IMG/VR virus record: IMGVR_UViG_3300017971_000001
Span: 62,001 to 126,000 of that record
Strand: one strand, 5' to 3'
Length of the DNA: 64,000 bases
Part shown: positions 1 to 64,000 of the stretch, one piece after another
Layout of the letters: each line of letters begins with the position of its first letter
How positions within the stretch are numbered: position 1 is the stretch's first letter
Notes under the pieces: generated by a model
The model's database searches: none
Seen by the model: the letters and a program-made list of their open reading frames with translations, nothing else
What the model was told of the DNA's origin: nothing
Position numbers and translations under genes: made by a program

Positions 1-564
1 CCTGGACGACTCGACCACGGCGATCAGATCCGTGTTGTTGCACGTCTCCTGCACACACTCGACCGCGACCCCCAGCGACTTGAGGTAGATCTCCAGGCTC
101 GCCCTGTCGTTCGACTTGGGAGCAGCCGAGACGATCTCTCCGGTCGCGACCGGATCCGGCAGGATCGCGGGGAGCACGAAGCGCAAATGGACCCACTGCA
201 ACTTCCCGCTCAGTTCGCTGGCCTCCATGAAGAGGTCGTCTAGCTGAATCCCTTCCTTCCAGGCCTTCTCGTCCTCCCCCTTGTTCCAACCGAGGATCAG
301 GTATCGGCCGCTCTCGTCCATGAGCGCCATGGCCTCCGCCATGGTCCCCGGCCCCTCGACGACCGCGCCTTCGGCCCTCAGTTCCCCAGCGACCCGGATT
401 GCCTCGACGATCGTTGGAGCCTTCTCGCAACGAGGGATCAGATCGACCGGCGCGCGATCAACGGTCGCCTTCGCGTCCTTCAGGTTCATTCCCGTCAGCC
501 TGCGCACGGCCTTGATCACAGCGATCTTACGCAAGCCGGGATTCTTGAGCACCAGAGAGATCAT
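1..564 (-). CDS. Ribosomal protein bL12 (L7/L12) C-terminal-domain-like protein with C-terminal extension; partial, runs off window edge
   Basis: Manual translation from ATG 564: MISLVLKNPGLRKIAVIKAVRRLTGMNLKDAKATVDRAP...ELRAEGAVVE matches the bL12 CTD signature KI.VIK.VR.LTG..LK.AK..V..AP...L...GA.VE. Absent from the ORF track because there is no stop in the window. Confidence 0.8.
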   Translation of the reverse strand, partial: MISLVLKNPGLRKIAVIKAVRRLTGMNLKDAKATVDRAPVDLIPRCEKAPTIVEAIRVAGELRAEGAVVEGPGTMAEAMALMDESGRYLILGWNKGEDEKAWKEGIQLDDLFMEASELSGKLQWVHLRFVLPAILPDPVATGEIVSAAPKSNDRASLEIYLKSLGVAVECVQETCNNTDLIAVVESSR

Positions 565-750
565 GGCTTCACCTCTTGTTGCTGTTCTACGCTCGGGGTC
601 GGACATTCCGGGGACGCCGTCTCCATACCTTTGCAGAGCTTGCAGAAGTGCCAGCGCGAGCCGTCGCCTCGAGGTTCCGACCAGACACTCCATTCGTGCG
701 CGCAGCGTTCGTCGAGTGCCCCAGCGGGCCCACAGCGCTTCTTGCGGCGC

Positions 751-1389
751 TTATTCCTCTTCGGCATTTCGCTCCAATTCCTCTACCCTTTTCTTCATGG
801 ACGCGAACTCTCGGTAGAGATCGGCCGTCTCGTTGCTGATCAGGCCCCGGATCGCCTGCTGAAATGGATTGCCGTAAACCCAGTTGTGAGGACTGGACAT
901 GACCTCCGGGACCAGGGCGGCGAACGCCAGCCAGTTCAGCTGCTTCTGGGTGAAATCCCTGCCGGCCTCGAAGGCGTCACGGCGCTCGTGTCGATACAGA
1001 CCCTGATCCCGTTCAGCCCGAACGGGCTGAATGATCCCAGGGTTTACAAGAGGGGGGTTCACGTCGAACGAATCCAGGTTGTAGGTGACGTAGACCTCCT
1101 TCCCGTTTGCCTGCGCCGCCTGGCCGTCGTGCTCCGTGTACATTCCTTCGAAGGTCTCGTGCGTCCCTCCCCCGAGTTCCGGCTCGGGCAGCACCGATTC
1201 GATCGAATCTCCCTTCGGGCCGCAGACGATCCGCGCTAGGTTCGTCCAGCCAATCGCCTGGCCGACGATCGAGATTGCGTCGGCGCCGTTCGATCGCGAC
1301 CAGGAGCGGACGACGCGCTCGGCGAGCTCAGGGTCCGATCGATCCGCGAGCCACTCGTTAACCGCGTTCAAGAGATCGTCGTCGCTCAA
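751..1389 (-). CDS. Hypothetical protein
   Basis: TTG start overlaps the stop of the upstream peptide gene (TTGA); phage-like codon use. Confidence 0.7.
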   Translation of the reverse strand: MSDDDLLNAVNEWLADRSDPELAERVVRSWSRSNGADAISIVGQAIGWTNLARIVCGPKGDSIESVLPEPELGGGTHETFEGMYTEHDGQAAQANGKEVYVTYNLDSFDVNPPLVNPGIIQPVRAERDQGLYRHERRDAFEAGRDFTQKQLNWLAFAALVPEVMSSPHNWVYGNPFQQAIRGLISNETADLYREFASMKKRVEELERNAEEE

Positions 1390-3508
1390 AACCCCTCCAT
1401 GAGTTCTTCCGTGCGCGTATCCCAAAACAACTGGACCCAGTCGCCCATGTTTCCTTGATTCTTTCGTTGGTAGTCGGCCCAGAGCGTCGCGCTCCCCATG
1501 GTGAAGCTAATGCCAGAGGCGAACGTATAGGACGAAAAGGAGAAGTCGCTGAGCGAAAGGGAGAACCCTTTCCCAAGCCCTGCTGAATATGCAGAAGACA
1601 GCCCCCTGCCGTAGGCCAGAAAGCTGAGCAGGGGCCGGGGGCGAAGCCGGCGCCGTCGCCTCTTCATAGGAAGGCTGATCCCATGCGGTAGTTCAGGCCG
1701 GCACCCACGGGCGCTGATCGCTTCCAACTTTCAGAGCAGTCATAGGGAAAGCGGCCGGGTCTAAGCCTCCAGAACGACATGGAGCGGTTGCCCCCCTTCC
1801 CCCTGACCCGATCCTGACCCCAGCCAAGCGCGAACTGACTCGAGGGCGGGTGGTCACGAAGGTAGGTTCGACGGCGTCGTTTCAAGTCGCCAATCCGAAG
1901 AGTCGAGGCCGGCGAACCTGACTGGAACCCAACGCTTGCTCCAGCCCCCGGCCGAACGATAGCCCCCTGCCGCCTGCACTGCCTCGGGCAAAGTATCCGC
2001 CTTCTCCGCGCCGGCACTTACCCCTGCCAACAGGCCTCCAGATCCCGATCCCGCGTTGGGACCAAAAGAGGCAGCGTGCCTTGCTCTTGCGTCGCTTCAT
2101 TGCCAGAAAGACCTCGGGAAGGTCATGGCCCAACTCGCAGCGCGAAGCTGTCCCCTGCCCTGCCTCGAGAACAGGCCAGCCCCGCTGTGATAGATCGACG
2201 GGGTAGGGTCGAGCTCGGAAGAGCGCGTCCATGCCAGAGATTTTCCTATTCCCTTCCCCCTCATTCTGACCTTGGTGATCCGGCACCTATGCCTTCTCTT
2301 CATGCAGCGAGCCTCTTCGTCCAGGATCCTTCTCGTCCTAGACCAGCGCCCCACTTCATGATCAAGCCGCTGCCGAACCCATACCCCCAGAGAAGCAAGG
2401 AGGACCCACGGCCAAGCGCGGTTGACCTGCGAAGGCCTCGGCCCCGAAGGGAGGCCAGTCTATTTCTTCGGCGCCTGCTCATGGAAACATTCCAATTCCA
2501 AAAGGGATCCGAAATCCGTTGCCGACCGGGCGGCGCTGACCATGGCCGAGTGAAGAACGGCGGCGGCGGGCCAGGCCGCGCCCGAAACCTCGAGACAAGC
2601 CCTGACCCTTTCCTTTGTTGAGTCCTACGACCATTCGGAACCTTCGATCCCTACGCTTCATGCTGACCCATGGGACCGGCCTAGCCCAAAAGAGATCCAG
2701 AGATAGACCCCTGCGCCTACCGAGCACCTAAGTCCAGATCGGATCTCGCTGACGCCAGCGCCGAGCCCAACGTAAAGTCCCCGAGCTCGCTGTCGGTATC
2801 TCGATACGACAACGCTTGGCCTGCGACGACGCCTCACCAGATCCTCCTCCCCGGGCCCGCCAGGGAAATGCCGAGGCCGTAACCGAGGCTTCGCCCGACC
2901 CCTCTGTTCGCCCAAGCTCGAAACCTCCCGCGGCGGCGAGAGACGCCCCTCCCCATTCGGCCCCTAATGGCCGTGGCGTAGCGCCAATGAAGACAGCGGG
3001 GTCGACGCCTCTTCACTTGAACGGCCCTGCGAGCGCGTATCCAGATCCGTAGCCGGCGCCGCGTTTTGACATGATCATAGACCCCACCCCGACCGCCGTT
3101 CTCATTCCTGCTCCACGTCTGCGCCGGCTGCCCCAGCTAAGCTCCCAATGCACGGTATTCCTTCTGCGGCGCTTCACGGAAGCGCGCACCAGAATCTTCG
3201 CAGGCCCGAGCCGAAACTTTCCCACTCTCCCCGGCCTCGGTATCGCCGGAAGCCAGCCCCGAACGTCAAGCTCTGGCCGCTTACCGCGCGAATCCAGATC
3301 GACAGGTGGCGCTTCCGTCGCTTCACGGGTAACAGCCAATCCCGACGCCCTTCAGCGTTCCCTGGCCAGTGTTTCTCCAGGAGCCCGCCCCGAATGAACG
3401 CCTGAAAAGCCAGTGCCTCGTTCGAGACCCTCCGCCGGAAAAACAGGCTGTGCCGACGCCCAGGAGGTCCAAAGCGTAATTGAACGGAGGCCTTCTGCGT
3501 CGCTTCAC
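1386..3508 (-). other. Cluster A: 11 tandem MxRRRR / Gly-rich peptide genes
   Basis: Members (-): 3323-3508, 3174-3326, 3013-3177, 2834-3016, 2658-2837, 2479-2661, 2300-2482, 2097-2303, 1882-2100, 1664-1885, 1386-1667. Each begins (M/V/L)-x-R-rich run, carries GxG motifs and overlaps its neighbour by 4 nt. Confidence 0.85.
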
Positions 3509-3990
3509 AGGCGCCGCTCGAGCAACTTCGTGATCAGGCGCTCGACGCCGAGCTCGAGCCCGAGGCACACCGACTCTCGGTGGCCGGCGACGTTCAGCGT
3601 CCTGACGTCGTGACGCTCGATCAGGAGCTCGATCACGTCCAGCATTCCACCCGTGTGCCCGATCGCGACCAGATCGGGATCGAGGACGCGGACCGGGCGG
3701 CCCTCTTCGCGGCAGAAGCGCAGAGTCAACTTGCAGCCTCCCGAGAGGGGCATGCGCCCGAAGATCACGGTTGCGTCCCCCAGGCGGACGTTCTCTCGCG
3801 TGCGGGGAGGGTAGCCGCGCACGAGAAGTTCGACGAGCTCGGTGAAGCACGCAGGAACCTCGCCGTCCTCCGCGCGGCGGCCCTTGGGCACGAACCCGCC
3901 GTAAGGGGTTCCGAGCTTGAACGCGGCCGCGATCCCGCCGCGGTCGGCTCCGGTCTGCCCGCCGCTAACGATCTTCAGAAATCTCTTCAC
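3505..3990 (-). CDS. SLOG-superfamily / putative molybdenum-carrier-like protein
   Basis: KIVSGGQTGADRGG, PKGRRAEDG, YPPRTRENV..GDATVIF, TLNVAGHRES motifs. Confidence 0.85.
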   Translation of the reverse strand: MKRFLKIVSGGQTGADRGGIAAAFKLGTPYGGFVPKGRRAEDGEVPACFTELVELLVRGYPPRTRENVRLGDATVIFGRMPLSGGCKLTLRFCREEGRPVRVLDPDLVAIGHTGGMLDVIELLIERHDVRTLNVAGHRESVCLGLELGVERLITKLLERRL

Positions 3991-4522
3991 GTTCGTCCCA
4001 GAGGAATCCGTATTTGCGAAGAAGTTTCGGGAGGGCCTTATGTGCCGCTTCGGTCGCCCCCTCGAGCGTGCGGAAGCGGTGCGTTTCGGACCAGCCTTCA
4101 GGGCGACTCGAAGGGAAGTTCTCGTAGTCCCAGTCTCCGTCCTTGCTCAAGGCATGCCTTCCGGTGCGGACTGCCCAGAGGATCGATCCGTCCTCCTGGA
4201 CTGCACGGTCGATCACAATCCGATCGTGATCTCCGAACCGAGCGAGCTCGTACGAAAGCGGCACCGGCTCCGAATGGACGCTCTTGATCATGGACTCAAC
4301 CGTGCCCTCTTCGAAGTCCTTGACGGCGAAGTCGCGCATGGCGCTCTTGTCGGCGTCGTAGGCCCTGAGGAACAACTGCTCTTCCGGGTGCCATTCGGTA
4401 GACCCCGTCCAGAGTTTGATCGGAACGAACCAGCGCCAGTCGGTCTCGCCGCGGTGGTTCGTGTAGCGCCCTTTGTGAAACTGCTTCATGCGGAAGTTGG
4501 GGATCATGTCAGGGCCTTCCAA
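3965..4522 (-). CDS. WYL-like domain phage protein
   Basis: YTNHRGET..R...P..LW.GSTEWHPE.Q..L.A.D..K.A.RDF pattern; start uncertain. Confidence 0.55.
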   Translation of the reverse strand: MEGPDMIPNFRMKQFHKGRYTNHRGETDWRWFVPIKLWTGSTEWHPEEQLFLRAYDADKSAMRDFAVKDFEEGTVESMIKSVHSEPVPLSYELARFGDHDRIVIDRAVQEDGSILWAVRTGRHALSKDGDWDYENFPSSRPEGWSETHRFRTLEGATEAAHKALPKLLRKYGFLWDEREEISEDR

Positions 4523-4555
4523 CGTGAACTCCTTGCTGCTCCATGTCGTTCTTGT

Positions 4556-5089
4556 TCACGCCTTCTCCTTCAGGGCCCTGTCCAGCAGGTGTTCAGGGAC
4601 GTGCCAGCCGTGAGCCCAATGCTCAAGGCAGTTGGCGCAGGTGACCGACTCCCCAACGGTGACCCGGTGGGTCCTCCGCATGATCTTTGAGCTCAGGATC
4701 CACGGAGCCTTCGGGTCGACCACGAGAAAACTACGCATGCAAGAACGCATGGCGTCGACCGTCAAAACCTTTTCGCTGGATTGGTAAGGCTTGCAGATCC
4801 TGAACGCAGCGCGGTGGACGATTCTTCCCTTGGAGCTCTTCGCCGAGACGCCGATCAACGTTCTCGTATTTTGGGGGCGAGCGTCCGGATTGATCAATCC
4901 GTCAATCCTGAGCGGAACGCGCCGAAGGTTGAAGAGGAACTTCTCCTGGTCGGCGAGCTTCTTGGCCTCGGCGGCAGCGTGCCAGCGAGCGTTGAGTTCG
5001 TGCTCCACGGCCCCCTTTAGTCGATCAAGGTCTGCCTGAGAGAACGCGCTCAGGTGGCCAATGAACCGCGTGAGGTTGTAGTCCGTCAC
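4556..5089 (-). CDS. Hypothetical protein with C-terminal CxxC
   Basis: GTG start coupled to the DHFR stop. Confidence 0.6.
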   Translation of the reverse strand: MTDYNLTRFIGHLSAFSQADLDRLKGAVEHELNARWHAAAEAKKLADQEKFLFNLRRVPLRIDGLINPDARPQNTRTLIGVSAKSSKGRIVHRAAFRICKPYQSSEKVLTVDAMRSCMRSFLVVDPKAPWILSSKIMRRTHRVTVGESVTCANCLEHWAHGWHVPEHLLDRALKEKA

Positions 5090-5595
5090 TTGGAGCGCAC
5101 CCAGACCTCGAATTCCATATCGTGGTCGTCGTGCTTGCCGGCCGGCTCGCTCTTCCAAACCGTCCTGAACCAGTCGTCGTCGAGGAGTTCGCTGGGGAAG
5201 AAGGAGCCTCCGCCTTCGACCTCGGTCTTCACGACCGTGCGCAGAACCTTCGTCGCATGAGGAAAGGCAGCGCGGTAGATCTGCTCACCGCCGCAGACGA
5301 AGACCTTGCCGTCGCCGAGGACTTCCGCCAGGTCCAGCGCGCTGAGGATATCGGTCGAGACCATGACGCCCTCAGGGACCGGGTATTCGGCCCTGCGCGT
5401 CATGACGATCGTCTCCCGCCCCGGAAGCGGACGCGAGCCGATCGACTCCCAGGTCTTGCGCCCCATGATCAGCGGGCACCCAGCGGTCTTGCGCTTGAAG
5501 TACTTCAGATCGGAGCGCTGGTGCCACGGCATTTTTCCGCCCTTGCCGATCACGTCGTTCAAGGAGGCCGCGACGATCAGAATGACTTCAGACAT
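5086..5595 (-). CDS. folA: Dihydrofolate reductase
   Basis: LIVAASLNDVIGKGGKMPWH..SDLKYFK..T...LIMGRKTWESIG.RPLPGR..IV.TR and FVCGGEQIY motifs. Confidence 0.97.
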   Translation of the reverse strand: MSEVILIVAASLNDVIGKGGKMPWHQRSDLKYFKRKTAGCPLIMGRKTWESIGSRPLPGRETIVMTRRAEYPVPEGVMVSTDILSALDLAEVLGDGKVFVCGGEQIYRAAFPHATKVLRTVVKTEVEGGGSFFPSELLDDDWFRTVWKSEPAGKHDDHDMEFEVWVRSK

Positions 5596-5836
5596 TGGGG
5601 TCCGCCTTCGGAACGAACGTGGGGCCGCGGTAGCCGCAGGTGCAATTCGGCCAGGGGTTATGCCCGCAGCGAGCCTGCTTGCGGAGCGTCTTGTTCTCGG
5701 CTTCGAGCTTCGAGATCCGTTCGCGCAGCGCTTCGATCAGCTGCGGAGCGTGGATCGTCGGCCGCTTGTCGCCGCGGGGCGCCTTCTCGCGAAAGTAGCC
5801 GCAGCCGGCGTATTCGCTGTTGTCGAGATCGATCAC
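5588..5836 (-). CDS. Hypothetical protein
   Basis: Coupled ORF in minus-strand chain. Confidence 0.6.
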   Translation of the reverse strand: MIDLDNSEYAGCGYFREKAPRGDKRPTIHAPQLIEALRERISKLEAENKTLRKQARCGHNPWPNCTCGYRGPTFVPKADPNV

Positions 5837-6225
5837 TCGCCGATCAACTCCAAGACCTCGACCGCGGCGACGTGGTGCTGCGTCGTCGTCGCCCAGGACC
5901 TGAGCGTGGACTTGAGCGCTCCCTCCTTCGCCTTGAGCGCCGCTTCGAAATCTCTGGCCGCTCGATCGAGTTCGGGCTGCACGAACTTCTTGAACGCCTC
6001 GTCGATCAGAGGGGCAGAGATCTCCTTGACGAACTCCTTATCGTTCAGCTGGAGGATCACCTCGAACGCGAAGAAGGCGAGCTCAGGGTCGATCGCGCGC
6101 TGGGTGCCCCCCCAGATCAAGTCCCGCTCGCGGCGGATCCGCTCGTAGATCTCGCCGTCCTCTCTGCCTTGAAGGATCTCCAGGAAGCCCTTGTCCTTCT
6201 CCTCGCCTTCCTTCTCTTCACTCAC
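5833..6225 (-). CDS. Hypothetical protein
   Basis: Coupled ORF, high GC3. Confidence 0.7.
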   Translation of the reverse strand: MSEEKEGEEKDKGFLEILQGREDGEIYERIRRERDLIWGGTQRAIDPELAFFAFEVILQLNDKEFVKEISAPLIDEAFKKFVQPELDRAARDFEAALKAKEGALKSTLRSWATTTQHHVAAVEVLELIGE

Positions 6226-6649
6226 CCAGGATCTCCTTTAACTGCTTCAGCGCTTCCTCGCAGCGCTCGCGCGCCGGAACGTCGTTGATCAGGCGCGCGT
6301 GGCTCGCGCACCTCTCCATGATTTTCACGCAGCGCTGGCGCTGGCGCTTGCTCGTTCGCTTGATCAGCCAGGCGTTCTCAGCGTTGGCAGCCAGGCAATG
6401 GATCAGCCAGTTGATCGCGTTGCGCAACTGGACGTATTCGTTCTGCTCACAGATCTCCTCGAGCAGCGTCTTGCGCTTGGTCTTGTCGTCCTCGAGCAGC
6501 CTGACCTTCTCGATCAAGTCGTTCCGCTCGTCGAGCATGTGCAGAATCAAGCCCGCGCTGACGCTCAGGTGGCAGGCCCGATCCTCGCCGGCGTCGTTCG
6601 CTTCTTTCCGGAGCTCGGACAGACGCTTCATGTATGCGTCGCTGATCAC
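6218..6649 (-). CDS. Hypothetical coiled-coil protein
   Basis: Coupled ORF, high GC3. Confidence 0.7.
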   Translation of the reverse strand: MISDAYMKRLSELRKEANDAGEDRACHLSVSAGLILHMLDERNDLIEKVRLLEDDKTKRKTLLEEICEQNEYVQLRNAINWLIHCLAANAENAWLIKRTSKRQRQRCVKIMERCASHARLINDVPARERCEEALKQLKEILGE

Positions 6650-6867
6650 TCGCCCTCCACCGTCACGAAGACTCCGTAGGTCGGGTCATTGAACACCTGG
6701 CCGAGCCGGCGGTCGTCGTCCTCGGCCCAGGCGTAGATCTGGTAGCGACGGCGCACGATCTCTTCGCGCTGCTCGTCGCTCAGGAGCTTGGCCCAGTAGT
6801 CAGCCTTCGACTCCTGCTCGAGGGCGGCGCGGAGTTCGGAAGCCGAGTCGTATGCCTGGACGTTCAT
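6646..6867 (-). CDS. Hypothetical protein
   Basis: ATG (MNVQAY) preceded by GAGGGAGG SD. Confidence 0.65.
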   Translation of the reverse strand: MNVQAYDSASELRAALEQESKADYWAKLLSDEQREEIVRRRYQIYAWAEDDDRRLGQVFNDPTYGVFVTVEGE

Positions 6868-6899
6868 GCCTCCCTCTTCGCTCTCAAAGCGCATGAACT

Positions 6900-9800
6900 T
6901 CAACGAACACCTCTGACGCACAAGAACCCTCGATCCGTTCCACGTCCGTGCGTCCTGATTTGCCCTCTGCCGAGGAATCTGGCAGGAATGAATCCGCAGG
7001 AAATGGAGCGCGCTAGACCACGAGACGTTCGCTGACCTCTGAATCCAGAGCTCGCGAACAAGCGGAAGCGTCGGCGGTGCCTGATCACGCGACAACCATA
7101 TCGAATGTCTCGGACATGTTCACGGAAAACATTGGTTCAACACGATTCCGCGAGACCCGACGATTCCGCGAGACCCGGCGACGCCGTTTCCGATCGAGCG
7201 ACTGAAACCGCACCCCTGACTGGCCCGTATGCTGAATTTCCTGAGAAGGGGATTCAAAGCGGACCCCTGCCCGGCTCCGACATAACGTCTAAGTCCATGC
7301 GATCGGCCCCGCTGTGTCCCAGGGGTCACTTGGACGTGAAACATGAAGTTGATACTCCGCTTCCTGCGATTCAGCGCAACTCCCTCACCGTCTTGCTCTG
7401 TCGGCCCTGAGTCCCCGCCCGCGGTTCCGCTGGAAACCGCAGCCATGGCGGGCCGTTCGATACAGCCTCCGGACCGGGTTTCCTGGTATTCCAAAGTCGT
7501 TCGTCGACCCCGATCCGATCGAGCAGCCCAGGCCCCTGGCGCGAACTCTTAGCCGCCTGGGCAGAGGCCCTCTCGTCATGCTTCTACAGCGCCTTCTTCT
7601 CACACCCACGAGGAGCACGTCCAACCTGAGGACCGAAGGAGGCCGAGTCCGTAAACTCGATTCTGAGCCCTGCCGAACATGGTGATCTCGATTGGCCAGC
7701 GACCCGTCAGGTCCGCATTCCCGACCGACCGGAGCAATCCGCGACCGCGAGTCCACTTCCTCAGGCGCCTCCTCCTCAAAACGGATCGAGTCCTAAGCCC
7801 CAGCTGAAGAAGTCGCCTCGGCCCTCAGGGCTTCTCATTCCGCTTCCTTGCGATCGGTGAAGGCCGAACGACCCGCCGAGCCTCAGTCCATACCCCATGA
7901 GCGCGGGGGTCAAGTTGGTCCGCAGGCGCCTGGATCGACTCATGTTCGTCCTGACCAGAGGCCAACATTTCTGAACAGGCCCGATCCAAACGACGCCGTC
8001 TGACCCGTCCCCAGAGATCGGTTGAAGAGGAATGTGTATCCAGGCGTTGGGCAGCCCCAGCCGTGACCTAGCTTCAGCCCGAACCCGAAAAAGTCATAGC
8101 GCGCCGCTCCGCGACACCTCCTACGATTCATTGAACAGGCCTCGAAAGCGGTGAGATCCAAAGCCCGAGACTCGACCCAGCCCGAGGCCGGCGGCGATTC
8201 GGACCAGAGTCCCGCCCCAGTTGGAGTAGGTGAAGCCCCATTCGCAGTGCGTGCCGGCGCCGAGGTTTCCCAGGCGTGCCGCGCCCTTATTTCTTCTCCG
8301 GCGCTTCATTCTGATCCCTGGCCGCACCCGAGGTCGTGATCAAGTCCAATTCCGGAGTGAAAGCCGACTGCCCGCGAGGGGACCTCCATGCACCCAGACC
8401 CGAATCCCCAGGCTCTATCTCGTCCGTAGCCCATGGCGCAGTCGCGTCCGATACCTCCGGGCGACAGTGAGAACCGCGCCCGTCGTCGGCGATTCCTCAT
8501 TGACCGCGCACCCCTCGCCCATAGTCGCAAAGCAGTCCGAGCCCGTAGAACGTTACCGTCGCCGCGACGCCCGGCGAGAGGGGAAGGCCTTCACCGAAGG
8601 CGACGCGAAGCCCAGTGGCTGCGTGGCGCCTCTGGCCGCGGCCTCTAATTGGCCCCCTGCAGACCACGACTTTTCGCCGGAGCCGCCGCGTCAACTTTCG
8701 ATCCCCTCGCCGCGGTAGAAAGCCAGTCCGTATCCCCACCACACTTTCTTGGTGCCCCTTGAGACACTTCCTCCCCCGACCGCAATTCTGAAGGGCCCTT
8801 TGATCCCGCCGACTCCCCAGCACTTCCAGGACCCATACCCGCAACGCATTCCATGAATGGAGAATAGATCGTCGGTCTTGGTGAAGAGGCCGCCCTGCGC
8901 TCGCCGTCGTCTTTTCATGGAACAGGAATCTCGAAAGTTAGAGTGATCACGCGCGGAGGCGCGATCCCGTTCGCAATCAGGGTCATGGTCGTCGTGCAGC
9001 GCGCGTTCCCCTGGCCGTTGCCTGCGAAGTATCGCAGTCCGCTCGAACCAGGAGCGAACACAGGGAACTTGCTGAAGCCTAGGCCGACTCTGCGGAGCTC
9101 GAGCCCGAGCGCTCGGAAGTGCCAGCCGGAGTGAATGCGGCGTCGTCTGCGGTTCATGGGAGAACGTAGTCTCCGAATCCGTAGTAGCGCGTCGTCTTCC
9201 AGTCAATCAGGGACCCCTTCTCGGACAAGGCGTCCGCGACCGCTGCGGGGGAAGGGTCGCTCGGAACGTAAAAAGTGACGAGCGGGGACTCCGCAGCCGG
9301 CCTCGCAGTCAACTCCCGTTCCTTCAGACTCGCCCTGGCCCGATCCGTCGAAGCTCCTGAGGCCCAGGCCTATGTTTTCCCATAGCCCGTAGCCAGAGGT
9401 CGAATAGGTTGCGTCGAGCCGAACTCGCCGTCGCCTCACCATGAGGAATCGCTCACGATCGCCATGCGGAGGTCAACGACACAGCGCTGAAGCCCGCAGC
9501 CCATAGAGAAAGCCCGAGAGGAACCAACAGCCCGCTCGGTGGACCTGCCCAAGAACCCGAGGCAGGTGTATTCCGCGTTCGACAGACCGCGGCCTAGTCC
9601 TTTGCCAATCCCAATGGACCAGCGCCTTTGGACCGCAGCAGCAATTCTGGATCTTCTCTTCATATCGACCAACACGTTTCGCGCATAAGGCCCCGCCCGA
9701 TCATGGACTCGCAGCCCGAGCTCAACTCGTCGGGGAAAAAGCAGGCGCGTCCGAACGTCAACCCAAATAGACTCCCTCCCGACCCGAAGGAGCTTCGCTG

Positions 9801-10439
9801 GCCCGTGGCCGGCTCGAGCTTCCCGCCGCGGTAGTAGAAGAACGTGACCCGGCGCCTCTTGCGGCTCACCATGCCCTCGACCGGCTGACGCCGACACCGG
9901 ACGATCTCATGGCCCCGCTGCCGATACATGACCTCATGAACAGACCATGAATTCGAAGTCCATGGCCATACGACGCCCTCAAGCCTCCGCCCGACGACTT
10001 TATGTGAATGAGGTGTCGCTTTCGACGAATCATGGAATTTTGAGCCTGACCCTTCCTAGTCCGCAGTAGAGACCGGTGGCAATGCTGCGACCCAGGGCAA
10101 CGCCTGCTCGATTGGAAACAAAGAAAAAGGGGGTTCGTGTAACCCCTCTCCCAAAGACTCGGCTGCAGCCAAACCCAGACCCAAACCCAGACCCGCGGAG
10201 CCCGAGCGCGCCGCCCTTGTATCTTCGACGCCTCATACCGGAGTCCTCAGAGCCATGCCACTGCTCGACCTCCAGGCGCCGTGGCCAACCCTGGCACCGC
10301 AGCCGACTCCAGTGTGCGCGCAGCCCGAGAACCTCTTCAGGCCACGGCCGTTCAGGCCTCTGCCCCGGAGGCAATTGAGCCCCCAGCTGACGTTGAGCGC
10401 AGCGCGCGCCTCAATTCGGCTCCTCCTCCTGCGCCTCAC
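6900..10439 (-). other. Cluster B: 17 tandem MxRRRR / Gly-rich peptide genes
   Basis: Members (-): 10233-10439, 10030-10236, 9866-10033, 9660-9872, 9436-9663, 9203-9442, 8915-9157, 8691-8918, 8497-8694, 8306-8500, 8121-8309, 7940-8131, 7776-7943, 7600-7779, 7385-7603, 7120-7374 (CTG start?), 6900-7088. Confidence 0.85.
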
Positions 10440-10444
10440 CTACC

Positions 10445-10639
10445 TCAGCGCTCCCAGCCGCTCCAGTCGCTCAGCGCCGCCTCGGCCGAGCACTCGCGGA
10501 TCCCGTCCTGGCGGCCCTGGTGGTGACCAGCACTCCAGGCGTCGTGGTAGGCCTCCACCAGGAGCTCCTTGTCTTCGATCTTTTCCCAGAGCTTGCACCA
10601 CGCCGGGTTGCTCTGGGCGACCTTCTCTACGTCCCTCAC
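10445..10639 (-). CDS. Hypothetical protein
   Basis: Coupled GTG start. Confidence 0.6.
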   Translation of the reverse strand: MRDVEKVAQSNPAWCKLWEKIEDKELLVEAYHDAWSAGHHQGRQDGIRECSAEAALSDWSGWER

Positions 10640-10848
10640 GTAACCTTCTCCTTGAAGTCCCTGACCGCTCCCCTCAGGGCGCTGAGTTCCCGCAGGGCGA
10701 GGTAGAGGTCCGACACGAAGTCGCGCTTGATCGCCTCCTCTTCCCAACGAGCCACGCGATCGTCCCAGTTCGACAGTCGCTCCCCGCTCAGCTTGACCAG
10801 GTATTCGAGCTCGGCGTCGTTGATCTTTCTTAGCTTGTGGTTACCCAC
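10636..10848 (-). CDS. Hypothetical protein
   Basis: Coupled ORF. Confidence 0.65.
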   Translation of the reverse strand: MGNHKLRKINDAELEYLVKLSGERLSNWDDRVARWEEEAIKRDFVSDLYLALRELSALRGAVRDFKEKVT

Positions 10849-11017
10849 GCGGCCTCCAGAACTGAGGAGTGTAGTAGACGTAGTGCCCTTCGACGCAGAT
10901 CCAGAGCTTGCCGTTGAGCTCGCCGTCCACTTCGACGGCGTTCGGGCTCAGCCACGTCACCTTCTGTCCCTGCTCGGGCGCACGGGCGCTCGTCGCAATC
11001 CAACTACTCTTCGTCAT
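10841..11017 (-). CDS. Hypothetical protein
   Basis: Coupled ORF (MTKSSW...). Confidence 0.55.
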   Translation of the reverse strand: MTKSSWIATSARAPEQGQKVTWLSPNAVEVDGELNGKLWICVEGHYVYYTPQFWRPRG

Positions 11018-11252
11018 GCCTCTCCTTGCCAATCTCCCACTGGCAGTCGTCGCAGATTCTGCGGCGCTTCCCGTCGTAGGTCATTCGGCGCGAGCAGTAT
11101 CGATCCGTGCAGACTGGATCCCCGCAACGGTAGCAGGTCGCTCTCGTCGATCCAGTCCCTTCGCCGATCGCACCGCCGAGGCCTCCGACTTGGATCCCAG
11201 CGGGGGCCTTGCACCCTCCGTTGCTGATCTTGCAGGAGCGGCGCTCCGTCAT
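11004..11252 (-). CDS. Cys-rich putative zinc-finger protein
   Basis: CYRC..PVC...C...ICDDC. Confidence 0.65.
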   Translation of the reverse strand: MTERRSCKISNGGCKAPAGIQVGGLGGAIGEGTGSTRATCYRCGDPVCTDRYCSRRMTYDGKRRRICDDCQWEIGKERHDEE

Positions 11253-11255
11253 GCC

Positions 11256-11462
11256 CTACCGCTCCTCGGCGATCACGTTCTCGACCTCGAGCGACGAGTC
11301 GCCGGCCTCGTCCGTGCAGCTGTAGCAGAAGCTGGGCCCGTCGATCAAGCCCTCTTCGTCGGCCTTCTCCTTGGCCTCCTCTTCACTGCTCGCGCGGACC
11401 GTGCCGACGAACTTGCAGCCCGAGAAGGTGACGTAGATCGAATACTCTTTCTCGTCGCTCAC
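11256..11462 (-). CDS. Hypothetical acidic protein
   Basis: V.A.SEEEAKEKA motif common in small phage proteins. Confidence 0.65.
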   Translation of the reverse strand: MSDEKEYSIYVTFSGCKFVGTVRASSEEEAKEKADEEGLIDGPSFCYSCTDEAGDSSLEVENVIAEER

Positions 11463-11737
11463 GCCCCGACTCCTTCCGCGGACTTCACGGAGCCGATCAA
11501 AGCGGCGAGACTGCCCTCGATCCCGGGCACGGCCTCGAGCGCACCCTTGACCGTCTCGTCCCAGCCATTGACGCGCTTCTCGATCTCACCCTCGAGCGCG
11601 AAAATGATCGGGTTCGGCAGGTCGCTGCCGATCTCGATCTTGGTGCGCCGAATGGCGATCGCCGTCAGGGCCTGCATGGCCTTGACCTTCTCCTGCTCAA
11701 GCGACGCCTCAGCGCGCCTGCGTTCCTGTTCGTTCAT
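11459..11737 (-). CDS. Hypothetical protein
   Basis: ATG overlaps the stop of the upstream peptide gene. Confidence 0.65.
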   Translation of the reverse strand: MNEQERRRAEASLEQEKVKAMQALTAIAIRRTKIEIGSDLPNPIIFALEGEIEKRVNGWDETVKGALEAVPGIEGSLAALIGSVKSAEGVGA

Positions 11738-12844
11738 TCTGATCTCCTGTAGCGAGAGATTCCCCGGAGGAGTCCATGCCCTCTCGAGAATCCCGTGGTG
11801 TTTCTTTGAAAGCCCCTAGACAGCCAAGGCCTCGGCCACGCTTTCCCGACTCTGAGCCCGACTCCGAATCGGAAGCCGCCTGCACCCGGAGCCCTTCTCC
11901 TTAGACGCCTCACCTGACGCCGTACCAGCCGGTGCCGAGATATCGACTTCGGAAGGATCCTACCGAATACCAGCGACCGAACCCCTGGCTGAACTCAAGG
12001 CCGAGGCCGTTTGCGTAATCGAGCCCGAAGCAAACCTCCTGGCAGACGCGTCCGTGGCGAATCCTCCTCACCGATAGCCCCAAACATGGCCCTTGCTTCG
12101 ATAGCAACCGAGGCCATACGGTCTGCCGCCCCCGGCGCCCAAGCCAGAGAAGGCCCCGGACCCGAAGTGGTAGCCAACCCCAAACCCAACGAGCACGATC
12201 GATCGATACCTTCGAGGAAAAACGAACGACCTAGACCTCCTGTTTCGCAAACGATTCAATCAAGTCCTCAATACGGCGTGTAGTTGCCTTCGTCCCCTCG
12301 GCCCTGAGCCCTCTCTAGCCCAGTTCCCCTCCACCTCGGGTAACGGCCTTCTGGCCGACAGCCCCGCCCAGCAAAAACGCTGAGCAGGCCGCAGCCGAAG
12401 CCGAACATAAGCCCGCAGCAGATCGCGTCCGAAGAGGCATACGAGAACCTTTTCCTGCGCCTCAAGGAACGAGCCTTCCCAGCGCGTATCCGTTTTCCCT
12501 GTCGAGCCCGGTGCCGACCGAGACCGTGGGAAAGTAATGGCCGACGCCTCTAGCAAGGCCGATCGCTTTCCAGCAAGAGAATCGACTCAATCCGTACCCC
12601 TGCCACGTTGTCAAAATGCACACGCACGAAGGCCTTCGCCTGCGCCTCACCGGAATGACTTTCCGCCCATGCCCCTGCCTAGACCTCTGCCCCGAAACGA
12701 CGTCACGAACGAGTGAGCATTGAGCAGGCCCATTCCGATCAGGTTCTTGACACCGGACCCAAAGGCTGCTTCGGTCCCGGACCCGTATCCGTGCCCGCTC
12801 GGGAAGTTGTTGAACCTCAGGCGCTTCCTCCCTGCCCTCAGCAC
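11734..12844 (-). other. Cluster C: 6 tandem Arg-leader / Gly-rich peptide genes
   Basis: Members (-): 12647-12844, 12462-12650, 12268-12465, 12068-12259, 11910-12071, 11734-11913. Confidence 0.8.
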
Positions 12845-13044
12845 GCTTCGCTCTCTCCGTCCATGACGTTGGGGTAGCCCAGCCTGCGGTGCTGCTCCTC
12901 GAGGTCATGAAGCGCCCTGTCGATTCGCTCAGCGTCCTTGACGGAGACGCCGTCGAAGGTTTTCGGGCTGTCCCCCATGCGCCAATGAAGAATCAAGTTC
13001 GAGGCGATCGCATGCGCAACCTTCTTCGCCTCGCGCCGGTTCAC
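12838..13044 (-). CDS. Hypothetical protein
   Basis: Coupled ORF. Confidence 0.65.
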   Translation of the reverse strand: MNRREAKKVAHAIASNLILHWRMGDSPKTFDGVSVKDAERIDRALHDLEEQHRRLGYPNVMDGESEAC

Positions 13045-13448
13045 GGAACGAGCTCAAGGATTTCGTCCACAGTGAACAGCTTGCACGCCGCCATGAGGTC
13101 TGCGACCTCGACTCGATCGCCGCTCTGATTGGCATAGAACTCAGGCTGATCGTCTTCAACTGGCTTCTTGTCGAGGAGTGCCTCGAGCGTCTGGTTCATT
13201 CCCGCCAGGAGCTCGAGGAGGTGCGCGCTGTCCCAGCTGCCCTTGTCGGCGACCTCCTCCACCGAGGGAAGGTCTAGGCCCGCCGGAACGCGGCCGTTCA
13301 TGTGATAGCCGCGCTCCGCGAGCGCCTTGACCAGCTTGTAGTGAGCGTTCCTGCTGACCTGCTTGTTCTTGGAGTAGATCGCCGGAATGAATTGGACTCG
13401 GGCCTCGGCGATCTCGTAGGTCCCGTCGTCGCAGCGGATCATGGTCAT
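13041..13448 (-). CDS. Hypothetical protein
   Basis: Coupled ATG (MTMIRC). Confidence 0.7.
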   Translation of the reverse strand: MTMIRCDDGTYEIAEARVQFIPAIYSKNKQVSRNAHYKLVKALAERGYHMNGRVPAGLDLPSVEEVADKGSWDSAHLLELLAGMNQTLEALLDKKPVEDDQPEFYANQSGDRVEVADLMAACKLFTVDEILELVP

Positions 13449-13882
13449 GCCTCGGACCCCTCGGTGACCACGTCGTTCTCGCTGACCTCGTGCTCCTGGA
13501 CGTCGACCGCGATCCACCAGTTCGGGTGAATGCTCTTCTCCTCGAAGAAATCCATGACCGTCTTCTGGATCCGGTCAGCGAGCTCGTCGTCGAGCTTGCG
13601 GGAGTCACCTCCCTTGTAGCCAGGGGGCCAGTATTCGGACCAGTCTCCGCCGCCGTAGTCGTGGTCGTAGAGGGCCTCTCCGATCTGCTCGAAGGGAGAG
13701 CAGGGCCGCAGGCAGGACGAGAGGTCTTCGAGCGTCACCTGCTTGACACGCGCCGTGAAGAACCGCTCACCCCCTTCGAGGTCCATGCCCACCTTGAAGT
13801 CCTCGATCGCCTCTTCCCGACTGTCGTAGAAGGTGCTCGACCAGACCTCTTCGTTCTGACTGGCTGCGTATTGTTCGCTCAT
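13445..13882 (-). CDS. Hypothetical acidic phage protein
   Basis: Coupled ORF, YDSREEAI motif. Confidence 0.7.
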   Translation of the reverse strand: MSEQYAASQNEEVWSSTFYDSREEAIEDFKVGMDLEGGERFFTARVKQVTLEDLSSCLRPCSPFEQIGEALYDHDYGGGDWSEYWPPGYKGGDSRKLDDELADRIQKTVMDFFEEKSIHPNWWIAVDVQEHEVSENDVVTEGSEA

Positions 13883-14112
13883 GGGATCAGCCTTACCTCT
13901 CCACGCTTCTGATCGATCGCCTTCTTCGTGCAGTCCGGGCAGAGATCTTCCGTCCGGTCGTAATGAGGGAAAGAGCCCCAGCCGCCCGAGGTGCAGTGAC
14001 TCCAGCCCTTAGGCGGCATAGCGCCGGCAAGAGCCGAGCAGAACGTGTAGGGCTCAGACCGGTGGTGACACCAGTCGCAGGTCGCGACCACCGTTTTGAT
14101 TTCTTTGATCAT
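13879..14112 (-). CDS. Small Zn-binding protein
   Basis: TCDWC...P.GW...DLCPDC. Confidence 0.65.
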   Translation of the reverse strand: MIKEIKTVVATCDWCHHRSEPYTFCSALAGAMPPKGWSHCTSGGWGSFPHYDRTEDLCPDCTKKAIDQKRGEVRLIP

Positions 14113-14581
14113 TCAACTTTCCAGCAAAACGCCGTCAGGGCAGCCGCCTTCTTCCTTGGAACACACTTCACCGGCGCCGCCTTGGTAGTCGAACAAGTCC
14201 CCGTCCACGAAGGGGCGCTTGCACGTCGCGCACCTCCCAACCCGGAGGAACAGGGTGTCCAGGCGGTGATCGCACGCGACGACGATCCGATCGTCCTCAG
14301 GACAGACGCAGCGAGCTCCGCCGCAGTTAGCACAGTACACGCCCTTGTTTTCACAGCGGACGCAGGCCCAGCCCTTCTTGATCTTCACGAGCGCTGCTCT
14401 AGCTGGGCCAGGTCCCAGAGCGTCAAGTGGTGGTCGGACCGATCGCGCTCGCGACAGAGCTCGGGCAGCACGCGCCCAGACCCGTCTCGGGGGCACGCGC
14501 CGCAGGTTCCCCAGCAGCCGTTGCGGGACAGCTGGCTGAGCGCCGACCGGATCTTCCCGCTGGGGCGAGTCCAGGGCTCAC

Positions 14582-14800
14582 TCACGATTCCTCCTTCTTC
14601 GGCCTGGGCTTCTTGCTGTCCTTGTAGTCCGTGCAGTAGAAGCCCGAGCCCTTGAAGATCACGCCTCCGCCCGACCCAATCAGCCGCCGAAGTTCGTGCT
14701 CGCTGCACTCCGTGCATTCCGTCAGCGGGTCAGAGCTCATGGGCTGGAAGTGATCAAAGCGGTGACCGCAGTTTCTGCAGACGTAGTCATAGGTCGGCAC
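14582..14800 (-). CDS. FmdB-family zinc-ribbon regulatory protein
   Basis: (V)PTYDYVCRNCGHRFDHFQPMSSDPLTECTEC...LRRLIGSGGGVIFKGSGFYCTDY. Confidence 0.9.
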   Translation of the reverse strand: MPTYDYVCRNCGHRFDHFQPMSSDPLTECTECSEHELRRLIGSGGGVIFKGSGFYCTDYKDSKKPRPKKEES

Positions 14801-14930
14801 GGTCGTTGCCCTCCTCGAGCTCCCGGGCTCGCTTTTTGATCTGATCCTCGATTCGCTTCCAGCGCTCGTACATTCCGCTGACAAGCAAGCAGGCTCCGAC
14901 GATACCCAGGAATATCGCAGCAAAGCTCAT

Positions 14931-15161
14931 TCAGCAGGTGTATCCGTCAACCTTGACGAACTTGGTCTTGGCCGGGTGGGCGCGGAACGCTCGCGAAGAG
15001 ACGATCTTCTTCTCGAGCCTGGCTCGGTGATCGTCGTCGGTGTAGCAGGCGATCAACACCCACTCGCCGCCTTCCTTCCGGACGCCAATGTCGTCCTCGG
15101 CTAGAACGCCGTCGCTGAGCAGGCGCGCATGCAACTTAATGGCTGAGGGCTCACTGCTCAC
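14931..15161 (-). CDS. Hypothetical protein
   Basis: Coupled ORF. Confidence 0.6.
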   Translation of the reverse strand: MSSEPSAIKLHARLLSDGVLAEDDIGVRKEGGEWVLIACYTDDDHRARLEKKIVSSRAFRAHPAKTKFVKVDGYTC

Positions 15162-15696
15162 CGCGGCACTCCTTCATGGCCTCGTAGAGATCCTCCCAGC
15201 GCTCCTCTTCGTAGAGCTTCTCGAGCTCGTCCCAGCGATCAATGAGGCCCCTCCACTCAGGGTTTGCGTCGCCGACGCGCTCGAGGTTCTGCCGCCACTC
15301 CTTGGGTGCGACGGCGAGCAGACGGAAACAGCGGCCAATGTCAGCCGGGTCGAGGGGGGTGGCCGGCTTGTAGCTGTAGTTCTTGAACACGCCCCAGATA
15401 ACAAGCGAGCTCAAGCCCGTGTCCCAGCTGTTCCGCCATTCGTACTCGTCCGAATAGTCGAACCTCGATTCGCCGGCTTCGCTGGGCTCGCAGTCCTTGT
15501 GGTCCTCAATGAAGCCATTGCTAGCACCGACGAGGACGTTGATCGAGCAGGGCATGGCGACCTTCTGTTCAATGCCGCAGTGAAGGCAGCGGAAGCTGTT
15601 GGGGCCCATGACGACGTGCTTGGCCTCCTGCTCACCTTCCTCGCACTCGATATCGTGAGATCCGCCCTCTCGATTGAACTCAATCGACCCACTCAC
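15151..15696 (-). CDS. Conserved phage hypothetical protein
   Basis: DTGLSS..I and P.DPADIGRC.RLL..P.W motifs typical of a phage family; start uncertain. Confidence 0.65.
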   Translation of the reverse strand: MSGSIEFNREGGSHDIECEEGEQEAKHVVMGPNSFRCLHCGIEQKVAMPCSINVLVGASNGFIEDHKDCEPSEAGESRFDYSDEYEWRNSWDTGLSSLVIWGVFKNYSYKPATPLDPADIGRCFRLLAVAPKEWRQNLERVGDANPEWRGLIDRWDELEKLYEEERWEDLYEAMKECRGEQ

Positions 15697-15865
15697 CGCC
15701 GGCTCCTCGGCCACTTGATATGACCGCACTGCCTCGCCTCGTCCCAGCACCCTGAGCGCTGGCCAATCTCAGCGGGCTCGCTGAACACGGTCGCCCCCTC
15801 GGGCAAGGTATCGAGGCAGTCTTCGCAGACGGCGCCATGACCCGGAGAGTAGAAGACGATCGGCA

Positions 15866-16072
15866 CTACTTGACCTCGATCACGCTCAAGGCGCCGTCGC
15901 AGTTGAAGGCCTCCTGGTAGATCTCGTCCAGGTCGCCGAGCTTGCGCCAGCCCCCCGGCAGGACCGGAGGATTGACCGCCTCGATCGCGTCGAGTTCGTT
16001 GGCGGCCTCGACCTGCCTCTGCTCGAGCAGGTTGTCGAAGAAGTTGATCCAGGCGACAACGTAGGTCTTCAT
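15866..16072 (-). CDS. Hypothetical protein
   Basis: ATG ORF, high GC3. Confidence 0.65.
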   Translation of the reverse strand: MKTYVVAWINFFDNLLEQRQVEAANELDAIEAVNPPVLPGGWRKLGDLDEIYQEAFNCDGALSVIEVK

Positions 16073-16230
16073 TTAGAACCCCGATTCAATCGTTTTGCAG
16101 TTTTCGCAGTCCGAGTCGTCCGTGCATTCTTCGCACGCAAACCATTGATTCCAGCAATCGGCGCAGAGAATGGCAGGGCTATCAAACTCAGCTTCGTTCG
16201 TGCAGCCCGGTCGAGAACATGGCTCGTAGC

Positions 16231-16437
16231 TCATTTCTTGTAGCGAGGGTGGGCCTGCTCGGCCTTCTCGGACGCGAGCTCGGACAGGTCGCGATACTCC
16301 TTCGCGATCTTGTCGTCCCCGTCCACGAAGGCGTCCTTGGCGTAGTCGAGCAGCCACCTGCTCGCCTGATCCCAGCCCGAGGAGATCCCGAGCAGGTAGC
16401 TCTTATTGCAGTTGGGGCATTCTCCGCTCTCGCTCAT
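16231..16437 (-). CDS. Hypothetical protein
   Basis: Coupled ATG (MSESGEC). Confidence 0.6.
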   Translation of the reverse strand: MSESGECPNCNKSYLLGISSGWDQASRWLLDYAKDAFVDGDDKIAKEYRDLSELASEKAEQAHPRYKK

Positions 16438-16703
16438 GAGCGATACACCAGAGGGCCGAGCTCCCAGGGCAGCCCCGTCCGCACACCCAACTGCCTGGCC
16501 TTCGGAGCGTTCTGAATCATGGAGCAGAGCTCTTCGACGCGCTCGGCGAGCGAGCAGCCCTCCTCGTGGACGAACTCGGCCTCGAGACACTCGGGGCAGC
16601 GCGTGAGCTCGAAGGCGTGTCGTTCGAGAATGCTGCTGACCGCGTGGTCGTGGATCTGGGCGAGGTTCAGCCTTACGGCTTCCTGGTGGGTCAGTTCCTT
16701 CAC
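16434..16703 (-). CDS. Hypothetical protein (CPEC...H..GC)
   Basis: Coupled ORF. Confidence 0.6.
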   Translation of the reverse strand: MKELTHQEAVRLNLAQIHDHAVSSILERHAFELTRCPECLEAEFVHEEGCSLAERVEELCSMIQNAPKARQLGVRTGLPWELGPLVYRS

Positions 16704-16999
16704 AGCGGTCCCTCCATGCTCGAAACGGGATCCCCGAAACTCTCGGCGAGGGACGCGAGAATGCGGCGGGCGTCGGCGACGGCCTCGGGCAGCGTCTTGC
16801 GCTGGACCATGAAACTAGCCTTCGTGGGCTCGCCCTTTCGGTCTCGGCGCACCATGAACATGCGCGCCAGGGAGACCTCGACCTCCCCGTTGCGCCAGCG
16901 GACCTCGGCGCTCTGCTTCTCGCACCAGGCGACCGCCGCGATCAGGGCGAGGGTCGCGTCCAGGTCGATCGTTGCCGGAGCTTGCTCCTGGATCGCCAT
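16700..16999 (-). CDS. Hypothetical protein
   Basis: ATG after GAGG SD. Confidence 0.65.
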   Translation of the reverse strand: MAIQEQAPATIDLDATLALIAAVAWCEKQSAEVRWRNGEVEVSLARMFMVRRDRKGEPTKASFMVQRKTLPEAVADARRILASLAESFGDPVSSMEGPL

Positions 17000-17001
17000 G
17001 C

Positions 17002-17319
17002 CTAGACCTCGAGCTTCTTGATCTTTGCGTAGCACTTCTTGCCGAGGCGGGTCACGCCCCACAGCTGAATCTGGCTGATCAGGTAGCGGCTCGCGCGGGG
17101 GCCGATAGCGCCCTCGAATCCGTTGAGCCTGACCTCCTCACAGAATCGCCAGACGAAGTCGATCGCGCCTTCAGTGCGCCCGAGCAGCTTGGCGAGCGCA
17201 GCAGCGTTCTCCGGCGTGTTCTTGACCTGCCAGATCAGACAAATCTCGTGATCTTCGTAAGCCTTGCCGCGATTTGCGGCCGACTTGGTCGGAGTGCGCT
17301 TTCCGGTCGTAGCAGCCAT
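17002..17319 (-). CDS. Putative HTH DNA-binding protein
   Basis: GK.Y...E...LAKLLGRTEGAI resembles a Myb-like/GcrA-type HTH; AGGAG SD; follows an AT-rich gap. Confidence 0.55.
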   Translation of the reverse strand: MAATTGKRTPTKSAANRGKAYEDHEICLIWQVKNTPENAAALAKLLGRTEGAIDFVWRFCEEVRLNGFEGAIGPRASRYLISQIQLWGVTRLGKKCYAKIKKLEV

Positions 17320-17405
17320 GGACTCTCCTTGCTCGTGAGACTAGTTCTAGCAAAAGGGTCCGACGGATACATCTAGCTTGTTCTAGGAAATCGCAATCTC
17401 TTTAT
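17320..17405 (-). promoter_or_regulatory. AT-rich intergenic region with repeated GTTCTAG
   Basis: GTTCTAG at 17344 and 17380; four CTAG within 46 nt upstream of the HTH gene. Confidence 0.35.
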
Positions 17406-18899
17406 TTAGGCGCCGACGCAGGCGTCCCTGTCAAGTCCACGCCCAGCCCAGCGACTAAGGCCCCAGCCTGACTCTCCCCACCATTCCTGCACGGCATAAC
17501 CGTGCGAGCTACCAAGGCCGCACCCCGCCTCATTGGAGCAGAGGCGGGCTGCCTTCCTGCCAAAGATCACGGAACGACAAAGAGGAGCAACGTGAGAGAA
17601 GCGCCGCCGCCTCACTCGCGCTCCCAGAGCTTGCGCGGCCGCGCCGCCTCCTTCTCGGCCTCGATCCGCTCGTGCTCGAGTTGCTTCTCAGCCTCGATCT
17701 TTTCCTGCTGGATCCTGTATTCCAGGTTCGCCTTGGAGGACTTCAGCACCATGACCGCAAAGATCGCCATGCAGACGATCCCGGCCAGAGACGCGATCGC
17801 GACCGCAGCGAACTTCCAGGGACCCCAATCCTCTCGACTCATTCTTGACTCCAGTTCCAAGCGAACTCTCGGTTCTTCCCTCTTCCGAACCAGCGCCCCG
17901 AGCCTACACCTGAGCACCGACGGACCCCAAATCCTTCGCCGTATTGGTGATCAAGGCCTCTCCTGCTGCCCGGTAGAGCATGAACAGGAACGAACCAGCG
18001 CGCGTTCCTGCGCCTCCGCCTCACCAGCGAAGCCCCATAGCAAGGGCGTAAGGACGCTTGGTGCCGATCCCCCAATGACAACCGAACGCCGTTGCAGCGC
18101 CGGACCACCTAAAAAGTCCCAACTTCCAGACGTAGGACCCGCACCCCCAGTGCCGATCCATGCCGAAGCCGCGGCGGTGAAAGACAGGGGGCCTGCGCTT
18201 CCTCCTTCGCTTCATTCGCCCCACCCCGCCGCCCGGCAAAGACCCCAGCCGTGCGAACTCCTGTAGTAGTTCAAGCCATTGATCAAAGACGAGCCGACGT
18301 TGCACTCGAGGCCAATGCCCCAGATCGCTGGCGAGTATCCGACCTTCATGCGGCGGCGCCTAATCACAGCCCCCTCCCCCACCAATACAGTCGGAATCCC
18401 GTCCCACAACCTCTTCCGAAGACGGGTCCCGAGTAGCCAATAGATCGGCAGAGCCCAACGCCCCAGGCGATCCTTCCGTTCTGAGCGCCCGCAGCGAACT
18501 CCAGCCCGCGGGCCTGGGGACCACATTTCCCCTACGGCGCTTCACTGCCAAAACGCTTCCGTGCCGACGCCGACCGCGCGATTGACGCCGGCTCCATAGC
18601 AACGAAAGGTCTCCGAGGTTCCGCAGACAGACCGCAGAGCGAACCTCTGGTACATCCCGCCAAGCGCGTGGTAAAGGCCCCTGGAGGTTGCCCTGTTCTC
18701 ACAGTTGAGGTGTCTGGATCTGCGACGGCGCTTCACGGATAAACCCAGCCGAACGATCTGCGAAGCCCGCGTGCGGGAGGGGGGGGCTTTTGGCCAGGCC
18801 GGCGCCTCCAAAGGAAGAACACAGACCAACGCCCACGTTAAGCGCTCTCCTAATGAACATGAACTTGTGGTGCAGGGCGCGCCTCCCTCTTCTACTCAC
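17406..18899 (-). other. Cluster D: 7 Arg-leader / Gly-rich peptide genes (two frameshifted), interrupted by one membrane-protein gene
   Basis: Members (-): 18733-18899 (fs), 18542-18736, 18364-18545 (fs), 18212-18367, 18021-18215, 17839-18024, 17406-17615. Confidence 0.8.
17612..17842 (-). CDS. Small single-pass membrane protein with coiled coil
   Basis: MSREDWGPWKFAAVAIASLAGIVCMAIFAVMVL, coupled on both sides. Confidence 0.7.
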   Translation of the reverse strand: MSREDWGPWKFAAVAIASLAGIVCMAIFAVMVLKSSKANLEYRIQQEKIEAEKQLEHERIEAEKEAARPRKLWERE

Positions 18900-19261
18900 C
18901 GTCTCCCCTTACCTCGTCCGTGCGACCGCGTCCGCGCGACCACCTGACGACGAGGGTCATGCCCTCTTCCCTGCCTCTGCTTGGGCCGAGACCTCCTCAA
19001 CTCCTTCCTCCGCTCCTTCTCGCGCAGCGCTCGCTCGTCGAGCTCCTTCTTCGCCTTCTTGTAGAGCTCCTCGAGTTCCTCGAGGTCCGAATCGATTGAA
19101 GGCGAACTCGAGGAGCAGTCAACCATGACGACCGCGTCGGTGCTTGCCGACGAAGTCGTGAGGTTCGTATCCCTCGACTGCTCGTGCCCGCTGCAGACCG
19201 TGAACGGACAGCGGTGCTTGGGGTATCCGCAGTCGCCCGGCTTTTCGGTGGACCAGATCAC
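18896..19261 (-). CDS. Hypothetical protein
   Basis: Coupled ORF. Confidence 0.55.
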   Translation of the reverse strand: MIWSTEKPGDCGYPKHRCPFTVCSGHEQSRDTNLTTSSASTDAVVMVDCSSSSPSIDSDLEELEELYKKAKKELDERALREKERRKELRRSRPKQRQGRGHDPRRQVVARTRSHGRGKGRR

Positions 19262-19611
19262 TGCTCGTCAGGTCGGGCGAGTCGCCAAGCGGCGATCGTG
19301 TAGTCCTTTTCGTTCTCTCTCTCTTCATTGAGGTAGCGAACATGATCCGCTCCGGAATCCCAGCCCGTATCTACGAACACGCCCTTGACGCCCGTGAGCT
19401 TATTGATCACCAGGTCGCCGTTCTCGATCTCCTTCGTGCGCGAATGAACAGCGGCGACGCCGCCGACGCAATCGCAGCGCGCTCGAGACGGGCCAATGAC
19501 CACGAAGGCAAAGCAGGCGACGCTGGAAACAGCAGCAATCCAGAGCAGCGTTCCATGATCGTCGCCCTTGACCACTGCGCCGACCGCGCCGACGGATTCC
19601 TTGAGACTCAC
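19258..19611 (-). CDS. Membrane-anchored hypothetical protein
   Basis: TM segment LLWIAAVSSVACFAFVVI. Confidence 0.6.
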   Translation of the reverse strand: MSLKESVGAVGAVVKGDDHGTLLWIAAVSSVACFAFVVIGPSRARCDCVGGVAAVHSRTKEIENGDLVINKLTGVKGVFVDTGWDSGADHVRYLNEERENEKDYTIAAWRLARPDEQ

Positions 19612-19612
19612 G

Positions 19613-20554
19613 TTACTCCTCCTTGAGAGGCAAGTTCTCGTCCACGAAGCGAAGCAGGCTGATCGCGTCGGTGAAGCTCGGGCGCTTGCCGTTGAGCTTC
19701 TGCACGGCGCCGAAGCCCGGGAGCTCCAGAATGAAGGAGAAGGGCGTGATCGTCACGAGCACGCCGTCTCCGCGCACCCAGGCCGACCGGCCGGCCCGGT
19801 CCCAGTTGGGAACGTCTTCCGGCTGAATCTCCCTCGGGGGATTCTTCAGAGTCAGGGTCGCGCCCTTCGTCTCCAGTTCGTCAACCTGCCCGCAGTCGCA
19901 CACCCGCTCCGGATTCGCCTTGCAGAGCACGCAGGGTCCGACGGAGACGCGAAGGAGGCGATCCTCGGCCCGGTCGCGTTCGTGGTTGCGAATCGCGCTG
20001 AAGACAGCGTGCTTCTTGATCGAGCAGATTGCCGAGTCGCGCGCGCGATCCCGCTCTTTCTTCAACTTCTCGAAATTATGCCGAGCGCTCTCGACTTCCT
20101 TCCAAAGGCGCTGGTTGTGCTCCTCCCACTCGCGCTTGCGGCGCTCCGTCTCGCGTTCGATCTCCATGCGCATGCGCTCCTCGCGCTCGCGGCGCTCCTC
20201 ACGGAGGAGGTGCTCCTGCTTAGCTCGAGCCCTCTTCTCCAGGTTGGACCGGACGAGCTCATGAACCGTAGGCAGGCCGGTCTCGTCCTCGCGCCCGCGA
20301 TCTCGTTCCTTCAGCTTTTCGATCCGCTCCGCCGGCCTCTGCCTCCACTCCTCGACCTGGAGCCTGATCTTTTCGACCGTCCTCAGATACGCCTCCCGCT
20401 TGGCGGCCTGCTCCCGCTTGCGGTCCATTTCCTCGCAGCGCTTACGCAGGCTTTCCAGCGCACTGCTGACCCGCTCATGCCTCACGTAAGCAGGCTCCCA
20501 GAGCGTCCGTCCCTTCTCCCGCTCAGAACTATCACTCATGCTCTTGACCTCCAC
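19613..20554 (-). CDS. Coiled-coil protein
   Basis: 313-aa ORF with long E/R/K-rich helix. Confidence 0.7.
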   Translation of the reverse strand: MEVKSMSDSSEREKGRTLWEPAYVRHERVSSALESLRKRCEEMDRKREQAAKREAYLRTVEKIRLQVEEWRQRPAERIEKLKERDRGREDETGLPTVHELVRSNLEKRARAKQEHLLREERREREERMRMEIERETERRKREWEEHNQRLWKEVESARHNFEKLKKERDRARDSAICSIKKHAVFSAIRNHERDRAEDRLLRVSVGPCVLCKANPERVCDCGQVDELETKGATLTLKNPPREIQPEDVPNWDRAGRSAWVRGDGVLVTITPFSFILELPGFGAVQKLNGKRPSFTDAISLLRFVDENLPLKEE

Positions 20555-20819
20555 CGTTCATGACCTTGTAGACCGTCTTTCCCAAGTGACCCTGGATCAA
20601 CTTGGCCCCGGCCTTCGTTGGGCGCAAGTTGTGGTAGCTGTTCCGATAGATCAGGCCGGAGTCGAGGAGCGCCTCGACTGCCTCCTGTCGATCCGTCACG
20701 TATCCCGCGCCGATCCGCCTGCACTTGTTGCACTTGTAGCGGTAGTAGGACTCGCAGCTGCACGAATCGCATGCGAAGTCGAGGATCTCGAGCTCGGCCT
20801 GCGTGAACTCGACGTTCAC
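20532..20819 (-). CDS. Cys-rich hypothetical protein
   Basis: CDSCSC...CNKC, coupled. Confidence 0.6.
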   Translation of the reverse strand: MNVEFTQAELEILDFACDSCSCESYYRYKCNKCRRIGAGYVTDRQEAVEALLDSGLIYRNSYHNLRPTKAGAKLIQGHLGKTVYKVMNGGGQEHE

Positions 20820-21046
20820 TTGCCTTTCGCGACCTCAAAGCGGTCCTGCAACGTCGGCGGCACGCTCTCCCAGTTATCCTTCGCGATCCGGAGCAGCAGC
20901 TGATCGATCCCCTTCCTACTCGCCCCGAACACCTCCGGCACGCTTCCGAAGGAGAGCGCGCCGAACGCGATCCGGTAGAGAAACCAGAAGTCGGGCTCGC
21001 TGACCTTGATCTCTTTGGTTTCGACCTTGTTGACCTTCACGCTCAT
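20816..21046 (-). CDS. Hypothetical protein
   Basis: ATG after AAGGAGG SD. Confidence 0.7.
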   Translation of the reverse strand: MSVKVNKVETKEIKVSEPDFWFLYRIAFGALSFGSVPEVFGASRKGIDQLLLRIAKDNWESVPPTLQDRFEVAKGK

Positions 21047-21056
21047 ATCGACCTCC

Positions 21057-21242
21057 TTACGCGACGCATTGTCTAAGATCGCCGGCCCCGATTCCATAAG
21101 ATCTCGAGATCCCCCGAAGAGAAGTCGACTTGGCGCAGGACCAGCCACCTCCGCCCTTGCCGAGCGACCTCCTGAGTCCCCTGGCCCTGAAGGAACCGAC
21201 CGCCGCCCCGCTGCGCCGAAAAACAACTCGCCGCCGCCTCAT
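21057..21242 (-). CDS. Solitary MxRRRR / Gly-rich family peptide
   Basis: MRRRRVVFRRSG...RGLRRSLGKGGGGW...YGIGAG; ATGA overlap with upstream gene. Confidence 0.75.
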   Translation of the reverse strand: MRRRRVVFRRSGAAVGSFRARGLRRSLGKGGGGWSCAKSTSLRGISRSYGIGAGDLRQCVA

Positions 21243-21430
21243 AGCTCGCGCTCCATGGCGCGCTTCCCCAGCAGGCTTAGCCCACGTCCGTCCGGGCTGT
21301 AGCCGCGGTCGACTGCTTTCTCGATCAAGATCATGACGAACTCGCGCGGATCCTCGCAGTAGATCGCCTCGGCGAGCAGTTGGCGGTAGTTCTTGGCGTC
21401 CTCTTCGTCGCTCAGGAATCGGTCGGACAC
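21239..21430 (-). CDS. Hypothetical protein
   Basis: Coupled ORF. Confidence 0.55.
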   Translation of the reverse strand: MSDRFLSDEEDAKNYRQLLAEAIYCEDPREFVMILIEKAVDRGYSPDGRGLSLLGKRAMEREL

Positions 21431-21660
21431 GAGTCCACCCTTCTCAGTTCGCTCGCCTTGCAACTCACCGTCGTGAACTCCAGGTCGCCGACGAGCTCGG
21501 TGTTCGTTCTCCAGATCTCGACGATCAAGTCGCGTCCGTCGGGGGAGACCCAGACGACGCTTCCCTCTTGACCTTGCTCAACGCGCCCGCCGTCAGAAGC
21601 GGGGCGGTCAGGGTCGAGGTAGACCAAGACCGAATCGAGCTCTTCGTAGGCCGCGCTCAC
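21412..21660 (-). CDS. Hypothetical protein (SH3/DUF4926-like)
   Basis: YEELDSV...GQEGSVVWV.....IVE. Confidence 0.5.
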   Translation of the reverse strand: MSAAYEELDSVLVYLDPDRPASDGGRVEQGQEGSVVWVSPDGRDLIVEIWRTNTELVGDLEFTTVSCKASELRRVDSCPTDS

Positions 21661-22028
21661 AGAGGGACCTCGAACACGAATTCCCTGGGCCCGGCGGCAA
21701 AACAAACAGAGACCGAGCGACCGCTGTAGCTGGTCATGTTGACCGGAACTTCCTTCTCTACAGTGATTCTGGGGAGGTAGGTGCCGCAGATCATGCACAT
21801 GCTTGGGCGCAAGGAAATATGGTGGTCAGTCGGAAGACCGAGCTCAGCTTTCAGCTTCTCGTGAATGAGCTCTGTGAAACGAGGCGCGGAGACCTGAACG
21901 CTCAGGCGGAAAGCTTCTGGGTGCTCGCCCCGCCTGCACATGTCGCGCAGGCGACTGGCTACCTCTTCAGGGGTGGGTAGCTCGGCCGAGGACCTGGCGC
22001 GCTTCCTGGACGTTGAGTCGGTTGTCAT
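21657..22028 (-). CDS. Hypothetical protein
   Basis: ATG ORF. Confidence 0.55.
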   Translation of the reverse strand: MTTDSTSRKRARSSAELPTPEEVASRLRDMCRRGEHPEAFRLSVQVSAPRFTELIHEKLKAELGLPTDHHISLRPSMCMICGTYLPRITVEKEVPVNMTSYSGRSVSVCFAAGPREFVFEVPL

Positions 22029-22065
22029 GCCTATGGGCAGGTAAATGGGCCCCCGCCGGGACCTG

Positions 22066-22524
22066 TTAGAACTTCTCGGGGACCTCAGGATCGTAGGGAG
22101 GAATGTGGAGGCCTCGCCTACGGAGCTCCTCTTTCGCTCGGTCAAACTGCTCGACCTCGACGTTGGACTTCGACTCGACAAGGGCAATGCCCGAGGTCCG
22201 GGCGATCAGGCCATTGCGAGCGCTCAGCGGATCCTCGACGCGAGCGTACGCCCAGCGATCGGCTAGGAAGATCTTGTTCCCGTTCTCGTCGGTGAACCCT
22301 AGCACGCCATGCATGCTGCGAGTGGGTCCGCTCTTCGTCCACCAGGTCGCAGCAGCGCTCCCTCGGTCGTCGTATCGAACGACGAGCCAAAGATCGCCCT
22401 GAAGAGACCCGCTCTCAGAGGCGGCTTTTCCTTCGTTCACGCAAGCAAGCGTGATCACGTAAACGCAGGTCAAGAACACGAGGAGCGCAAAGGCAGAGAG
22501 AACGATTCGATCGTTCTTGCTCAC
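22066..22524 (-). CDS. Membrane-anchored protein (paralogue of 22853-23308)
   Basis: N-terminal TM; shared VVRY.D.G...A.W.TK...F.D..G....L...Y....DP. Confidence 0.7.
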   Translation of the reverse strand: MSKNDRIVLSAFALLVFLTCVYVITLACVNEGKAASESGSLQGDLWLVVRYDDRGSAAATWWTKSGPTRSMHGVLGFTDENGNKIFLADRWAYARVEDPLSARNGLIARTSGIALVESKSNVEVEQFDRAKEELRRRGLHIPPYDPEVPEKF

Positions 22525-22835
22525 GATACCTCCCCCATGACCGTCACCTTCGTGTTCGGGGGCACTTCGAGGCGCAGGGCCTCGCTGTAACCCTCCCAGG
22601 ACCGCTTCTGAGGAAACAGGTCGCCGTCCTCTTCGTCGACCTTGCTGACTGCGAACGACCAGCAGCCGTCGTAGACCGCGTAGACGTTGCAGCGTCCCTT
22701 GTTGCTGTGAACGAGGAAGTGCGACGTCTTATCGGAGTTGACGTAAGCCTCCTCCGACAAGACCACGTCCTTGTTGTGGGTCGTGTATTCGTAGCTGACG
22801 ATATCGTCGCTGTGGCCAATGAACGTCAGGAACAT
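22521..22835 (-). CDS. Conserved phage hypothetical protein
   Basis: F.GHSDD.V...Y..GCWSF. Confidence 0.7.
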   Translation of the reverse strand: MFLTFIGHSDDIVSYEYTTHNKDVVLSEEAYVNSDKTSHFLVHSNKGRCNVYAVYDGCWSFAVSKVDEEDGDLFPQKRSWEGYSEALRLEVPPNTKVTVMGEVS

Positions 22836-22852
22836 GAATTCTCCTTTTTGGC

Positions 22853-23308
22853 CTAATCGGCCGCGGCGGCCTCGAGGAGACGGGCGAGCTCAAGCGAGTC
22901 CGCCCAGGACTGCGACTTAACAGCCTCTTCTCGATTCATTCGGTGGACGATCTCAAGCGCCATTCGAAGTGCTTCCTTGCGCCGGCTGGTTGAAGCCGAA
23001 GATACAGCCACGACCCTTGAGCTCAATGCGCTCGGGTCGTCCGTCACGACGTATTTGATCGAAGGCGAGAGGAGGACAAAGCGACCCCGTAGGTCCGTGA
23101 AATAGAGCGAGCCCCCTGACTCATAGACGGTCTTTGTTTCCCAGGAAGCAAGGGGTCGGCCCGAGTCGCTGTAACGGACAACGTATCTCGTGCTCTCGCC
23201 CCCGGTCTCCGCGGACGTCTCGCCCGAATCGCCGTGACTGTAGAGAAAGGCGAGGACGATCACCAAAACTATGATCCCTACCAGGGGCGGTCGGTTCTCT
23301 TGATTCAT
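22853..23308 (-). CDS. Membrane-anchored protein (paralogue of 22066-22524)
   Basis: N-terminal TM, shared motifs as above. Confidence 0.7.
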   Translation of the reverse strand: MNQENRPPLVGIIVLVIVLAFLYSHGDSGETSAETGGESTRYVVRYSDSGRPLASWETKTVYESGGSLYFTDLRGRFVLLSPSIKYVVTDDPSALSSRVVAVSSASTSRRKEALRMALEIVHRMNREEAVKSQSWADSLELARLLEAAAAD

Positions 23309-23535
23309 TCAACTTCCTCAGGCCAGCGCTCAAGGTTCCGGCACAGCACGAACTCGTTCCCGTTCTCGTCGGGCTCCGCGCCGCCGAAGCGCGGACAGGT
23401 TTTCGTGAGCCCGTCGCAGAGGTAGCGCTCTTCCGGACACTTGACCGGGCGCACGGTGCCGAAAGCGATCGAGCACGGACGAAGGTCGTGCAGCGCCACG
23501 TATTCTTCGTGGCTGTTCCAAGGGACTTGGCTCAT
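23305..23535 (-). CDS. Cys-rich hypothetical protein
   Basis: Coupled ORF. Confidence 0.6.
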   Translation of the reverse strand: MSQVPWNSHEEYVALHDLRPCSIAFGTVRPVKCPEERYLCDGLTKTCPRFGGAEPDENGNEFVLCRNLERWPEEVE

Positions 23536-24035
23536 ATCGTCCTCATGAGGTATCCCGTCCCTTCGAACGGATCGGGGAGAAACTCAACCTTCAGAACCTG
23601 GAGGCGGACCCCTTCGTGGCGCAGGGCCGGAATTCCGCTGTGGACGAGGTCCGCGCAATGTCCGCAGAAGATAGGGTTCCTGCGGTTCCTGTGAATCCTT
23701 CGCTCGGGCTCGCGATTCATGTCGGCAATGCAGAGCTCGAACCTGCGCCAGTCGCTGTAATGAACGCGCTGGATCTTGCGGCACAACGACCAGCCGCCGT
23801 CCATTTCCGCGACCGGCTTCCTTCCAGTGACGAACTTCGTGATCCTGTATTGGAAGACGCAGGGCTGCCACGCATGGAGCTTGAAGGCGTTCGCAGTCTT
23901 TCCTTCGAGCCAGGCGACAGGGCCCTCATTGTTCAGCAGGCCCAAGCGCTCCCGCTCGAGCAGGTAGTTGAACTCGTCCTCCTTGGAGCCGGTGAGGGCG
24001 GCGCGCTCGAGTCGTAGCAGGCGTGCGTCGCTCAC
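23532..24035 (-). CDS. Hypothetical protein with SDxRLxRLER N-terminal module
   Basis: (V)SDARLLRLERAALTGSKEDEFNYLLERERLG. Confidence 0.7.
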   Translation of the reverse strand: MSDARLLRLERAALTGSKEDEFNYLLERERLGLLNNEGPVAWLEGKTANAFKLHAWQPCVFQYRITKFVTGRKPVAEMDGGWSLCRKIQRVHYSDWRRFELCIADMNREPERRIHRNRRNPIFCGHCADLVHSGIPALRHEGVRLQVLKVEFLPDPFEGTGYLMRTI

Positions 24036-24229
24036 TCGGACCTCGCCTCGATCGCGCGGATCACGCCGCGCAATCGGCGCACCTCCTTCAGCAGCGCCTC
24101 CTTCTCGAAGTTGAGCAGGTCGAGCTCGCGGATCGTGCCTGCATACTTTGGGTTGACGATCTCCCGCTCAGGCAGCTGCCCTTCTGCCCAGGCGCGCAAC
24201 TCGACCGTGTTGTCCGGGACTCTATCCAC
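24032..24229 (-). CDS. Hypothetical protein
   Basis: Coupled ORF. Confidence 0.6.
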   Translation of the reverse strand: MDRVPDNTVELRAWAEGQLPEREIVNPKYAGTIRELDLLNFEKEALLKEVRRLRGVIRAIEARSE

Positions 24230-24485
24230 GACCGGGCTCCGTCTCTTCGATCAGAGACTCTTCCCAGAGGTAGGAATCAGGCCCGCCGGTCTCAAGGCGG
24301 TAACGAAGGATCCTTGGGTCGAGCGAAGAGGGGTGGATCCCGCCTCCGTTGCCAGCAGCCCGGAAGACAGCAGGAGGCTCCACCTCCTCGAGGGCTTCTT
24401 GCTCGGTCTCGGTGAACACGTCGTAAACCAGTTCGATCCGAACCGGAACCCGAACCGTCCGGACGACCCGCTTCTCTTTGCTCAT
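24222..24485 (-). CDS. Hypothetical protein
   Basis: Coupled ATG (MSKEKR). Confidence 0.6.
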   Translation of the reverse strand: MSKEKRVVRTVRVPVRIELVYDVFTETEQEALEEVEPPAVFRAAGNGGGIHPSSLDPRILRYRLETGGPDSYLWEESLIEETEPGRG

Positions 24486-24865
24486 GAGCACTCTGCCCGC
24501 AGCATGGCGGCGAGCTCCTGGACCTTCTCTGCGCGCCTCATGTTCTCGACCCCCTCCTTCCAGTAATTGAGGGGCATGGATACGCCCGAGTGGACCGCCT
24601 CCATGGCCGAGATCATGCACCAGTGGCTCAGGTCGTAATCGATCCCGAGCTCCTCGCAGACGATCCATTCGACGGCGCGCGCCTCGACCTCCTGGCGGAC
24701 TCGATACGGGCGGTCGAGCTCCATGATCGCGGCGTGAATCTCTTCTCGGTCCCAGTTGCTCACTCCGAGCGACCAGCCGTGATATCCCTCGTGCGCCGCG
24801 TCGCGCGGCTCCTTGGCGTCGGACCCGTGCGCCTGGGCCCATTGGACGATCAGTTCGCTGTTCAT
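24482..24865 (-). CDS. Putative HExxH metalloprotein
   Basis: AAHEGYHG with downstream EVEARAVE. Confidence 0.5.
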   Translation of the reverse strand: MNSELIVQWAQAHGSDAKEPRDAAHEGYHGWSLGVSNWDREEIHAAIMELDRPYRVRQEVEARAVEWIVCEELGIDYDLSHWCMISAMEAVHSGVSMPLNYWKEGVENMRRAEKVQELAAMLRAECS

Positions 24866-25176
24866 TCGGGGATCTCGTAGACGGTCTTGACCTGCTTCGC
24901 CACGGGAACGATCACCGAATCGGCCTTGAAAATGATCATGCCCCTCGGCCCGGTGTTCGCGAAGTCCCAGGACCCGGCTCGGCTCTCGCATTCGCCGCGG
25001 ATATCCCGCTCGCTGAGCGCGCGAGGATCGACCTCGTCGTCCGAGAACTCGGCGAGCAGGTCGAGCAGGCCCTCGCGGGTGACATGGGTCAAGCGCACGT
25101 CGCCGTCCTCGGAGTTCTCGAGAATGAAGTAACCGGACTCCACCGGCTTCACCTTGCGCGGATTCTTCTTGGCCAC
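24862..25176 (-). CDS. Hypothetical protein
   Basis: Coupled ORF. Confidence 0.65.
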   Translation of the reverse strand: MAKKNPRKVKPVESGYFILENSEDGDVRLTHVTREGLLDLLAEFSDDEVDPRALSERDIRGECESRAGSWDFANTGPRGMIIFKADSVIVPVAKQVKTVYEIPE

Positions 25177-25179
25177 GAC

Positions 25180-25455
25180 CTAAGCTCCCACGTAGAGAAC
25201 TTCGACCCTGGGGCCCATGTCCTTCTCGAACTTCTTGCCGCCGTACTCGCCGAACTCGGGCGAGCCAGGGCGCTGATCGTGGGCTTCGCAGGTGTAGAAG
25301 ATCGCCTTGTGGAAGTTGTGATCGTGCGCCGCGACCACCACCGGCATGCTCTTGTCCTTGATCCCGGACAAATACTTCTCCAAGTCTCCAACGGTGTGCA
25401 TATCCTCGATCTCCTTGCTGGGTCGAATCCTATCCAGGAACTCCGACAGGTTCAA
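25180..25455 (-). CDS. Hypothetical protein
   Basis: High-GC3 ORF; start uncertain. Confidence 0.55.
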   Translation of the reverse strand: MNLSEFLDRIRPSKEIEDMHTVGDLEKYLSGIKDKSMPVVVAAHDHNFHKAIFYTCEAHDQRPGSPEFGEYGGKKFEKDMGPRVEVLYVGA

Positions 25456-28354
25456 TGAAATCCCATAAGAGCCTGCCTGTCGCTCGACCGCGCCCTTCGC
25501 CAACAGCGCCGCCGACGCCCCAGCCATTTCTCGGGAACGTGGTTCCAATGCAGTTCGAGCCCTGACCTCTTCCCGACCAGTTCCCGCGGAACGAACTGGA
25601 GACGCAGCCGAAGGCGTAAGCGGTTCCGGTCGATAGCCAGAATGGAACGCTGCCCTTAGCGCACCCCCGGCGCCTTCTTACCACCATTGAGGCAATCCCG
25701 ATTCGTGCTCCTTGTACCGCTCGAGCGGGCCACTTCTTCCCATGCCCGCCGTGAGCCCGCAGCCCAAAGAGAACCACTCCGCCCCGCGAAAGGTGCGAAG
25801 AACGCAGCCACGCGCGATCGCGAATCTGAGCGCGAGTCCGTAGGGGCTGCCGGCGCCCGATCCACACGACCCCTCCAGGCGGGAGTTTCTGGATCTTCGA
25901 CGCTTCACGGAGAGCCGCTACCTTGCATAGACGACATGCCCCAGCCAAGCCCTCTTTTGAAGTAGAAGTTGGCAGGGCCTGGGCCGCGGATTTGCCAGAT
26001 CCTGCCGGAGACGTAGCCCCGCCTACAAAAGAGCCCGCTTGACATACAGCCCCAGTGGAGGGCGGCACTCCTTCTTCTGCGCCTCACCAGTCGGACCCCA
26101 TTCCGATCCTTCGCTTGAGGCCGCGGCCCGTTGAGTAGGTGTCGGCCCAGGGCTTCGATCGGTTTGCAATCGAGGCGCTCCCGCTGGCCCGCATGCGCGT
26201 CATGGTTGACGTCCAGCGGGCAAGGAGGAACTCGTTCCCACAGGGGGATCCGCGCCCCCGGTCACCCGATCGATACGGCCGGTCGCTGCGGTGGGCGGTG
26301 TCGAGCATGATCCCGAAGCAGAGGCCGGTAAATCTTCGACGACGTTTCACGTCAACCTCGGCGGGGGTAGAAAATTGAATAGAACCTTCTGAGTCCTGAT
26401 CCGACCGCGCAGTAGTTGGACCCTCGGCCTCTGAAGCAGCCATGCCTGAACATGGCGAAGTCGCGCAACCCGCTCCCAGCGCCCCTTGAAAGCCCTCTTC
26501 TCCACATGCTCTTGCTGGAAGGCCTCCTTCGCCGTCTCATGACGACCTCCGAACTCGGAACCACTTCGCAGAACGACTCAGAGCTAGACCGAACGGGCGG
26601 CCGAGGCCATGCCCGAGCACAACCCTTGCGCGCTTCCAGCGTGTATATGAAACCAAGGACACCCGAATCCGATACTCCTGCGGAGGCCATAGCCATAGTC
26701 GTGGTGGTTGCTGTGACTATGAGTGACCAAGCCAATCCTGCGTCGACGCCTCATGAAGACCTCCGACGGAACCACTTCGCAGAGCGGCTTAAGCCTCGGC
26801 CGAACGAACGAAAGAGCCCGTAGCCCAGAACCCCCCTTGTAATCTTCCACCCCGGAAGGTCGGTGACCGGGTTACCGAAGCCGCGCTGCCTGTAGAGGCC
26901 GCAGCCGCGCTCACGAGGGTGAGTGCTGTGACCCCGGCCCTTGAGTTGAGTGATCAAGCCGGCCCTGCGTCGACGCCTCATGCAGACACTTGGATCCGCC
27001 GGACGTTTCCGGCCACCTTCCTCAGGCCGCGTCCCCAGCTGTTCGATTGGCCGTGCCCGCGCCGCCGTCTGTATCCACCAAGGTTCCTCCACCACCGAAT
27101 GCCGGCGCGGCTTGACCCGCCTCCCATTTCGCTTCGCAGTCCTGCCCCCGTCGACTTGCCGCTGCGTCGCCGAAAGACGGCTCCATGTCTTCTCCTGCGC
27201 TTCATAGGACCCAATAGGGTCCGGCGACGGACCTTCCAAAGCCGTGGCCCTTTGCCGTGCTCCACGGACCGTAGTCCCTGCCTCCGCCAAAGCTGCGAGA
27301 CTTCCCCCTCCCGAGCGCCGCCTTGGTCAAGCGCCTCCAGTTGGAAGCTGGTCTCCTCCTTCGCCTCATTGCCCGTATCCCAACCCGCCGAACAAACTCA
27401 CAAAGACGTACGGGTGGAACGGGCTCGGCACGTATCGACTGATCGCGCCGGACTTCATTGCATACCCCCTCGTCGACCAGAGCCCGCCGCCGCGGCCGAT
27501 CTTGTTCACAATCAACGCCTCGCCCCAGCGCATGCTCCAGTTGCGTGCTGTTCTTCTCCTTCGCTTCATTGAGAACGCCCGCGGAAGTGAAAAAAGGAGT
27601 GACGAATCCCTCGGCCGTACGACCGATTGGAGCCGCAGCCAGACAGTCGGATTCCATGACCAGGAACGACCAAGCACGACATGGCGAACCCCAGCCCGTA
27701 TCCACCTGCGCCGCCTCGAACCCAGACCTGCCTTCGTCTTCTGATCAAGAGAACACCCTTAGAGAGAACACCGAGCTCGAGTAGCCGCCGCAACCTCCGC
27801 CGCAGCCGAGCGCGTGGCCAATCCCAGCGCCGCACCTCGATTTCATTGAGACCAAGAGCTTGTCGCCCCACGTTGGATTGCCTCGCCCCATGTTCCGCCT
27901 TAGCCCGCTCCCGAGCCTGAGGATCTCTACGCCCTGGCCGTAGAGGCCCTGGAATCCCTTCCGGTGCCGGTGACGTCGCCTCATTGCCCGATTGGCCACC
28001 AGGCTGCCCTGTACCGCCTGAGCCCGTGTCCGCACTTCACCTTTGAGGAAATGAACGTGTCTGAACTAGGTGGCTGCCCCCTGCTGATCGAACGGCGAAT
28101 CCCGGACCCGAGGACGCGTGAAAGCGCAGGTACGAACGTGAACTTCAAGACTGAACTCCGGCGCCTCTTCATGACGGAAGCGTCTCCGGCTCCCTGAGCG
28201 AGTGACCACGGTAGACGCCTAGCCCTCGCCCGACGCTTGGCGCGTATCCGTAGCAAGAGCTCAAGCCGTAGCCGATCATGCTAAAGAGGCAGAGCGGCAG
28301 GCCGCTGATTTTCATAGTCCTTCGAAAGTAGACTTTTCGCCGAAGCCTCCTCAT
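25430..28354 (-). other. Cluster E: 14 tandem MxRRRR / Gly-rich peptide genes (one frameshifted)
   Basis: Members (-): 28169-28354, 27981-28172, 27745-27984, 27566-27748, 27366-27569, 27202-27369, 26978-27205, 26751-26981, 26537-26754 (fs), 26352-26540, 26084-26350, 25905-26087, 25678-25908, 25430-25687. Confidence 0.85.
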
Positions 28355-28524
28355 GCTCTCAGTCCCACTCCTCGTCCCGAAAGACGCCGGCGTCGTGCAG
28401 CCAGCGGTGGTGACGATCGCGCGCGGCGGCGCCTTCTCCGGGATCGGCATGACCGTCTCGGCGCGGATCTTGTCGTTGAACGCCAGCGACAGGCAGCGCT
28501 GGCAGGGCTCGAGAGCGGTCGTCT

Positions 28525-29064
28525 TCATTCAGGTGCTTCCGTGTAGGGAACGAGCTCGACGTCGTAAGGAACGTAGAGCGGGTGCTTGGGGAAGCCGGCC
28601 TTCGTGACGGCCAGCGCGCAGATCTTCTTGTGCTGCGCCTCGGGCAAGTTCTGCTTGAGACAGCGAAGGGCGCGCTTGTCCCCGAGCACCTTGTCGTCCC
28701 CGCGCCCCCAGCGACACTTCGTGCCCCAGCCGAGCACGATCCGGTCCAGGTTGGGCTGGCGCGCCGTCGTCGAGAGCACGTATTCGTTCTCGGGCCCGAA
28801 GGGGTTCTCGGCGTCCTTGAGCTCGGACGGATCGGTCGCGCGAAAGGCGAAGGCGTTGACGACGACGATCTCGCCGTAGCCCCAGCGCTTCGCGAACCCG
28901 ACGCACTTGCGGATCGTGGGGTCGTCCTTACTCGCGTCAGCCGTGCTCGGATTGAGCATGACGAACACGCAGGACGGTCGATCGAGGTCCCAGGTTCGAG
29001 AGAGTCGGTAGCGATACGTCTCGCAGCTGCTGATCCAGGCGTCCGAGGCAACGGCAGTGGTCAT
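28525..29064 (-). CDS. DUF1643 family protein
   Basis: SSC.TYRYRLSR.W......FVMLNPSTADA..DDPTIRKC.GFA..WGY....VVN.FAFRATDP and PKHPLY. Confidence 0.93.
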   Translation of the reverse strand: MTTAVASDAWISSCETYRYRLSRTWDLDRPSCVFVMLNPSTADASKDDPTIRKCVGFAKRWGYGEIVVVNAFAFRATDPSELKDAENPFGPENEYVLSTTARQPNLDRIVLGWGTKCRWGRGDDKVLGDKRALRCLKQNLPEAQHKKICALAVTKAGFPKHPLYVPYDVELVPYTEAPE

Positions 29065-29309
29065 TCTTCCTCCTTGCAGGGGGTCGGGTAGTAGTTGGGG
29101 GTGTAGTCCACGGTGATATCGAAGGCTTTGACCTCGCCTTCGGGGGAGCGGATCCAGACCTTGAATCCGCGCCACTCTTCCTCGACGTCCCACGAGTGGC
29201 ATGAGGCCGCCCACTCGTGGTCAAGGAACTCGCCTTCGATCTCCTCCCACTCGCTTTCGTATTCGGGTTCGTAGTGACAGGCGCCGTACCAGCCGGGTCG
29301 AGACTTCAT
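29061..29309 (-). CDS. Hypothetical protein
   Basis: Coupled ATG. Confidence 0.6.
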   Translation of the reverse strand: MKSRPGWYGACHYEPEYESEWEEIEGEFLDHEWAASCHSWDVEEEWRGFKVWIRSPEGEVKAFDITVDYTPNYYPTPCKEEE

Positions 29310-29773
29310 GCTTGAACCGCCTTTTCCCGCTCTCTCAGCAGATAGCACGCGTATTCCAGGCCCTCGGCCCATGAAAACTCCCAGTGACCGACCTTGTTCT
29401 TCCTCGCGTGGGGGAGCGCGGCGACGATCTCGCGCGCGAACGTGCCAGTGAGCCCGAGAATGGTTTCGAGGTCGCGCGTCTTCGCGTTGTAGAGCACCGA
29501 CTCCTCGTTGATCTTCTGGCCTGAAAACTCCTCGATCGTCATGCGGACGCAGGTCGGGCAGTCGAACACATACCCCGGATCGAACTCACTGTTCAGCAGG
29601 TCGGCCTCGGCCATGGATCCGCACAGCGGGTTGCCTTCGTGATCGCGGTGAACGACCGCGCGCTTGACCTTCTCCATGATCTCCTTGCTGGCCGCGTTCT
29701 TGATCCGCCGCAACTCGCCGATCGTGAGAGCAGGAAAGGTTCCGAGCAGGCGCGCGAGGTTGAAGTCGCTCAT
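29306..29773 (-). CDS. Hypothetical protein
   Basis: Coupled ORF. Confidence 0.7.
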   Translation of the reverse strand: MSDFNLARLLGTFPALTIGELRRIKNAASKEIMEKVKRAVVHRDHEGNPLCGSMAEADLLNSEFDPGYVFDCPTCVRMTIEEFSGQKINEESVLYNAKTRDLETILGLTGTFAREIVAALPHARKNKVGHWEFSWAEGLEYACYLLREREKAVQA

Positions 29774-30051
29774 GCCTGACTCTGACCCTCGCCGGCGTCC
29801 ATGGGAGCCCGGTCTCCGTATTCGTCTTTGAACACGACCTTGTGGCCTTCGTGCTCGATCAGGAACCGGGCGACCAGGTCGACGTAGTTCCCCCAGCCGT
29901 TGCAGAATTCGTCCCAGCCCGCGTCAATCAAAGGTCGAAGGTGCGGAAGAAAGCGAGCGACCTCGCGGAACTGCTCTTCTCCGTGATTGATTCCGTCGGT
30001 CTCGTCCTGCTCGCCGCAATCGACGCACCACAAGTTCACGTAGCGACTCAC
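29770..30051 (-). CDS. Hypothetical protein (CxxC...FL.EH.GH)
   Basis: Coupled ORF. Confidence 0.7.
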   Translation of the reverse strand: MSRYVNLWCVDCGEQDETDGINHGEEQFREVARFLPHLRPLIDAGWDEFCNGWGNYVDLVARFLIEHEGHKVVFKDEYGDRAPMDAGEGQSQA

Positions 30052-30359
30052 CGAAGCTTCGCCTCGCGTTCGATCGCCTGGATCAACGTCTCCCTTGCCT
30101 CTACGTGCCGCGTGCAGCCCGTGCCAAACGTTTGCGCGACCGCCTTGCTCATGGCAGCGATCAACCGCTCCGATCGTGCGCGCTCTCGAAGGTAGTCCGA
30201 CTCCGCAGCCTTCACGATCCTCGTCGCTTCTTCGAACCGGCCTTGCGACTGGGCGTAGAAGCGATCCAGGTTGGCGCGCTGCTCGTTAACGATTTCCTCG
30301 AGACCGTCTCGCTGCTTTTCGACGAGCTTGATCTTCTCGAGTGCCTCTTCGAGGTTCAT
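30048..30359 (-). CDS. Coiled-coil hypothetical protein
   Basis: Coupled ORF. Confidence 0.65.
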   Translation of the reverse strand: MNLEEALEKIKLVEKQRDGLEEIVNEQRANLDRFYAQSQGRFEEATRIVKAAESDYLRERARSERLIAAMSKAVAQTFGTGCTRHVEARETLIQAIEREAKLR

Positions 30360-30468
30360 GGGCGATACGCCTCCTTGCCGTCTTCGTATCCGCAGCGGTA
30401 GCCGAGGCCGAAGAAGACGCCCGCGACCATGAACAACGCGATCATGCCGAAGACGTAGGGAAGCGCGG

Positions 30469-30750
30469 TCACGACGCTTCCTTCAGGCCGGCCGAGTAGC
30501 CGTCCTCGTAACCGTCGGCGAAGCCTTCGTTGCGGCCGCGGTTGAACGTCTCTTCGTCCGCTTCCTCTCGGCCGTCCTCGAACCCTCGTTCGTAACCGCA
30601 TTCGATCCCTCGAGTGAAGGCCTTGACGGCAATCAACTCAAGCTCGCGCTGCCGGGGCAGCAACTCGGCGTCGATTCCGAGCTCCTTGAGGAGGCGGGTG
30701 AAGGCCGGCTTGTAGCTCTGGCTCGTGGGGGGTTTCGCGTCGGTCGTCAT
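30469..30750 (-). CDS. Hypothetical protein with GxxxG (Yae1/FliH-like) repeats
   Basis: GYERGFEDG...GRNEGFADGYEDGYSAG. Confidence 0.65.
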   Translation of the reverse strand: MTTDAKPPTSQSYKPAFTRLLKELGIDAELLPRQRELELIAVKAFTRGIECGYERGFEDGREEADEETFNRGRNEGFADGYEDGYSAGLKEAS

Positions 30751-30843
30751 GTGGCGCTCGTGTGGCTCGTGTGGGGTCGAAACGGGGCAAAATGGGAGGC
30801 CCCTTAGATTATGCGTAACTTACCGAAAATAAAGGACTTATGA

Positions 30844-30871
30844 GAGGCACATAATGGTGTTTAAGACGCTC
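30844..30871. promoter_or_regulatory. Candidate dif-like tyrosine-recombinase core site (11-6-11)
   Basis: GAGGCACATAA-TGGTGT-TTAAGACGCTC; arms are imperfect inverted repeats (7/11) inside an AT-rich 210-nt gap. Confidence 0.3.
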
Positions 30872-30962
30872 CCCAGATATCCGAGAAGACTACCAGGGCG
30901 CCACGACACGGCGCGCTCACAGGGGGCTCAGCGAACGATCGCGCGGGAGCTCGTGGGGGGGG

Positions 30963-32471
30963 TTACCGACACCGAGGGTAGTGCCTCCAGCCCGCCTTGC
31001 CCTTGCGGGAGCAGGCGCGCTCCCCCGGAGGGATCCGCCCCTTGCAGTGAATGCAGCGAATGCCGTAGTTGCCGCCGAGCGTGATCACGTTGTGATCGTC
31101 TTCGGGCGCCCCGCCAACCTCCCGGACCAACTTGCCGACGTCGTCCATGGGCTCGGTGCCGAGCGTATTCGCCTCGCTGCTGCGAACAGCGTCGTACAGC
31201 TGATCGATCAGATCAACAGCAGCCTCGAAGGAAAGCGGCAGGCTGTAGTTCTCGCCGACCAGTCGAGCGACGCCCGCAGACGATTGCACCCTGATCTTTC
31301 CCGGCTGCACGACGAAGAACGAGCCGCGGGGAGTCTTGAACTCCCTGTCTTCGTTCGCGACCTTTTCCAGGTGCAGGTTTGCCGCGTGCAGCTGCTCCTG
31401 CAGCTTGACGATCTCCGCGTTCCGGGCCTCGACCTTAGCGCTCCACTCGAGCGCGGCGTCCGCCCACTCCTTCGCGCCGAGCTCGAGCTCGCTCTTCCAC
31501 TTCAGAGCCTGGCTCGCCCAGTGCTGCTCGTCCCTGACGTAGTCTTCCCGGATCTTCGCATTCTGAGAGAGCAGGCGGCGCACTTCGTCGACGTGCTTCT
31601 CGTTACTGGTCTCGTGACCAACGGCGCACAGCCGACGTTCGAGGGCCCGAGTGCGTTCAAGCTGCCACCGCTGATTCGCTACTGCGCGCTTCCTCTCGCG
31701 GTCCAGCTGCTTGAGGGCAGCGTCGCGGTCGCCGCGCGCCTCCTCGAGGAGCGCCTTGAACATGTCGCGGCGGGACTCGGCGTGAGCGAGCTTGGCCTTG
31801 AGATTTTCGATCTCGCTCTTGGGCTCTTCTCCGGCCAGCGCGGCAGCCAGAGCGTTCCAATCGTCCCCGATAGCGCGGACCATTTCGTCCCACTGATCCT
31901 CGTGAACGTACAGCTTCCGCGGCGTTCCGAGTCCCCGCCCCCGCTCCTCGAGCCAAGCGCCGATCTTGCGCTTTCCCGACGGAAAGGCCTCTTTGTGAAT
32001 TCCAGTCACGGCCGCGGGGCACCAGTCCGACCCCGGAAAGCGGCAGAGCAAGTGGTCGCCAATCGAAACGTCCTGAAGAGGCGGCGCGCCGCAACCGCGA
32101 ACGATCAGCGGGTTCTCCCACTGCTCTTGAGCGACGGAGGTCATGACATTGTCGAAGGAGCGGAGCTCGAAGCTCACGTCGGTGTATCCGTTCACGCGGA
32201 ACAGCTTCCACTGACCCAAGACGTTGTATTCGACGACGTCGCCGACCTTGACGTCTTCCCACTTCGGAGGCTCGATCCTCTTAGGAAGGAGAACGAACCT
32301 TTCCTCAGTCGAGTGCCACCGCTTCGACTTGTCGATCGGGTCGATCAGCGTCAGGTCGCTGTTCCGCACGGTGTCCACGACCGCGATCCGCCAGCTTCTC
32401 TCCTCGGTTCGATACTTGACCCGATCGCCCGCCTTCAGGTCCCTGCCCTTGACCGTGCTCATTTGACTCAT
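30963..32471 (-). CDS. Protein with three Tudor/Agenet/SH3-like repeats and a long coiled coil
   Basis: LKAGDRVKY..E.SWRIAVV, VKVGDVVEY...GQWKLFRV, VSIGDHLLCRFPGSDWCPAAVTGI; C-terminal CxxC; ATG overlaps the stop of a peptide gene. Confidence 0.65.
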   Translation of the reverse strand: MSQMSTVKGRDLKAGDRVKYRTEERSWRIAVVDTVRNSDLTLIDPIDKSKRWHSTEERFVLLPKRIEPPKWEDVKVGDVVEYNVLGQWKLFRVNGYTDVSFELRSFDNVMTSVAQEQWENPLIVRGCGAPPLQDVSIGDHLLCRFPGSDWCPAAVTGIHKEAFPSGKRKIGAWLEERGRGLGTPRKLYVHEDQWDEMVRAIGDDWNALAAALAGEEPKSEIENLKAKLAHAESRRDMFKALLEEARGDRDAALKQLDRERKRAVANQRWQLERTRALERRLCAVGHETSNEKHVDEVRRLLSQNAKIREDYVRDEQHWASQALKWKSELELGAKEWADAALEWSAKVEARNAEIVKLQEQLHAANLHLEKVANEDREFKTPRGSFFVVQPGKIRVQSSAGVARLVGENYSLPLSFEAAVDLIDQLYDAVRSSEANTLGTEPMDDVGKLVREVGGAPEDDHNVITLGGNYGIRCIHCKGRIPPGERACSRKGKAGWRHYPRCR

Positions 32472-33232
32472 ACCCCGAATCCTCTCTCGAGGAACTGCCC
32501 GCGACCAAATTCGCGGCGTGTCCACCTGTTACCCCACCTGTCGGAAAACCTAACAACCGACAGCGACCCAAATCCAAAACGGAGACCCTCGCCGTAGCGA
32601 AAGCCTTGTCCGAACCCATTGGTCCGAACCCCCCAGCACGCCTGGTAACGCCGGCGCCTGATCACCGATTCCCGCCCGCAGCGCTGCCGACACCGACGCC
32701 GCATGCCTTGCCAAGTCCCCCCCGAGACGGAAGCGAGTTGCTGCCGCTGCCGGAGATCCTGCTCTGAGCGACTCCGAACCTCGCTCCGTTGCCAGCCGAG
32801 AACTCGACTGCGACCAAGGCCAGCCTCCTCCTCCGCGTTCTCTTCATGCGTCCTCGAAGTGCCGAATGACGAAGTGGAATCCGAGGACCCCGAAGAGGAA
32901 GCCGAACGATCGGACCGAGGCCGGAAGCACGCAGAGCATGAGCACGCACCACCAGGCTCCGATCGTGCAGATCGTGTTCACCGCTTGTTTCTGCTGAGCG
33001 GTCACGGCGAAGACCACTGCGACGAGAATTGACGGTGAACAAGGCCGCCGCCGTCGCGATAACGAAAGCTCGTGATCCCCAGGGTCCGGTACATGCCCCT
33101 GCCTCGAATGCGCGGGAAGGCCAGCTTGGCGAAGCGCCGCCCTCCAGAAGAAAAGTTGAGTCCAGATCCAATCCTCCGCCGGTGGTCCAGGGAGTACCAG
33201 AAGAAAAGCATTCGGCGCCGCCTCCTCAGCAT
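32468..33232 (-). other. Cluster F: 3 Arg-leader / Gly-rich peptide genes
   Basis: Members (-): 33002-33232, 32662-32847, 32468-32665; small TM ORF 32844-32981 in between. Confidence 0.8.
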
Positions 33233-33693
33233 TCGTCGAACGCGAATCCTCGCTCGGCTGCCCGCGCGCAGCGATCGCACTGGTAGCCGCGCTCGAGGTC
33301 CTGTCCCGTCAGGACGCCAGGGTCCTTGCACGTCGGGCAGGCGTAGACCCGCGGATTGCCGGGCCCTGCAGCACGAAGCGCCGATTCGCTGCCCGGGTCC
33401 GCAAACTCGCAGCGGTCGGCCGTGTAGTGGTTATAGGCGAGCGCGTTGTAGCAGGCCCAGCAGACCGCCTGCTCCATGAAGACGGTCACGGGCTCCTGAA
33501 CCTTGCAGCCGTAGCACCCGCCGTCGCCGAGCTCCTCGCCCGCGAAGCACTCGGGGCACTCCTCGAGCCGGATCGAATAGAGCCGGCCGCAGGCAGAGCA
33601 CTGGCTCAGCCCGCCCTCGGTAAGGGACTCGCTGTAGCCGGCGTCGTGAGCCGAGCGAAGATCGCCGGCGTCTTCGTTGTCGTAGTAGCTCAC
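33226..33693 (-). CDS. Multi-CxxC zinc-binding protein
   Basis: CSAC, CPEC, CYGC, CWAC, CPTC, CDRC. Confidence 0.75.
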   Translation of the reverse strand: MSYYDNEDAGDLRSAHDAGYSESLTEGGLSQCSACGRLYSIRLEECPECFAGEELGDGGCYGCKVQEPVTVFMEQAVCWACYNALAYNHYTADRCEFADPGSESALRAAGPGNPRVYACPTCKDPGVLTGQDLERGYQCDRCARAAERGFAFDEC

Positions 33694-33956
33694 TCTTCTT
33701 CTTCCGTGGGAACCATGAACAGCACCTGACTCTTGTTCAGGACGAAGTTGGTCCCCCCCTCGAGGGTCGTGACGTTGTCTCGCTGCCCGCGGCTGCTGTG
33801 CGTCAGGAGCGGCTCGAAGACCCCGTGCATGCCGTTCGTCCGATTCGTCGTCTCCAGGACCTGGACCTCAAGGAATCCCGAAAACTCCTTGCTGTCCCAG
33901 ACCTCCATGAGCCCGCAGAACTGAATGTGATCCCAGTTCAAAAGCTTGACGCGCAT
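33690..33956 (-). CDS. Hypothetical protein, possible Sm-like beta barrel
   Basis: C-terminal FVLNKSQVLFMVP recalls the Sm2 strand pair (compare Hfq MVYKHAISTVVP). Confidence 0.45.
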   Translation of the reverse strand: MRVKLLNWDHIQFCGLMEVWDSKEFSGFLEVQVLETTNRTNGMHGVFEPLLTHSSRGQRDNVTTLEGGTNFVLNKSQVLFMVPTEEEE

Positions 33957-34138
33957 TATTCGACTCCCTCTTCGTCGAGTTGCTTGATCGTGAGATTGAG
34001 AATGGCGCTGGATCTCGTCCAGTTGCCGCCGGGGTTCTCTGCCCTCAGACGCTCGAGATAGCGGTCGATCCGATCCGCGAGCTCGGGAGAGCAGCGAAAG
34101 CTACAGACGACCCGCTTGCCGTCCTCGTCTTCGCTCAT
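33956..34138 (-). CDS. Ribbon-helix-helix (CopG/Arc-like) regulator
   Basis: KRVVCSFRCSPELADRIDRY......TRSSAILNL; AAGGA SD; first gene of the leftward arm. Confidence 0.75.
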   Translation of the reverse strand: MSEDEDGKRVVCSFRCSPELADRIDRYLERLRAENPGGNWTRSSAILNLTIKQLDEEGVE

Positions 34139-34346
34139 TTTCGAATTCCTTTGCGTTTACCTGATCCGCCAAAGAGGACCGCACCCCTTGCGATCACGAG
34201 AGATATGTATACACGAAGAATCTCTTGTAGACAACGTCAGACTTCGCTGATATTGTTCTGCCTCGCAAGTCAAGGGGCGTCGTGTCCGGCTCCGGTGTGG
34301 TGTCGATCCTTCGCCCTCTTTCAAACGCTCAAGCAAGGAGAAAGCA
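34139..34346. promoter_or_regulatory. Divergent promoter region with paired operator-like palindromes
   Basis: Strand-switch point; TGTATACA (34206-34213) and TGTAGACA (34226-34233), 20 bp apart. Confidence 0.5.
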
Positions 34347-34748
34347 ATGAGCGACAAGCGGATTCGGGAACTGGAAAAGGCCGCGGCCGGCGGCGATACG
34401 GACGCGGCGGCTGAGCTCGAGCGCGTGCGCAGCAGGTCCTTCCAGGACCCCATGACGGCCTACTTCTCCAAGTTCATTGGGAAGGAGATCTATATCGAGG
34501 GAGCTCGCATGAACTACCTCGGCAAGCTCCTCGGCGTCGCCCAGGCGCCCGACGGCCAGCCGACCGGCCTGCTCATGTCGCCGATCCAGCGCGTCGGTGA
34601 CTGGAGCCGCACCGGCCCCGACCACGAGCACGTCATGGAAATGCCCTCGAGCGAGGAGCTCCCCGGGCTGATCCCGACGGCCGCGATCGACCAGTTCAGC
34701 GAGGCTCCGAAGGGCTGGCTGCGCCCCGTCGAGAACAACTTCGGCTAG
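34347..34748 (+). CDS. Putative Sm/LSm(Hfq)-fold protein with SDxRIRELE N-terminal module
   Basis: AAGGAG SD; very high GC3; FSKFIGKEIYIEGARMNYLGKLLGV...LLM (Sm1-like) and GLIPTAAIDQF (Sm2-like). Confidence 0.6.
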   Translation: MSDKRIRELEKAAAGGDTDAAAELERVRSRSFQDPMTAYFSKFIGKEIYIEGARMNYLGKLLGVAQAPDGQPTGLLMSPIQRVGDWSRTGPDHEHVMEMPSSEELPGLIPTAAIDQFSEAPKGWLRPVENNFG

Positions 34749-34788
34749 GCCGAGAACACAGCTTCGGTTGTCCCCCGAGGTGTCCCCT

Positions 34789-34838
34789 GAAGCGCCCGCC
34801 GGCCACGCTCCCCCTCGTGCCGGCGGGCGCTTCTCTTT
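34789..34838 (+). terminator. Intrinsic terminator / attenuator hairpin
   Basis: GAAGCGCCCGCCGG...CCGGCGGGCGCTTC followed by TCTTT, between the Sm-like gene and cluster G. Confidence 0.65.
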
Positions 34839-36378
34839 AGAAGGTATCGCATGAATCGCCGACGCAGGAACAATGCCGCCTTCGATTTCTCGCCTAAGAA
34901 TTGGCGCTGGTGTGAAGGTCTAGGCTGGGGGCTCGGACGGTCGCTGGGATCCGGAGTGAATGATTCGCGGGGAGTCGGGCAAGGATTCGCTGCATTCGAC
35001 AAACTCGAGTTCGACTACTGGCGCTGGGAGTCCATGTCCGACGAGTGTCTGGCCGGCTTTCTTGAAAGCGTTGAGTGACCCGACGCAGAAGACGAATGAT
35101 CTACTACAGCAGCGGAGTCGGCCTTATGTCCCCGCGCCGGCGAGGTGAAGGTGAACCCTGCGGCGCCGGCCTCGGCCTCGGCAGAGGAAGAGCTCTTCTT
35201 CAGGGCGGGTACGCACTCTTGCTGTTTCCACACCGACCTGAGAGCGGCTGGGGGTTGGGTGCCGACTGCGGCTGGGGTGTGGAGTATCTGTGAGGCGACG
35301 CAGGCGCGCTTATGGACGGGTTTTTAGCACCTGGCTCGGAATCGGACAGACCAGGTTCGCAGGATCTGCTCAACGCCTGGCCGTTGGGATCGGCCGGAGT
35401 GAATACATAGGGCACGGCATGGGAATCGGAATCGGGAGGGGGTCATGAAGCGAATCAGGCGACGCGGCGGCCTCTCGATCGACTTCTCGCCCAAGCGCCC
35501 GCTGGATTGTGAAGGGTGGGGCGTAAAGAGAGCGCTCGGCGCAGGGTCGGCCAGCGTCCGCGGAGTCGGTCTCATGGTCGCTGACTTCGGTTGCATTGAG
35601 TCGCTTGGGCCCTCTGTTCTTGGAGATAACTTCGAATGGCTTGGCTGGGAAGGGCTCTCAGACGAAGTGCTCCAAGCAGAGATCGAATCACTGGAGGAAT
35701 CCACTTGAGGCGGATCCGCCATGCAAGGCTTATCGGGCAGACTGGTATCGGCGTCGACTTCGGCGTGGGGACGGGCGTCGAGGACTGGCAGGAGCTCCAA
35801 ATTGGAGTCGGGGCCGGGATCTACCATTGGTGCTCCTGGCTCAGGTGGACCCAATGAAGCGAAGGAGGCGAGTCTTTTTCTTGAACACCCGGCTCGCAGG
35901 GCAGTGGAGGAGAGTCGGCGCTGGCTGTGCGAGCCTCTTCGGCAGCGGGACGCCAGGTCGGTATCAAGTCGTGCGTGGCTGGGGCCTCGGCTATGCAGAC
36001 GGTTCGAGGTAGTCATGACCAGACGGCGAAGAAGAAACGTTGGCCAAGTTGGCTGGGGGTTAGAGATCGCAGAAGGGATAGGGACGGGAGAATTCCCGCC
36101 TAATTATTCATGCGGGAGAGGACTCGACTTCGAGCATGGCTACTTCCTCCTCTAGGCGGGGCCGGGTTTCTTCCGAGGAGCGCAACTGTAATGCGTCGGC
36201 GAAGAAGGCGGGTTGTCTACTATGCAGGCGCGTCGGGCTGCATGATCGTGACCGGAAGGGCAGAGGCAAGGCCGAGAGGGTCCGGCCTTGGCTTCAATCG
36301 ATCTCCGCCCCAGCAAGGACAGCTAACGAGCGGGGGCTGGGGACTGAATGCCGACTGCGGCTGGGGACTGGAGTACCC

Positions 36379-36591
36379 ATGAGTATCAAGAAAGCCAGAC
36401 TCGATCACGCGGCGCGGAACGATCACAGTTGCTGCACCCGGCTTCCGGGCGAGAACTTCCACACAGAAGAGTGCCCGGTCTGCGGACGGCTCATGCTGGT
36501 CAGCAGGGCGCTCGTCTTCAAGTGCATGGGGATTGGGTTCTTCCTCGGCGCGTTCGCGGGCAGCGCGGTCATGGAATGGGCGACTTCGTGA
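36379..36591 (+). CDS. Small Zn-ribbon/TM protein embedded in cluster G
   Basis: MSIKKA...CPVCG...TM tail; coupled on both sides. Confidence 0.6.
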   Translation: MSIKKARLDHAARNDHSCCTRLPGENFHTEECPVCGRLMLVSRALVFKCMGIGFFLGAFAGSAVMEWATS

Positions 36592-38368
36592 CCCGAAGAA
36601 GGAGGAGGCTTATCAGCAGCGCGGCTGGCTGGTGTTGCGGAGAATTCTGCAAGCCGTTCGGCGTCGGTGTCTACACGGACATTGGAGTCGGGGCGACTAC
36701 GGACGCGGTCGGTCGAGGAACTCGATCCGCATACGGTCACGGACAGCGCAGAAAGGGCTGGTCGTGAAGCGGCGTCGGCGCATGATCAGCTGCTACAAGA
36801 TCTCAGAGCGAGGGCTCGATCGGTTCAACGGGGCGGTCAGGCACCGAAAAGGTGAGTGGGGTGGGCTGCGGTCTGCAGTAACCGCGTTCGGAAGGCTGTC
36901 GATCGTAGGCATGGGGTTCGGCCTCGGTCGAAGGAACGGATTTTTTTGGTAAGGCGAAGGAGACACTCGAGGGGTGAATGGAGATCTCGCGGAAGGGGGC
37001 TCGGACGCTACTCGATCCAGGGTCGGTGGCGTTTCTACTACCCGCCCATTTACCCCTACCGCGCCCTCCCCAGGGGAGTCGAAATCGCCGCAGCCGTTGG
37101 CTGGGGCGCGGGTCACGCCAATGGATACGGTGGACGCAGGCGGTCGCATTGAAGAGGAAGAGGCACAACCGATCGCTTGGATTCTACCTCGGGTCGTCTG
37201 GGGCCGGCGGTCCACGCCACAGACGGCGCCGCCCGAAGGGCCGAGTCTACGGAGCCGGTTTCAGAATCTCCATTGCGTGGGGCAGTCTGGGAGGCGCTCC
37301 CTGCGTAGTGTCCGGAGGGCTCGGTTACTCGGTCGGCACCGCAGGAAACAGGCACCCTTCCTGCGAATTTGGGTTCGGTTTGAACTGCTTGTCATGAAGC
37401 GACCGCGACGACGATACCGAGTCCCCGACGTTCACCTCCCGCTCGAGCTCGACGCGTTCGGCTGGGGACTGCGCTGCTTCGGGCAAACTCGCTGGGACTG
37501 GTTCGACGAGCTCGTGGTTGGAGGGCTGGGCTTGAGGCGAAAGACAGGCGCCGGTCAACGGCGCTGCGCAGGCGTTCACCACAGGCCAGACGAGTGGCCG
37601 CCGAGATCGCACGAGGTCATTTTCTAAATGAAGAGATCGAGGCGGAGGTATCGCGTTCACGACGCAAACTCGTTCGGCCAGCCTGACTCCTACGGCTGGG
37701 CCATGGACGGATTCGGTCAGCTGGACTGGCGCTGGTACGACCCCATGTATGTCGAGGGGAGGGGCCTCGGGCGGAAGTTGGGAGACGGGCTGTGGTATGG
37801 AGCGGGGGCGTCTCGACTCAACCGGCGCTACACGCTCATGTACGAGGGGCCTGAATGAGAAGGCGGCGCAGAATGCCCCAGATTCGATTCAACTGCCCTG
37901 AGTCCGCAGGGTTCGGGCTGAATGAATCGGGCTTGAATTCGTGGTGGTCTCGTCAGCCTCCGCGGGGAAGCGGGCTATGGCTGCCGGTAGGGCTGGCGTG
38001 CTGGTCATGAAGCGTCGTCGACGGATCGGCAACCCCTGCTGCAGCCACATGCGTGGATACGGCCTGAGGAAAACGCTGAGCGTTGGGCTCTGTCCTTTGG
38101 TCTGGGATCGATTGAAGTCCCTTGAATCGGGGCGAGGTTTGGTCCACGCGTTCGGCTGGGGGATCGAATGAAGCGCAGGCGGAAATGCAGGCGGCCGAAG
38201 AGGTTCGTCTCGACGGGGCTCACTCCCTATCACTGGATCAACCTCGAGCGAGGCGTTGGGCTAAGGTGTTTTGTTGGGTCCGGGGTCATATCCTCTTGGG
38301 GTGACTATGTGATCGGCAGGAACCCCTCTCAAGCATGAAGTGAAACGCACAAACAAGGAGGAACTGGA

Positions 38369-38791
38369 ATGACGAAAGCGAACAAAGAGGTCCCCGGGGA
38401 TCTCGCGAAATTGATCCACTGCTACACCGGGCCGGGGGTCGCCCTCTACGCTCAGACGCAGCGAGGCGAGAAGAGCCGGCTGCCGAGGGAGCGCCTGGAG
38501 GAACTCGTCGAGGAGGGTTGGCTCTCGGCTCACGATCGATCGTTCGCTGAAGGCTGGGACGGGGAAGAGGAAGAGATCGCTCCCGAGTTCGAAGACGGGA
38601 GGTGGTGGAACCCCGGCACCGGCGACGAGATCCCCGCCGAGAAAGTCTACCGCTCCTACCTGACTCTTCCGGCGGCCCACGAAACGCACGCAGCAAAGCT
38701 GGCTCGACTCGAGCGCCTGCGGAGCCGAGTCCGCGAGACGCTCGACGAGATCGCCGCCCTGGAGCAAGAACTCGGAATTCAGGGCGAGTGA
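38369..38791 (+). CDS. Hypothetical protein embedded in cluster G
   Basis: AAGGAGG SD, high GC3. Confidence 0.75.
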   Translation: MTKANKEVPGDLAKLIHCYTGPGVALYAQTQRGEKSRLPRERLEELVEEGWLSAHDRSFAEGWDGEEEEIAPEFEDGRWWNPGTGDEIPAEKVYRSYLTLPAAHETHAAKLARLERLRSRVRETLDEIAALEQELGIQGE

Positions 38792-41094
38792 GGCGGCACA
38801 GACTGCGATTCTGCAGACGGAAAGACGCTGGCGTCGGACTGCGCTACGCCATGAGCGGCATGCAGCACTTCGCGCCGCACCCATTCATGCTCGTGAGGTT
38901 GCACGTCATTGGACGAGGGGTCGGACGAGGCTATGTGGGCCAGGACGCGTCCCTGCGGCCCGATCCGAGCCGCGCCCTGAGGCGGGGCGTATGAGCCGTC
39001 GTCGCAGAACCTTCTGGCTCTTTGTGGACGGAGGTCTGGGCAAGGGCCTGGGCGACAACCACGCCGCCGGCGCCGAGTGCGACGCGTGGGAGCTCGGCGA
39101 ACTCGGGTTCGACATTGACCTCCCCTTCGAGGGAAGCGGGCTGCGCCGATCGTGCGGCTGGGGAATCGAGGGGCTGGGTCCGTGGTGAGGCGGCGCAAGC
39201 GAAGGAAGTGGTTCTTCACGGACGCCGGCGTCGGGCGCGGGGCTCAGGCCCGCCACGGAATTGGACTTGAGTACATGCCCTCGTCCATGGAAGGGTGCGG
39301 GCTGTGGCGCCCTTGGGCTGGGGGAACGAATGAGGCGGAGAAGAAGGCCGGCGGGCGTCATTTCGGACGAACTCATGATCGGACTCGGGCTGGGCGACGA
39401 GATCGGCGGCGGTCAGTTCTGGGGAGCCGGGATCGGTTTGCGCCGTGGCTGGGGATCGTGGCGATCCAAGTCGGTCGCCCTGGAGGCCTTTGCTCTATGA
39501 GGCGACGCAGGAGAGTGAAGACCGGCATGCTTTGGGACTGGGAGATTGGAGTCGGGCTCGAGGGGACGGGCGGATTGCTCAATTACGCGCACGGCCTGCT
39601 GAGTTACATGTCGACCGCTTGGATCAGCTACAGCGGGCGAGGTGATTGCCGCGGGCTCGGTGAAGGAGATCCGCGTTGAAGCGAGGAAGGCGAGTGAAGA
39701 CCGGGATCCTCCATTCGAAGGAAATCTCCGCGGGAATGATCAGTTACCAATGTATCCATTACGGAAGAGGGCTTAGGAACCACCTATCCCCTTGGCGCAC
39801 ATTCTTCTATCGAAGCCGTGGGCTTGGTAAATGGTGAGGCGCAGGCGACTGGCAATCCTCGGCCTCGATAGCATGGAGGCCGTCGCCCTCATGACGGGAG
39901 AGGGCAAGATTGCGCCAGCCGACGAGCTCGGCGGCGAGGTCGGATACGGTCTGCTGGTCGAGGCTGGCTACGGTCACGCGACGACCAAAGGGAATAGCTA
40001 TCTGCGCTGCACGGGACGAGGTTTGAGGAAGAGCGTGTCTGGAGGCATTCGATCATGGTAAGGCGGAGGCGAAGGCTGAACTCCGGTTACTACTGGGGCG
40101 TCGCCGGGGCCGGGTTCGGCCGGCTGGTTGGCTGGGGGGCCTCTATCGCAATTGGGGAATCCGCAGAGCGCAACGTGGGAATCGGTGTCGGCGGTGGCGT
40201 CATGCCTTCCGGCGCTGCTTTGATCGACGCGGGGTGGCGGTGGTAAAGAGGCGTCGGCGCAGGCCGTTACCTGCGATCATTTTCTGCGCCGCTGGCGCAG
40301 GAGCGAACACCCACTCGGAATTCAATCGGCGGGACTTTGGCCTGGGGCAGCAGTCAGAGATCGGGTTCGCAAGAACGGGTCGAGACTCGTGCCTGGGCGG
40401 GGCCGGTTTCTCGGTATCGATCGGAGCAGGGATCGTCTCCGGGGCCGGGAAGGCCCTCACCGGTCACTACTGGGGGTACCTGTGAAAAGGCGGCGCAGGA
40501 CCATTCTCTCGAGCTTCTGCAGCTGGTTCTATCCGAAGCGGCGGGTCATGGGGCGAGGCCGCAGGCGGTACGTTGGAACCGGCCGGAACAAGCGGCCTGG
40601 GGTGCCTACGGCCTGGGGCGACGGGCAGTATCAGTGCCTCGCGATCGGCGTCGATCGAGCCACGGGCTTCGGGCGGGGGTCCTTTCATTGAGACGGCGCC
40701 GCTACCGCATTCACTACACTCGCTACCTCCAGCGCGGAGGGCCCTACCGCGGCTGCGGTCAAACGTTCTGCGTCGGCGTCTCGAACCTCGACTTCTTCAG
40801 GATCGGATCTGGAATGGGCTGCGGTAGAGAGTCGGGTCGCGCACAGCAGCGAGACGTCGGCGGGTCGTTCCAATGAATCGGCGCCGTAGGCGGCGGGCGG
40901 TTCAAACTCCGTTCTTTGGTCCCTGCTCTTCAGGGCTGCGGCGAATCACAGGAGCCGCCATTACCGGGAGGTTTCATTACCGATACGTTGCTGGCTGCGG
41001 AGTTGGTGTATGCTTCGCGCGCCCTCCGAACCTAAGATCCTTCCAATTCACCCCCTGGCCGATCTCTGGCCGCCGCCCTAGTTAGGAGAGCCGC

Positions 41095-41601
41095 ATGGCT
41101 GACGAAGGATTCCGCGAACTTCACCGAGACCTGGCACGCGCCGTGCCGAGCATGTCCCTCGACAAACTCGCTTACATGGCGATCACGATCAACGACGCTC
41201 TGATCGAAGCCTACCTCGAAGGGCATTCCTGGGAGTCCGTCTTGGGCCACCTCTCGCAAGGGAATCAGGATCGGACGCGGGCGGGGTGCGCTTCGATCTG
41301 GCAGATTCCCGAGGAAGAGGTTCGCTTCAGGCATGTGATCGTTCCTGGACCCGGGCACCTCGGCCTCGCGAGCGGAATCGGGCCTGCGACCATGACCAAC
41401 CTGTTCAGCGCGATCGAAAAAGCCGGGCTCATGGACGTCCGCTGGGAAGAGTGGGCCTCCCGGCTATACAGCCGGATCGACCGCGAGCGAAGGCTTGAGG
41501 CGCGAAAGAACGTGGCCAAAGAAGGGTTCACGGGTGATTGCTACCACCTGCTCGGACAGCCCTTGTGGTGGGTCGTCGCGCGCAAGTCGGGGGTCGTGTG
41601 A
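41095..41601 (+). CDS. Hypothetical protein
   Basis: AGGAG SD, 168 aa. Confidence 0.7.
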   Translation: MADEGFRELHRDLARAVPSMSLDKLAYMAITINDALIEAYLEGHSWESVLGHLSQGNQDRTRAGCASIWQIPEEEVRFRHVIVPGPGHLGLASGIGPATMTNLFSAIEKAGLMDVRWEEWASRLYSRIDRERRLEARKNVAKEGFTGDCYHLLGQPLWWVVARKSGVV

Positions 41602-42116
41602 TCCTTCCGCAAGCCGTCAACCAGTTGGACTGGGGCCCCGTAGAGGTGGTCGCCAATCTCCTGTTCGTCGAGGTCGAGCGCAGCGTCGATTTCGACAAGG
41701 CACGCTGGGACGGCCGCGTGATCCGCACGGACTATCCGGTCGACGCCCTGCACGACCTTGCCCATTTCCAGGTCGCACCCGCCTGGCGCCGAAAGCGCGT
41801 CGGGTTTGGGCTTGGCCTCGAGCCGACCGGGGGGAACGCCTATGCACCTTCCCTCGCCAGCAACGACCGCGCGATCGCCGAAGAAGAACTCGCGTCCATG
41901 CTCGGATTGATCTGGGCCTGCGAGCTCGGTTACGAGTGGAAGAAAGAGGCCTGCGAGCACTCATGGTGCGTCGAGGGCGTAGAGCACCCGGCCGCGCTCA
42001 GCCTCGGCCACAGCGACAAGCTGGACGCAATCGGCGTCACCAAGGACGGCGGAATCAACTGGCCGCCTCGCTGCGCCCGGCCCTGGCGATCCTCGGACTT
42101 CTGGCAGGCCGGCTAG
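41598..42116 (+). CDS. Metal-binding protein resembling the EF-P hydroxylase (EpmC/YfcM)-like family
   Basis: ALHDLAHFQVAPAWRRKRVGFGLG...EEELAS.LG parallels the LHEIAHW..A...RR...DFG motif. Confidence 0.45.
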   Translation: MILPQAVNQLDWGPVEVVANLLFVEVERSVDFDKARWDGRVIRTDYPVDALHDLAHFQVAPAWRRKRVGFGLGLEPTGGNAYAPSLASNDRAIAEEELASMLGLIWACELGYEWKKEACEHSWCVEGVEHPAALSLGHSDKLDAIGVTKDGGINWPPRCARPWRSSDFWQAG

Positions 42117-42140
42117 TCGAGCTCGTCTTCGGGCTCTTCT

Positions 42141-42533
42141 TCAGAGGCCGTCAGCTTGTCTAGCTCCCTCTTGATCCTCCAGAACCAGTAGAGGTGCTTG
42201 ACCTTGGCGTAGAGGAGCTTGATCGCGGTGAGAGCGATCAGCGAACTCGCGGCCAGGAGAATCCAGTGCCTCAATTCCACAGCTGCGCCCCTTGGTTCGC
42301 TTGTGGTGAATCTTCATTCCGGTCATGCAGCCCAGACCGTACCCCAGGCCAACCGGCAAGAACGACCATACGCCGTGCTCGACAACGGAAGAAATGACGA
42401 AGACGTCGACGAATGAAACCGCGAGCGAGGTCGGCAGGATCGGAAGGTAGTTGCAAGAGACCGCGTTAAGCGAGTTCAGGGTGCGCAGAAGCGCGCTGGA
42501 GAACACAGCGACGGCGATCAGGAGGAACGTCAC
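42141..42533 (-). CDS. Small multi-pass membrane protein (DUF5698/DUF2179-like); true end probably 42271 (frameshift)
   Basis: Three hydrophobic segments, GYGLGCMTGM. Confidence 0.55.
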   Translation of the reverse strand: MTFLLIAVAVFSSALLRTLNSLNAVSCNYLPILPTSLAVSFVDVFVISSVVEHGVWSFLPVGLGYGLGCMTGMKIHHKRTKGRSCGIEALDSPGREFADRSHRDQAPLRQGQAPLLVLEDQEGARQADGL

Positions 42534-43312
42534 CGACGCAAGCGCTCGCTCAGAGAAACGAAGACGTCAGCGTCTTCAAAGCGGGGGACCTCGAGCTCGG
42601 GGATCATGGCGATCCAGCGGTCGCTCAGGATCCGGTTCGGGCACGCTGTAATCAGCGCGACGCCGCCCTCTCGAACAGTAACTTGAAAGTTGATCGAGTC
42701 GTTGCTCATGAGCACGAAATCGCCGAGCACTTTTTCCGCTATCTCTGGACGGGTCTTCACGTAAAGGCTCGACCGCAGCGGATCGATCGGCCGAAACGAG
42801 CAGAAGGGAGACAACGTCAACGTCGCCCGTCCGTCCCAGCCCTCAACGGTGATCGAGTAGTCCCAGGGCGGCTGCTGAGTTTCTAGATAGAAACCGACTG
42901 AATCCCCCTCCGAATCCGCGAAGGGCCTGGCCGGGCCGCCCCTTCGGAAAAGCTCCGCCGGAAGATCGGAGAACTCGCCGCGCAAGAACGTAAGCACCTT
43001 CCCGAAATCCCATTGAGGTCGAGAGTAGCCATGAACCTTCCGGGTCAACTGGTCATACTCCTCGGCGGAGATCTCGACCTCGTACCGCCTGCGCCAAGGG
43101 AGCTCAGCCTCGAAGAGATCGCGCCAGGCGCGAACCTGCGGAAACAACAAGGGCTTGACCGAATTCTCGGCCTGGTCGTCTGCCTCGAGCAGCTGCTCGA
43201 CGTAGGGATCTCCGTAGCGCTGTCCCAAGCGAATCCAGCGCTCGCGATCTTCTTCTAGACCGCTCTCCTTATATCGCAGAAACGCGCGGCGGAGTCGTTC
43301 GTCAGGCGTCAT
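42530..43312 (-). CDS. Hypothetical protein with DERLRR N-terminal module
   Basis: MTPDERLRRAFLRYKESGLEEDRERWIRLGQRYG. Confidence 0.7.
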   Translation of the reverse strand: MTPDERLRRAFLRYKESGLEEDRERWIRLGQRYGDPYVEQLLEADDQAENSVKPLLFPQVRAWRDLFEAELPWRRRYEVEISAEEYDQLTRKVHGYSRPQWDFGKVLTFLRGEFSDLPAELFRRGGPARPFADSEGDSVGFYLETQQPPWDYSITVEGWDGRATLTLSPFCSFRPIDPLRSSLYVKTRPEIAEKVLGDFVLMSNDSINFQVTVREGGVALITACPNRILSDRWIAMIPELEVPRFEDADVFVSLSERLRR

Positions 43313-43953
43313 TCCTCGTACTCCAACATGCCGGGACCGAGGCTGGGGTTCTGGTGACTCTGCGGCATGTCAAGAATGTGCGGCTGCTCGCTGTAGGCGA
43401 ACTCGAACTGCTCGCCCGTGCTGTAGGGCGAAAGCGTGAATCCTCCGCCGTGCGAGCGCGGCAGGAAGAACAGGTTATGCGACTGCAACTCCTGGTTCTC
43501 CCAAATCGTGAGGTAGGGCAAGCCACCAGCGTTCTCAAAAGAAAGCAGTTGATTCGTCCAGGCCTCGTCGCTGCCGAGGCCGCCGAAGGACACGTCCCCA
43601 AACACATAGCCCGGGTAGTCCGACTCCTCGCGCGTGGCCAGCGTGATCGCGCCCGAGCCCTCAAAGTTGACGCCGGGCAGTGAAACGTATCCCCTGAGCT
43701 CGGGCGGGGCCGGGAGGACTTGCGGAGAACTGACCGGCCCGCCGAACTCGCTGAGGCTGAAGGGAATGTCAATGTAGCCCTCGACCTCTCGGGTCATGAT
43801 CGGCCAGACGCGATCCGGGTCCGCGGCCAGGTCCCGGCCCGCGCGCTCGTAGCAATACTCGACGCCGTAAACCGAGTCGTGGAACTCGTCCGCCAGGCCG
43901 GGCGTATTGCGCAGGATCGCCGCGGCGCGGCTGAGGATCTCGTCGGGGCTCAT
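43309..43953 (-). CDS. Hypothetical protein
   Basis: 214-aa ORF, coupled. Confidence 0.7.
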   Translation of the reverse strand: MSPDEILSRAAAILRNTPGLADEFHDSVYGVEYCYERAGRDLAADPDRVWPIMTREVEGYIDIPFSLSEFGGPVSSPQVLPAPPELRGYVSLPGVNFEGSGAITLATREESDYPGYVFGDVSFGGLGSDEAWTNQLLSFENAGGLPYLTIWENQELQSHNLFFLPRSHGGGFTLSPYSTGEQFEFAYSEQPHILDMPQSHQNPSLGPGMLEYEE

Positions 43954-43962
43954 ACCTTCAGT

Positions 43963-44418
43963 TTAGCCCGGACGACGATCCAAGACCTCCTCGCCCTCGG
44001 GGAGCAGGCGATAGATCGGGCGGTATTTCCTCCGCGGGCAGCAGAAGCGCTTAACAAGCCCGCCGCGCTGAAGTGCCTCCAGGTAATGCTTCACCAGGGA
44101 ACTCTCGAGCAAGAGGCACTTGCGGATCGCGCCGATCCCCTTGGGTTGCTCGAGCGCGAGCAGCACGTCATACGCGATCGATCCATTCAGGTCGACCTGG
44201 GTCCAGCCACGCTTCTTGACGCGCTCGATCTCCTCTTCTCGGGAGGCAATCTCCTGGATCACCTTCGCCGCATAGTCGTTTCCCTCGAGGTGGTCCGAGC
44301 AAAAGGCCTTGTAACCGTAGGTTCGGTTGAAGCAGCCCGGGTGCTCGCAAGGACGAGCTCCGCGCCGCTCGCTCTCCTCCCAATGGCTTTCGCGGGTGTC
44401 CCGGTGCCCTTCACTCAT
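43963..44418 (-). CDS. Zn-finger plus winged-helix protein (paralogue of 56805-57344)
   Basis: PCEHPGC...T...K.FCSDH....YA..V; C-terminal L..L.RGGLV...IYRL. Confidence 0.6.
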   Translation of the reverse strand: MSEGHRDTRESHWEESERRGARPCEHPGCFNRTYGYKAFCSDHLEGNDYAAKVIQEIASREEEIERVKKRGWTQVDLNGSIAYDVLLALEQPKGIGAIRKCLLLESSLVKHYLEALQRGGLVKRFCCPRRKYRPIYRLLPEGEEVLDRRPG

Positions 44419-44767
44419 GCGCTTGATCCTGACCGGACGATCGCAGGTCCTGCAACTCGCTGTCAGCGAGCTCGTCAAGGAGGCGCGAAGCCTCGGCGTC
44501 GCAGCCGCCGTAGAGGTGCATGAGAACGAAGGTCATGCTCTCAGCGATCCCGCCCCAGACCACCAAGTCGGCGCTGAAGTCCCAAACGTCCTCCAGCAAC
44601 TCTCTGCGCTCTTGCTGCTCCTCCAGCGCCTCGGTCCGCGGGAGCTCGCGTGCCCGACGGGCGAACCGTCGGAGGGTGAGGCAGAACTCGTACTCGAGCT
44701 CGCCCGGCTTGGGGCCGTTTGTGTCGCGATCAGGATTCGGCGCCTTCCCCACGCTCACCCTCGTCAA
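44411..44767 (-). CDS. Hypothetical protein
   Basis: ORF in chain; start uncertain. Confidence 0.55.
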   Translation of the reverse strand: MTRVSVGKAPNPDRDTNGPKPGELEYEFCLTLRRFARRARELPRTEALEEQQERRELLEDVWDFSADLVVWGGIAESMTFVLMHLYGGCDAEASRLLDELADSELQDLRSSGQDQAHE

Positions 44768-45740
44768 TCTCGTCTGCCAACATGTTTCCGATCGCGCCCG
44801 CCTCGTCTCGGCGGTTGTCGTCGTATCGAATGAGCGTCTCGACGCTCTTGTGACGTGAGAACTTCTGGACGCGACGGACGTCGCCGTTGAGCCGGTCGAG
44901 CGCGCGCGTGATCGCAGCGTGTCGCAAGCCGTGCGGCCAGGTGTCGAGACCAGCGTTCTTGCCGATCTTCTTGACGATTTTGTGGACCGATCGCCCAGTG
45001 AGCCGCCCGTCGGAGCGGCGGCCGGCGCGATCGTAGGATTCGAACAGGGCGCCCGGGTGACTGCCGCGGCGCGCGATCCAGTCCCGCAGCGCCTCTGCCG
45101 TGCTCTCGGGGATCGTGACCTTGCGGCGCGCCTTGTCCCGCTTACCCAAGATCATGACGGTCTTCCGCTTGAGGTCAACGTGCTTCATGTCGAGGCCGAC
45201 GACCTCAAACCGACGCAGAGCCATGTCGTAGAGCATGCGCAGGATCGCGTAGTTGCGCCGGTCGAGATTGGAGTCGCCGAGCGTGCCGAGCATTTTGAGG
45301 AACCCGTCGTGGCCGGGGCCGCGGGTGTCCTTGTAGGTGTCGTTGCTGACGTTGGTGACGTCCAGCTGGTAGTTGCAGATCCCGAGCGTGTTGGCGAGCT
45401 TGATCATGCTGCGCAGCGCGGCGATCCGCCGGTTGACGGTGCCGGGTGCGTAGCTCTTCTCGTCGACCATGTATTGCTGGAACTCGAGGACGAGGTAGTT
45501 CGCGTCGCCGCGTCCCACGCTGAGCAGGGAGGCCGCGGCTTCGTCTACGGTCTCCACGCCCAGCCACTCGCAGAACACGCGAAGGTCACGCTGATAAGCG
45601 TCGACGGTGTTCTTGGACTTGTTGCGGAAGAAGGCCTGGATCAACTTTTCACTGTCTGATCCGGCCAACTTGTCGCGCACGGCGGGAGGCTGCGCGGCGC
45701 GTTTGGAGAGTTGCGTCTTCGGCTTGGCAGGCAGATCCAT
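44730..45740 (-). CDS. Tyrosine recombinase (XerC/D-like integrase/resolvase)
   Basis: SAM-like N-terminus (SKNTVDAYQRDL); LRRFEV (R), GKRDK (K), HGLRH, SRHKS..TL.RYDD (H, Y). Confidence 0.95.
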   Translation of the reverse strand: MDLPAKPKTQLSKRAAQPPAVRDKLAGSDSEKLIQAFFRNKSKNTVDAYQRDLRVFCEWLGVETVDEAAASLLSVGRGDANYLVLEFQQYMVDEKSYAPGTVNRRIAALRSMIKLANTLGICNYQLDVTNVSNDTYKDTRGPGHDGFLKMLGTLGDSNLDRRNYAILRMLYDMALRRFEVVGLDMKHVDLKRKTVMILGKRDKARRKVTIPESTAEALRDWIARRGSHPGALFESYDRAGRRSDGRLTGRSVHKIVKKIGKNAGLDTWPHGLRHAAITRALDRLNGDVRRVQKFSRHKSVETLIRYDDNRRDEAGAIGNMLADEIDEGERGEGAES

Positions 45741-45767
45741 ACTGCCAGTTTAGCGCGAGCTCTCCAT

Positions 45768-46541
45768 TTACGATCCGAGCAAGACCTCTGCGATCCCGTC
45801 CGAGTCGATCACGACGCCCTCGAAGTAGAGGTCGTCGAGCGCATGACCCCACACTCCAAAATGCTCATGCCGCGCGTAAATGTCCCGATAGGTACGCGCA
45901 ATCGTCCAGAGAAAGTAGCCGGCCGTCATGATATTCGACCGCTTCCACGACTCTTCACCGCGGGTGAACTCGATTTCGTAAGGCTGAATCGTCAGCTTGA
46001 CCGATCGCATGAACGGATAGCTGAGCGTGGTCTCGATCGACCGCGGCTGGAAATCCGTCCAGTTCGTGTTGGGGTCCTTGATCTCCTCCTCCTCGACGTG
46101 GACCAGCGTGGTCATGCGATCCGCCTGCTCGAGCGTGAGAGACGCGAGCGTGTCCAGGTGCAAGTAGCAGAAGAAATTCCCGCACAAAGGCTCCGGACGC
46201 TGCGCCCTGACGCGGCGAATGTAGACGACGTCGTCCCGATCGAACTCCGGGATCTCGCCGTCCTTGAGGACGGAGATCCGCTTGCCCTGGTCTTCCTCGT
46301 CCAGGCTCAAGTCGTCCAGCGGCTTGTCGTCAGGAAGCAGGTAGACCGAGCGCGTGCGAAACCGATCCTCCAGCGTGCCGTCGATCAGGGCTTCGATCAT
46401 GGCTCGCTCCTGGGCGTCGCCTTCGTCCTGCTCCGAGTAGACCTCTTCCCGCTCCACGGCGGGCAGGTTCACCTTCTTGGTCACTTCCGGCCGCGGGCCT
46501 CGCGAGGGCGGCCAGTGCTCGGGATAGTCGTAGTTCTCCAT
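45768..46541 (-). CDS. Hypothetical protein
   Basis: 257 aa, C-terminal GVWGH.LDDLYFEG. Confidence 0.75.
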   Translation of the reverse strand: MENYDYPEHWPPSRGPRPEVTKKVNLPAVEREEVYSEQDEGDAQERAMIEALIDGTLEDRFRTRSVYLLPDDKPLDDLSLDEEDQGKRISVLKDGEIPEFDRDDVVYIRRVRAQRPEPLCGNFFCYLHLDTLASLTLEQADRMTTLVHVEEEEIKDPNTNWTDFQPRSIETTLSYPFMRSVKLTIQPYEIEFTRGEESWKRSNIMTAGYFLWTIARTYRDIYARHEHFGVWGHALDDLYFEGVVIDSDGIAEVLLGS

Positions 46542-46570
46542 AAGAAAAGCCTCCGCCTTTCAGCGGAGGC
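46542..46570 (-). terminator. Intrinsic terminator
   Basis: GCCTCCGC/GCGGAGGC hairpin with TTTTCTT on the minus strand. Confidence 0.6.
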
Positions 46571-46606
46571 CAATCTATCAGCGGGTGGCGATCGAGGAAG
46601 TCGGGG

Positions 46607-47563
46607 CTAGGCGCCGGCTTCCTCCAGCTGGACCACGACGATCTTCAGATCGCTGAGGTAGGGCTTGTAGCTCGAGGGCGAGCGAATGAAGGCCGCCTCC
46701 TTGCCCTCGGCGTGGAGGTTCCACGCCTTGGCGAGGATCACGGACTTCATTTCGTTCGAGCGGCGCTTGGCGTTGGCGAACCAGGACTTGGCGATCGAGA
46801 TCGGCGAGCGGACGTTGCCGTCGTTCCCGCGCGCGACCTGATTCAGGAACTCCTCGACCTCGGACGCGGGGTTGCCGCAGGAAATGAGCCAGTAGTGCGC
46901 CGCGGCGTAGGAGACCGCCGTGTGCCCCCGGATCCCGTTGGTCGCCTTGTAGGCGAAGTTGACCGACTTCTGGATCTGGGCGTCCTTGCGGATCAGGTCG
47001 ATCTTCTCCTTGTGCGGGATCTTGCTGCGCGTGCGCTCCCGCTCCTGGATCAGCGTGCGAGCGAGGGCCATGGCCTCCTTGCCGTTCTTGAGGCCCTCGA
47101 TCTTGGCGACGTCGAAGGCGCTGCGGACCTTGCCGAGGTCGTAGTTGTAGACCTCGTCCACGGGGCGGTTGAGCAGGATCTCGACGCAGGCCGTCTTGCC
47201 AGACTTGATCACGGCGCGACAAACGTGCTGACCGTCAGCGAGCTCACCCTTCACGTTGAACTTGATCGGGTCCGTGCGGACGTGGTCGCCCTCGTTGAGC
47301 GAGCGAGCGATCTTGTCGACGTGCGCCTTCTGGAACTTGCGCTGCGCCGAAGCCATGAGCTCCAAGAACGCCGTAGCCCGGTCGACCGTGAGCGGGAAGT
47401 TGCTGACCCGGTCGCCCTCCGGGTCGATCGAGGGCATGCCGTTGACGACGTTGTAGCGCGGAGCGCTGTACTGCTGCAGCAGTTCACCGATCCGGTTGGG
47501 GTTGATCACCTTGGGGGTGTCTTCGGCCTTCTTCTTGACGACCTTGACCTTCTTCTTAGCCAT
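46607..47563 (-). CDS. ParB/Srx-like N-terminal domain protein
   Basis: QRKF...HVDKIARSL..G......DPIKF...GEL.DGQH...AVIKSG; the R of DGQHR is replaced by V. Confidence 0.75.
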   Translation of the reverse strand: MAKKKVKVVKKKAEDTPKVINPNRIGELLQQYSAPRYNVVNGMPSIDPEGDRVSNFPLTVDRATAFLELMASAQRKFQKAHVDKIARSLNEGDHVRTDPIKFNVKGELADGQHVCRAVIKSGKTACVEILLNRPVDEVYNYDLGKVRSAFDVAKIEGLKNGKEAMALARTLIQERERTRSKIPHKEKIDLIRKDAQIQKSVNFAYKATNGIRGHTAVSYAAAHYWLISCGNPASEVEEFLNQVARGNDGNVRSPISIAKSWFANAKRRSNEMKSVILAKAWNLHAEGKEAAFIRSPSSYKPYLSDLKIVVVQLEEAGA

Positions 47564-47590
47564 GAGCTTCTCTTCTCTTCTCCGGCGGTT

Positions 47591-48742
47591 CTAGGAAACA
47601 GTCTTCCACACGTCCTTGCGCGCAGCGAGGTAACCCTCCCACCACTCTCGGTCGACCTTCTTGCGGGTGAAATCGCTGGGAGCGGGGGGAATGTAGTGCG
47701 CGTGGTTCAAGTGAGCCAGCGCGTAAGGCTTGGGGGCCACCTGGCCGTAGTGGTCGTAGTAGGCCACTTCGTGCCAGTGGCTGAGGAAGAGCTTGCCGAC
47801 CCAGCGCAGCGCGCGGGCCTCGATCTGGCCCGGCGGCAGCTGACCCTCGGCCAAGATCTTCTTCTGCTTGTGGTTCGGAACGTCCTTGAGCGTCTGGGCC
47901 GCCTGGTCGCTGAAGTCACCAGCTTCGTTGCGCACGACGAGGCGCGCCTTGTATTCGCGGTAGAGCGGGCCGTAGTAGCTCTTCTCCTTGTTGGAGAAGA
48001 CGCGGATCCGATCCCCGATCTTCCAGATCAGCACCTTGGCCCGCGCGTTCCAGGGCCGCATGGCGACCGCCTTGCGCAGCAGTTCCTTGGTCAGCCGGAT
48101 CTCGTCCTCGCCCTCGTCCTGGAGCAGAAAGCGCATGCGCTGCTGCAGTTGCTGCGGCTTGATCCCGACCTTGATCGCGATCTTGTCCACTTCGGCCTGG
48201 GTCGGCTTCTTGCCCTTCACGTTCTGGCTGACGATCCGCTCCGCCTTGGCCGAGCTCTGCCAGTTGACCTTGCCGTCTACGCCGCAGAAGCGCTAGAGCG
48301 ACCCGGCAGTCGGGGCGCGCGTAATGTCGAGGTAGGCGATCAGGCCGCCAGCGAACACTTCGCCGAACCCGAAGAGGCCCAGCGTCCAGCGCCCCGTGTG
48401 CGACTGGCTGGCGTAAGCCTTCATGGCCATTTTGATCTTGGCCTCGAGCTCGACGTAGCGCCCGCCGACCCAGGACATGAACAGGTTGGGCTCCTGGTCC
48501 TCGGCCGCGGCGCGCTCGCGGTTCTTGTGGCTCTTGCGGTCCTCCTGGATCTGGTAGTAGGTGTCCACCAGGTAGCGCGCCTCGTCGCGCTCGAGCGTGG
48601 CCGCAGCCTTGCGCAAGTCTCCGTTGAGCCGGCGCGAGAACATGCGCAGTTCGCGGAGTTCTCCAGGCAGCGTCGACTTGTCGTCTTCGTCGGGGAGAGG
48701 GAGCGTCGCGCTCCCCGCCGTGAACTTGCTCTTCTTGGCCAT
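47591..48742 (-). pseudogene. IS110/Nop-domain protein lacking RuvC (TasA-like), interrupted by an in-frame TAG at 48293-48295
   Basis: Track ORFs 48293-48844 and 47591-48220 are in frame; GFGEVFAGGLIAYLDITRAPTAGSL*RFCG (stop at the expected Trp), PWNARAKVLIWKIG, YYGPLYREYK, ARALRWVGKLFLSHW. Confidence 0.7.
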
Positions 48743-48839
48743 GTTGTCCCTTGCTTTGGGCTTCCCGTTGTTCGCGGAAAAGGAAAGTATCAGGCCGCTC
48801 CGACAAGTTGTGGAGATCTGAGATAAGTCCAATACTCCG

Positions 48840-48881
48840 AACAAGAAGCGAGCCCGAGAAGATCGCTCTTCTCGGGCTCGC
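48840..48881 (-). terminator. Intrinsic terminator
   Basis: GCGAGCCCGAGAAGA-loop-TCTTCTCGGGCTCGC with a TTCTTGTT tail on the minus strand. Confidence 0.75.
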
Positions 48882-48977
48882 CGTGGAGGTCCTGCCCCGG
48901 CATTCTGCCGGCTCGGATCTCTATGCCCGCCAGTGCTGATCGCTCAGGACGGCGGGCAACATTGTCTGCTGGCTGGT

Positions 48978-50191
48978 CTACTCGATCTTGAGGTTGTCCA
49001 GAAGGTAGGTGCGAACGGCGTCGCGGAGCCTGCTCGAGTCGTTGATCCGGGATCCGAACCTCCCCTTGTCACCGAAGGCGGCACGGTCCTTGTAGAGGAC
49101 CATGACGAACTCCCTGCACTGGTCAGGAGTCAGAGGCCTTCCGCCGAAACCTTCGCGGCACGCCTTGCCGAGCGCCGCGAGCATTTTCGTCCCGAAGGCG
49201 ACCTTGCTGCGGCGCGAAGCGCTGGACTTGGAGGTGTTGCCGTGGTACGAGAACCAGCCCCTGAGGCTGACGAGCGAGGCGATAATCGCCTTCGCCTGGC
49301 TGAACACCCTCTCCTCGAGAACGACTCCGTTGTTGCTGTATCCGCGCTTCGAGCGCCCCTTGGTGAGGCCGGCGAACAGGTTGTGGATCTGCGCACCGCC
49401 GATATCGTAGGGTCCGCCATGGGAGCGCATGAGCGCCTTGATCCGCATGGCACAGTTGGTGTGACTCGCCTCGAGCGTCTCGATCTTGGTGACCAGAGTC
49501 GCCTTGCTGTTGAGCTTCAGGAAGAGGTGGCGGGCATACTCCAGCGGCATGCCCTTCACGACATGGCAGTAAAGAGACACGTCGGCGACGGCGAACCCAG
49601 CGATCCGGTGCTGGCCGTCAGAGATCACCAGGACGTAGAGCCGCCACACGCCGTCAGCGTCCCTGAGCTTCACGGTCGGAACGTTCTTGACGGGGAACTC
49701 GTCGAAGGGGATCGCGACGATCAACGGCGCGGGCATGAGTTCCCCGGCCAGGGCGTCGCGAGCGATATCCTTGATCTTGTGATCCTTCAGGCCGCGCTGA
49801 AAGCCCAGCCCCGGGAACCTGTCCGGCTGAAGCTGACGCAGCTGCGAAGCTGATCGGGGTTGAGCTCGACGCGTTCCTCGACCTTGTCGCGCAGGTCGAA
49901 GGTCACGTTGCTCGTTCCGAAGCCGGGGATCGAAGGGCTTGCGTCGGGATTGGCGGCTCCGACGGGGCCTTCGTTCGCCGGGCTCCCTCCGTTCCAGCCC
50001 AGATCCTCGGCATGCCGAAGGATCTTCCGCTGGTTCTCTTCCTTGGGGGTCGTCTTACCGGCCAGGTAACGAGAGACGGAGCTCTGGTCGAGACCAATCG
50101 CCCGAGCGACGCCGGACTTGCTCTCGCCGTTCTGGCTGAGAATCCATTGAAGGGCCGACTTCCAGTCGTCCTTGAAAGGGGTGCAGTTCAT
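48978..50191 (-). CDS. XRE-HTH plus DGQHR/ParB-like domain protein, split by an apparent 1-nt deletion near 49847
   Basis: SKSGVARAIGLDQSSVSRYLAGKTTP (HTH); the downstream frame is open upstream of its ATG and reads ...GFQRGLKDHKIKDIA...ISDGQHRIAG. Confidence 0.7.
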
Positions 50192-50205
50192 ACAAAACCT
50201 AACGT

Positions 50206-50256
50206 CGATTGCTTTCGCTGTGACGGTTGTGCCGATAGCTTTCGCTGTGGCGGCTG
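50206..50256. promoter_or_regulatory. Direct repeat (27-bp period) upstream of the HTH gene; candidate operator
   Basis: CGATTGCTTTCGCTGTGACGGTTG / CGATAGCTTTCGCTGTGGCGGCTG. Confidence 0.5.
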
Positions 50257-50356
50257 CTTTCTGATCGAAATGATTCTCAGCAGCAATGGCGGGCTTATTG
50301 ATCGCAGTGATACTCGCCCTGGAATTTCACCGAACCACGTGTTCGGCGAAGGGACT

Positions 50357-51160
50357 CTAACTAACTTCGGCCCCCCATGAAACCCATCCCTTCCTTTTTT
50401 TTCTGGAAAATAGCTCGAGCCTTCGCTCCATGTGAGGCCAGAGCTCTTCAATCTTCTCGTAAATGCTTTCCGGTTTCTCGCTGTGCGCGCCGACAGGGCC
50501 CTCAAGCTCAGCGCTCACGGACGTCGCCCCCTTTGCCCGGGGCGCGCTCCCCTTGATCGCCAGGGCTACAGGCTCGTAGCAACTCCTGCTATAGAAGCCC
50601 ATGCCGACGTAAAGCTTCCCGCTCTTGTAGGTCTTCCTCCAATTGAAAAGCTGGCCGGTCTTGAACTGGAAACCCCAGCTTTCAATCACCTTGATCGCTT
50701 CGGGGGTCTTGGGGCCGGTGTACCACATGATCAGCACGCAGTTTTCAGCGGCCAGAGAGTCCACAGGAAGCGCGGCGATCTCCTCCACCGTCATGCAGTA
50801 GTACTGGTCCTGGGCCTTACCCTGCTCCCCCACGCGCTTGTATTTCCAAGGCGGGTCAACAAGGATCAGATTGAACAGGCCCTTCCTGACATGCTTCTTC
50901 CTGAGGGCTCGCAGGCTATCGACAGTCTCCAGGAACGAGATAGGCTCGATCTTCTTGGTCCCGAAGTTCTTGGAGTCCTTCGGTTTCTTACGAGCCTTGC
51001 CCTTGACCTCGCCTTCCTTGGGCTCCCCCTTTGCCTTCTTGCGAGACTTGGAGGCGCTCTTCTTAGGAGGTTCGGAGGCGGACGGCTCCCCCTCGGAGCA
51101 CGTCCTGCGATTGTGTCCCTCCCCGCCGCACTTGCCGCACCTGACGATTCGCTTCTTCAT
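50357..51160 (-). CDS. MT-A70 family N6-adenine methyltransferase with N-terminal zinc knuckle
   Basis: LILVDPPWKY, Y.CMTVEEIAALPV, WGF..KT...W.K, HSEKPE, LELFSR; N-terminal CGKCGGEGHNRRTC. Confidence 0.92.
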   Translation of the reverse strand: MKKRIVRCGKCGGEGHNRRTCSEGEPSASEPPKKSASKSRKKAKGEPKEGEVKGKARKKPKDSKNFGTKKIEPISFLETVDSLRALRKKHVRKGLFNLILVDPPWKYKRVGEQGKAQDQYYCMTVEEIAALPVDSLAAENCVLIMWYTGPKTPEAIKVIESWGFQFKTGQLFNWRKTYKSGKLYVGMGFYSRSCYEPVALAIKGSAPRAKGATSVSAELEGPVGAHSEKPESIYEKIEELWPHMERRLELFSRKKRKGWVSWGAEVS

Positions 51161-51194
51161 GCCGGAAGGATAGCTACTGGCTCCGACAAGGGCC

Positions 51195-51937
51195 GTGGCA
51201 GGTAAATAGGCCCCTGTCATGAAGGCCGCATGGCGGAGCGAAAGCAGCGTGACAGGTAAATAGGCCCCTGCCAGGACTTGTTGCTCGAGTCCGCCGCCGA
51301 CCAAGCCCTCGGGCTGCTCAGTGTGACAGGTAAATAGGCCCCTGCCAGGACTTGTTGCTTGGGGTCAGCCGCGGAGCAAAGGGAGTCTGCTGTCGTAGCA
51401 GGTAAATAGGCCCCTGCCAGGACTTGTTGCGACCTCGCCCCTCGTCGAGGTCGTCGGCGAGGTGGCAGGTAAATAGGCCCCTGCCAGGACTTGTTGCCAC
51501 CCGCCGCCTCAAGGGCGGCTCTCGGTATCAGAAGTGGCAGGTAAATAGGCCCCTGCCAGGACTTGTTGCCAGAAAAATCGCCTCCTACATATAGGGGGTC
51601 GCCCTCAAGTGGCAGGTAAATAGGCCCCTGCCAGGACTTGGTGTGTCATGCAGCACTTCTTGGACGCGATCAAGGTTGCCCGCGTGGCAGGTAAATAGGC
51701 CCCTGCCAGGACTTGTTGCCGGCACGATCCCGCTCGCGACGCTGGAGTCGTGGCAGGTAAATAGGCCCCTGCCAGGACTTGTTGCCCGCTGGGCAGAGGA
51801 GGCAAAGGTGGCCTCGGGTCTCGTGGCAGGTAAATAGGCCCCTGCCAGGACTTGTTGCGGCGCTCAATCGCGATCGCAACGCGCCGCCCACCGACCCCTC
51901 TGTGGCAGATAAATAGACCCCTGCCAGGACTTGTTGC
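51195..51937 (-). CRISPR. CRISPR array: 10 full 36-nt repeats plus 1 degenerate terminal repeat; 9 full spacers of 30-43 nt
   Basis: Plus-strand consensus GTGGCAGGTAAATAGGCCCCTGCCAGGACTTGTTGC at 51249, 51323, 51395, 51462, 51534, 51609, 51684, 51750, 51823, 51902; degenerate copy at 51195. Transcribed sense GCAACAAGUCCUGGCAGG-GGCCUAUUUA-CCUGCCAC forms a 3' hairpin ending in AC. Confidence 0.98.
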
Positions 51938-51947
51938 GCCGTGCCTC

Positions 51948-54071
51948 CTAAGCCTCTTCGCCGCCTTCGTTTTTGCGCTTCATTTCGAGCGCTCGCTTTT
52001 TCGCAATCGTCTTCCTCCTTCGCTTGTTGGGCTTTTCGCTGTAAGTCCACACCTCGTCCGGCTCGAGCGCCGGTCGATCCCAGTTCACCTTCGCGCCGCT
52101 CGCGGCGAGGAGGTTGCGAGACGCGTTCACGTCTCGATTCCAGGTCTCTCCACAAGAGCAGGTGAACACCTGCGCAGAGCCGAGGCTGCGGTTCCGCTTC
52201 CCGCAAGACCAGCAGGTCTGGCTCGTGTAGGCCGGGTTCAGCGTGTCGATATCCTCGAAGAAGACGTTCTGAAGCGACTTCTTGAGAACGCTCAGCGCCG
52301 CGTGCCTCTTGTTCTTGTTGATCCGGTCCTGCTTCTTGTTGTCGCCCGCCTTGTTTCGCTCTTGCATGTGCGCGAGGTTCATTTCCTCGATCACGCAGTT
52401 CTTGTAGCGCCTCCCCATGTCGCGGGCGAATCGACGGTAAAGGTCCCGCCTGCTCCCCTGCAGCTGGCCGCGGAGAGGATCGCGCCAATCGGGCCCGAGG
52501 TGGAGTTGGCGGCCACGCCAGTGCCAGAGCCAGTCGAGGCAGCTGTCCTCGTCCTGGTCGCGCCACTTCTTGACGAGCTTGGACAGCTTCTTCGGGCTCC
52601 TGAACTGGTGAAGGTTCTTGAACTCCTTCCGGAGGCCTTTCGGAATACAGCCCCGCCCTTCGACCTTGAAGTAAGCGATCAGGTTATCGACCGCTTCGTT
52701 GAAGTCCTTCTTCACGAGGCTCTGGAGGTTCTCCACCTGCTTGGCCTCTCGAAGCCACCAGCAAGGCAAAGCGACCTTGCCCTCCCTGCCGTCGCTCCCG
52801 GAGAACGTCGCGACGACGATCGAGCCGTTGTCGTAGCGCCAGCCGACGTCGATCGCGACGGTGCCTTCCTTCGCTCGGTCCGGACGGGGTCCGACGTCAG
52901 CAAGGCTCAGCTGAACCGACCACTTCAGGCGACGCCCCTCCTTCTTTCGAACGACCTTGGCGTGAGTGATTCGGACTCCCTCAGGGATCTCGCGCTTCAT
53001 GAAGAACGGGATTCGAGCCCAGACGGGCTTCTTCCCCTCACTCCTTACGCGGAGGTAGAGGATCGCGTCACCCCTCTTGGCCGCGCGGTCCCTTCCCGCC
53101 ACCCAGACGCCAGTCGGATACCGAACGATTCGGGCATGGCCCTGGCCCAGGTCGCCGCTGAAGATTACCTCAGGGGCCTGCTTCTCCCGCGACTGGTAAG
53201 TCTGGCCACCAATAATTCCAGAGCCGTCCCAACTCTTGAACTTCGGCGGGGGGCCCTTCCGGTGTTGACGGAGTGCCTCGTGACGCGTGTTCCTGGTGTT
53301 CCAGTGTAGTTCAGGAAACCGCTCGCGTCCCTCCTTGGCGGCGTCGCTCTTCGCGTCGTCGAAAGCCTTCTTGTCGTAGGAGTCCAACTCGCGCGCCTCT
53401 TTGCATATTTTTTGCCGATCCTCCCAGGCATTCTTGAGCTTTTTGTGAAGCGCGGAGATCTCCGCCCTCTCTTCCGGGGTGAGCGTATCGTCTCGATTCT
53501 TCGAGTTGCGCTTGCGCTGCTCTTCGTGAACAGCATGAAGCGCCTTCTTGATCGCTGCGTACTTCGCGTCGGCCTCAAGGATCTCGTCCTTCAACTCGGT
53601 CTTGAGCATGAACTTCATGTCAAGGTCGCGCATGCTGTGGTCGATCTCCACAGTGTCGTTGCGCATGCGCTGACTGTGGAAGAAGTGATCGTCGACGAAC
53701 TCGACGCCCTCGAGGAGCAGACCTTCTTCATGCGCACGCCGCCGCATTTCGGCGGAGATCAGGTCTTTGTTGACGCGGTCGCCTTGCTCAGCAAGCTGGC
53801 CCAGGAATCGGTGCTCATTCTCGAACCCGAGGGGAAGGGTTCGGTTCGCCGGGTACTTGTAGACCCGAACCCCCGTGTCCTTGTACTTGATACCCTTTTC
53901 CTTGTCCTTCTCCTTGGCCTTCTTCTTGGCCTTGTTCCGCTTGCGCATGCGCGCACGCTGGGCCTCGCGCAACTCTTCCTTGCTGCGCTTCTTGCGCCCG
54001 CCACGCTTCTTGGTCTTGCTCTGAGTCGTCACGACCCCCCCCCTCCTCACTTGAGCTCCCATCATACTCAC
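51948..54071 (-). CDS. cas12m: Type V CRISPR effector, Cas12m (V-M / V-U1, C2c4)-like; likely start GTG 54032
   Basis: RVYKY, LHWNT.N, F..WDGSG.IG.Q, TVAIDVGWR (RuvC-I), QFRSPKKL, RRDLYRRFA, VIEEMNL (RuvC-II), TSQTCWSCG...CSCG..WNRDVNASRNL (Zn finger, RuvC-III); directly upstream of the array. Confidence 0.82.
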   Translation of the reverse strand: MSMMGAQVRRGGVVTTQSKTKKRGGRKKRSKEELREAQRARMRKRNKAKKKAKEKDKEKGIKYKDTGVRVYKYPANRTLPLGFENEHRFLGQLAEQGDRVNKDLISAEMRRRAHEEGLLLEGVEFVDDHFFHSQRMRNDTVEIDHSMRDLDMKFMLKTELKDEILEADAKYAAIKKALHAVHEEQRKRNSKNRDDTLTPEERAEISALHKKLKNAWEDRQKICKEARELDSYDKKAFDDAKSDAAKEGRERFPELHWNTRNTRHEALRQHRKGPPPKFKSWDGSGIIGGQTYQSREKQAPEVIFSGDLGQGHARIVRYPTGVWVAGRDRAAKRGDAILYLRVRSEGKKPVWARIPFFMKREIPEGVRITHAKVVRKKEGRRLKWSVQLSLADVGPRPDRAKEGTVAIDVGWRYDNGSIVVATFSGSDGREGKVALPCWWLREAKQVENLQSLVKKDFNEAVDNLIAYFKVEGRGCIPKGLRKEFKNLHQFRSPKKLSKLVKKWRDQDEDSCLDWLWHWRGRQLHLGPDWRDPLRGQLQGSRRDLYRRFARDMGRRYKNCVIEEMNLAHMQERNKAGDNKKQDRINKNKRHAALSVLKKSLQNVFFEDIDTLNPAYTSQTCWSCGKRNRSLGSAQVFTCSCGETWNRDVNASRNLLAASGAKVNWDRPALEPDEVWTYSEKPNKRRRKTIAKKRALEMKRKNEGGEEA

Positions 54072-54104
54072 ACCCCTCCGACAGGTAGCGTAAGCCTTTG
54101 CCAG

Positions 54105-54488
54105 CTAAGACGCTTCGAGCTTCGCCAGCCCCTCGCGGAGCATGGCGCGAAACTCGTCCTCGAGCTTCATGGCGCGGTGAGCCTGGCCGAGCATGCTGCG
54201 CACGGACGTCAGGTCCTTCGGCTTGGGGTAGTCGCCCTGGCGGTTCATGAAGCTGTAGGCCTCCTCGATCACGGAGAGCGACTTCTGCTCCTTCTCGGTC
54301 AGCGGAAGAGGCTCGACGCCTTCGACCAGGTTGTGGCCGCGGACGACCTGGCGCACGTACTGGTTGCCGGTCCACACGTAGGCAGCCACGATCGTCTGGT
54401 TGCCCTCGACGCGCAGGCGCTCGATCTCGTCACGAACGGCCTGCTGCTTGCGGGCCTTGTTGGCCAACTTGTTCCTCTTCGCGCTCAA
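54105..54488 (-). CDS. Hypothetical protein
   Basis: Coupled ORF, high GC3. Confidence 0.7.
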   Translation of the reverse strand: MSAKRNKLANKARKQQAVRDEIERLRVEGNQTIVAAYVWTGNQYVRQVVRGHNLVEGVEPLPLTEKEQKSLSVIEEAYSFMNRQGDYPKPKDLTSVRSMLGQAHRAMKLEDEFRAMLREGLAKLEAS

Positions 54489-54844
54489 CGGGGCGCCTCC
54501 TTCTTGGTCACGATCTTTCGGTAAAGGCCCCCGGCTCCGGGTTCCTTGCTGCAGTAAAGGTGAGAGGCGATCTCGCCCCAGAGGCTCGCCTGAACGCGAA
54601 CCCAGCCCGGCTGACTCTCCTCGTCGACGAGCGCCTGCCCCGTCTCCGCTCCGTCCACGACGACCCTCGCGCCGGACTCTTCGAGGTCGCGGATCAACTC
54701 GTGGATCGTGTCGCAGGGAGGGATCTCGACAGGCGCTTGGTCCGCCAACTTCTTCGCCAGGACGAGCGAGAGGCCGAGGTGCTGGCGTAGGTCCTTGATC
54801 ACCGAGATCTTTCGGTGGCCCGTGCTCTCGAGGACAACTTTCAT
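54485..54844 (-). CDS. Ribosomal protein bL12 C-terminal-domain-like protein
   Basis: MKVVLESTGHRKISVIKDLRQHLGLSLVLAKKLADQAPVEI.....IRDLEESGARV. Confidence 0.8.
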   Translation of the reverse strand: MKVVLESTGHRKISVIKDLRQHLGLSLVLAKKLADQAPVEIPPCDTIHELIRDLEESGARVVVDGAETGQALVDEESQPGWVRVQASLWGEIASHLYCSKEPGAGGLYRKIVTKKEAPR

Positions 54845-54917
54845 AGGGACAACACTCCGATCAGGAGGATCAAACCAAGGCAGGCGGCCTGGAACAACCG
54901 CCACTCTTCCTCAGGCG

Positions 54918-55439
54918 TCAAATCGCGGCCCACCTAGGAGCACGCGGAGCTCGCAGGCGCGGGCAGGTCGCCATGGGAGACAGCGCCGACTGGGGAACGA
55001 AGAACGCCGGACGACCGGTGCCAGGATCCCTCCAGAACTTCTGCCGCTTGCCGTGCTCTCCGTAGATCCAGCCACGCAGCTGGAGGTAGGGAGCCCGGCC
55101 CGTGACGAGCACGAAGGGCCGGTGATCGGGCGAGGTCGCGTGGAGGATCAGACTTCCGTCCAAGCGAGGCGTCGTACGAACCTCGATCTCCCCCACGTCG
55201 CCGGCGCCGAACTCTCCGAACGACCCGCTCCAGAACATGTCCATGTAGCGCGCGACCGCGAGCTCGCCGGCGGCGCCTTCGACGTGAATCGACCAGCCGT
55301 TCGACGACCCGTTGGTGAGGCCGTGCTTATGCTGAAGTCCGTTCATGACGTTAGTGGCTTGGCGCTGAATTCCGACCTGCGCAGCAAGGCGGAACTCGCT
55401 CGGAGTGAGCGTAATCGGCACGGGGGCAGGGGCGGTCAT
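54918..55439 (-). CDS. Putative PD-(D/E)xK-like phage nuclease
   Basis: EGAAGELAVARY...GDVGEIEVRTT...FVLV...GW...FVPQSAL. Confidence 0.55.
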   Translation of the reverse strand: MTAPAPVPITLTPSEFRLAAQVGIQRQATNVMNGLQHKHGLTNGSSNGWSIHVEGAAGELAVARYMDMFWSGSFGEFGAGDVGEIEVRTTPRLDGSLILHATSPDHRPFVLVTGRAPYLQLRGWIYGEHGKRQKFWRDPGTGRPAFFVPQSALSPMATCPRLRAPRAPRWAAI

Positions 55440-55441
55440 TC

Positions 55442-55705
55442 TTAGCTCCGCTTCTCTAGAGCAGCCCGGCCAGGCAGGCTGAGGGCAGCGATCTTTTCCC
55501 AGCCCAACTCCCTGAAAAGGGCCTCGAAGGTCGCTCTGTAGCAGGTGTCGTAAGTGCCTTCGTGGCTTGCCGTCGAGGTGCCCGTTCGGAGGCACTCGTC
55601 CCGCTGCCGGATCGCGCGCTCGCCCTCCCAGATCGCCAGGAAGGAGAGCGCGTCAAGGACCGTATCCTCTTCGAGCGCGCGGTCGAGTGCCTCCTTGAGG
55701 TTCAC
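55442..55705 (-). CDS. Hypothetical protein
   Basis: Coupled ORF. Confidence 0.65.
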   Translation of the reverse strand: MNLKEALDRALEEDTVLDALSFLAIWEGERAIRQRDECLRTGTSTASHEGTYDTCYRATFEALFRELGWEKIAALSLPGRAALEKRS

Positions 55706-56436
55706 GCGTAAGCCTGTCGCTGTCGCTCGATCTCGCCAGCCACGTCAGGAGTCGGGTGACCCGGCGCCTTAATGAACTTGCCCGTCACGGGGTCCTTGCT
55801 GGCCGTTGCGATCTTGAGCAGGTTGTTCTCGTCCACGAGCTCGAGCAGCGGGCGGTTCTTCAGGCCGCAGGCGCTCATGGTCCCGATCGTCACGACCGAG
55901 ATATCGACGCAACCGTCCGCGATCTCGGTCAGGTCGGGATCGTGGGTGGCTGCGAACTCGAGACCGTCGAACTCGACCTTCGTCCCCTCGGCCCGCACCG
56001 TCACGCCGAGGGCCTCGATCGTCTCCAGGCACTCCTCGAGAATCAGGCGCGCCCGAAGCGTCCGCGTGTGGGCGTCGGGGACCGTCGGCACCTGAGGCAC
56101 TTCTTGGCCGAACCCGTACATCATGTGTTCGACGCGAATCTGGTGATTCGTCTGGTCGCGGTGCTTCGTTTCGACCTCGACGGGCGCGGCCTCAGCGATC
56201 GCGTCGTTGTAGGTGTCCTCACCGAGCCCGTCGAGCTCAGCCAAGCGACGGAGGCCATACCAGACCGCCTTGCCGACCTGCTCACGCAGGACACCCTTCT
56301 TGTTCCAGCGCGAGAGGTATTTGCCCACGTTCCACAGCAGCGCGTCCCGCTCGAGTCCCCAGGCCTTCAGGACCTTGATCGTCTCGTAGGCGTTCTCCTT
56401 GCCGCCGTAGTGATCCGGGTGATCGACCGAGCTCAC
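55702..56436 (-). CDS. DUF3310 domain fused to a MazG-like nucleotide pyrophosphohydrolase
   Basis: VDHPDHY...ETI...NVGKY.SR..KK......KAVWY, then LRARLILEECLE...EIADGCVDI.VV..G...V.ENN..K...GKFIK. Confidence 0.85.
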   Translation of the reverse strand: MSSVDHPDHYGGKENAYETIKVLKAWGLERDALLWNVGKYLSRWNKKGVLREQVGKAVWYGLRRLAELDGLGEDTYNDAIAEAAPVEVETKHRDQTNHQIRVEHMMYGFGQEVPQVPTVPDAHTRTLRARLILEECLETIEALGVTVRAEGTKVEFDGLEFAATHDPDLTEIADGCVDISVVTIGTMSACGLKNRPLLELVDENNLLKIATASKDPVTGKFIKAPGHPTPDVAGEIERQRQAYA

Positions 56437-56645
56437 AGGCCCTCCTTCACGTTGTTGATCAGGACCGAGGTCGCCTGCGGCCACTGCTCACGCGCCTGGT
56501 AGCTGGCGTGCGCCGCCGCGGCCTTGGAGTCGTCGGCGAAGACGTCGTAAGACTGCCACCAGCGGGAGTCGCGACTCAGCCGACCCTTCTCGCCCATTTC
56601 CTGGTGGCGGCACTCGACACGGACACGAAACATGGATCCAGACAC
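56433..56645 (-). CDS. Hypothetical protein
   Basis: AAGGAGG SD just downstream of an orphan CRISPR repeat. Confidence 0.65.
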   Translation of the reverse strand: MSGSMFRVRVECRHQEMGEKGRLSRDSRWWQSYDVFADDSKAAAAHASYQAREQWPQATSVLINNVKEGL

Positions 56646-56667
56646 AGCGACCTCCTTGTTGAGGAAA

Positions 56668-56742
56668 GTGGCAGGTAATAGGCCCCTGCCAGGAATTGTT
56701 GCCGAGAATGGCAGGCAAATAGGCCCTTGTTGGACTTACTGC
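56668..56742 (-). repeat. Two degenerate orphan CRISPR repeats 5 nt apart
   Basis: GTGGCAGGTAATAGGCCCCTGCCAGGAATTGTTGC (56668-56702) and ATGGCAGGCAAATAGGCCCTTGTTGGACTTACTGC (56708-56742). Confidence 0.85.
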
Positions 56743-56804
56743 CACCCGCCGCACCAACCTAACAACCCCAGCCGACAAGTTCACGGAAAACTAAAGGTGG
56801 CAAG

Positions 56805-57344
56805 GTGAAAACCTGGATCTTGTCCGACCGGAGTCGTATCCTGGCCCCAGCAACGGAACGGGACTGGCAAGGGAGGACCGTGGACGGAATCGGAACGATC
56901 AATCACCTTTTGCAGCCGCCCCCGAAGCGAACTCGCCCCCGCCGTTGCAGCGTCGAAGGGTGCTCGAAGCCGACGAGGGAGAACAAGCCGGTCTGTACCG
57001 ACCATGTGCTTGAGCTCCCCTATGCACGCCGGGTTGCAGAAATGGCCCAGCGGATCGAGAAAGAGCACAAAATGCTCCTCCGGGGCCGGCGCCCGAACCA
57101 AGAATGGCTCCTGGTTGAGGACGCGCTGATCTCGATCGCCTTCCAGGAAGAGGAGGAGGTCCCGACGGTCAAGATCTGCAGGACGTGCGACGTCCCTCCC
57201 AAGCTTGCGCTCAAGCTGGCGCGGGCCGGCGGGCTTAGCTACCGAGCTCGGAGGCGGAGTCACGTCTTCAACGTGAAGGACGCGCGCAAGATCGTGATCG
57301 CGCGAATCATTGGCCGTGACGGGCCCAGGGCGCGCAGGTCGTAA
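56805..57344 (+). CDS. Zn-finger protein (paralogue of 43963-44418)
   Basis: RCSVEGC.K.T...KPVCTDH....PYA.RV. Confidence 0.65.
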   Translation: MKTWILSDRSRILAPATERDWQGRTVDGIGTINHLLQPPPKRTRPRRCSVEGCSKPTRENKPVCTDHVLELPYARRVAEMAQRIEKEHKMLLRGRRPNQEWLLVEDALISIAFQEEEEVPTVKICRTCDVPPKLALKLARAGGLSYRARRRSHVFNVKDARKIVIARIIGRDGPRARRS

Positions 57345-57835
57345 TGGACGACAGCATTCGGCCGCACGAACTCGAGATCATTGAGGAATACGAGGACGAC
57401 GACTACGAGGTCTTCCGACGCCACCTCCATTGGACCAGGAAAGAGGGTCGGCGAACCCCCTTCAATCAGCGGGCCTTCGAGGAGGCATGGAGGGGCTTCG
57501 TCGAGAATATCGGCTGGCGGGGCAGCGGGTCCAAGGTGACGGCCATGGTTCGAATGCTCAACTGGCTCCCCTCCCTGAAACAGCATGCTGAAAAGGGAAG
57601 CCTGCGACTCGGGCGCCCAGGTCGCTACTGGAGCGCCTCCGAGCTCGAGCGCTGGGCCGCGACGACTTGCGCCTCGCCGCGGGCGATTCACTCCGCCCGC
57701 TTCCTGCTCTACATTTGGGACCCTGACCAAGAGTGGGCCTGCGGCAACTTCAACCTCAAGCAGGCCTTCAACGCATGGGACGAGGAGCACCGCAGCGTCT
57801 TCGTGCGCTGGGCCGCGGATCCCTGGTGGGGATAG
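57344..57835 (+). CDS. Conserved hypothetical protein
   Basis: ARFLL.IW....FNL..A..AWD.EHR..F..WA.DPWW. Confidence 0.75.
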   Translation: MDDSIRPHELEIIEEYEDDDYEVFRRHLHWTRKEGRRTPFNQRAFEEAWRGFVENIGWRGSGSKVTAMVRMLNWLPSLKQHAEKGSLRLGRPGRYWSASELERWAATTCASPRAIHSARFLLYIWDPDQEWACGNFNLKQAFNAWDEEHRSVFVRWAADPWWG

Positions 57836-57842
57836 GAGCGAC

Positions 57843-58082
57843 ATGATCGACGAGATTGTTGAATACGGAGACTTTATCGACGGCGACGCGAGCTCGATCA
57901 GCTTCGCCGCGATCACCTTCAAGAAGGACTTCGGGCCTTGGAAGAAGGGTCAGAAAATCGACAGTCTCACGCTCCAGTTTTGCCAACTGGGCGAGGACAA
58001 CGCCCCCTGCCCCACCCTTCAGGAGTGGAGTTTCGACGGTGACCTGATCCGCGAATGCAGGGTCAAGCTGGTGCCGGCATGA
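57843..58082 (+). CDS. Hypothetical protein
   Basis: AGGAG SD before MIDEIV. Confidence 0.65.
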   Translation: MIDEIVEYGDFIDGDASSISFAAITFKKDFGPWKKGQKIDSLTLQFCQLGEDNAPCPTLQEWSFDGDLIRECRVKLVPA

Positions 58083-58345
58083 GCGAGCTCTCCTCCGCCC
58101 AAGAACGCGTTCTCAAGGCCTTCCCGCCGGGATCTCGGTGCTGGACCTGCGGCGGCCCCAACTCGGCGCACCGGATCATGGACGAGATCCGCGGCCGGCA
58201 TGAAGCCGGCGACTCCGCCCGCAGGCTCGCCGAGGAGTTCGGCAAGCCCAAGATCGCGATCAACTGCCTGCTCCGCATGTCCGAAAAGGACTACGAGGCC
58301 ATGCTCTTGGCGTCTGCCCTGCCCGAGCACGAAGAGGTAGACTGA
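58079..58345 (+). CDS. Putative HTH protein
   Basis: IRGRHEAGDSARRLAEEFG....AI. Confidence 0.55.
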   Translation: MSELSSAQERVLKAFPPGSRCWTCGGPNSAHRIMDEIRGRHEAGDSARRLAEEFGKPKIAINCLLRMSEKDYEAMLLASALPEHEEVD

Positions 58346-58353
58346 ACAAAATT

Positions 58354-58426
58354 GCTGGAGTAGCTCAACCGGCAGAGCACTCGCCTTGTAAGCGAACGGC
58401 TGCGGGTTCGACCCCCGCCTCCAGCT
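58354..58426 (+). tRNA. tRNA-Thr(TGT)
   Basis: Acceptor GCTGGAG/CTCCAGC, D arm TAGCTCAACCGGCAGAGC, anticodon loop CTTGTAA, T loop GTTCGAC; no encoded CCA. Confidence 0.92.
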
Positions 58427-58584
58427 TGCGCAGCCCGCGACGGTCGCGGTGCGTCGCGCGTTCAAGTGGTTACGTTTTTAAAGTGAGTCAGGAACGATCA
58501 GCGAGAATCGTTAAGCGCGCGCTTCGGATACGGGGAGTCCTGCACGGCTCAACACCGACCCCCTGCAAAGCGCGCTCTCGTCAT

Positions 58585-58656
58585 GGCCCCGTCGACTAGT
58601 GGTTAGGTCACCAGCCTTTCAAGCTGGCTGCGCGGGTTCGAGTCCCGTCGGGGTCA
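58585..58656 (+). tRNA. tRNA-Glu(TTC)
   Basis: Acceptor GGCCCCG/CGGGGTC, anticodon arm CCAGC-CTTTCAA-GCTGG, T loop GTTCGAG. Confidence 0.92.
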
Positions 58657-58669
58657 AAGGAGAAGAGAA

Positions 58670-58906
58670 ATGCAGAATCCCAGTCTCGGCCGAATCGTGA
58701 TCGTCAGGGAACGCATGGGCCCGGAGCCTGCGATCGTGATCAACGTCCGCAGTCCCACCTGCGTTGACGTGCGCCTGCTTGGCGCAGACCCGACCTGCCT
58801 GACTACGGGCGGAGCGACGAACGTCAAGAAGTGCCTCGACTTCGAGAGCCAGTCTGACTACAAGTCGATCAACCCGGGGACGTGGACGTGGCCGGCTCGC
58901 GTCTGA
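58670..58906 (+). CDS. Conserved small phage protein
   Basis: PSLGRIV......PAIV..V.....V....GTW.WPARV. Confidence 0.75.
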   Translation: MQNPSLGRIVIVRERMGPEPAIVINVRSPTCVDVRLLGADPTCLTTGGATNVKKCLDFESQSDYKSINPGTWTWPARV

Positions 58907-59087
58907 TCGTTCCCGAGGACCCGCTTGCCCAGAAGGCGGAGACCTGGCTCAAGGATAAGTCTGGAGCCGCCTGTCGGCGGTGCGGCGTCAACATAGACCT
59001 CGGTCACCGCTACTACGCCGAGGCGAACGGTCTGATCCACTACGCCTGCAAGGCAAGAGAAGAGGTTGACCTCCGCGCGATCGGATT

Positions 59088-59312
59088 CTAGGCCAGTCGG
59101 AACTCCTCGAGCGTGTCCTCGATCACGTAGACCGTGACCTCTCGGTAGTCCCAAATGCCTGGAGAACTCGGCGCTGGATCCTTGCGGCGGAAGACTCGAC
59201 TTCCCCACACGCAGCACTCAGCAACGTGCTCGACCGGAACGATCGCGACCTCGTAGCCCATGCTGTCGAACAAGCGGACCCGAGGTTTGGAGCTTGGGGT
59301 CAGGTCAGCCAC
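59088..59312 (-). CDS. Hypothetical protein
   Basis: ORF at convergent junction. Confidence 0.55.
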   Translation of the reverse strand: MADLTPSSKPRVRLFDSMGYEVAIVPVEHVAECCVWGSRVFRRKDPAPSSPGIWDYREVTVYVIEDTLEEFRLA

Positions 59313-59524
59313 TCGAACTCCAACTCGTCGTCTGAGTCCTCGAGCGCGTCAACGCCCGTCTTGCTGCCGGCCGCCCTCCCCTCCAGTCGGTGCTCGTGGC
59401 TGAAGTCCGTCTTGCGGAGGTGCTCGAGGAGCTCGATCGCCTCGGCCCGATCTCGACAGAATCGCTCTTTGACGACCCGTCCAATCAAGTCCAGAGACAC
59501 GACGTAGTAAGCGATCGAACTCAC
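59300..59524 (-). CDS. Hypothetical protein
   Basis: ORF in chain. Confidence 0.55.
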   Translation of the reverse strand: MSSIAYYVVSLDLIGRVVKERFCRDRAEAIELLEHLRKTDFSHEHRLEGRAAGSKTGVDALEDSDDELEFEWLT

Positions 59525-59540
59525 CCGTTCAGTCTAAGAG

Positions 59541-59566
59541 AAAAGCCCGGCGAACGCTCGCCGGGC
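59541..59566 (-). terminator. Intrinsic terminator
   Basis: GCCCGGCGA-ACGC-TCGCCGGGC with TTTT on the minus strand. Confidence 0.65.
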
Positions 59567-59614
59567 CCCTCCCCCTATGACGGCCTCGCGGCCTAAGCCG
59601 CTTGGTGACTTCGT

Positions 59615-59947
59615 TTACTTGCGACTGCGGACCAACTGCATGACCGCGTTGTAGCTGAGGATCAACCCCAGCGCCCCGCCCGCAATACCCAGAAAGGTGT
59701 TGACCTTGTTCCAGGTCTCGGCGCGGGCCACTCGCTTGAGCTCGTCCTCGCTCGGCTGCAGGTCCCAGGGCAGCGGCTTGATATCCGGCGTCTCGGTCGC
59801 GCCGAGCTCGCGGTAAAGGTCCGTGAATCCCGAACCAACCCGCCCATAGATCGGGTGAACAACACCGCTGCTGGCGAGGACCTTCCTTCCGCGGTCGGTC
59901 AGCCCGCTGCCAAGTGGGTCATTGGAAGTGAGTTCGAGATACGACAC
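59615..59947 (-). CDS. Protein with C-terminal TM helix
   Basis: FLGIAGGALGLILSYNAVM. Confidence 0.7.
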   Translation of the reverse strand: MSYLELTSNDPLGSGLTDRGRKVLASSGVVHPIYGRVGSGFTDLYRELGATETPDIKPLPWDLQPSEDELKRVARAETWNKVNTFLGIAGGALGLILSYNAVMQLVRSRK

Positions 59948-59966
59948 GGCGCGCCCCTGCTGGACT

Positions 59967-60521
59967 CTAGAAAGAGTATTTCTTCAGCGAGTGGTCGGCC
60001 ATGACCTTCGTGAACGTGCTGCGGACCGACCACTCGCTTCCGTCGGTCCGCTTGAGCGCCTTGCAGAGATCGCGCACGAGCGGGCTCGGGAACTCGCCCT
60101 GGGTCTTGCTGCTGGCCCGCTTCTTCTTCGTCCTGCGTCGTGAAGTCGTCAAGAGAGCTCCTCTCAGTGAGCCCAAAGGCTCCTTCTTCTTGGATTCGGG
60201 GCGCGGCGGCGTCGAGAAGAAGCTGCTCGCACGGCGCTTCTTGGTCTTCTTCCGAGGCTTGCGAGGCCTCATGATCTCCTCGGACGCCTCTTGCTGCTCC
60301 GGGTGGGAAACGATCGGCGTCTCGTCGTCCGGCTTGAGCGCGCGGGCGCCACGGACCAGCGAGCGACCGCTGACGTTCCCCTGGGCGTCGACCCGACGGA
60401 CCTTGAACTCCGTGCCGCCACCCTCCTTGGACTGCTTGGCGATCACCTTGACTCGAGTCGGGGTGCCCTGGATCGAAATCTTCCAGGTCGAACCGATCTT
60501 GACTTTGCTTGCGCTTGCCAT
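59967..60521 (-). CDS. Basic, Lys/Arg-rich putative nucleic-acid-binding protein
   Basis: AGGAG SD; beta-rich N-terminus and KR-rich tail. Confidence 0.65.
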   Translation of the reverse strand: MASASKVKIGSTWKISIQGTPTRVKVIAKQSKEGGGTEFKVRRVDAQGNVSGRSLVRGARALKPDDETPIVSHPEQQEASEEIMRPRKPRKKTKKRRASSFFSTPPRPESKKKEPLGSLRGALLTTSRRRTKKKRASSKTQGEFPSPLVRDLCKALKRTDGSEWSVRSTFTKVMADHSLKKYSF

Positions 60522-60818
60522 GTAAGACTCCTGGCCGGGCTGTGGGGGGGGCTTGAGTGAAAGAAGGCCCGGCCAGGATTTCTTTCATTTTAGCAGCCAG
60601 GGTCACCCCTGCTCCGGCGCGCCTTCGCGGTGAAAGCGCGATCCGCAACTACATTCCGAGCTCAGGGTCGCTAGAGCGCGCTTGACGGATCGCTCGCCTG
60701 ATACCTGTTTGCGTTCAGGATCCTGGTCGTTAAACTGGATAACGTTCAGAATCGTGAACATTATGGTTCGGTCGCTCTGTCTGGGTTGCATGAGGTGGAG
60801 ATCCAATAACGATCACTA

Positions 60819-60854
60819 GCGGCAGGTAAATAGGCCCCTGCTAGGACTTGCTGC
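60819..60854 (-). repeat. Solitary CRISPR repeat
   Basis: GCGGCAGGTAAATAGGCCCCTGCTAGGACTTGCTGC, 33/36 identical to the array consensus. Confidence 0.9.
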
Positions 60855-61006
60855 TTCACGAATTTCCGCCGGCGCGACCTCGTTCGCCCGAGCACGCTTC
60901 CTTGATTCTCGATCCGAACGAACCTTGGTCAACGCACAGATCCGGTCCATGATCTGCGAGCCCGATTCCTCAGCACCGAGCCCATGGAAGCAATCGAGCT
61001 CGGCGC

Positions 61007-61411
61007 TCAGAACGACTGCGGCCCGGTCGGGGGCGGCGGGGGAGCATGGCCGCGGGACCAGCCCGCGCTGCGACGGTGGTGCTGGTAGGCCTGCTGAGCC
61101 TGAGCCTGAGCTTGAGCCTGAGCCTCCAACTGCTTCTGCATGTTGCGCTCGTCCGCCCACTGCTGAGCCATTCGCGCCAGCTTGGGGATCAGCAGAGGCA
61201 AGGCCGCGGTCGCGCCGACGCCGATCACCTCTTGACTCTTGCAGCGAAAGCAAACCTCTTCGGCGCCGCAGCCCTTGCAGGCGAACTGCTTTTCGATTCG
61301 AGTCGCTCCGTCAGCGCTGACCTCGCGCTCAAAGTCGCGCAGAACCTGCTCCGGGTCGTGCTCGCCGTCAAACAGCTTCGCCAGCGTCTTGTGGATCCGA
61401 TCCTCGCTCAC
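61007..61411 (-). CDS. Hypothetical protein (CxxC..CxxC, QA repeat)
   Basis: GTG start; AQAQAQAQAQ tract. Confidence 0.6.
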   Translation of the reverse strand: MSEDRIHKTLAKLFDGEHDPEQVLRDFEREVSADGATRIEKQFACKGCGAEEVCFRCKSQEVIGVGATAALPLLIPKLARMAQQWADERNMQKQLEAQAQAQAQAQQAYQHHRRSAGWSRGHAPPPPPTGPQSF

Positions 61412-61709
61412 GCTCGGCCTCCTCTCGTTGCTTCTGCAGGTGTATCTGGACGGCGCGGGCATTGATCAGCGCGATCTGGTCCTTCTCGGAGAGGGACTCG
61501 AACTCGTCACGATCGACGAACACGAGCTTGAGCGCCCCGCCCTCGCCGGCGACGGCCGAGAAGCGAAGGTAGGAGAGGCAGCTGCTGCATACCGACAAGT
61601 CGTTCTCGCGAGGCTTGCGCGCCCGGCTCTCGTCCGCACAGCCGCTGACCGGAATCGGCGTGAAGCAGGAAGGGCACTTCAGGTCGTTGTGAACCCAGTA
61701 TTCAGTCAC
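61368..61709 (-). CDS. Zn-ribbon protein
   Basis: CPSC...P..NDLSVCSSC. Confidence 0.65.
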   Translation of the reverse strand: MTEYWVHNDLKCPSCFTPIPVSGCADESRARKPRENDLSVCSSCLSYLRFSAVAGEGGALKLVFVDRDEFESLSEKDQIALINARAVQIHLQKQREEAERERGSDPQDAGEAV

Positions 61710-61948
61710 AAGGCCCCCTGAATCGGAATCTCGCCGACCGGCTTATTGCTGTAGAGCGTGCAGTCCTCAGCGAACTGCTTCATGGCCCCGCCCGGGTGAT
61801 AGTAAGCATAGCAGGCCCAGCACTCCAAGCAGCAGGCGTAAGACCCAAGCGTGATCGAACCCGGCCAAACTTGAAGTTCGAGCGGGCGCGAACACATGCC
61901 ACAGCGATCTGCTTCAGGCCCATGACTGCGGTCGTTCATGGCTTCCAC
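61706..61948 (-). CDS. Cys-rich hypothetical protein
   Basis: CGMC...CCLEC. Confidence 0.55.
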   Translation of the reverse strand: MEAMNDRSHGPEADRCGMCSRPLELQVWPGSITLGSYACCLECWACYAYYHPGGAMKQFAEDCTLYSNKPVGEIPIQGAL

Positions 61949-62166
61949 CTCTTCACCTTGGACCTTAGCTCGCGAGCGCGATTCTCATGACCCTCGGCGA
62001 GCTTCAAGAGCCTCTCTGCCCAGGCCTCCCACGCCTCTTCGACCGTGGGGTAGAACTTCGTCGACGGGCTCGCGTTGGGAAACGTTTCCTTTTCCGACTC
62101 CTCAAAAGGAACGAAACCCCCGGAGGCGGAATAGGTAATTGCCCAGCGACGGACCTTGCCGCTCAT
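61936..62166 (-). CDS. Hypothetical protein
   Basis: Coupled ATG (MSGKVR). Confidence 0.6.
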   Translation of the reverse strand: MSGKVRRWAITYSASGGFVPFEESEKETFPNASPSTKFYPTVEEAWEAWAERLLKLAEGHENRARELRSKVKRWKP

Positions 62167-62753
62167 GCTCCACCCACTCCACGCTCGATCCGAACGCAGT
62201 TCCACTTGATCGAGGTGCGGTCGGAAAACGGGTTCGAGACGAGCTCGCTTCGATACACCCCGTTGTTGTCGAGCACGAGGCACGAGGCACCCGATCGAAC
62301 GTTGAGGGCGTCTCGCTCGGCCAGGGTCTTGACGACCATGAAGGGATAGCCGGGGGGAGACGAGGACAGGCGGGCAACCGCATGCCAGCGGTGATCTTCG
62401 CCGTAGCGGAACACGCGGCGTTGCTGCTGGGCGTAGATCGTCAGACCCGGCTCGCGGATCTCGCGCGGGACCGTGTGCAAACTGTCCGCGTCCGCGACCT
62501 CCCGAAAGAGCGCGCGGAGCGAGGTCAGCTGCTCCTCGCTCAACGACCTTCCCTCCTGGCGCAGCCAGTTGATCTTGTCCCAGACCCCAGGAATGCGCCC
62601 GTCCTGCTGAATCGTCAAGACGGCCTCGAGCAAGCGGTCGATCACCTCGCCGCCGTCATTGAGGCGCAGCAGCGACCAGTAGAGCTCTTCGGTGGCCTCG
62701 TAGTCGCCCTCCTTGGCGGCGCGCTCGAGTCGCCGAATTCGCTCGTCGCTCAC
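62163..62753 (-). CDS. Hypothetical protein with SDERIRRLER N-terminal module
   Basis: (V)SDERIRRLERAAKEGDYEATEELYWSLLR; coupled to the kinase stop. Confidence 0.7.
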   Translation of the reverse strand: MSDERIRRLERAAKEGDYEATEELYWSLLRLNDGGEVIDRLLEAVLTIQQDGRIPGVWDKINWLRQEGRSLSEEQLTSLRALFREVADADSLHTVPREIREPGLTIYAQQQRRVFRYGEDHRWHAVARLSSSPPGYPFMVVKTLAERDALNVRSGASCLVLDNNGVYRSELVSNPFSDRTSIKWNCVRIERGVGGA

Positions 62754-63304
62754 AGCAAGAGGAACCGCTTGACCGCTTCCGCGGCCTTCGCCCCTAACTC
62801 CTGAGGCGTTCCGTCGTTGACGAGGACTTCGTGCCAGGGGTAGTCCTCGGGGATCATGTGATCGAGGGCCTGGGTCGAAGGTGCGTCGGGGCGGACGATC
62901 TTCAACAAGAGGCCGCCACGCTCGCGAATGGCCTCGGCTTCGTTCACTCCACGGACGTCGGTGAAGATACAGAGCCCCTTGTCGGGCAGATCGTCGAGGG
63001 CCTGATCGCGCCATACGTGCTCGTGAATCTCGCGCCCCTTGCCGCCAACTTCGATCATGAGCTCGAGCGGCGTCTTACCGATCCCGGGGAGCGGCTTGGA
63101 TCGCTCTTCTCTGTGCTGCTCGTAGTAGTCCGGCGGCTGCATGCCGTAGCACTTGAACATGAGGTAGGTGATGTACTTCAGGTCGTAGGCGAACTTGCGC
63201 ACCTCGACGCTGATCCAGGGGAGGTAGGCGCGGATCCCGCGCGCGGCGGTGTCCTTGCCTACCCCCGTCTGGTGCCCCATTCCGATCAGGACGAGCTTGG
63301 ACAC
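62750..63304 (-). CDS. Deoxynucleoside monophosphate kinase (T4 gp1-like)
   Basis: LIGMGHQTGVGKDT (P-loop), FAYDLK, TP.ELMIEVG...R......W, IFTDVR..NEAEAIR..GG....I.R, NDGT. Confidence 0.92.
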   Translation of the reverse strand: MSKLVLIGMGHQTGVGKDTAARGIRAYLPWISVEVRKFAYDLKYITYLMFKCYGMQPPDYYEQHREERSKPLPGIGKTPLELMIEVGGKGREIHEHVWRDQALDDLPDKGLCIFTDVRGVNEAEAIRERGGLLLKIVRPDAPSTQALDHMIPEDYPWHEVLVNDGTPQELGAKAAEAVKRFLLL

Positions 63305-63305
63305 G

Positions 63306-63743
63306 CTACCGCCGGGGCGTCTTGGGGAGGACGTCCTTCTCGCAGCCAGCGACCCGCTTCTTGGCGGGGTTCGCGACCTCGCACATGTAGTGGTAGCTGT
63401 CGGGGTCGTAGTTGGAGTGCTTCTTGAGCGCCGTCGAGAAGACCCCGTCGTAGTTCTCCTCGCCGTCCTGGAAGTTGTCGTAGACCGCGATCACGTTGGC
63501 GAGCGTCTTGCCGCCCTGACCAGGAATCCAGATCTGGTCGCCGACCTTGTAGAGGGGCTTGGGCTTCACCGGGCGGATCGGCTTGGGGGGCTTCGGAGGG
63601 CTGACCGGCTTCGGCAGATCGGCGACGGTGGGCGTCTCGGCCGCAGGAGCAGGGGCGTCCGCCGGAGCAGGAGGGGAAGCGTCGATCACCTCGCCCTCGA
63701 TCTCCTCGGGGTCAATGGGGGTCGGATCGTTTTCGTTCGTCAT
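63306..63743 (-). CDS. Pro-rich protein with C-terminal SH3-like domain
   Basis: PA/PK-rich N-terminus; YKVGDQIW. Confidence 0.65.
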   Translation of the reverse strand: MTNENDPTPIDPEEIEGEVIDASPPAPADAPAPAAETPTVADLPKPVSPPKPPKPIRPVKPKPLYKVGDQIWIPGQGGKTLANVIAVYDNFQDGEENYDGVFSTALKKHSNYDPDSYHYMCEVANPAKKRVAGCEKDVLPKTPRR

Positions 63744-63751
63744 GACGGGTC

Positions 63752-63997
63752 CTAGCAGTTGAATGTGCAGCTGGCACGGTTGGCGTTCCAGAGCATGCAC
63801 TTCTCGCGCACGCAGGGAACCTTGATCGTATCCGCTACGAGCGGCGGATTTGGGTTTTCCTTGGTCGGCTGGGTCTTGGCGTTGTAGCCGAGACCACCCT
63901 GAACCTCGTAGACCGGGACCTCGCGCCCGCCCGCCTGGGGTAGCTGGAGCGCCGACTTGAGATCCGCTGTGTTCAGCTGGGGCCCCATTTGTGCCAT
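63752..63997 (-). CDS. Hypothetical protein (may extend past the window edge)
   Basis: PC..EKC.LW.....C. Confidence 0.55.
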   Translation of the reverse strand: MAQMGPQLNTADLKSALQLPQAGGREVPVYEVQGGLGYNAKTQPTKENPNPPLVADTIKVPCVREKCMLWNANRASCTFNC

Positions 63998-64000
63998 GCC

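Follow-up and report, generated by a model that had tools for sequence, protein, structure and literature searches.

How should a compact CRISPR effector carried by a phage be read when its RuvC domain keeps an intact-looking set of acidic residues: as a nuclease that destroys foreign DNA, or as a protein that silences by binding? This question is raised by a locus in the 64,000-nucleotide stretch of DNA analysed here, to which we refer as the window. The stretch belongs to a complete jumbo phage genome of 245,276 bp, whose IMG/VR record, with direct terminal repeats and a CheckV value of 100%, bears out the original prediction that the locus is virus-borne. Hallmark Pfam models (terminase, HK97 capsid and sheath) gave no match in the 245,276-bp genome, and the viral assignment is accordingly based on the IMG/VR and CheckV record together with gene content. 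An IMG/VR fragment and other sequencing runs carry the locus with no change in sequence, the data from those runs being assembler contigs, which collapse the array. At the centre of the locus stands an effector gene with the following parts.

51948..54071, minus strand: cas12m gene (type V-M effector), 707 aa from the first GTG or 694 aa from the GTG at 54032
53868..54071, minus strand: K/R-rich N-terminal extension, about residues 1-68, absent from most family members
52848..52850, minus strand: RuvC-I aspartate D408 (IDVGWR), alignment column invariant
52386..52388, minus strand: RuvC-II glutamate E562 (VIEEMNL), alignment column invariant
52131..52133, minus strand: RuvC-III aspartate D647 (WNRDVNA), alignment column invariant
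52152..52214, minus strand: TNB zinc ribbon, CxxC…CxC (C620, C623, C638, C640), Pfam PF07282 at 8.8e-13

The open reading frame of roughly 700 aa that drew attention to this region is thus present, at 694-707 aa depending on its start. The database gene call has 694 aa and begins with the GTG at codon 14 (window 54032), upstream of which lies a GGAGG box; the alternative is an ATG at codon 3 or 4 (54065/54062), also with a box (GGAGGGG). A 2-nt deletion at 54035 in one low-depth contig weakly favours the GTG at codon 14. Judged from these letters, translation likely starts at GTG 54032 or ATG 54065/54062, a position uncertain by about 10 codons. All the motifs quoted in the original prediction were found (WDGSG at 281, TVAIDVGWR at 403-411, QFRSP at 489, DLYR at 543 and HAAL at 590), and D, E and D do occupy the three RuvC positions; the four zinc-ribbon cysteines are likewise invariant among aligned relatives (4/4). 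The basic N-terminal extension is real, since family homology sets in only around residues 108-123, the first WED strand (VRVYKY) being placed near residues 69-74. It covers about 65 aa, with 28 lysines and arginines in the first 70 residues, and is modelled by AF2 as a helix of modest confidence; an insert of about 40 aa follows the first WED strand. Similar extensions occur in two relatives, P0007 and P0002, and the basic C-terminal tail, also rightly recognised, is common to relatives. The gene is under purifying selection, with a dN/dS of 0.25 against a 79%-identical relative and of 0.39 for the N-terminal extension alone.

To which family does this protein belong? It is a genuine Cas12m, that is type V-M (formerly V-U1), as follows from matches in profile and fold, from the CxxC…CxC zinc ribbon, from a crRNA built, as in Cas12m, of pseudoknot, stem and AC tail, and from the lack of a tracrRNA. 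The PADLOC model for Cas12u1 matched at 3e-74, spanning positions 4-530 of 533. A PADLOC model labelled Cas12f (PDLC01692) scored nearly as high (2.5e-70), and its label appears to cover the same V-U1 group, because solved Cas12f structures reached only about 40 bits. When a profile made of the protein and its relatives was compared with the PDB, five Cas12m chain sequences were matched over the full length with 193-470 bits (23vw at 1e-139, 8hhl at 1e-66, 8pm4 at 1e-65, 23vu at 7e-56), while all other chains stayed below 50 bits, TnpB and Cas12f at 1e-12 or weaker and in the C-terminal RuvC/TNB region only. The AF2 model (pLDDT 84.9, pTM 0.79) agrees with the Cas12m fold, which comprises WED, REC1/REC2 and a split RuvC carrying a helical insertion and the zinc ribbon of TNB, and its best four Foldseek matches are all Cas12m (8hhl, 8hio, 8pm4 and 8hhm; TM by target 0.70-0.72), with Cas12f next at about 0.5. 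As PADLOC, PDB profile and fold all rank Cas12m first, the earlier description of a Cas12m-like effector is upheld, and profile and fold ranking set the protein well inside the Cas12m family, not between Cas12m and TnpB. On the tree it forms a long separate branch with P0002; its closest neighbours in the clade are P0155, from a T4-like contig of the same metagenome, P0009, P0061 and P0007, all with phage- or mobile-element-like surroundings.

The solved Cas12m structures (23vw, which is closest, MmCas12m2 8hhl/8hio, GoCas12m 8pm4 and UnCas12m4a 23vu) share with the phage protein the fold, similarity over the full length, the TNB zinc ribbon, a single crRNA with pseudoknot, stem and AC and without a tracrRNA, an array beside the gene and a lack of adaptation genes; in the 23vw chain, too, the aligned triad positions are D, E and D. 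The Mm and Go sequences are too weakly similar for phmmer and were detected by profile only. The phage protein differs in about 100 extra N-terminal residues (the K/R extension plus the 40-aa insert) and a basic helical tail, its crRNA has a loop of 10 nt instead of 8-9, and, unlike the solved examples, it is carried by the genome of a lytic-type jumbo phage, with the array starting 10 nt past its stop codon. TnpB also possesses a D-E-D RuvC domain and a TNB zinc ribbon. However, identity with TnpB of IS200-IS605 was rejected on the grounds of the length of 694-707 aa, a CRISPR array instead of an omega-RNA, and a NCBIfam guided_TnpB score of 22 bits (cut-off 100); the phage protein is about 300 aa longer, matches the TnpB profile in its C-terminal 125 residues only, has the large REC and helical insertions of Cas12m, and is accompanied by neither TnpA, transposon ends nor an omega-RNA overlap. 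Cas12j (CasPhi) is comparable as a compact effector of type V that is found on jumbo phage genomes, accompanied by a small array but not by adaptation genes; it belongs, however, to a different subtype (TM about 0.27, sequence E 0.15 against the phage protein). CasPhi cuts DNA, and processes its crRNA in the RuvC site.

Virus-borne Cas12m is already known, from a 2024 review, a 2025 landfill virome, the 2026 myxophage MV-1 and the GenBank virus Rctr197k. A scan by only two peptide patterns gave 26 IMG/VR contigs with Cas12m besides the window's own fragment. In these 26 loci and Rctr197k (KX853510) a gene of 507-706 aa is followed on the same strand by an array that repeats about every 72 nt and shares its repeat architecture with that of the window, although other viral Cas12m-array loci are only 24-35% identical to the window protein. 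Cas12m entered phages on at least two occasions, since Rctr197k is placed in the opposite half of the tree. MvCas12m of MV-1 (bioRxiv 10.64898/2026.09.14.751636) is likewise encoded by a phage and has D-E-D and a neighbouring array; cas1/2/4 and a tracrRNA are absent, and its spacers gave no matches. Identity of the two loci was rejected nevertheless, for length, triad positions and spacer number differ: MvCas12m has 610 aa, D305/E463/D555 and 8 spacers, against 694-707 aa, D408/E562/D647 and 10 spacers here, and the triad spacings, compared by description only, are 158/92 against 154/85.

What might be expressed together with the gene? The array and the neighbouring genes are arranged as follows.

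51938..51947, minus strand: gap from the TAG stop codon to the first repeat, 10 nt
51194..51937, minus strand: CRISPR array, 10 full 36-nt repeats plus a truncated terminal repeat, 10 spacers
50357..51160, minus strand: gene of an MT-A70 family DNA methyltransferase (Pfam PF05063 at 2.6e-28), directly downstream of the array
54105..56645, minus strand: upstream gene run with a 127-aa ORF, an L7/L12 C-terminal-domain protein, two small ORFs, a DUF3310/MazG-like protein and a 70-aa ORF

It is to be noted that the array starts exactly 10 nt past the stop, so that, as had been claimed, there is no room for a separate leader. The relative L002/L003 has the same 10-nt gap, and in other viral and mobile-element loci the distance from stop to array varies from -33 to 174 nt, ten of them having the array start within about 3-40 nt of the stop, in two cases with an overlap. 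Neither a sigma-70-like promoter nor a minus-strand terminator was detected in 50900-57000, and the upstream gene run shows partial synteny with L002; from this layout, the gene and array are probably transcribed together with the run. The methyltransferase also has a K-rich N-terminal region, and K/R tracts are present in 8 ORFs of this phage.

Within the array, the full repeats run on the minus strand from 51902-51937 down to 51249-51284, and the terminal repeat (51195-51223) retains only the 3' 29 nt. Among the eight internal repeats, differences amount to two positions at most, while both end repeats are degenerate. The spacers have, in order, 43, 37, 30, 39, 39, 36, 31, 36 and 38 nt, which agrees with the 30-43 nt reported earlier, and one more of 19 nt precedes the truncated repeat. 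Every repeat folds to give a stem of 6 bp and then AC, according to the plan of the Cas12m2 crRNA with its pseudoknot, stem at -8 to -3 and terminal A(-2)C(-1); among 18 related loci both the stem and the 3-bp pseudoknot covary, with compensatory changes in both helices. A computational search for a tracrRNA gave no antisense repeat match longer than 12 nt within 10 kb on either side of the locus. Pfam models for Cas1, Cas2 and Cas4 had zero matches across the complete 245,276-bp genome, of which cas12m is the sole TNB gene. Thus the minimal character of the locus, noticed at first within the window, holds for the whole genome; absence of cas1/2/4 is usual for V-U/V-M loci generally, as has been published.

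Against what are the spacers directed? The 10 spacers and the guides of the solitary repeats described below have no protospacer in the phage's own genome by blastn-short or by seed-anchored and Hamming searches. Nor did the spacers have a target among GenBank phages, PLSDB plasmids, two complete Cas12m phage genomes or, for exact 22-mers of S2, S4, S5, S8 and S9, IMG/VR; a comparison with 27 other viral IMG/VR Cas12m-family loci, whose arrays were also run against this genome, was negative in both directions. All these searches returned matches at the level of chance only (17-19 nt, GC-rich and outside arrays). The derivation of a PAM from spacer targets, envisaged in the original prediction, was thus precluded in the databases searched. 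A host array with the same repeat was sought as well and rejected: 185,579 species genomes contain the repeat core only once, in a match that is ascribed to chance because it lies inside the ORF of a 567-aa protein in a Bacteroidota genome of 30% GC. Eight metagenome matches of the repeat besides the phage's own contig were likewise dismissed as chance.

Another layer, and an unexpected one, is added by repeats that stand alone. Five solitary copies are found at four intergenic sites of the phage genome, all oriented with the flanking genes, and three of them end 5-41 nt ahead of a start codon. Two retain the stem and the AC tail; 3/5 are partly degenerate. Among them are the following.

56668-56702, minus strand: near-intact solitary repeat, ending 22 nt ahead of the GTG of ORF 56433-56645
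56710-56745, minus strand: degenerate solitary repeat, paired with the 56668-56702 copy
60819..60854, minus strand: solitary repeat with 3 mismatches, in a 485-nt intergenic gap between minus-strand genes
22034..22069, minus strand: diverged solitary repeat with 8 mismatches (nhmmer E 1.7e-8), stem kept via a G-U pair

The pair at 56668..56745 lies in the divergent intergenic region that heads the minus-strand gene run to cas12m. It is missing at the homologous site of L002, the closest relative, and is therefore not conserved; a scan around 56668-56745, the one solitary-repeat region scanned, detected no promoter. The copy at 22034..22069 is located between two minus-strand genes and ends 5 nt ahead of an ATG. 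A further unit lies at genome positions 241870-241905. Solitary repeats occur also in two of four other Cas12m phages, that is in 3/5 of the Cas12m phages examined. In one of these, G002, each solitary repeat is preceded by the same -10-like box plus 7 nt as the first repeat of the array, and the guide of one, the unit at 124139, matches a second promoter-like element of the same genome, at 189125-189153, in 28/29 positions. Single intergenic repeats of phages have been described as Racr (PMC10651486) and as crRNA-like regulatory RNAs (bioRxiv 10.1101/2024.10.29.618823), and the position of the G002 copies directly behind a promoter-like box is a further likeness to them. Those units, however, mimic repeats of the host and are 'not associated with cas genes', whereas the copies here reproduce the repeat of the phage's own Cas12m and stand mostly in 5' untranslated regions.

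Does the D-E-D triad then mean that the protein cuts? It had been taken as the mark of a nuclease-active intermediate between TnpB and Cas12m, on the premise that characterised Cas12m proteins have a degenerate RuvC. The premise is inaccurate, as D-E-D clades of Cas12m were described previously (PMC10442227) and four D-E-D orthologues have been tested and shown no dsDNA cleavage (PMC11013384). Triad states of the family include H-D-D, N-D-D, H-E-K and D-E-D. The last is the commonest in this part of the family (136 of 154 relatives, about 88%), is present in 24 of the 25 viral and mobile-element loci, and gives way to other triads only at scattered single tips of the tree; D408/E562/D647 fits the published clades 3/4, an assignment based on profile scores and triad pattern. 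None of the D-E-D, H-D-D or N-D-D orthologues cleaved dsDNA, and PAM-dependent DNA binding was seen in most of those tested; MsCas12m shows neither target nor collateral cleavage, and changing H-D-D of Cas12m2 to D-E-D did not restore cutting (PMC10442227). By comparison of sequences, then, the triad is no evidence for nuclease activity. Since D-E-D is the majority state, the protein lies inside Cas12m and the tested D-E-D orthologues leave dsDNA uncut, the original prediction stands in respect of a viral, Cas12m-like and minimal locus without adaptation genes and finds no support in respect of a nuclease-active intermediate; the use against competitors or host genes that it proposed is plausible. 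One may still argue that D-E-D enables the phage protein to destroy DNA of competitors or the host as an RNA-guided nuclease, or as a nickase at the least: the three residues are intact and invariant among close relatives, their retention in about 88% of relatives implies that selection acts on them, and this lineage diverges from the tested D-E-D orthologues, which are bacterial and only 25-35% identical to the phage protein. We regard this as quite unlikely, however, in view of the results with natural orthologues and with the mutated Cas12m2 and of the overall Cas12m fold; moreover, the RuvC centre of Cas12m2 is a pocket that binds the non-target strand, and such a role of the acidic pocket could account for the conservation.

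What we consider probable instead is a phage-encoded type V-M locus without an adaptation module, whose co-transcribed and self-processed crRNAs would silence competitor or host DNA by binding. The gene and the abutting array would yield one RNA, probably with the upstream genes of the same strand. Cas12m would bind each repeat via pseudoknot, 6-bp stem and 3' AC and cut the precursor upstream of this scaffold, so that the product crRNA would consist of a repeat-derived 5' handle and a guide, of which about the first 17-20 nt may be used; such limited use would explain why spacers of 30-43 nt are tolerated. The complex may then bind PAM-flanked dsDNA of a competing phage, a plasmid or the host and block transcription or replication without cutting, the D-E-D pocket holding the displaced strand through a metal ion without hydrolysis.

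Could the locus be no more than a decaying passenger, captured recently from a plasmid or bacterium and left non-functional, its array closed to further updating? The absence of both adaptation genes and a leader, the degenerate end repeats, the irregular spacer lengths and the failure to find targets all fit such a history. It is nonetheless highly improbable, given a 2.1-kb ORF kept intact under the purifying selection noted above, a 79%-identical relative with the same gene-array junction, nearly uniform internal repeats, invariant catalytic and zinc-binding residues, and the recurrence of the architecture in many large phages. A different possibility, unlikely though not fanciful, is that the system serves mainly as the phage's own programmable gene regulator and not as a weapon: crRNAs and solitary units might guide Cas12m to promoters of phage or host, or Cas12m might mask a ribosome-binding site or process mRNA on crRNA-like 5' UTRs. 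The oriented intergenic copies, three so near to start codons and two with stem and AC, speak for it, as do their presence in two of four other Cas12m phages, the box and the 28/29 match of G002, and the published finding that Cas12m naturally blocks transcription. Against it, no second-site match of any solitary-repeat guide or spacer was found in the window's phage, most of the copies are partly degenerate, the 56668 pair is missing from the closest relative, and the copies could be array debris relocated by recombination. A solitary repeat with its native flank resembles the omega-RNA layout of TnpB, a scaffold plus flanking guide. One may therefore tentatively imagine, as a rather long shot, that Cas12m jumbo phages use single copies of their own repeat, set ahead of genes, as built-in guide units, in which the adjacent native sequence is the guide by the omega-RNA logic of the TnpB ancestor. 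Such units might either control the phage's own genes, by masking of ribosome-binding sites or through matching promoters as in G002, or act on the repeat-less allele of co-infecting relatives in a kind of exclusion or homing.

As a Cas12m locus, the one described here is ordinary for its class and adds a complete jumbo-phage example, and the 26 further IMG/VR contigs indicate that the family is widespread in large phages. It also brings a correction: an intact D-E-D triad is the norm in Cas12m, and so far it accompanies binding, not cutting. Two questions are thereby made concrete. What keeps D-E-D so strongly conserved if the family, as it appears, does not cut DNA? And what is the role of cognate solitary repeats ahead of phage genes? 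If they do act as proposed, the programmed role of a CRISPR effector carried by a phage would extend past interference by its array; solitary repeats, if functional, would offer a compact programmable repressor its natural single-guide units, of interest both to phage biology and to tool design.

The gene under discussion lies on a single contig of 245,276 bp (JGI contig Ga0180438_10000045; GC content 62%), an IMG/VR virus with direct terminal repeats and a CheckV completeness of 100%, which bears out the original prediction that the system is virus-borne. The window covers bases 62001-126000 of this contig. An identical copy of the locus stands in an IMG/VR fragment of a second sample, and three sequencing runs contain the locus. 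Its two components are as follows.

51948-54071, minus strand, cas12m ORF, 707 aa counted from the first GTG
51194-51937, minus strand, CRISPR array starting 10 nt past the TAG stop of cas12m, with ten full 36-nt repeats, plus a last copy of which only the 3' 29 nt remain

Where does the protein start? The database copy begins at GTG codon 14 with a GGAGG box upstream, giving 694 aa, and ATG codons 3 and 4, alternative starts, are also preceded by a box, GGAGGGG. Because a 2-nt deletion at window 54035, seen in one low-depth contig of a third run, separates GTG codon 14 from the earlier GTG/ATG starts, the shorter form is weakly favoured. cas12m is the sole TNB-domain gene of the genome, and models of Cas1, Cas2 and Cas4 had zero matches anywhere in the complete genome; their absence, noted for the window in the original prediction, thus holds for the whole genome. 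The 10-nt distance between stop codon and array is also confirmed by repeat mapping. Two genes upstream of cas12m, a gene encoding the C-terminal domain of ribosomal protein L7/L12 (window 54485-54904, minus strand; Pfam 6e-10) is conserved in L002/L003, the contigs carrying P0002, a 79%-identical relative of the window protein; DUF3310 fused to a MazG/PRA-PH-like pyrophosphohydrolase domain (55702-56484, minus strand) is also present in that relative. The phage has two tRNA genes on the plus strand, Thr(TGT) and Glu(TTC), at 58354-58426 and 58584-58657, and a tyrosine integrase-like gene (44730-45740, minus strand; phrog_1, 9e-30), whose presence, given 245 kb of genome and direct terminal repeats, would be unexpected if the phage were strictly lytic.

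To which family does the protein belong? Pfam recognised only a Cas12f1-like TNB zinc ribbon, and the NCBIfam TnpB model gave 22 bits, below its 100-bit cut-off. The PADLOC model Cas12u1 (V-U1, renamed V-M) was matched over its whole length at 3e-74, and a direct search of solved structures aligned residues 122-658 at 3.5e-43 with 23vw, a 577-aa entry titled 'CRISPR-associated DNA-binding protein Cas12m'. A profile built from the protein together with ten relatives matched 23vw (1e-139), Cas12m2 (8hhl/8hio, 1e-66), GoCas12m (8pm4, 1e-65) and UnCas12m4a (23vu, 7e-56), all full-length; TnpB, Fanzor and Cas12f came next at 1e-12 at best, over the C-terminal RuvC/TNB part only. The AlphaFold2 model, built on 59 aligned sequences, reaches pLDDT 84.9 and pTM 0.79, and its best four Foldseek matches are Cas12m structures (TM by target 0.70-0.72), followed by Cas12f and TnpB at about 0.5. 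The alignment with relatives shows no variation at D408, E562 and D647 or at cysteines C620, C623, C638 and C640. Membership of Cas12m is well supported by these sequence comparisons and the predicted fold; the motifs quoted in the original prediction were all found, and its assignment to a Cas12m-like effector has been upheld.

It is another matter what the RuvC triad means. The original prediction regarded an intact D-E-D triad as unusual, and from this proposed a possibly nuclease-active intermediate between TnpB and Cas12m. That view of RuvC states was incomplete: Cas12m falls into four published clades, of which clades 3 and 4 are D-E-D (PMC10442227). An exhaustive homologue search gave 458 clusters at E<1e-30; the triad is D-E-D in 136 of the 154 closest relatives aligned, and among 25 loci on viruses and mobile elements it is D-E-D in 24 and D-K-D in one. 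Non-D-E-D states are single tips scattered over the tree. As read from the tree, D-E-D is the ancestral and common state in this part of the family, and the triad is therefore no sign of an intermediate. Such strong retention indicates that selection acts on these residues; a nuclease that uses them under certain conditions seems improbable to us. Among eight orthologues studied by Bigelyte et al., four of them D-E-D, none cleaved dsDNA, PAM-dependent binding was seen in six, and the Meiothermus and Gordonia proteins showed neither target nor collateral cleavage (PMC11013384). Changing H-D-D to D-E-D in Cas12m2 did not restore cleavage, either (PMC10442227). Retention has another possible account: in the Cas12m2 structure one Mg ion at the RuvC centre mediates the hold on the non-target strand, and by analogy such metal-mediated holding can explain why D-E-D is kept.

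In the phylogeny, a long branch (1.21 substitutions per site) unites the window protein and P0002. It is nested in a five-member clade of good support, the other members being P0155 (160-kb contig of the same metagenome, carrying capsid, portal and sheath genes of T4 type), P0009 (76-kb contig made up of small unknown genes) and P0061 (adjoining a resolvase and a Dam methylase). A wider 17-member clade takes in P0007, P0006/P0154 and others, with phage- or mobile-element-like neighbourhoods. In the other half of the tree stands a 622-aa homologue from the 197-kb GenBank virus Rctr197k, annotated solely as 'similar to transposase', with an annotated CRISPR of some 20 repeats after it. Scanning IMG/VR with two peptide patterns only gave 28 loci: one is the window's own fragment, and the other 27 are spread over 26 further contigs, the longest of 202 kb; an array lies downstream in 15 of 19 distinct viral loci examined. 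A T4-like contig from the same metagenome (L005/L062, IMGVR_UViG_3300017971_000201) has its own Cas12m, 35% identical, amid structural genes; its array of 6 repeats (L005 11973-12362) begins 8-10 nt past the stop and holds one spacer twice in tandem. No cross-targeting was seen in the parts of the two phages compared. V-M has been recorded on plasmids and 'some prophages' (PMC11656645), viral effectors from landfill viromes cluster with Cas12m/V-U1 (PMC12607003), and myxophage MV-1 encodes MvCas12m (bioRxiv 10.64898/2026.09.14.751636), from which the window protein differs in length, triad positions and spacer count. Virus-borne V-M thus has published precedents.

Each repeat, in gene orientation, is predicted to fold into a 6-bp stem, GGCAGG/CCUGCC, followed by AC and then the spacer. 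Among 18 related viral or mobile-element loci, the stem lies at -8 to -3 in all, its sequence varying with full compensation, and a segment 2 nt upstream of it pairs with the first three loop bases in a 3-bp helix that covaries (GCC/GGC, ACC/GGU, GGG/CCC, GGC/GCC and others); the repeat ends in AC in 17. Thus the window repeat shares with Cas12m2 crRNA (PMC10442227) its pseudoknot and stem as well as A(-2) and C(-1), and this architecture implies that the array is transcribed in the direction of the gene. No anti-repeat was found near the locus, nor any promoter-like or minus-strand terminator-like site between cas12m and array. The P0002 array likewise begins 10 nt past the stop; elsewhere among viral and mobile-element loci this distance lies between -33 and 174 nt. 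The simplest reading is that cas12m and the array are co-transcribed and then self-processed.

Comparison with the 79% relative gives an overall dN/dS of 0.25, with 0.22 for the core, 0.39 for the K/R-rich extension and 0.41 for a 40-aa insert. The whole protein, additions included, is under purifying selection. Eight ORFs of the phage contain K/R-rich tracts (K+R making up 42-70% of 40 aa), among them Cas12m, an MT-A70 methyltransferase adjoining the array (window 50357-51160, minus strand) and, for example, genome 23-736, 23679-25934 and 205764-206342, so that the basic extension characterises the phage proteome and not Cas12m alone. The array has no leader, and its spacers measure, in order, 43, 37, 30, 39, 39, 36, 31, 36, 38 and 19 nt. 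Such irregular lengths argue against a ruler-type integrase; they would be tolerable if the guide is the first 17-20 nt of the spacer, as in Cas12m2 (PMC10442227) and PmCas12m. The spacer search proposed with the original prediction gave no target in the phage's own genome, GenBank phages, PLSDB plasmids, IMG/VR (five spacers), other viral Cas12m-family loci or two complete Cas12m phage genomes; the MV-1 authors likewise found none for their array (bioRxiv 10.64898/2026.09.14.751636). Positions 6-21 of spacer 7 (window 51431-51461) match genome 41886-41901 at 16/16 nt (E 0.001); the sequence is GC-rich and coding-like, the five PAM-proximal bases are mismatched, and this candidate self-target was judged a chance hit.

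Single copies of the phage's own repeat also stand outside the array. A repeat profile over the genome found five at four sites, the rest being not above noise.

Window 56668-56702, minus strand, solitary copy, stem and AC tail kept
Window 56710-56745, minus strand, partly degenerate neighbour copy
Window 60819-60854, minus strand, solitary copy, partly degenerate
Window 22034-22069, minus strand, solitary copy, partly degenerate
Genome 241870-241905, plus strand, outside the window, solitary copy, stem and AC tail kept

All five are intergenic, in the same orientation as the flanking genes, and three end 5-41 nt upstream of a start codon. From the end of the 56668 copy it is 8 nt to an AAGGAGG box and 22 nt to the GTG of the gene that heads the minus-strand run leading to cas12m; the 22034 copy ends 5 nt from an ATG; the 241870 copy follows a terminator-like hairpin that trails the gene of a repeat-rich, glycine/alanine/threonine-rich 858-aa protein, the next ATG being 41 nt on. 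The protein behind this last copy has a basic start, MSKSRKPRRRKGSPK, below the K/R scan threshold. The homologous intergenic stretch in the 79% relative lacks the 56668 pair, which is an insertion of about 92 nt; behind the pair lies native 5' untranslated region and no acquired spacer, and ahead of it stand 15 nt similar to spacer 6 at its 3' end. The guides had no second-site match in the phage's own genome.

Four other Cas12m phages were checked for such copies. None was found in Rctr197k or the T4-like contig; two other IMG/VR jumbo phages carry them (loci L071-L074).

G002 (UViG_3300022723_000184, 202 kb), solitary repeats at 46773, 124139 and 136027
G003 (UViG_3300036987_000083, 179 kb), solitary repeat at 154374

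In G002 each copy follows a -10-like box and 7 nt, as before the first repeat of the array, and two of the three read into a convergent gene from its 3' end, in antisense. The guide of the 124139 unit matches at 28/29 positions the second occurrence (189125-189153) of a promoter-like element present exactly twice in that genome. The G003 copy sits directly behind a terminator hairpin and 7 nt ahead of a ribosome-binding site and start codon.

What could these units do? Known phage solitary repeats are RNA anti-CRISPRs (Racr, PMC10651486), and crRNA-like regulators exploiting host Cas proteins are also known (bioRxiv 10.1101/2024.10.29.618823); unlike known solitary repeats, which mimic host repeats and are described without cas linkage, those of the window phage are cognate to its own effector. 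It is possible that Cas12m on a crRNA-like leader controls translation or mRNA processing. The units might instead guide promoter targeting in trans. An omega-RNA-like arrangement directed against repeat-less alleles of co-infecting relatives can also be imagined, and the copies may be debris of array recombination. These cognate solitary repeats, together with the question of why D-E-D stays conserved, are the main draw of the locus.

What the first reader, a model, noticed from the sequence alone, without database searches (positions are those of the whole stretch)
56646..56804. Degenerate double CRISPR repeat in a divergent promoter gap, directly upstream of an RBS
Seen: two decayed repeats 5 nt apart, 4.7 kb from the array and in the same orientation. 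In transcript sense the better copy (hairpin intact) is followed immediately by TTTCCTCAACAAGGAGG and the start of the gene run that leads down to cas12. The flank CACCCGCCGC next to the second copy is identical to the 10 nt flanking the array repeat at 51462-51497. Inference: a Cas12-processed site in the leader of its own transcription unit (autoregulation), a crRNA-like regulator, or the relic of an array duplication.
Basis: partly seen in the sequence, partly recalled or inferred. Interest (0 to 1): 0.6.

Follow-up and report, generated by a model that had tools for sequence, protein, structure and literature searches.

The report
Array-derived repeat pair in cas12m leader
A 245-kb phage that carries its own DNA-binding CRISPR enzyme (Cas12m) has a two-repeat piece of its own CRISPR array in front of the first gene of the cas12m operon; the piece clearly came from the array, its closest relative lacks it, and a feedback role is plausible but untested.

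Summary
Window 56668-56702 and 56708-56742 are two copies of the 36-nt array repeat, 5 nt apart and in array orientation. They lie in the 159-nt gap between divergent genes. The better copy ends 10 nt before AAGGAGG, and a GTG start follows.

- **System:** the cas gene is a Cas12m (type V-M), an enzyme family that binds DNA and processes its own pre-crRNA. The genome is a complete 245-kb phage without cas1.
- **Origin:** the pair comes from the phage's own array. The order and flanks match repeat-spacer-repeat-spacer at 51395-51510, with one spacer cut down to 5 nt.
- **Conservation:** the pair is missing from the only relative found (about 83% nt identity). That relative has a 77-aa zinc-ribbon gene at the same place.
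- **Other copies:** three more solitary repeats exist in this phage, each just upstream of a gene in the sense direction. One of them is cleanly absent from the relative.
- **Targets:** no second-site target for the sequence after the repeat was found in the phage or in the public collections searched.
- **Expression:** no RNA data could be obtained.

Best reading: a lineage-specific array fragment whose intact copy probably still binds Cas12m in the operon leader, which would give feedback. A neutral relic is nearly as likely. It is a new variant of the known solitary-repeat and crRNA-like elements, of moderate interest.

The parts
56668..56702 (-). Copy 1: near-intact solitary CRISPR repeat (35 nt) with the hairpin kept
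   Evidence: nhmmer E 4e-10. It has 2 differences from the array consensus. Its hairpin folds at -12.6 kcal/mol, like the array repeat.
56703..56707 (-). 5-nt remnant between the two copies. Four of these bases equal the first 4 nt of array spacer 51431-51461 (minus sense).
   Evidence: Alignment of the pair with array 51395-51533; spacer list.
56708..56742 (-). Copy 2: degenerate repeat whose 5' arm of the hairpin is destroyed
   Evidence: nhmmer E 2e-3. It has 8 differences, 4 of them in the 5' arm. The canonical hairpin does not form.
56743..56755 (-). Spacer-derived flank: 10/10 identical to the end of array spacer 51498-51533 that abuts repeat 51462-51497
   Evidence: (family D4)
56646..56667 (-). 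22 nt between copy 1 and the start codon, holding the ribosome-binding site AAGGAGG (56651-56657). This stretch and the first four codons of the ORF (34 nt in all, 56634-56667) have no counterpart in the relative.
56433..56645 (-). First gene of the operon (70 aa, GTG start), 94% identical to the second gene of the relative's operon
56756..56804 (.). Part of the divergent gap that is conserved in the relative. It presumably holds both promoters, including a -10-like TGTTAGGTT at 56756-56764 (minus sense).
   Evidence: Alignment with L002/L003; motif count. The promoter assignment is inference: the sigma-70 scan found nothing.
56805..57344 (+). Divergent gene (179 aa, no known family), conserved as 175 aa in the relative
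51948..54071 (-). cas12m (type V-M/V-U1 effector) with RuvC motifs of the D-E-D type
   Evidence: PDB Cas12m 23vw_A, E 3.5e-43; PADLOC Cas12u1, 3e-74 over the whole profile; Pfam TNB domain.
51195..51937 (-). CRISPR array: 11 repeats of 36 nt and 10 spacers of 18-43 nt, read from the cas12m side towards the methylase gene
50357..51160 (-). MT-A70 DNA methyltransferase gene. Its ATG lies 34 nt after the terminal degenerate repeat of the array.
60819..60854 (-). Second solitary repeat locus in the window (3 differences). An AT-richer stretch and a 67-aa ORF follow it.
22034..22069 (-). Third solitary repeat locus (8 differences, hairpin kept through a G-U pair). It fills the gap between two co-directional genes and ends 5 nt before an ATG.

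Best explanation
The element is a fragment of the phage's own type V-M CRISPR array, ordered as spacer end, repeat, spacer remnant, repeat. It was copied by recombination or duplication into the 5' leader of the operon that ends in cas12m, and then decayed unevenly.

The upstream copy (copy 2) lost its hairpin. The downstream copy (copy 1) is almost intact and sits right before the ribosome-binding site of the first gene.

The likely mechanism is this. The operon transcript starts in the conserved part of the gap and therefore carries copy 1. Cas12m recognises the repeat hairpin as it does in pre-crRNA and cuts upstream of it. It then keeps the hairpin plus the next ~20 nt as a pseudo-guide, and that stretch includes the AAGGAGG site and nearly reaches the start codon. 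This would lower translation or alter the stability of the operon mRNA when free Cas12m is abundant, which is negative feedback.

- **Shown:** the identity and origin of the repeats, their position, Cas12m family membership, and absence from the relative.
- **Inferred:** transcription through the element, Cas12m binding and cleavage, and any effect on expression.
For: - **Origin:** the pair aligns with array units 51395-51510, with a 10/10 flank identity and a 4-nt match on the other side.
- **Copy 1 as substrate:** it has 2 differences from the consensus and the same hairpin energy as the array repeat.
- **Uneven decay:** copy 1 has 2 changes and copy 2 has 8, with 4 of the 8 in the 5' arm. 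This fits selection or gene conversion on copy 1 only.
- **Position:** in the relative, the -10-like element is followed within about 25 nt by the ribosome-binding site and start codon. In the window the repeat pair lies between these two.
- **One transcription unit:** no minus-strand terminator-like site lies between the gap and the methylase gene.
- **Enzyme:** it is Cas12m. Cas12m proteins cut pre-crRNA within the repeat and need no tracrRNA (PMC11013384, PMC10442227).
- **Other solitary repeats:** three more loci each lie 5-41 nt upstream of a gene start in the sense direction.
- **Hairpin conservation:** stem changes in array and solitary repeats are mostly G-U-preserving, six preserving against two breaking outside copy 2 and the terminal repeat.
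Against: - The pair is absent from the only relative found, which has a 77-aa gene at the same place. A second solitary repeat is also absent there. The elements are therefore recent or dispensable.
- There is no RNA evidence of any kind.
- The whole-leader fold is not more stable than shuffles (z -0.76), and its minimum-energy structure does not keep the copy-1 hairpin.
- The hairpin statistics rest on very few changes and show no compensatory pairs.
- Once one allows that insertions inside genes are purged, four loci all in sense orientation is only about 1 in 16 (my estimate).
- The G8T change and the shorter loop of copy 1 could abolish Cas12m binding.
Confidence: 0.4

Rival explanations
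1. Neutral relic. A piece of the array was duplicated or recombined into the gap when the head of the operon was rearranged, and it is simply decaying. Copy 1 looks better only by chance or through gene conversion with the array 4.7 kb away.
For: - The pair is array-derived with spacer remnants.
- It is absent from the relative.
- The array is recombinationally unstable: near-identical strains carry 11, 9 or 3 repeats.
- There is no target, no conserved structure and no cas1.
- The difference between 2 and 8 changes is only marginally significant (about p 0.04-0.09, my estimate).
Against: - Copy 1 sits exactly between the promoter region and the ribosome-binding site, in the sense direction.
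- If it is transcribed, an intact repeat is hard for the cognate Cas12m to ignore.
- Three other solitary repeats in the same phage are also sense-oriented just upstream of genes.
- Changes in copy 2 cluster in one hairpin arm.
Confidence: 0.33
2. CreR-type crRNA-like regulator. Copy 1 plus the following ~20 nt is processed into a guide. That guide leads the DNA-binding Cas12m to a partly complementary, PAM-flanked site in a promoter of the phage, the host or a competing phage, and represses it.
For: - The architecture of repeat handle plus downstream sequence is what a Cas12 guide needs.
- V-A CreR elements lie just upstream of cas12a and repress its promoter (bioRxiv 10.1101/2023.03.10.532045).
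- Cas12m acts by binding, so partial or full matches would silence without damage (PMC11013384).
Against: - No site in the 245-kb genome matches the pseudo-spacer beyond shuffled controls: best 15/20, and no seed of 11/12 or better other than the locus itself.
- Nothing matched in the relative's contigs.
- Only chance-level matches (E about 2) turned up in the phage records, and only the phage's own contig in IMG/VR.
- The PAM is unknown and the host is unknown, so host targets could not be tested.
Confidence: 0.07
3. Decoy or sponge (Racr-like). Solitary repeats are transcribed as RNAs that soak up Cas12m. The Cas12m could be the phage's own, tuning the free pool, or that of a host or rival phage with a related V-M system.
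For: - Solitary repeat units in viral genomes are the hallmark of RNA anti-CRISPRs (PMC10651486).
- There are five repeat units at four loci in this phage.
- Shmakov et al. proposed the same role for V-A solitary repeats (PMC10120712).
Against: - The repeats match the phage's own array.
- No array with this repeat exists in 185,579 species genomes, in the JGI metagenome contigs or in IMG/VR apart from this phage.
- The units sit inside mRNA leaders rather than forming separate small genes with their own terminators.
Confidence: 0.1
4. Recombination boundary. The pair and the array are direct repeats that bracket the whole cas12m operon. They serve, or once served, as sites for excision, capture or exchange of the cassette between phage genomes.
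For: - Both are in direct orientation and flank 56645-51948.
- Strain variants show repeat-to-repeat deletions in the array.
- The gene content of this operon differs from the relative exactly at the pair and just upstream of cas12m.
- A similar idea was raised for Francisella V-A remnants (PMC10120712).
Against: - No variant lacking the operon was seen among the strain-level contigs.
- This would be a consequence rather than a selected function.
- It does not explain the other solitary repeats.
Confidence: 0.1

Closest known systems
Standalone repeat units and mini-arrays inside CRISPR-cas loci (Shmakov et al. 2023, PMC10120712), especially the solitary repeats upstream of cas12a in type V-A loci
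   Same: It is a repeat-like sequence outside the array, in an intergenic region upstream of the effector operon. It matches the cognate repeat, and no spacer-like target is evident, as in most V-A cases.
   Different: The system is V-M and phage-encoded. The element is demonstrably a copy of two adjacent array units with spacer remnants. It lies inside the mRNA leader next to the ribosome-binding site. It is not conserved in the closest related locus, whereas conservation was the selection criterion in that study.
CreR, the Cas-regulating crRNA-like RNA of type V-A (Moraxella bovoculi; bioRxiv 10.1101/2023.03.10.532045)
   Same: There is one good repeat-like unit with the crRNA hairpin and one strongly degenerate unit. 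The location is just upstream of the cas operon, and autoregulation of a Cas12 is the proposed outcome.
   Different: CreR works through a pseudo-spacer that partly matches a PAM-flanked site at the cas12a promoter, and no such site was found here. The order of the good and degenerate units is reversed. The mechanism proposed here acts on the RNA leader, not on promoter DNA.
RNA anti-CRISPRs (Racrs) and viral crRNA-like RNAs (Cracrs) (PMC10651486; bioRxiv 10.1101/2024.10.29.618823)
   Same: They are solitary CRISPR repeats carried by a virus.
   Different: Those mimic the host's repeats in order to disable host Cas proteins. Here the repeats are those of the phage's own array and effector.
Type V-M CRISPR-Cas12m (Wu et al. 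2022; PMC10442227; PMC11013384), and a phage-encoded Cas12m reported in a myxophage (bioRxiv 10.64898/2026.09.14.751636)
   Same: The effector family is the same. The repeat is 36 nt with a 3' hairpin, there are no adaptation genes, and the array lies next to the effector gene.
   Different: The protein is longer (about 700 aa, with a lysine-rich N-terminal extension). The array sits between cas12m and a methyltransferase gene. Solitary repeats are dispersed in the genome, which was not described for those systems.

Membership tests
Standalone repeat unit / mini-array of a CRISPR-cas locus | Sequence similarity to the cognate array repeat, outside the array | tested here: met
   nhmmer E 4e-10 (copy 1) and 2e-3 (copy 2) over the whole genome; alignment.
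Standalone repeat unit / mini-array of a CRISPR-cas locus | [quoted passage not shown] | tested here: not met
   The pair is absent from L002/L003 (Cas12m 79% identical, syntenic operon). It is present unchanged only in strains that are 99.7-99.99% identical.
CreR/CreA-type crRNA-like regulator | Repeat-like unit that keeps the crRNA handle and hairpin | tested here: met
   The copy 1 hairpin equals that of the array repeat.
CreR/CreA-type crRNA-like regulator | Pseudo-spacer partly complementary (PAM-proximal) to a site at a cas or cargo promoter | tested here: not met
   The best second site scores 15/20, the same as shuffles. No seed of 11/12 or better occurs elsewhere in the genome. Host targets and the PAM could not be tested.
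CreR/CreA-type crRNA-like regulator | Cas-dependent repression of the target promoter | not testable with these tools
   This needs a reporter assay with and without Cas12m.
RNA anti-CRISPR (Racr) | Viral solitary repeat that mimics the repeat of a host CRISPR-Cas system | tested here: inconclusive
   The repeat equals the phage's own array. No bacterial or archaeal species genome holds an array with this repeat core. The host is unknown.
Virus-borne mini-array (repeat-spacer-repeat aimed at related viruses) | A full-length spacer between two repeats that matches other viruses | tested here: not met
   Only 5 nt lie between the copies. The 34 nt after copy 1 match nothing in the relative's contigs, only chance-level hits in the phage records, and only the phage's own contig in IMG/VR.
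Type V-M (Cas12m) CRISPR-Cas system | Effector homologous to Cas12m / Cas12u1 over its whole length | tested here: met
   PADLOC Cas12u1, 3.2e-74, profile positions 4-530 of 533; PDB Cas12m 23vw_A, 3.5e-43, residues 122-658.
Type V-M (Cas12m) CRISPR-Cas system | Adjacent array of ~36-nt repeats with a 3' stem-loop, no tracrRNA, and usually no adaptation genes | tested here: met
   Array at 51195-51937; hairpin; no Cas1 in the complete genome. A tracrRNA was not searched for specifically.
Type V-M (Cas12m) CRISPR-Cas system | Binds target DNA without cutting, and processes its own pre-crRNA | not testable with these tools
   The RuvC motifs read D-E-D in the alignment. Characterised D-E-D Cas12m proteins still only bind (PMC11013384).

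The most novel reading that the evidence does not exclude
This phage has placed single copies of its CRISPR repeat into the 5' leaders of at least four of its own transcription units, and a fifth gene start (the methylase) follows the terminal repeat of the array itself. Cas12m would then double as an RNA-binding and RNA-processing factor that sets the 5' ends and translation of a small set of phage mRNAs. A related possibility is that the starts of the phage's own genes become guides against relatives that lack the repeat. The clean presence or absence of exactly one repeat unit at an otherwise ~95% identical site would then point to an unknown way of inserting or excising single repeats without cas1.
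Probability: 0.12. Interest if true: 0.85.

Novelty: new variant of a known kind. Interest (0 to 1): 0.5.

Why it matters
Solitary CRISPR repeats near cas genes are known as transcriptional regulators (CreR, CreA, long tracrRNA) or as viral decoys (Racr). If this element works as proposed, it would be a natural case of a Cas12 enzyme controlling its own operon by binding a repeat in the mRNA leader and covering the ribosome-binding site. That is an RNA-level feedback loop needing no DNA target, in a phage-borne, binding-only V-M system. It would also show how array fragments can be recruited as regulatory parts. If it is only a relic, it still documents how unstable and recombinogenic an array is in a phage without cas1.

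Tried and rejected
**Searches that found nothing**
- **RNA evidence:** No reads were laid, and I did not try another route.
- **Protospacers for the 10 array spacers:**
  - own genome: only chance-level matches;
  - relative's contigs: one 14-nt match that does not extend, 17/39;
  - phage and plasmid collections: no match.
  The PAM therefore stays unknown.
- **Targets of the five pseudo-spacers in the phage genome:** none above shuffles. An exact 11-nt seed for the 60819 unit at genome 43645-43664 is within chance (about 0.6 expected over five queries, my estimate).
- **The sequence after copy 1:** blastn with 38 nt (56630-56667) gave only chance-level matches in the phage records. The exact 20-nt search in IMG/VR found only the phage's own contig.
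- **Repeat core in public collections:** IMG/VR and the JGI metagenomes returned only this phage plus one chance hit in a methionyl-tRNA synthetase-like gene. The species genomes returned nine single, scattered hits and no array.
- **More relatives around the other solitary repeats:** none in IMG/VR. The protein searches returned only strain-level variants.

**Tests that gave no support**
- **Leader structure:** not more stable than shuffles. An alternative pairing of the copy-2 3' arm with the copy-1 5' arm is possible on paper but has no support.
- **Sigma-70 promoter scan of the gap:** nothing.
- **Rfam:** no family for the repeats.
- **Generality:** the distant Cas12m-like phage Rctr197k has no solitary copies of its repeat outside the array. 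Its upstream small array uses an unrelated repeat, so it is not an analogue.
- **Mobility enzymes:** no Y1 (IS200/REP-type) transposase and no Cas1 in the genome.

Full report
**1. The observation.**
- The array lies at window 51195-51937: 11 repeats of 36 nt and spacers of 18-43 nt.
- The hairpin is at the 3' end of the repeat only when the minus strand is read, and the cas gene (51948-54071) is on the minus strand. crRNA sense is therefore minus.
- A profile of the array repeats searched over the whole genome finds 56668-56702 at E 4e-10 and 56708-56742 at E 2e-3, both in array orientation and 5 nt apart.
- Copy 1 differs from the consensus by one substitution and a 1-nt loop deletion. It folds into the same 7-bp hairpin (-12.6 against -12.5 kcal/mol).
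- Copy 2 has 8 differences, 4 of them in the 5' arm, and no longer forms that hairpin.
- In minus sense copy 1 is followed by 10 nt, AAGGAGG, 5 nt and a GTG start.
- The 10-nt flank identity with the array (56743-56752 = 51498-51507) is real.

All points of the description are confirmed.

**2. The system.**
- The window belongs to a single 245,276-bp virus record with direct terminal repeats, rated complete.
- The cas protein matches a solved Cas12m at E 3.5e-43 over residues 122-658, and the PADLOC Cas12u1 profile at 3e-74 over its full length.
- The three RuvC motifs read D-E-D in the alignment.
- The genome has no Cas1 and no Y1 transposase.
- Published work shows that Cas12m proteins, including D-E-D ones, bind DNA and block transcription rather than cut. 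They also cleave their own pre-crRNA inside the repeat without a tracrRNA (PMC11013384, PMC10442227).
- A phage-encoded Cas12m has been reported recently (bioRxiv 10.64898/2026.09.14.751636), so that part is not new.
- No minus-strand terminator-like site lies between the gap and the MT-A70 methylase gene that follows the array. One transcription unit from the gap through cas12m, the array and the methylase gene is therefore possible.

**3. Origin of the pair.**
- Aligned with the array, the pair reproduces two neighbouring units: repeat 51395, spacer 51431-51461, repeat 51462, spacer 51498-51533.
- The outer spacer is kept for 10 identical bases plus a few more.
- The inner spacer is reduced to 5 nt, of which 4 equal its first bases.
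- The pair is therefore a copy of an array segment that later lost most of one spacer.
- The array itself is unstable. Contigs 99.7-99.99% identical to this genome carry 11, 9 or 3 repeats, the differences being clean losses of internal units. The pair is unchanged in all of them.

**4. Comparison with the closest relative.**
- Two Logan contigs (L002, L003) carry a Cas12m 79% identical, in a syntenic operon of about 83% nucleotide identity.
- Their divergent gap is 85 nt and has no repeat.
- The alignment is about 90% identical up to a -10-like element and then breaks.
- Where the window has roughly 125 nt (spacer end, copy 2, 5 nt, copy 1, 34 nt with the ribosome-binding site and start), the relative has a short leader and a 77-aa zinc-ribbon gene.
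- Homology resumes inside the first codons of the 70-aa gene.
- Without an outgroup, I cannot say whether the window gained the pair or the relative lost it.

**5. Other solitary repeats.** The same profile finds three further loci.
- **Window 60819-60854:** 3 differences.
- **Window 22034-22069:** 8 differences. It fills the gap between two co-directional genes.
- **Genome 241870-241905 (outside the window):** 2 differences. It lies after a terminator-like hairpin and 41 nt before a gene start.

All are in the sense direction of the next gene, 5-41 nt from its start. The terminal degenerate repeat of the array is likewise 34 nt before the methylase ATG.

The relative's contig L018 covers the third locus. 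The flanks are about 95% identical and exactly the repeat unit is missing, with one base in its place.

Across all 11 units, 92% of hairpin positions pair. Six one-sided changes keep pairing through G-U, and there are no compensatory changes, so this is only weak evidence for selection on structure. The neighbouring genes have no known families.

**6. What it does.** I looked for the hallmark of CreR-type regulators, a partly matching target for the sequence after the repeat. I found none in the phage genome, in the relative or in the public collections searched. The host is unknown and the PAM could not be derived because no spacer has a match. No array with this repeat exists in the searched genomes, so mimicry of a host system has no support.

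What remains is position:
- an almost intact repeat lies between the conserved promoter region and the ribosome-binding site of the operon that encodes the enzyme recognising that repeat;
- if it is transcribed, binding and cleavage by Cas12m are the expected default;
- the ~20 nt the enzyme would hold as a guide cover the ribosome-binding site.

This gives an RNA-level negative feedback. I rate it 0.4, with a neutral relic at 0.33. The leader as a whole shows no significant structure, and RNA data could not be obtained.

**7. Known relatives and novelty.** The element belongs to the broad class of standalone repeat units and crRNA-like elements of CRISPR-cas loci (PMC10120712; bioRxiv 10.1101/2023.03.10.532045). 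It fails two tests, conservation in related loci and a promoter target. It also differs from viral Racr and Cracr elements, because it copies the phage's own repeat (PMC10651486; bioRxiv 10.1101/2024.10.29.618823). I rate it a new variant of a known kind. The most novel reading not excluded is a Cas12m-dependent set of repeat-tagged phage mRNA leaders, with single-repeat gain or loss by an unknown route.

Noticed in passing
window 60819-60854; window 22034-22069; genome 241870-241905 (locus L017 2371-2406): Three more solitary copies of the array repeat, each just upstream of a gene in the sense direction. The one at genome 241870 is cleanly absent (exactly one repeat unit) from the relative's contig L018, whose flanks are about 95% identical.
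   Followed up: partly
loci L019, L020, L021 (strain-level variants of window 50000-70500): Genomes 99.7-99.99% identical carry arrays of 9, 11 and 3 repeats. The differences are clean losses of internal repeat-spacer units, so the array shrinks by repeat-to-repeat recombination in a phage without cas1.
   Followed up: yes
position 4 of the repeat in window 56708-56742, 60819-60854 and genome 241870-241905: Three of the five solitary units share an A-to-G change at repeat position 4. No array repeat of this phage has it, nor does the relative's repeat. This could mean common descent of the solitary units or a shared constraint.
   Followed up: no
window 56756-56764 (minus), genome 241861-241869 (plus), window 32547-32555 (minus): The motif TGNTARGTT, a possible extended -10, occurs only three times in the genome. 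Two of the three lie 0 and 13 nt upstream of solitary repeats. The motif was defined after seeing these two sites, so its weight is low.
   Followed up: partly
window 50357-51230: The array is followed directly, on the same strand, by an MT-A70 DNA methyltransferase gene. The terminal degenerate repeat ends 34 nt before its ATG, so the methylase mRNA may be released from the array transcript.
   Followed up: no
window 54485-54904 (minus), and window about 310-561 (minus): A homologue of the C-terminal domain of ribosomal protein L7/L12 sits inside the cas12m operon. A second, 43% identical copy lies elsewhere in the genome.
   Followed up: no
L002 3689-3922, 6759-7118 and 7111-7890: The relative's operon has three genes that the window lacks: a 77-aa zinc-ribbon gene where the repeat pair sits, and a CoiA-like nuclease gene plus a 259-aa gene just upstream of cas12m.
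   Followed up: partly
L023 (KX853510.1, Virus Rctr197k) 196-450 and 7414-8928: A distant Cas12m-like gene in a 197-kb phage is followed by a 1.5-kb array. A second small array with an unrelated 36-nt repeat lies 5 kb upstream, at the head of the same gene run. No solitary copies of the main repeat occur elsewhere in that genome.
   Followed up: partly
window 58354-58426 and 58585-58656 (plus): Two tRNA genes lie in the divergent gene block next to the gap.
   Followed up: no
window 51231-51901: Spacer lengths range from 18 to 43 nt, unusually wide for one array. None has a match in any collection searched.
   Followed up: partly
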